Source: Caecitellus pseudoparvulus
Taxonomy: Eukaryota > Protista > Bigyra: Bicosoecida
DNA length: 16,513 nt
Direction of reading: 5' to 3'
Assembly: GCA_965644315.1 (NCBI GenBank)
Contig: CBFFRQ010000083.1
Location: forward strand, 1 to 16,513
Part shown: piece by piece, positions 1-16,513 of the stretch
Numbering within the stretch: the first letter of the stretch is position 1
Layout of the letters: each line of letters opens with the position of its first letter
The notes under the pieces: model-generated
Told to the model about the DNA's origin: nothing
Database searches by the model: none
The model's input: only the letters and a program-made list of their open reading frames with translations
Translations under genes and position numbers: made by a program

Positions 1-3000
1 ATCCTCCTGCACTGGCTGCAAGACGAGGTGAAGCTGCCAGGCCCTGTGGATGATCTGGCAGAGCATTTCAGCAATGGCTACGCCTTCGCTGCGGTGCTGC
101 CCAGCACTAGCCAAATGACGCCAGCAGAGTTCGGCCAGTGTGTGCAAGACGAAAAGAGCGACTCCAAGATTCAGAACTACTGCCAACTCTTTCCCGTCTT
201 CCGACGGCTGGGCACCAAGTTCGATGCTCGCGTTGCCCAGCAGCTCATGCTGCGCAAGCCTGGCATCGCCCAGCGTGTGCTGTACGAGCTGCGGACGGTA
301 CTAGCGCCCCTGTCCCGGGTGCGGGTGGGACGTGACTCGGAGTCCAAGCAACGCTTGCTGAAGCAGCGCTTGACCACCCGCAAGCCTCAGTACGACGCCG
401 CACAGGCTGCGATATTTGAGCGCAACATCCGCGCCGCTGCTGAGAACCAAAACGCCGTCTTCCTCGACAAGCACATGGCCAAGTTCAAGCAGCACGTGGA
501 CGAGCTGTGGGCCAGTCGAGACGCGACCCATGCTGCCCGTGTGGGGGCGCACCGCAGCGCTCTGCGCCAGCAGCGCCAGCAGCGCTTGCACGCACTTCGC
601 ACACGTCACATGGTGGTGCATGCTCGGGAGGAGGCAGGTATCCGCGAGTGGCAGCGCAACCAGGAGATTCGCCTCGCACAAGTCCTGGCAGCGAGGGAGT
701 TCCGGGCGACCAAGGCGGCCAAGGCACGGTCCGCTGCGAGGCGGCGAGTCGCCGACGCCCAGCGCGACGCCACGTCAGACATTGCGGCGTTCGAGGCGAG
801 GGCTGTGGCGCAAGGCGTGCCAGTGGTCGGCGCTGAGCCGTTGGACGAAGCCACCCTGCGTCGCAGTGTGGCGCCGGAAGCTGGCGAGCCGAGCACGGAA
901 GAGGAAGCCAAGCTCGCCCAGCTGCCGGGCACGACCCTGACGTCCCAGGACACCCTGCACCTCCGCTTGACCCGCAAACTGGCCACCATCCAGGCGAGGG
1001 AAGACAGCGAGCCTTCCCCTGTCATGCAGCGCCTGCAGTCCAGGGGGGGTGGCGGCGGCGAGGCGCTGGCTGCCCGTGCCGCGCGCCGAAGCGCCTTCCT
1101 CGTCGCGTCCCGTGCAAGTCGCACGCGCCTGCACGCCAGGCAACGCCACGCCCAGCTGAAGGGCCTGCTCATGCACCGGTGTACCTCAGAGCAAGAGTTG
1201 GATGACGTGGTGCTGCGCACCCTCAAGTGTGAGCTGGTGTTCCGGCAGAACCGCGCCTGCCGCGAGGCTGCCGTGGCGGAGCAGGCCAGGCGCGATGCCG
1301 ACCTGCAGCTGGCCCGCCAGCGCGCTTCGCTGCTGCAGCAGCAGAGTGCCTTTGAGGACGATGTCACTGCCTCGGCAGACGGGATGGTGGAGGCTGCAGG
1401 GGCTCGGCGGCGAGCGCACGTGCACAGGGCGCACGCGATCGCCCTCGCCTGTGTGCAGGAGCTTGTCGAGGCTGCGCTGGGCTTGTCATGTGCGAGGGAA
1501 GCCAGTAGCATGCGGCTGTTGGAGCAGAGTGCGGGCTCTGCGGCGATGCCGTCCCTGCGTGTTCCGCAGCAGGGCGAGGAAGAGGGGAAGGAAGCGGAGG
1601 GGAAGGAAGAGGGGGGTGGTGTAGCAAAGCCCGATGGGGGAGTGCTCGTGCAATGTCCTGGAGGGGTTGACCCGCTCACTGCCGTTTTCACGCGGGTTGG
1701 CTTCAGGCACGCTGCTGGCATGCACAGCCACACTCAGTGGGCTGCCCCGCAAGCACTGCCGCTTCCCGACGTGCTGACTAGCCCTGACTTCGACGATGTC
1801 ATGTCACCTAAAGCAAGCGGGCGCAAGAGCCCCTCTGGTCGGCGGTCTCGGGCATCAGACACCGCGGATGATGCTCACACTGAAGTGCTGACTGTTCAGC
1901 GGGCTGCTGCAGCGTCGCTCGGCGGCGCTGTTGTGGCCACACTGCCCGCTGACGCGGCAGCAGATGAAACCAGCCACTCGCAACCCATGCCAGGAGTGCC
2001 CATTCCCCCTGGTGTCGTGGTGGCCATGTTGGGCGTGCAGGCCCAGCCTGCAGGCTGCAGCTCGCACGGCGAGGGCCCCAGTGCGCTGGACGAGGGCCTG
2101 CCCAAGGCAAGTGTGGAAGTCAGCGTGGGTGTCGAAGACGACGCTTCAGAAGGCGGAGACGGTGAGGAAGGCGCTGATGCCGGAGCTGTGGAGCGCATCC
2201 AGGCGCGTTCGGGCCGCGAAGATGACGTGGAACAGCTGCGCCTGCCCTCGGGAGCTGGGGAAGGGGGGGCTGTTTCTGTCGGCGGTAGCTTGGAGCAGGC
2301 GCCAGTCCAGTCGGGGGATGGATCTGCAGAGCTGGTTCCGCAGCAGGCGCCTTGTGGCATGGCGGACGCTGAGGCGAGTCCAGTTGCCATGGAGCTGTTT
2401 CAGCAATACGTTGCCGGGCACTTTGTGCGGCCATCCGACGCTCCCGTGCCAGACGTGGTGGGCGACGAGGAGGCGGTGGCGGCTGCTCAGGCCCCACCGG
2501 AGGCACCCTTCCCGCCAGTGCTGGAGGCGGAGTCCAGCCTTCTGTCGCCGAAGAAGAGCCCTTCCAGCAAGAAAGGCAAGGCAGACGTTGCCGAGGTGGT
2601 CCTCCCGCATCCCGCCCCGCAGCCTGCTCTTGCCGCAGAGCCTCAGCTGCATGCTGCAAAGCACCTACTTGGCAGCGTCTTGCAAAAGCTTCGCCGGGCG
2701 ACTGGCCCAGAACCAGCCCTCCCCCCAGCGTGCGATGTTCCGCAGTTTCCCCTCACCGTGGCGCTTGTTGGCCCTCCGGGCTCGGGAGTCAGCACGCAAG
2801 CTGGCTTCTTGGCCGCAGCACTGTCCTTGAAGGTCTTGCGTCCCAATGCGCTCATGTCACAGGCCCTGAGCATGGCAGATGGCAGCCTGTCCACGGAGCA
2901 GTGCGACCTCACTGCACCCCACGCGGAAGCCCTGAAGAAGGTCGGGCAGCACGCACGGGCGGCAATGGCAGAGGGCGCAGCTGTGCCGGAGGTGTGCATG

Positions 3001-6000
3001 GTTCAAGCTGTCTTGTGTGGCATTCGCGACATGGCACGCGCACCAGTGGACCCATCCCTGGTCCCACTGCCTGCGCACGGCGAACCCCCCCCTCCCAGCG
3101 CTGATAAGGCTGACGTTGAGCAGCCTCATGACACGGTACCCGCTGCAGCTGCCGCCCCCATGGAAGATGCCAACGGAGAAGAGCAGAAGTATGAAGAGAC
3201 GGGGCCAGCCAGTGAATATCCTCATGCCCGAGGGCAAGCCCACCGAGGGTGGATTTTGGACGGCTTCCCGCAGACTCTCACTCAGGCAGTGCTGTTGGAA
3301 GAAGCCCTGACCTGGCAAGCTCCTGATCTGGGCCCTGGGCTGCCGGAGCGAGCCCGTGTGGAGGGCCGGGGGACATGGGATGCAAGTGCTGCCCGACAGG
3401 AGGAACCCACTCAAGAAAACGCTTGGGAAGCTGTCATGGTGCTGCCGGTGCCGCCACACCCTGTTCTCGACGCGGACGCAGATGACGACGACGGCCTGCC
3501 CAGCCATCGAGCACCCCGACCCGTCTCTGCCCCAGTTCCCCTGCCCAAGCACCCCCATGGCGTGAAGCTCCTGATCCGCCTCGTGCTGCCCCCTGAACAA
3601 GCCCTGCGTAAGGTGCTTGGGGTGCGTGTGGATCCAGCCCGCTTGGTCACTTTGCAAGCTTCAGATGCCGCTGAAGCAGCTGCTGTGCCAAGGGATGAAA
3701 CAGGGTCGCTGCAAGACGTCTCAGATGGTGACGTGCCGTCCGCTGGCGCTGCCGTGTTTGGCCACGAGGGCGTCGACAGCACTGTCCGAGCTGGAGCCCG
3801 GGGCTTGAACCCACCCGCAGCTCTGCGGGGAGAGGCCATGAACGTGGTCGTCGGTGCTGAGCCGCTCCAATCCGTGACAGAAGCCAAGACTGCGCAGGAA
3901 GAAGAGGAAGAGGAGGTGCGTCCCGCCACACCTCAGCGCCGGGCCGAAGCAGGCGGCCCCTCTTCGAGCACAGCGCCGCGCCAAGGCGTGGTTGGCGCAG
4001 AACACCTCGCCGCACAGGAGCAAGCAACCGCCACATTCACCTCCGGCTTGCCTGGAGCAGTTCCAGCAGTGGACGAGGTGCGCCCAGGCGGAGGTCAGCA
4101 GGAGCCCCAAGTGCACGAAGTATCCCCGGATGCCATGTTGCCCGTACTGCCGGGCGGCTACGTAGTGTCTGCACGGCGAGGCCATGTGGTGTACCACCTG
4201 GACTTGAACCCGCCACCCCACAAGTGCCGCACTGTAGAGGGCCTTGTTCCTCCTTCAAGCATTGACGCTGGCACAGCGCGGCTGCCGAGTACCCTGACAA
4301 GCAGCACACTGCGCCTGCCGCCACCAGTGCTTGCAGAGGCCATGGAACGGTATTTTAACAGTGTTGAAGGCGTGGACGAGTTCTTCTGGGCAGGCAGTCG
4401 GGGTTCAGTGCTGCGCGTCGCTGCCTCGCGCCCGCACTTCGGCACTGGACACGGCAAAGAGGCTGACAGCGACGGTGATCAGGACAGCTCTGAGGAAGGC
4501 AAGAGCGCCAGTGACCTGGTCGGGGTAGAGGAAGGCGCTGGTGTGGTGGCAGATGGGGACGGACGTGTCCTGTGGTGCAGCGATGCATGGGCCGAGTACG
4601 CGCCTGTGGGCGCCTGGGCTGCCAGCGGAAAGGGGGACGTGCTGACGGAGGCAAGCCTCTTCGCAGTGCTGAGTCGCGCAGCCTCGGCTGCCGAGGAAGA
4701 CATTGCCGCGCGTGAGGCAGCTCGTGAGCAGGCGTGGATAGAAACCCTTGAGCACAGGGATGCGGCCTTGGCCGCCGATGCCACAAGCGCTGCCACGGAG
4801 CTCGCCTTCCGCCGCGGGGAAGATGTGCATGTGCAAGTTGTCGATGCATTGGAGGCTCAACAGGCAGAAGCCGCTGCGGCAGCCGCCGCTGCAGCGGCCT
4901 CCAAGAAATCTGGCTCCAAGGGCAAGTCCGAAAGTCCAAAGGCAAGTGTGGCAGAAGGAAAGTCTGTGGATGATGATGGATCCGAGCATGACAGTGCCCA
5001 GGAGGAGGCGTTGACCGCCTCTTCCTTGGCTGCAGAGGAAGCTGAGGTGGTTGCGCCAAGTCTGCACGAACCGTATGTGATTGCCCCCGACCTTCCACCT
5101 GCTCCTTCCTTGGCCCAGGTTCCTCCAGCCTCGCCAACTGCCGAGCCTGCCGTGCATGACACAGCTGAGGACGTGTCCCCCCAACGGGCGGAAGCACAGG
5201 CTGCAGCTCAGGCTGCCCTTGCAACGCGAGCCGCTGCCCAAGCGCTGGTTGTTACTCCAACACGCTTCGCAGGGGCTTTGGAAGACTCTGTGCCCCGAGA
5301 CAAGGCGCTGGGCCTCCTGGCGCAACTCTGGCAGCAGGCAGTGTCACACTGCGGGCAAACGCTCAGCAGCAGCTTCCTCCGAGCTGCCATGGAGCAAGTG
5401 GGTGTGCACGCGCGGTTGGGGGAGACGAGCCGTCTTCTGCACCGCTTCTTGCGGCGCCCCGTCCCTGCCTACCAGGCTCTCATGCGCCATGCACAAGACG
5501 CCATCAACAGCTTGTCTTGGGCTGAGCGCATGGGGCCCTCAGCGGAGGCCTGGTCTCAAGCCCCGTCTGTTGAAGAAGCAGCTTTGCAGGTGTGGGTGGA
5601 GGAGGCTCTGGAAGCCTCGGGTGGCAGCAAAGCTGCCGCCTCAAAGAAGGGTAAGGGTGCCGCTGCGCCCGAAGCACAGGAGCCGTCGCCTGAGGCTGAG
5701 GCTGAGAAAGCAGCCTTGCGTGCGGCTGCGACCCGAGCTCAGTTGGCGGAGACGGTGCAGATTGCCACCAACTGCATGTTGGCCACTGCCGAAGCCCGGC
5801 GGGAGAGCGCCTTGCACCTGCTGCACGCTAAAGGGGACGACGGGTGGGTGCAGTACGTGCAAGGGGCGCTGGCGTCCCACTTCTGCAGCGCAGTGCAGGC
5901 AGAGGGCGACCGCCTTGTCGCCTCCCGCCTGGTGCTGATGGGGTACATGCGGGCGGCAGATGGGGCGGATGGCTGTGGTATCCTGACCGGCCGCAATGCT

Positions 6001-8283
6001 GCGCACACCCAGGACCCTGAGGATGAGGACACCGCCTCCACACCTCGCAAAGGCAAAGCCGCCGGTGCCAGTCCGAAGAGCGGCAGCAAGAAGTCCGCAG
6101 CGTCAGAAGACATCATGCCCGACAGCACCTCGGACATGCTGCAGCTCAGGAAGCACCTCGAAGGGACAGCACTCAGCGCCGTGAGAGCAGGTGAACTGCT
6201 CGCTGCTGGCCATGTGGCGCTGCCCTGGGAGGGCTCCACAGGCGACGACCGCACGCCCTCCACTCCACGCAAGGGTGCAGGTGGGAAGAAGGGCGGCGCT
6301 TCCAAGGCTGGCAAGGCCGTCGAGGAAGAGTCCAGTGCAGTCTGGCCACTGGCCGGCCAATCCCCTGCCACAGCTATTGGCCCTGTGATTGCCCCCGTCT
6401 GCACAACCCTCCCAGTTGCCCCGCCCCGTGCGGCACAGCCGACCCTTTCATCGGTACCGGTCGTTCCGCCTCCGGCGCCAGATGCTTGTGACGCTCTGTG
6501 GCAGGCAGTCAAGCAAGACGCCGCAGCAGCCCCTGATACAGCCCGCTCTGGCAGCAGCGCGGGCAAGAAGCGCAGCCCACGCAAGGGGCCTTCTGCAGTT
6601 GACCCAGATGATGATGGACTGCAGCACTGGCCCACTGGTTGGCCTGCAGCCAGTGAGCTTCCAGGCACTCCCCCCAGCGAGTGGGAGGCTGTTGCTGAAG
6701 CGGCAGGGGAAGCGGCGTCCCGACTGCGCACGCTGATCCAGGGCGCTGCACTTGGCACTGGCGTTGCTGTGCCAGCCCATGGGGCACAAGAGCAGGCGCT
6801 CATGGAAGTTCTGGATGCCGCAGTCGCTTCACTTGCCCGGGCCACGGCAAGCGAGTCCCTTGCACAGCACTTTGCCGTGCAAGCTGCAGCTCGGGCAGAG
6901 GCATTGAGCGCTGCACAGGGCGGCAAGGGCGGCAAGAAGGGCGGCAGCAAAGCAGGCAGCAAGAAGGACAAGCGCAAAGGAGGCAAGGATGACCCTGCTC
7001 CCGACGAAGTCCAGCAAGCGCTGGCTTGGCGAGATGCCGCCTGTCCACCTCCACAAGCGGACCAAGCGTTGCGACTGGCTCTGCAGGGTGCCGAGTCGCT
7101 TGCAGTCAACGTGCTGCGCCTGGTGGACGCCGAGGCGCAGACGCAAGAGCTGCAACGCCAGCGCCACGCCGCCCTTGCTGTTGCCCGCGAGCGCCAGCGG
7201 CGTCGCCTCGAGTCGGAAGCTGCTGAAGCGGAAGCAGAGGCAACAGCGGCGATGGAGGCAGCACAGCTGGCTGAGGAGGAGGCTGCTGCTGCTGCAGCCG
7301 CCGCGGCAGCGTCGCCCAAGAAGGCATCCAGCAAGAAGGATAAGGCATCCGCCGGCAAGGGAGGTGGGAAGAAAGACAAGAAGGCAGGCAAGGAGGAGGT
7401 CGTTGAAGCGTCCCACCTCCCCCTCCCTGATGCAGGGCACGCAACCGTTCCCCCTGCCACCTGGTCAGCGGTTGTCGCCCAAGTGCAAGAGTTCCGGCAC
7501 CGCGTGCGGCAGTTGTGCACGGCAGCTGGTCGAATGTGCGCAGCTGTGGAGGCTGCGGCGTCCCGAGCCATGCGCGCTGGTGAAGGGCGCATTAACTTCA
7601 TCATCGACCAGGAAATCCGCGCCGTGCGTGCTTTTGAAGCCTACGCCATGCAGGCCGTGGCTTCTGGTGCACGGCTGCCACACGAATTGCGCTTTGTGCG
7701 GCCTCACGCAGCAGCTGACCTGGACTTGCTCCTGCCTCATCATGTGCAGCAGACGCCCAGCTTGCTGCCTTACCAAGTCCCCGAAGCTGCCGCGCTGGGA
7801 CGGGGAGTTCCGCACCCGTTCGCTTTGGACGCGGACCATGACTCGAGTGCTGAGCCAGTGCCGGAGCCTGCGGAGCACGGCGAGGGCAAGGATGCTGCTG
7901 GTGCTCCTGGGCTGCCTCTCCTCAAGGCTCCCGTGCAGCTAGTGGGTCCGGCTGGAGATCCACTTGACCCCACGCCATCAAGTGATCCGCAGGAACACGT
8001 GCTTCCGTATTCTCAACTGCACTTCCGGCGCCCTTGCCAGCAGCGGCGGCTGCTGAGGGAGGTTTGCCATGACAGAGGAGGAGGCGGACACCCGCGAAGC
8101 CGATCAAAGCACCACGGCATCAGTCAGGCCAAAGCGAGGCAAGAAGTAAACCCTGCCATTGAGTTGGCTTACGCCAAGCCAAGTTGGGTGCGGGCTACCT
8201 TTGTCGTGACATGCACGCAAAGCAACTGGTTTGGGATCTATGTGAACAATGCCCTGGCAGAACGTGTGCCAGGAGTGCGATAA
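1..8283 (+). CDS. SPEF2: Sperm flagellar protein 2 / CPC1-like central-pair protein (CH domain, coiled coil, degenerate adenylate-kinase-like domain); 5'-partial, 3' end uncertain
   Basis: Frame 1 is open from base 1 (ILLHWLQDEVKL...FSNGYAFAAVL...KIQNYCQLFPVFRRLGTKFD...KPGIAQRVLYEL), matching the recalled SPEF2 N-terminal CH domain (ILCQWL...FSSGY...KLNNF...KPGVATKLLYQL). The true ATG is therefore a few codons upstream, not the GTG at 28. ADK-like motifs: GPPGSGVST (2770-2796), GWILDGFP (3247-3270), GVRVDP (~3619-3636), VYHLDLNPPP (4189-4218). A late block EIRAVRAFEAYAMQAVASGARLPHELRF resembles the SPEF2 segment preceding the C-terminal domain. Sequence after ~8030 does not look SPEF2-like. 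Confidence 0.88.
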   Translation: MLLHWLQDEVKLPGPVDDLAEHFSNGYAFAAVLPSTSQMTPAEFGQCVQDEKSDSKIQNYCQLFPVFRRLGTKFDARVAQQLMLRKPGIAQRVLYELRTVLAPLSRVRVGRDSESKQRLLKQRLTTRKPQYDAAQAAIFERNIRAAAENQNAVFLDKHMAKFKQHVDELWASRDATHAARVGAHRSALRQQRQQRLHALRTRHMVVHAREEAGIREWQRNQEIRLAQVLAAREFRATKAAKARSAARRRVADAQRDATSDIAAFEARAVAQGVPVVGAEPLDEATLRRSVAPEAGEPSTEEEAKLAQLPGTTLTSQDTLHLRLTRKLATIQAREDSEPSPVMQRLQSRGGGGGEALAARAARRSAFLVASRASRTRLHARQRHAQLKGLLMHRCTSEQELDDVVLRTLKCELVFRQNRACREAAVAEQARRDADLQLARQRASLLQQQSAFEDDVTASADGMVEAAGARRRAHVHRAHAIALACVQELVEAALGLSCAREASSMRLLEQSAGSAAMPSLRVPQQGEEEGKEAEGKEEGGGVAKPDGGVLVQCPGGVDPLTAVFTRVGFRHAAGMHSHTQWAAPQALPLPDVLTSPDFDDVMSPKASGRKSPSGRRSRASDTADDAHTEVLTVQRAAAASLGGAVVATLPADAAADETSHSQPMPGVPIPPGVVVAMLGVQAQPAGCSSHGEGPSALDEGLPKASVEVSVGVEDDASEGGDGEEGADAGAVERIQARSGREDDVEQLRLPSGAGEGGAVSVGGSLEQAPVQSGDGSAELVPQQAPCGMADAEASPVAMELFQQYVAGHFVRPSDAPVPDVVGDEEAVAAAQAPPEAPFPPVLEAESSLLSPKKSPSSKKGKADVAEVVLPHPAPQPALAAEPQLHAAKHLLGSVLQKLRRATGPEPALPPACDVPQFPLTVALVGPPGSGVSTQAGFLAAALSLKVLRPNALMSQALSMADGSLSTEQCDLTAPHAEALKKVGQHARAAMAEGAAVPEVCMVQAVLCGIRDMARAPVDPSLVPLPAHGEPPPPSADKADVEQPHDTVPAAAAAPMEDANGEEQKYEETGPASEYPHARGQAHRGWILDGFPQTLTQAVLLEEALTWQAPDLGPGLPERARVEGRGTWDASAARQEEPTQENAWEAVMVLPVPPHPVLDADADDDDGLPSHRAPRPVSAPVPLPKHPHGVKLLIRLVLPPEQALRKVLGVRVDPARLVTLQASDAAEAAAVPRDETGSLQDVSDGDVPSAGAAVFGHEGVDSTVRAGARGLNPPAALRGEAMNVVVGAEPLQSVTEAKTAQEEEEEEVRPATPQRRAEAGGPSSSTAPRQGVVGAEHLAAQEQATATFTSGLPGAVPAVDEVRPGGGQQEPQVHEVSPDAMLPVLPGGYVVSARRGHVVYHLDLNPPPHKCRTVEGLVPPSSIDAGTARLPSTLTSSTLRLPPPVLAEAMERYFNSVEGVDEFFWAGSRGSVLRVAASRPHFGTGHGKEADSDGDQDSSEEGKSASDLVGVEEGAGVVADGDGRVLWCSDAWAEYAPVGAWAASGKGDVLTEASLFAVLSRAASAAEEDIAAREAAREQAWIETLEHRDAALAADATSAATELAFRRGEDVHVQVVDALEAQQAEAAAAAAAAAASKKSGSKGKSESPKASVAEGKSVDDDGSEHDSAQEEALTASSLAAEEAEVVAPSLHEPYVIAPDLPPAPSLAQVPPASPTAEPAVHDTAEDVSPQRAEAQAAAQAALATRAAAQALVVTPTRFAGALEDSVPRDKALGLLAQLWQQAVSHCGQTLSSSFLRAAMEQVGVHARLGETSRLLHRFLRRPVPAYQALMRHAQDAINSLSWAERMGPSAEAWSQAPSVEEAALQVWVEEALEASGGSKAAASKKGKGAAAPEAQEPSPEAEAEKAALRAAATRAQLAETVQIATNCMLATAEARRESALHLLHAKGDDGWVQYVQGALASHFCSAVQAEGDRLVASRLVLMGYMRAADGADGCGILTGRNAAHTQDPEDEDTASTPRKGKAAGASPKSGSKKSAASEDIMPDSTSDMLQLRKHLEGTALSAVRAGELLAAGHVALPWEGSTGDDRTPSTPRKGAGGKKGGASKAGKAVEEESSAVWPLAGQSPATAIGPVIAPVCTTLPVAPPRAAQPTLSSVPVVPPPAPDACDALWQAVKQDAAAAPDTARSGSSAGKKRSPRKGPSAVDPDDDGLQHWPTGWPAASELPGTPPSEWEAVAEAAGEAASRLRTLIQGAALGTGVAVPAHGAQEQALMEVLDAAVASLARATASESLAQHFAVQAAARAEALSAAQGGKGGKKGGSKAGSKKDKRKGGKDDPAPDEVQQALAWRDAACPPPQADQALRLALQGAESLAVNVLRLVDAEAQTQELQRQRHAALAVARERQRRRLESEAAEAEAEATAAMEAAQLAEEEAAAAAAAAAASPKKASSKKDKASAGKGGGKKDKKAGKEEVVEASHLPLPDAGHATVPPATWSAVVAQVQEFRHRVRQLCTAAGRMCAAVEAAASRAMRAGEGRINFIIDQEIRAVRAFEAYAMQAVASGARLPHELRFVRPHAAADLDLLLPHHVQQTPSLLPYQVPEAAALGRGVPHPFALDADHDSSAEPVPEPAEHGEGKDAAGAPGLPLLKAPVQLVGPAGDPLDPTPSSDPQEHVLPYSQLHFRRPCQQRRLLREVCHDRGGGGHPRSRSKHHGISQAKARQEVNPAIELAYAKPSWVRATFVVTCTQSNWFGIYVNNALAERVPGVR

Positions 8284-8538
8284 GTGTCAGGCAGGATATG
8301 GGCCGCCCTAGACGGGCTTGCACTTTCAAGAGGGGGCGGTGGCGGTGTGGTGTGGTCCGGCAACATTTCCCTGAGCCGCCACGCTACCCTTGCGAAGCAG
8401 AGCACACTCAAGATGCTACAAACCTTTCACCGACCAAATCTGTGCACTTTTCCCTTGCAAGCATGCCCTTTTCTGCCGTTGCCTGCGACTTACCTGCCCT
8501 GTGGCTGGGCTCCCGGTGGCTTTGCGCCGCCTGGTTGT

Positions 8539-8703
8539 GACTAGGCAAATTCCGCACGGCACACTTTGCAAGAGCTGTGCCTGGCGAACGTGCGGTCATT
8601 CCTCTTGACGACACCGCCTAATTGGTTCTTCAACACTCGAAATTAACAGTGAGTGCAGTTCTGTGGTGTGGCGTTGCGTGGCTCATGAATCCTCATGCGT
8701 GCC
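8539..8703 (+). repeat. Diverged upstream flank of the duplicated unit, copy 1 (partner ~13819-13981)
   Basis: Colinear similarity from GACTAG onward, including AACACTCGAA (8632-8641 = 13912-13921) and an identical 23-mer TAACAGTGAGTGCAGTTCTGTGG (8644-8666 = 13923-13945). Confidence 0.85.
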
Positions 8704-8727
8704 ACTGTACCCTTGCGTTGTCTCAAG

Positions 8728-11540
8728 ATGGCGGCTGCGGCTGGCGCTGGTTCGGGTCCCCCCTCGTCCTTTGAGGAACTTTGCGCTGCGGGGCTTCCCC
8801 TTCCAAGCTCACAACTCGATCCCAAGAAAGGCTCTGTGCTTCAACCAAGACGGCGCTCAAGGAGATCTTCCCGAGCATTGGCTGGACAACCGGCGACAAG
8901 ACAAAGGCCACAGCCTACAAGGGGTCAAGTCTCCTGGGTCAACGAAGGATTGACCGAAGAGGACGATGCATGGTTGGCAGACATGGCAGCCGACACCACC
9001 CACCCCTTCGTGCCGATTGATCACCTGCGGCCGGCCTCCGAAACACTGACGCTGATGGAACGGATACTGCACGGTTGGCGTAGAGCGTCACCAGCCTACC
9101 TTCTGACAGGTCCCAGCGGCGTTGGGAAGACCCATCTGCTGGAGGCACATGCCCGGCAGTTGACTGTGAGGAGCGCCAGAGCGAGAGGCGGCCGGCTCAC
9201 ACTGTGTTGCAGCACGAAGCTTGCTTTACACGAGCCTTCAGACACCGAGAGCTTTCATGAGTGGCTGCTCGGGTCAGTCGCGAGCCAGCTGGCCGAGCTG
9301 CAACAACATGAGTCTGTCGCAAAGGTGCTGAGGCTGCTGGCCGGCTCTGCACGTGGGAACCCTGCACGGCAGACGGTAGACGTGCAGCATCTGCTGGCCA
9401 TGGCTGCAAGGGACAGCACCGGCAGCACTCCACCCACAGAGCTGTCGCCCGAGGTGCACACAGCTCTGACTGGTGCTGGCACGAAGAATCGTCTGGGCCT
9501 GGCCTGCGCCGTGTTGAAGGAAGCCAACATCGCCGTCATTGTGCTCATTGATGACGCCGACTGTCTTTTCCAGGGCAAGCACTTCACACGGGGGTGTGCG
9601 AAGCGGTGGTGCGCGCAGCTGCGGCAGATGCTGTCTTTCAAGTACCCTGCAGTTGGCGTGGTCCTGTGCACAGCCTTCCAGCGGGCCGACCAACTGTTCG
9701 AAGACGATGGAGATCATCATGACTTCCCGCCCCGCTTCACACATCACGATCTGCGAAAAGACTGGAACGAGGCCTTGATCGAGCACGTTCCTCTGGGGGG
9801 GCCTGCCTGGAACTGCACGTCTCTCATGGCCTTCCTCCTGACACACGCGGGCAGGAAAGTGGGCAGCTCATTCTCCCTCTTCCAGCGCCACCTTGACCAG
9901 CAGCCGTCAGAGGTAGCGCTTCGGGTGGCCAGGGGCTCGATGAGCTGTGCCTGCGGGGCTGGAAGGGGGGCGCTGGAGCAAGCTCTGCCGAGAAGCTGGA
10001 CGCTTTCCTGGTGCACATCATGGAGCAGTTCGGGCACACACCCAAAGACCTGGAGCGTGCGGTGCCTGAGCTTCTTCGTGCATGCCAAGCGCCTCAGACA
10101 TGGCCAGTATCCAAGGTGACTGCACGCAAAGCTGTCTCACGTGAACATGCCCGTATGTTCAGGCTGGTGATGGATACTTTCATGGAGATCTTGCCGGATG
10201 ACGAGCAGGAACAGCTGGCCAAGGACACCCTGCTCACCTTCCGCTCTGGGCGGTACGCCGTGTCCAGTTCGCTGTTGGAAGAGTTCCTGGACGTATACAT
10301 CACCCGCCAGGCACAACAGGCCGCAGCCGCAGCAGGTGACAGCGCAGCTCACCAGGCACGTGCGCTTGTATGTCCGGCTGCTCTTCATTGCGTCAATACT
10401 GCCATGGATGCTGGGTGGCTCTCACCCCACCCCCCCCGTGGTCTGAGCCTGGGGAGCCTGCAAGTGTACCGCCAGAACATGTGTGGGGGTGTGCACCCTG
10501 ACATCATCAGGTGGATGCGGGGTGGTGGGTTTGGCGAGCAGGCTGAGATGCCCATGGCCCTTGTCTTTGCGAGGATGCCGAGGTTCAAAGGACGTGTGCT
10601 TGTAAAGCGTGCTGACGGGTCAGTATGGTGCGGCAATGATGACGCAGAAGCTGGAGAGCTGGTGGAGCTGTTTGTTAGGCGGCGTAGGAGGAAGGCTGCT
10701 GGCGCGCGCCAGCCCGAGGCCGTGCCTGCTGAGAAAAGCTGTGCAGCACCTGCAGAGGCGGGCGCTGAGGGAGGTGGCGCGGCAGCTGAAGGTGGTGAAA
10801 GCTGGCTTGCCCGTGCGGAGGCTGCGTGTGAGTCGCTCAAGAAGGCTCCTCGTGAACTACAGGAGCTCTTGACTCTCACCCAGGGTGGTTTCTGGGTGAA
10901 GGAATCGCCCGATGAAAATGGAGCCGACCTCTTGGGGGTGCTACCCAGTGTTGGTGCTGACGGGCTGTCTGTCAAGGTCGTGCGAGTTCAGGTAAAGCGA
11001 GCCATTCAGGACACACTGAAGGACCCTCGCCAGCACGAGAGAGCTGGTGCCTGTCTGCGGGAGGCAGTGGCGAAGCTCCTGGGTGTGGAGATCTTCAGTG
11101 ATGGAACGGCAGCTGATCTGGAGAACATTCACCTACCAGTGGTCAGGGCGGTGTGGGACATCATTGCTGTCGCCATCATTGCTGGCAAAGACGGGTGGCA
11201 TGTATTGGACGACAAGCATTTGGTAGAAGTGAAGCTCAAGGAGCTCTTTGAAAGTGGAAAGGTCCGCTTTGAAGATGGTGGGGCGTGCGTTGCCATGACA
11301 CACGTGCCATCTCGAAGAACAAAGCAAAATGCGGAAGAAAAGGGCATCCAGGTCTTTGATGGCAAAGATCTGAAGAAGTACTGGGGGAGGGTGGCGGTCG
11401 TGTGTGCTGCCGCAGGTGTGTGGCTGTGGGATGGTGCGGCCGGCAGGGACACCCCCCAACAACCAGGAGAACCCGAACGCAGTGGGAGTGCCGACGACGG
11501 CCCGTCTCGCCGGCCCAGGGTGCCCGAAAAGGGCAGGTAG
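8728..11540 (+). CDS. STAND-like P-loop NTPase fused to a C-terminal Mrr-like PD-(D/E/Q)xK restriction-endonuclease-fold domain (copy 1); ~937 aa after correcting one frameshift at 9932-9935
   Basis: ORFs 8695-10119 and 10011-11540 join if one G is added to the GGGG at 9932-9935; copy 2 has GGGGG there and reads through. Walker A GPSGVGKT (9109-9132), Walker B VIVLIDDAD (9535-9561), strand GVVLCT, GxP-like FGHTPKDL, winged-helix-like NTAMDAGWLS. Nuclease motifs: GFGEQAE (~10527-10547), DENGADLL (D at 10926-10928), VRVQVK (QxK 10989-10997), and the tail CVAMT...NAEEKGIQVFDGKDL typical of Mrr_cat-type domains. Ends in tandem stops TAG TAG. Start could instead be ATG 8695. Confidence 0.8.
8950..10637 (+). 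repeat. High-identity direct repeat core, copy 1 (partner 14137-15819)
   Basis: Offset is 5187 nt at the start and 5182 at the end. From ~9410 to ~10500 I saw only two homopolymer-length differences. Alternative-frame ORFs in the provided track have identical translations in both copies (e.g. 9539-9778 vs 14726-14965; 10137-10388 vs 15325-15576). Confidence 0.97.
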
Positions 11541-11785
11541 TAGCGTAGCAGTTGGAATGCAAAGCAGCACCGTGTGCCCAGTCTCTCCCGCTGACGCCAT
11601 GCCTGGCTCCCTGCACTCCTCACCCGCTGCACGCCACTCGCCCCTGCTGACCCAGATCTGTCGCGCGACACAGCTGCTGTGGAGATTGGACAGAGCTGAT
11701 CACCTGCTCTGCTGCCGCTTGCAGCATGCTGGGATCCAGTTCAGACCCCACCCGCCCACTGAGTGCGCGACGCAGCTTCATGATG
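11504..11785 (+). repeat. Diverged downstream flank of the duplicated unit, copy 1 (partner ~15869-16155)
   Basis: Shared AGCAGTTGGAATGCAAAGCAGC (11547-11568 = 15912-15933), CTGCACTCCT, CCCAGATCTG, GTGGAGATTGG and CTTGCAGCATGCTGGG in colinear order. Confidence 0.88.
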
Positions 11786-11790
11786 CACCA

Positions 11791-11813
11791 GGCACACATG
11801 GCACACATGGCAC
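11791..11813. repeat. Short tandem repeat (GGCACACAT)x2.5
   Basis: GGCACACAT GGCACACAT GGCAC, located where homology between the two units ends. Confidence 0.8.
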
Positions 11814-11957
11814 GGGTGGCAGGTATGCCCAGTGCAGCAGCAGTGCCGGCCACCCAGGCCAAGGTGGCGGACGCGGAGTGATGGATCGGCGATGTAATGC
11901 AAGGCAGTGCCCGGCGCATCATCACGCAATGGTTGCATTCACAATGGTGCCTGTGCG

Positions 11958-13565
11958 TCAGGCCTTGGAGATGGCGGCACGTGCAGCCTTGACGATGGTG
12001 GCGTGGTCCGCTGACAGGAAGGCGCCAGTCTTGGCGGTCTTCCACTTGGTAGCCTCCTCCTTGGTCACGATGCCCTGCTCCAGGAAGTACGCTGTGAAGG
12101 CCCCGATGACTGCTGGGCGAGCGTCGGCGGTGTACATGTCCTCCAGTTGGCAGTAGCGCCCAGTGCCTTCAAGCAGGAACGCCGCGAACTCCTCCGCTCC
12201 AGCGGCACGCCCGGCATCGGCGATGGTCTTCACGGCACCCTGCACCTTGTGCAGCTGCTCGACGTCTGCGGCACCGGCATTGCCGCCCATGCCAGCGTTG
12301 CCAGCATCACCGACCAGCTGCAGGAGAGCACTGGCCGCGGCGGGGGCGCTGGCACCGGACAGGTGTGTGCTCCATGCGGCGGCGATGTCCTCGGCACCCT
12401 TCCGGTCTGACTCTTGGCGCCATGCCAGCAGAGCCTGCAGGTGGGCCGCATCAGGGTGCGAGGCGATGGCGTCGCACTGCAGGGCAGCCGCCATGTTCTT
12501 GGTGAAGCCCCGCGTGTCGAAGGTGCAGGGGCCAGCCAGTGGCATGAGGCTGACGTCGTGCGGGATGGTGACGGGAGGGCCGTCCTCCTTCACCTTGGCG
12601 GCCTCCACCAACATGGTGCCAAGCAGGGCCAAGCCGGAGCCAGCGAAGAATGCGGTGCCAATGCTGCACAGCCGCACCAGGGTGGCCACGTGCATGCTGC
12701 CGTTGTTGATGACGGGGGCGAAGAGCTGCGAGGAGAGGGCAGGGCGGGAGGAGTGAGGCGGGCCGGCACGGGTGCAGGCGGGTGCGGGCGGGGACGTGTA
12801 TGCACGGCAGTTGGTCAGTAGGCCTAGTCGCGGAGTGAAGATCAAGGCGGCAAGCCGCTCAGAATAGAGGTGTCAGAAAGTACGCGAATCGTCATCCCAA
12901 CGCCAGTGCACACACGGACACCGGGCGTGCGCGTCACGTACCACTCCCAAGTACACGTCCACCTTGGGCAAGTCGTACGCCTTGAAGTCCTTGTAGCCGG
13001 CGAGGTGGGTGGCGAGGCCGCTCACCACGTCGTCCTGTGTGATGGCGTCCTTGGCCCAGGCCAGGGACAGCAGCAGGGCAGCGTCCTCTCGGGCTTGGGC
13101 GTCCTTGGCATCCTTGGCCACCTTGAAGGCCTCTGAGATGAGGGCCTCACCCCGACCAGTGGAGGCTTGGATCTCCTGCAGGGAGGTCACGAGCTCCTTC
13201 CCGGCGGGGGTGTCTTCCAGCTCTTGCAGGGATGCCTGTCGGTGTTCGCTGCGCAGGTTGGAGCCGAAGTCCGTGAAGAAGGAGGCCACGCGAAGGACCA
13301 GGGCATCCCCCTCCAGAGCCTCGGACGCTGCACCAGCTGCTGCAGCTGCTGCCGTCGCCTTGGGGGAAGCTGCTTGTGGAGAGCGGCCGACACCACCTGG
13401 GCGCCCTTGGGGGCGACCACTGCGCCGCCCACCAGCTCGAGACGCGTGGCGGGATGTGCCTGTCGCATCAGGGATGTTGTAGCATTGCACACCCTCGGCC
13501 GTGTTCCGGCTGTTTGCGAGCATTCCCGGTTTAGCAATGCTCAGAATGGTCATTATGCAGTTCAT
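11958..13565 (-). CDS. eIF4G C-terminal-half-like protein (MA3 + W2 domains); exons ~13565-12942 and 12725-11958; start uncertain, probably 5'-truncated
   Basis: Minus ORFs 12873-13649 and 11958-12845 join in frame through a phase-0 intron to give ...KDAQAREDAALLLSLAWAKDAITQDDVVSGLATHLAGYKDFKAYDLPKVDVYLGV|LFAPVINNGSM..., an MA3 signature (re..a.Ll..L....it...v..G......D...DlP....yl). The C-terminus AFTAYFLEQGIVTKEEATKW resembles the W2 aromatic/acidic box. Codon usage is strongly GC3-rich over these domains. In-frame ATGs at 13565, 13553 and 13523 lie in compositionally different sequence. Confidence 0.72.
12726..12941 (-). other. Spliceosomal GT-AG intron, 216 nt, phase 0
   Basis: Minus-strand donor GTG|GTACGT at 12941. 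Acceptor CTCAC...CCCTGCCCTCTCCTCGCAG|CTC at 12726, with a pyrimidine tract and a branch-point-like CTCAC. Removal keeps the frame and completes the MA3 motif. Confidence 0.85.
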
Positions 13566-13818
13566 GACCTTGTCTGGGACTGCCAATTTGGGCAGTGAGC
13601 CCGTCAATATCACCGCGGTCCCTGCACCCCTCCCTCCCACCTCAGACAACCCCCCTCAAACAGTTCGCGACACTCTGCGCTCTGCCACAATCCACAAGCC
13701 GCGCACACGTTCCGATCCTATCATGTCAACGCACCTGCACCAACGTCTGTGTTTCCGGTTCTCTTCTGCGTCTGACTCCTCTTGCGGCACACACTACGTG
13801 ATTGCGTCGTGTGTTGAC

Positions 13819-13981
13819 GACTAGCCAATTTCCGCAAGTCTAATCTTGCACGAGCTGTGGATCGCGAGCCAGCCGCCATTTGCCTTTGCAGCACCGCCAA
13901 GTTGGCTCTTGAACACTCGAAGTAACAGTGAGTGCAGTTCTGTGGCGTGGTGTGGTGCCGCTCGTGAGCGCACGTGCCTGC
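13819..13981 (+). repeat. Diverged upstream flank of the duplicated unit, copy 2 (partner ~8539-8703)
   Basis: Same shared blocks as the partner. Confidence 0.85.
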
Positions 13982-14031
13982 GTTGCCGCGCGCAGTCAAC
14001 ACAGGCACGATCTTCGCATTGACTCACAGGC

Positions 14032-15696
14032 ATGGAAAAAGCAACGGTTCTCGCACATCCCCTGCGTGGCACACAACAACCTGGTCCCTTTGAGGAGATG
14101 TGTGTTGGTGCGCAGCCCGTAGGCACACATCAAGCATTGACCGAGGATGACAAAGCCTGGTTGGCAGACATGGCAGCCGACACCACCCACCCCTTCGTGC
14201 CGATTGATCACCTGCTGCCGGCCTTCGAAACACTGACGCTGATGGAACGGATACTGCACGGTTGGCGTAGAGCGTCACCAGCCTACCTTCTGACAGGTCC
14301 CAGCGGCGTTGGGAAGACCCATCTGCTGGAGGCACATGCCCGGCAGTTGACTGTGAGGAGCGCCAGAGCGAGAGGCGGCCGGCTCACACTGTGTTGCAGC
14401 ACGAAGCTTGCTTTACACGAGCCTTCAGACACTAGTAGCTTTCATGAGTGGCTGCTCGGGTTAGCCGCGAGCCAGCTGGCCGAGCTGCAACAACATGAGT
14501 CTGTCGCAAAGGTGCTGAGGCTGCTGGCCGGCTCTGCACGTGGGAACACACCAGGCGAGTCGGTAGACGTGCAGCATCTGCTGGCCATGGCTGCAGGGGA
14601 CAGCACCGGCAGCACTCCACCCACAGAGCTGTCGCCCGAGGTGCACACAGCTCTGACTGGTGCTGGCACGAAGAATCGTCTGGGCCTGGCCTGCGCCGTG
14701 TTGAAGGAAGCCAACATCGCCGTCATTGTGCTCATTGATGACGCCGACTGTCTTTTCCAGGGCAAGCACTTCACACGGGGGTGTGCGAAGCGGTGGTGCG
14801 CGCAGCTGCGGCAGATGCTGTCTTTCAAGTACCCTGCAGTTGGCGTGGTCCTGTGCACAGCCTTCCAGCGGGCCGACCAACTGTTCGAAGACGATGGAGA
14901 TCATCATGACTTCCCGCCCCGCTTCACACATCACGATCTGCGAAAAGACTGGAACGAGGCCTTGATCGAGCACGTTCCTCTGGGGGGGCCTGCCTGGAAC
15001 TGCACGTCTCTCATGGCCTTCCTCCTGACACACGCGGGCAGGAAAGTGGGCAGCTCATTCTCCCTCTTCCAGCGCCACCTTGACCAGCAGCCGTCAGAGG
15101 TAGCGCTTCGGGTGGCCAGGGGGCTCGATGAGCTGTGCCTGCGGGGCTGGAAGGGGGGCGCTGGAGCAAGCTCTGCCGAGAAGCTGGACGCTTTCCTGGT
15201 GCACATCATGGAGCAGTTCGGGCACACACCCAAAGACCTGGAGCGTGCGGTGCCTGAGCTTCTTCGTGCATGCCAAGCGCCTCAGACATGGCCAGTATCC
15301 AAGGTGACTGCACGCAAAGCTGTCTCACGTGAACATGCCCGTATGTTCAGGCTGGTGATGGATACTTTCATGGAGATCTTGCCGGATGACGAGCAGGAAC
15401 AGCTGGCCAAGGACACCCTGCTCACCTTCCGCTCTGGGCGGTACGCCGTGTCCAGTTCGCTGTTGGAAGAGTTCCTGGACGTATACATCACCCGCCAGGC
15501 ACAACAGGCCGCAGCCGCAGCAGGTGACAGCGCAGCTCACCAGGCACGTGCGCTTGTATGTCCGGCTGCTCTTCATTGCGTCAATACTGCCATGGATGCT
15601 GGGTGGCTCTCACCCCACCCCCGTGGTCTGAGCCTGGGGAGCCTGCAAGTGTACCGCCAGAACATGTGTGGGGGTGTGCACCCTGACATCAAGTAG
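14032..15696 (+). CDS. STAND-like P-loop NTPase lacking the nuclease domain (copy 2), 554 aa; truncated paralogue or recent pseudogene
   Basis: Near-identical to copy 1 over the NTPase, with intact Walker A GPSGVGKT and Walker B LIDDAD. Ends at TAG 15694-15696 where copy 1 has TGG. Confidence 0.75.
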   Translation: MEKATVLAHPLRGTQQPGPFEEMCVGAQPVGTHQALTEDDKAWLADMAADTTHPFVPIDHLLPAFETLTLMERILHGWRRASPAYLLTGPSGVGKTHLLEAHARQLTVRSARARGGRLTLCCSTKLALHEPSDTSSFHEWLLGLAASQLAELQQHESVAKVLRLLAGSARGNTPGESVDVQHLLAMAAGDSTGSTPPTELSPEVHTALTGAGTKNRLGLACAVLKEANIAVIVLIDDADCLFQGKHFTRGCAKRWCAQLRQMLSFKYPAVGVVLCTAFQRADQLFEDDGDHHDFPPRFTHHDLRKDWNEALIEHVPLGGPAWNCTSLMAFLLTHAGRKVGSSFSLFQRHLDQQPSEVALRVARGLDELCLRGWKGGAGASSAEKLDAFLVHIMEQFGHTPKDLERAVPELLRACQAPQTWPVSKVTARKAVSREHARMFRLVMDTFMEILPDDEQEQLAKDTLLTFRSGRYAVSSSLLEEFLDVYITRQAQQAAAAAGDSAAHQARALVCPAALHCVNTAMDAGWLSPHPRGLSLGSLQVYRQNMCGGVHPDIK

Positions 15697-15819
15697 ATGC
15701 GGGGTGGTGGGTTTGGCAAGCAGTCTGAGATGCCCATGGCGCTTGTCTTTGCGAGGATGCCGAGGTTCAAGGGACGTGTGCTTGTAAAGCGTGCTGACGG
15801 GTCAGTGTGGTGCGACAAT
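14137..15819 (+). repeat. High-identity direct repeat core, copy 2 (partner 8950-10637)
   Basis: Direct sequence comparison, as for copy 1. Confidence 0.97.
15697..15819 (+). pseudogene. Post-stop remnant of the start of the nuclease domain in copy 2
   Basis: Reads MRGGGFGKQSEMPMALVFARMPRFKGRVLVKRADGSVWCDN, homologous to copy 1 10515-10637. Homology then breaks: copy 1 10638-11503 (866 nt, including the GAD and QVK motifs) corresponds to only 49 nt (15820-15868). Confidence 0.85.
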
Positions 15820-15868
15820 ACTGGCTCAAGGTCTTGATCACTGGGGTAGTGAGGGCTCCCAGCGTGTA

Positions 15869-16155
15869 GTCCCGCCGACCCAAGGTGCATCAACGATACA
15901 GGCAGAAGCGCAGCAGTTGGAATGCAAAGCAGCGCCGTGCACCTGGCCTTGAACGCCGGCACCGTGCTGGCTCTCTGCACTCCTAACTCGCCGCGCGCCT
16001 CTTGCCGCTTCTGCCCCAGATCTGGTACGCAACGTATCTTCCGTGGAGATTGGGCTGGGCTGTTCAGCTGCGCTGGTGCTGCTGCTTCTTGCAGCATGCT
16101 GGGCCCTGCTGAGACCCCGCTGGCCCATTCACTGCACGGCACAGCCTCCATCACC
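15869..16155 (+). repeat. Diverged downstream flank of the duplicated unit, copy 2 (partner ~11504-11785)
   Basis: Same shared blocks as the partner. Confidence 0.88.
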
Positions 16156-16513
16156 TTGCACGCTGCAGAAGATTTCCTGCAGTCAGGAGTGGCAAGTGCA
16201 GTCACGTCGCCCAGTGCTGGAGAAACGCTGACTGGTTCAGTGATCTGAAGAAAAGAATCAGCGTTGACTCCCCCACAAATCCCCGCACAAGATCTGCCAC
16301 GCACCTGTCTCAGCAAACCGTGAACCGACAGTTTTCACCGTCCTCCAAGGACTGTTCTGGCATTTTCAATGCACGCTTGACCACTTCGCCGTCGCTCACA
16401 GTGCTCGGGCGCAGCGTTGGGGCAGGGTCGACTCAAGATCGCGCGAAGCTGTCCCTCAACCAGATCTGCAAAGCAGCTTTCGAGCGCCATGTGAGGAAGC
16501 GGGTGCCACGTAC

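Follow-up and report, generated by a model that had tools for sequence, protein, structure and literature searches.

The window analysed here, meaning the whole 16,513-nt stretch of DNA, is contig CBFFRQ010000083.1 of Caecitellus pseudoparvulus. It carries a gene for an ATPase-nuclease fusion at 8728-11540 on the plus strand, and the features located below lie on the same strand unless stated otherwise. The upstream neighbor of this gene is SPEF2, identified by the Pfam families CH_2, SPEF2_D5, and ADK. A preliminary description of the locus had placed the gene in a clearly eukaryotic neighborhood; SPEF2 supports this, but the minus-strand ORFs that it had called eIF4G-like have no Pfam match, even at E<=5. 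A second, short paralog of 554 aa lies at 14032-15696 and comprises the NTPase and the winged helix with no nuclease; its conserved Trp codon reads TAG, and around 0.9 kb over the nuclease domain is deleted. As a whole, the contig duplicates a region of contig C53 in rotated form, at about 95% identity. In blastn comparisons of the window with C53, the upstream flank of the fusion gene (8483-8678) shares approximately 72-73% identity with short units, including the C53 short unit, and the downstream flank (11534-11769) shares approximately 74-75% with short units (window 15869-16148). The window segment 13798-13948 has its match at the corresponding position upstream of the long copy on C53. 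An Rfam scan of the window gave zero matches.

The fusion gene is split over two ORFs, 8695-10119 in frame 1 and 10011-11540 in frame 3. The frame breaks at a G-run (9932-9935) that has four Gs in the window and is one base short, with five Gs found at the equivalent run in three paralogs, including copy 2 in the same window (blastn against L002, L005, and L006). Among contigs from the public sequencing runs, X1 and X3 have the extra G at about twice the single-copy depth, and X8 has four Gs at single-copy depth. All four public runs further differ from the window by 3 nt at another homopolymer, a C-run (10429-10436), which suggests a homopolymer-length error or strain variation in the assembly. 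An intron at 9913-9977 was considered as the cause of the frame change and ruled out, as the paralogs continue uninterrupted with one extra G; programmed frameshifting was also ruled out because the intact paralogs need none. The frame break of this copy reflects a difference of assembly or strain, or else the copy was inactivated very recently. The elements that had been called apparently intact are thus all present as motifs, but the reading frame that joins them is discontinuous (G4 versus G5).

It is quite possible, though we lean against it, that this copy is a dead, functionless pseudogene of the family. Such a reading would account for the one-base frameshift between the NTPase and the remainder of the protein, and it is consistent with the G4 run of X8 at single-copy depth and with a dN/dS near 1 in the NTPase part (0.80 to L002 and 0.97 to copy 2). 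However, apart from the break the two frames stay open over 394 and 535 codons with every motif intact, and the G5 contigs at double depth are what two in-frame copies in those runs would give. The 3-nt difference at the second homopolymer and the dN/dS of 0.37 in the nuclease domain also argue against it. The full-length product is a protein of about 940 aa, intronless in this copy. Each of the two pieces of the broken gene was searched on its own; for folding, the naturally intact paralog L002 (427-2178 for the N-terminal and middle part) stood in for the gene. The domain order is an N-terminal motif, an AAA+ domain of the archaeal-ATPase/ORC-Cdc6/TnsC kind with its lid and winged helix, a linker, and a predicted PD-(D/E)xK domain of Mrr type.

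The first frame segment (8728-9931) encodes the N-terminal motif FEELCAAGLPLP, a basic low-complexity stretch, and then the AAA+ core, as defined by alignments A1 and A3 and by Pfam. The motif is conserved over about 12 aa, and the N-terminus as a whole is a region of around 90 aa rich in Ala and basic residues. The Walker A motif GPSGVGKT lies at 9109-9132; its three glycines are invariant and its lysine is present in at least 90% of the 24 paralogous N-domains in A3. The Walker B strand IAVIVLIDDADCLF (hhhhDD/DE) spans 9529-9570, within which IAVIVLIDDAD (9529-9561) gives the pattern hhhhD[DE], and the corresponding D206 of A3 is nearly invariant. A GxP-like GGPAW follows in the sequence at 9796-9810. 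The first part of the second frame segment (9933-10640) corresponds to the AAA+ lid and a helical region that is predicted to end in a winged helix (AlphaFold2 model of L002), with the recognition helix and the wing, a beta-hairpin, at 10407-10472. The ordered Walker A, Walker B, GxP-like, and wHTH-like motifs of the preliminary description were therefore each recovered in place. A low-complexity linker rich in Ala, Gly, and Arg (10641-10787; A1 columns 860-900) begins the stretch that is deleted in the short forms, as seen between the window and C53 and between copies 1 and 2.

The N-domain of the window copy matches Pfam AAA_22 with 29.6 bits (cut-off 27) and also matches AAA and AAA_16; among the paralogs, AAA_22 is found in 23/24 and AAA_16 in 22/24, with ATPase_2, TniB, and NACHT in some. 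The L002 model has a pLDDT of 82.4, and a Foldseek search with its NTPase returns ORC2/Cdc6 first (E 3e-6). The transposition ATPases TnsC and MuB are among the best structural matches. The archaeal ATPases 2qen (PABY2304) and 2fna (SSO1545), which are AAA+ proteins of the ATPase_2 family with a C-terminal winged helix, align across residues 12-516 of the model, but their identity to the family is only 12-13%. With its Walker A and B motifs, its Pfam score, and a predicted base, lid, and winged helix, the domain has the features of the AAA+ initiator (ORC/Cdc6-like) assemblage. No NACHT or NB-ARC match over the cut-off and no STAND structure as the best match was found, and the earlier label "STAND-like" gives way to a relation closer to ORC/Cdc6/TnsC.

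The C-terminal 225 aa, modeled separately with AlphaFold2, yield a model (pLDDT 90.5, pTM 0.85) with the topology alpha-beta-beta-beta-[helices]-beta-alpha-beta. This corresponds to a restriction-endonuclease core of the PD-(D/E)xK type, encoded at 10788-11462, with a large helical insert of about 80 aa predicted between strands 3 and 4. The modeling and Foldseek check proposed in the preliminary description thus came out in favor of a restriction-endonuclease fold, albeit with weak scores. The glutamate of strand 1 (KE) and the PDxxGAD that leads into strand 2, FWVKESPDENGADLLGV, are located at 10890-10940 and provide the candidate metal-binding E and D. Strand 3, VRVQVKRAIQ (10980-11009), carries the candidate QxK catalytic motif and an invariant Arg. 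The tail (11271-11384) consists of strand 4, ending in VAMTH (11271-11303), a helix, and strand 5 (GIQVFDGKDL) within GIQVFDGKDLKKYW (11343-11384); the stop codon is at 11538-11540, and the protein terminates about 26 aa past the nuclease domain. The E...GAD...QxK motif and the Mrr-type tail noted before are present in this domain, and in the model the D...QxK residues of the window copy and the tail fall on predicted strands. Alignment A4 brings together 38 C-domains of this and other genomes. Its positions G45 and R66 are invariant, and E39 is conserved in 37/38, D47 in 31/38, Q68 in 28/38, and K70 in 30/38. The window copy has the complete E/D/Q/K set, as do 21 of the 38 family members, and at least one of the four candidate catalytic residues is missing in the other 17. 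The motifs do not arise by chance, because they are conserved across the 24 paralogous N-domains and the 38 C-domains.

The nearest structures of the C-domain are PD-(D/E)xK nucleases (AF1548, CdiA-CT, MspJI/AspBHI, and Mrr_cat clusters), every one with a weak score. MspJI, Cdn1, SPARDA, and EndoMS rank best in Foldseek, and further structural neighbors include CdiA-CT nucleases, Cdn1, AspBHI, MspJI, FokI, Can2, PspGI, and NucS. Four of ten Atlas neighbors are Mrr_cat clusters, and the neighbors in language-model feature space belong to Mrr_cat, Mrr_cat_2, and NERD. At the sequence level, Pfam, PADLOC, and NCBIfam gave no family for the second ORF and its C-domain, and the domain profile found only chance-level matches among PDB sequences. 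With a threshold as loose as E<=10, Mrr_cat (PF04471, cut-off 21 bits) matches neither the window piece nor a single one of the 38 C-domains; over the whole genome it finds nothing above the cut-off, which it exceeds in 9 of 14 control genomes. Comparison of the family profile by hhalign with E. coli Mrr and with a 79-sequence Mrr alignment was not significant (P ~0.01-0.02). The tails nevertheless align in register, FITTS...GMVLVDGERL of Mrr pairing with 11271-11384 below significance, and once the insert is removed RVQVK pairs with YVQAK of E. coli-type Mrr (P ~0.012).

The family shares with Mrr/MspJI-type domains a predicted alpha-beta-beta-beta-alpha-beta core and the order of the candidate motifs, GxD (strand 2), QxK (strand 3), TT(S/H) strand, and hhDGxxL. 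It differs from Mrr in failing the Pfam model, in its non-significant profile-profile comparison, and in the helical insert between strands 3 and 4; moreover, its nuclease is fused downstream of an AAA+ domain and not to Mrr_N or an SRA-like reader. The term "Mrr-like endonuclease" can be kept for the predicted fold and the motif order, together with the weak structural scores on which it rests, but not in the sense of a significant sequence or profile match to Mrr_cat.

A survey of copy number, also proposed beforehand, revealed about 40 family loci in the 30.6 Mb genome, 11 of them with intact long ORFs of 885-1029 aa. The paralogs diverge fast, with 25-90% identity and dN/dS values of 0.37-0.8 between them, and the family is under purifying but relaxed selection. 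A housekeeping role in replication or repair, as an ORC/Cdc6-like loader joined to a repair nuclease, might be suggested by the ORC/Cdc6 proteins at the top of the Foldseek matches; it is scarcely credible for about 40 fast-diverging copies with dN/dS of 0.4-0.8, which are unlike a core factor, and for a family that is nearly absent from other eukaryotes and has lost candidate catalytic residues in many copies.

Nuclease-less short forms exist beside the long ones, three of them just downstream of a long form, and long-then-short tandem pairs are found on C83, C113, and C119. The NTPase parts of adjacent long and short copies are homogenised, with a dS of 0.03 within the window versus 0.096 to the C53 counterpart. 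Both features might be expected of a selfish toxin-antidote or mobile-element-derived module, in which the long form would derive from the AAA+/REase pair of a transposon (TnsC/TnsA or MuB-like) and act as a toxin that cuts DNA, with the adjacent short form as its antidote, the family spreading through its own action or by favoring rearrangement. TnsC of Tn7 and MuB of Mu are transposition ATPases, and TnsA is the endonuclease paired with the former. Their rank with the closest structures found for the NTPase, the many copies, and the several contigs that break within a copy would fit such an origin, as would the transposon derivation of CR-type NTPase-REase modules given in a review (PMC5289972, citing Zhang et al. 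2016). We nevertheless consider it rather unlikely. The 3.3 kb unit has no flanking terminal inverted or long direct repeats, no transposase-like ORF is found in the window, and the nuclease is fused and Mrr-like, in contrast to the separate TnsA. The window copy arose within a segmental duplicate of 16 kb together with SPEF2, which points to duplication and not transposition. A homologue in another organism sits as a single copy amid housekeeping genes, and a pattern scan of viral contigs revealed no relatives. The closeness of the family to contig ends is attributed to assembly breaks, since several ends break inside a copy; no telomere repeats were found at the inspected ends near family copies.

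Outside this genome the family is rare. An exhaustive search of 1.84 billion proteins by a nuclease-domain profile HMM yielded no more than 31 representative clusters. Homologues with the same layout occur on other intron-poor eukaryote contigs, amid ordinary genes. A word-index search with the intact paralog returned four sequences, all of them short forms and from a single marine metagenome, and no relatives were found when contigs from viruses and JGI metagenomes were scanned for patterns seeded by A2, A4 being too diverse. The feature neighbors of the whole protein include Crinkler-family clusters, one with a score of 0.92, and clusters of bacterial proteins of around 600 aa with ATPase_2/AAA_14 or Mrr_cat domains. 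The relation to these bacterial proteins is a lead from an embedding search with no alignment behind it, and the family here is eukaryotic.

The likeness to Crinkler/RHS-type proteins concerns the architecture. According to the review's summary of Zhang et al. [quoted passage not shown] The order of P-loop NTPase, HTH, and REase-fold nuclease is common to both, as far as the review's description allows the comparison. This order and the Crinkler-family neighbor at 0.92 could hint at a delivered effector of the Crinkler/RHS type, directed against prey, hosts, or competitors, but we regard this as very unlikely. The window pieces and ten distant members match neither the Crinkler header (PF20147) nor RHSP (PF07999), and the Ala-rich, basic N-terminus of about 90 aa has no hydrophobic signal-like start. 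Ten of the 31 clusters were looked up: none bears a Crinkler name, and none of ten scanned members has a Crinkler Pfam domain. In these searches the nuclease domain showed no similarity at HMMER level to a named Crinkler protein. The family differs from Crinkler/RHS proteins in that it lacks a CR header, be it Ubl/LxLFLAK or another, as well as a signal peptide, and further in its helical insert of about 80 aa and its nuclease-less short paralogs beside the long ones. No repeat Pfam families (LRR/TPR/WD/HEAT) were found in the window pieces or the ten distant members. The earlier statement that header, signal peptide, and sensor repeats are absent thus agrees with Pfam, the N-terminus, and the short tail. 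The suggestion of a possibly uncharacterised family is borne out in part: the family itself is undescribed when compared by description with the published CR families, whereas its kind is not new because the NTPase+HTH+REase layout has already been described for Crinkler/RHS-type proteins.

Among prokaryotes, NTP-dependent conflict systems (Kaur et al. 2020, PMC7159879) share the logic of an AAA+/STAND switch with a REase-fold effector in diversifying multi-copy families. The family here differs from STAND/Avs proteins in having no sensor repeats, a C-terminal nuclease, and an NTPase nearer ORC/Cdc6/TnsC; PADLOC models, including Avs2, gave only P-loop-level matches. Avs proteins are STAND-type NTPase-nuclease proteins that share the logic of a nucleotide switch and an effector.

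Collectively, these observations favor, with a probability of roughly 0.6, a lineage-restricted, multi-copy eukaryotic family whose AAA+/winged-helix/Mrr-type protein would perform ATP-gated DNA cutting in genetic conflict. The domains, their order, the conservation of the nucleotide-binding and candidate catalytic residues, the family size, and the long and short forms emerge from the sequences and models; ATP-gated DNA cleavage is probably the function, by analogy with better-known machines. Initiator-clade AAA+ proteins and NTPase-nuclease pairs such as McrBC are mechanistic analogues, and so are the NTPase+HTH+REase modules of Crinkler/RHS-type proteins. As in these, ATP binding may lead to oligomerisation on DNA via the AAA+ and winged-helix parts, and the oligomer would license or position the Mrr-like domain for cutting. 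The protein would act intracellularly, since there is no secretion signal or delivery header, and its most likely role is in genetic conflict, as a restriction factor against DNA from viruses or other foreign sources. The short paralogs beside the long ones may serve as regulators or decoys. More tentatively, and with considerable doubt, the long and short paralogs could work together as a two-gene immune or toxin-antidote system inside the cells of this marine protist, kept compatible by gene conversion; an ATP-loaded oligomer of the AAA+ and winged-helix parts would sense foreign DNA, for example methylated giant-virus DNA, and release the Mrr-type nuclease, with the short form as inhibitor or decoy.

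The view of this kind of system is unchanged, as its architecture and likely transposon ancestry were described in 2016, according to the review cited above. The family, however, is effectively unannotated, and its nuclease half is covered by no library family. If the two-gene reading is true, prokaryotic AAA+/STAND-nuclease defence would have a cell-autonomous, header-less counterpart in eukaryotes. The roughly 40 genes provide a testbed for cell-autonomous NTPase-nuclease modules of the Crinkler/RHS kind in free-living protists, be it in defence against marine viruses or as selfish toxin-antidote pairs, and the long/short pairs offer a simple experimental handle.

The gene at 8728–11540 on the forward strand was confirmed. 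ORF calling on the window divides it between a first ORF at 8695–10119 (forward, frame 1) and a second at 10011–11540 (forward, frame 3), and three-frame translation with alignment to intact paralogs of the same genome identified the two as halves of one gene (named copy 1), which begins at a conserved start, MAAAAGAGS, at 8728. The paralogs run uninterrupted through ...QQPSEVALRVARGLDxLCL..., whereas the window loses the frame exactly between ARG and LD. This loss is due to the G-run at 9932–9935, which at the DNA level holds four G in the window versus five in three paralogs, including the short paralog on the same contig (named copy 2; 151/152 identical to copy 1 around the run). An intron and a programmed shift were both rejected as causes, since intact paralogs stay in frame across the site with one G more. 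We analysed the two ORF pieces separately and used a natural intact paralog where a continuous protein was needed.

Whether the frame break of copy 1 is genuine is uncertain. Assembled contigs of public runs, comprising marine metagenomes and several coded organisms, were compared at the site. In runs X1 and X3, the sole contig across the G-run carries the extra G at approximately twice the local single-copy depth, the depth predicted for runs in which the two window copies both have G5; in a third run, X8, four G occur in a contig of single-copy depth. The C-run at 10429–10436 is a second homopolymer discrepancy between the assembly and public reads: C8 in the window, 3 nt fewer in the contigs of all four public runs, corresponding to one added proline codon (HPPRG in the window versus HPRG in paralogs). 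Either the assembly therefore contains homopolymer-length errors or its source strain differs at homopolymers. That copy 1 is a true pseudogene is possible but less likely than not.

The NTPase half carries the ordered motifs of the preliminary description, with Walker A (GPSGVGKT, 9109–9132) and Walker B (IAVIVLIDDADCLF, 9529–9570) on the forward strand, both conserved across 24 paralogs. Pfam AAA_22 lies above cut-off for this half of copy 1 and matches 23 of the 24 paralogs (AAA_16, 22/24), while ATPase_2, TniB, and NACHT match a minority. An intact paralog from contig C53, 87–93% identical to the window copy, was modelled over residues 74–657 from a 35-sequence alignment (pLDDT 82.4, pTM 0.83), and Foldseek matched the model to ORC2/Cdc6 (E 3e-6). 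The profile and model results predict a AAA+ of the initiator/transposition type that carries a winged helix, so that the earlier label "STAND-like" was near the mark without being the best fit.

The C-terminal domain, like the second ORF as a whole, was recognised by none of the sequence libraries searched. A profile of 17 paralogs, run by exhaustive HMM search against 1.84 billion representative proteins, found only 31 clusters, whose distant members (850–1014 aa) likewise have an N-terminal AAA_22/AAA_16 NTPase. We modelled the window's own 225 aa with a 38-sequence alignment built with sequences from this search (pLDDT 90.5, pTM 0.85). In the model, two helices precede three antiparallel strands (35–38, 48–56, and 59–70, in domain numbering), followed by a helical insert of around 80 residues, a fourth strand (159–170), a helix, and a fifth strand (187–190). 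This modelled topology is that of a restriction-endonuclease core, the fold anticipated in the preliminary description. E39 follows strand 1, D47 starts strand 2, and Q68-x-K70 lies on strand 3, placing the conserved residues where the predicted fold requires them; R66 and G45 are invariant in the alignment. The window copy keeps all four candidate catalytic residues of the E...D...QxK motifs, as do only 21 of 38 nuclease domains including it. Three independent structure searches agree weakly on direction; of these, Foldseek ranked MspJI, Cdn1, SPARDA, and EndoMS best (none with E <1e-3), and ESM Atlas returned Mrr_cat clusters in 4 of 10 rows besides DUF4365 and Card1 nucleases (TM ~0.4). The language-model neighbours were Mrr_cat, Mrr_cat_2, and NERD. 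Profile comparison of the domain family with an Mrr alignment gave no significance; in it the tail pairs in register with the Mrr tail, and RVQVK with YVQAK only once the insert is removed. We put the probability of a restriction-endonuclease fold at about 0.8. The proposed Mrr-like affinity is plausible; the domain does not match Pfam Mrr_cat.

In the copy-number survey, the 30.6 Mb assembly was searched in six frames, giving approximately 40 family loci. Eleven have intact ORFs of 885–1029 aa with all three parts present, and around ten are short forms of 550–610 aa that end after the winged helix, their similarity stopping at one common point (residue 213–221 of the second ORF). Proteins of approximately 650–670 aa, which form a more distant group, are likewise nuclease-less. 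The dN/dS of 0.37–0.8 between paralogs indicates purifying but relaxed selection.

Copy 2 (14032–15696, forward strand, breakpoint near 15818/15869) comprises the NTPase and winged helix and ends in a TAG (15694–15696) in place of a conserved Trp codon; around 0.9 kb equivalent to 10642–11533 is missing, and with it the linker and nuclease. Its NTPase and middle parts are 95–97% identical to copy 1, unlike the flanks (just 72–75%). The dS between the NTPase parts (8935–9909 and 14125–15096) is 0.03, and copy 1 lies farther from its C53 counterpart (0.096). Low NTPase dS between diverged flanks fits gene conversion between long and short neighbours. Same-orientation long-then-short pairs occur on the window contig, C113, and C119. 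Upstream, the long and short units share a conserved stretch of some 200 bp (8483–8678 and 13798–13948). The equivalent sequence is in frame in another paralog (L018) and a metagenome protein (P0003), lengthening the ORF by 65–120 aa. The window version contains stops and is not in the gene's frame; it may represent a 5' UTR, a promoter, or upstream coding sequence that has been lost.

The window is the whole 16,513-bp contig and matches C53:613348–629487 at approximately 95% identity in rotated form (3–13469 to C53:616547–629487; 13653–16513 to C53:613668–616544), so that contig end meets contig start in C53 coordinates. In C53, SPEF2, the neighbour confirmed upstream of copy 1, is preceded by the short unit and followed by the long unit. 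Copy 1 therefore originated, together with SPEF2, in a duplicate of 16 kb (segmental or tandem) or in a diverged haplotype; insertion of a 3 kb element was rejected as its origin. The contig itself may represent one unit of a tandem repeat, a diverged haplotype, or a repeat that was mis-separated. No terminal repeats, inverted or long direct, surround the unit; no telomere repeats were found at the contig ends inspected, several of which break within family copies. Within the SPEF2 ORF, around 540 bp (4114–4655) have no match in the C53 copy, in which the two flanks directly adjoin; this is an insertion or deletion in a low-complexity coding stretch. This ORF is open from base 1 (1–30), its CH-like domain begins at profile position 9, and 16480–16513 holds an ATG and then a GTGAGG splice-donor-like site; the first SPEF2 codons lie either beyond the start of the contig or, in the case of a tandem unit, at its end. 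The reverse-strand gene at 11958–13649, previously read as eIF4G-like (MA3+W2), matches no Pfam family even at E≤5. It is not constant in long–short pairs, because just ~1.2 kb separates the two genes on C113 and C119. In another eukaryote with few introns, a distant homologue stands alone between purL, CRAL-TRIO, and flagellar genes.

McrBC- or Avs-type NTPase–nuclease pairs are prokaryotic parallels to this family. Among eukaryotes, NTPase+HTH+REase is summarised as the commonest C-terminal module of Crinkler/RHS-type proteins (PMC5289972, after Zhang et al. 2016). The present family shares this module and has a Crinkler-family cluster among its embedding neighbours; in contrast, neither a header nor a secretion signal is present, HMMER detects no link to named Crinkler/RHS proteins, and the helical insert in the nuclease and the nuclease-less partners also set it apart. 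NTP-dependent conflict systems (PMC7159879) offer a further prokaryotic parallel. The earlier domain interpretation holds for the most part. This is a new family, with few database representatives, of an already known kind of system. Its architecture, its copy number, and the way it has evolved suggest that the protein would assemble on DNA in an ATP-dependent manner, that this assembly would license an Mrr-type cut, and that the family may have a role in conflict.
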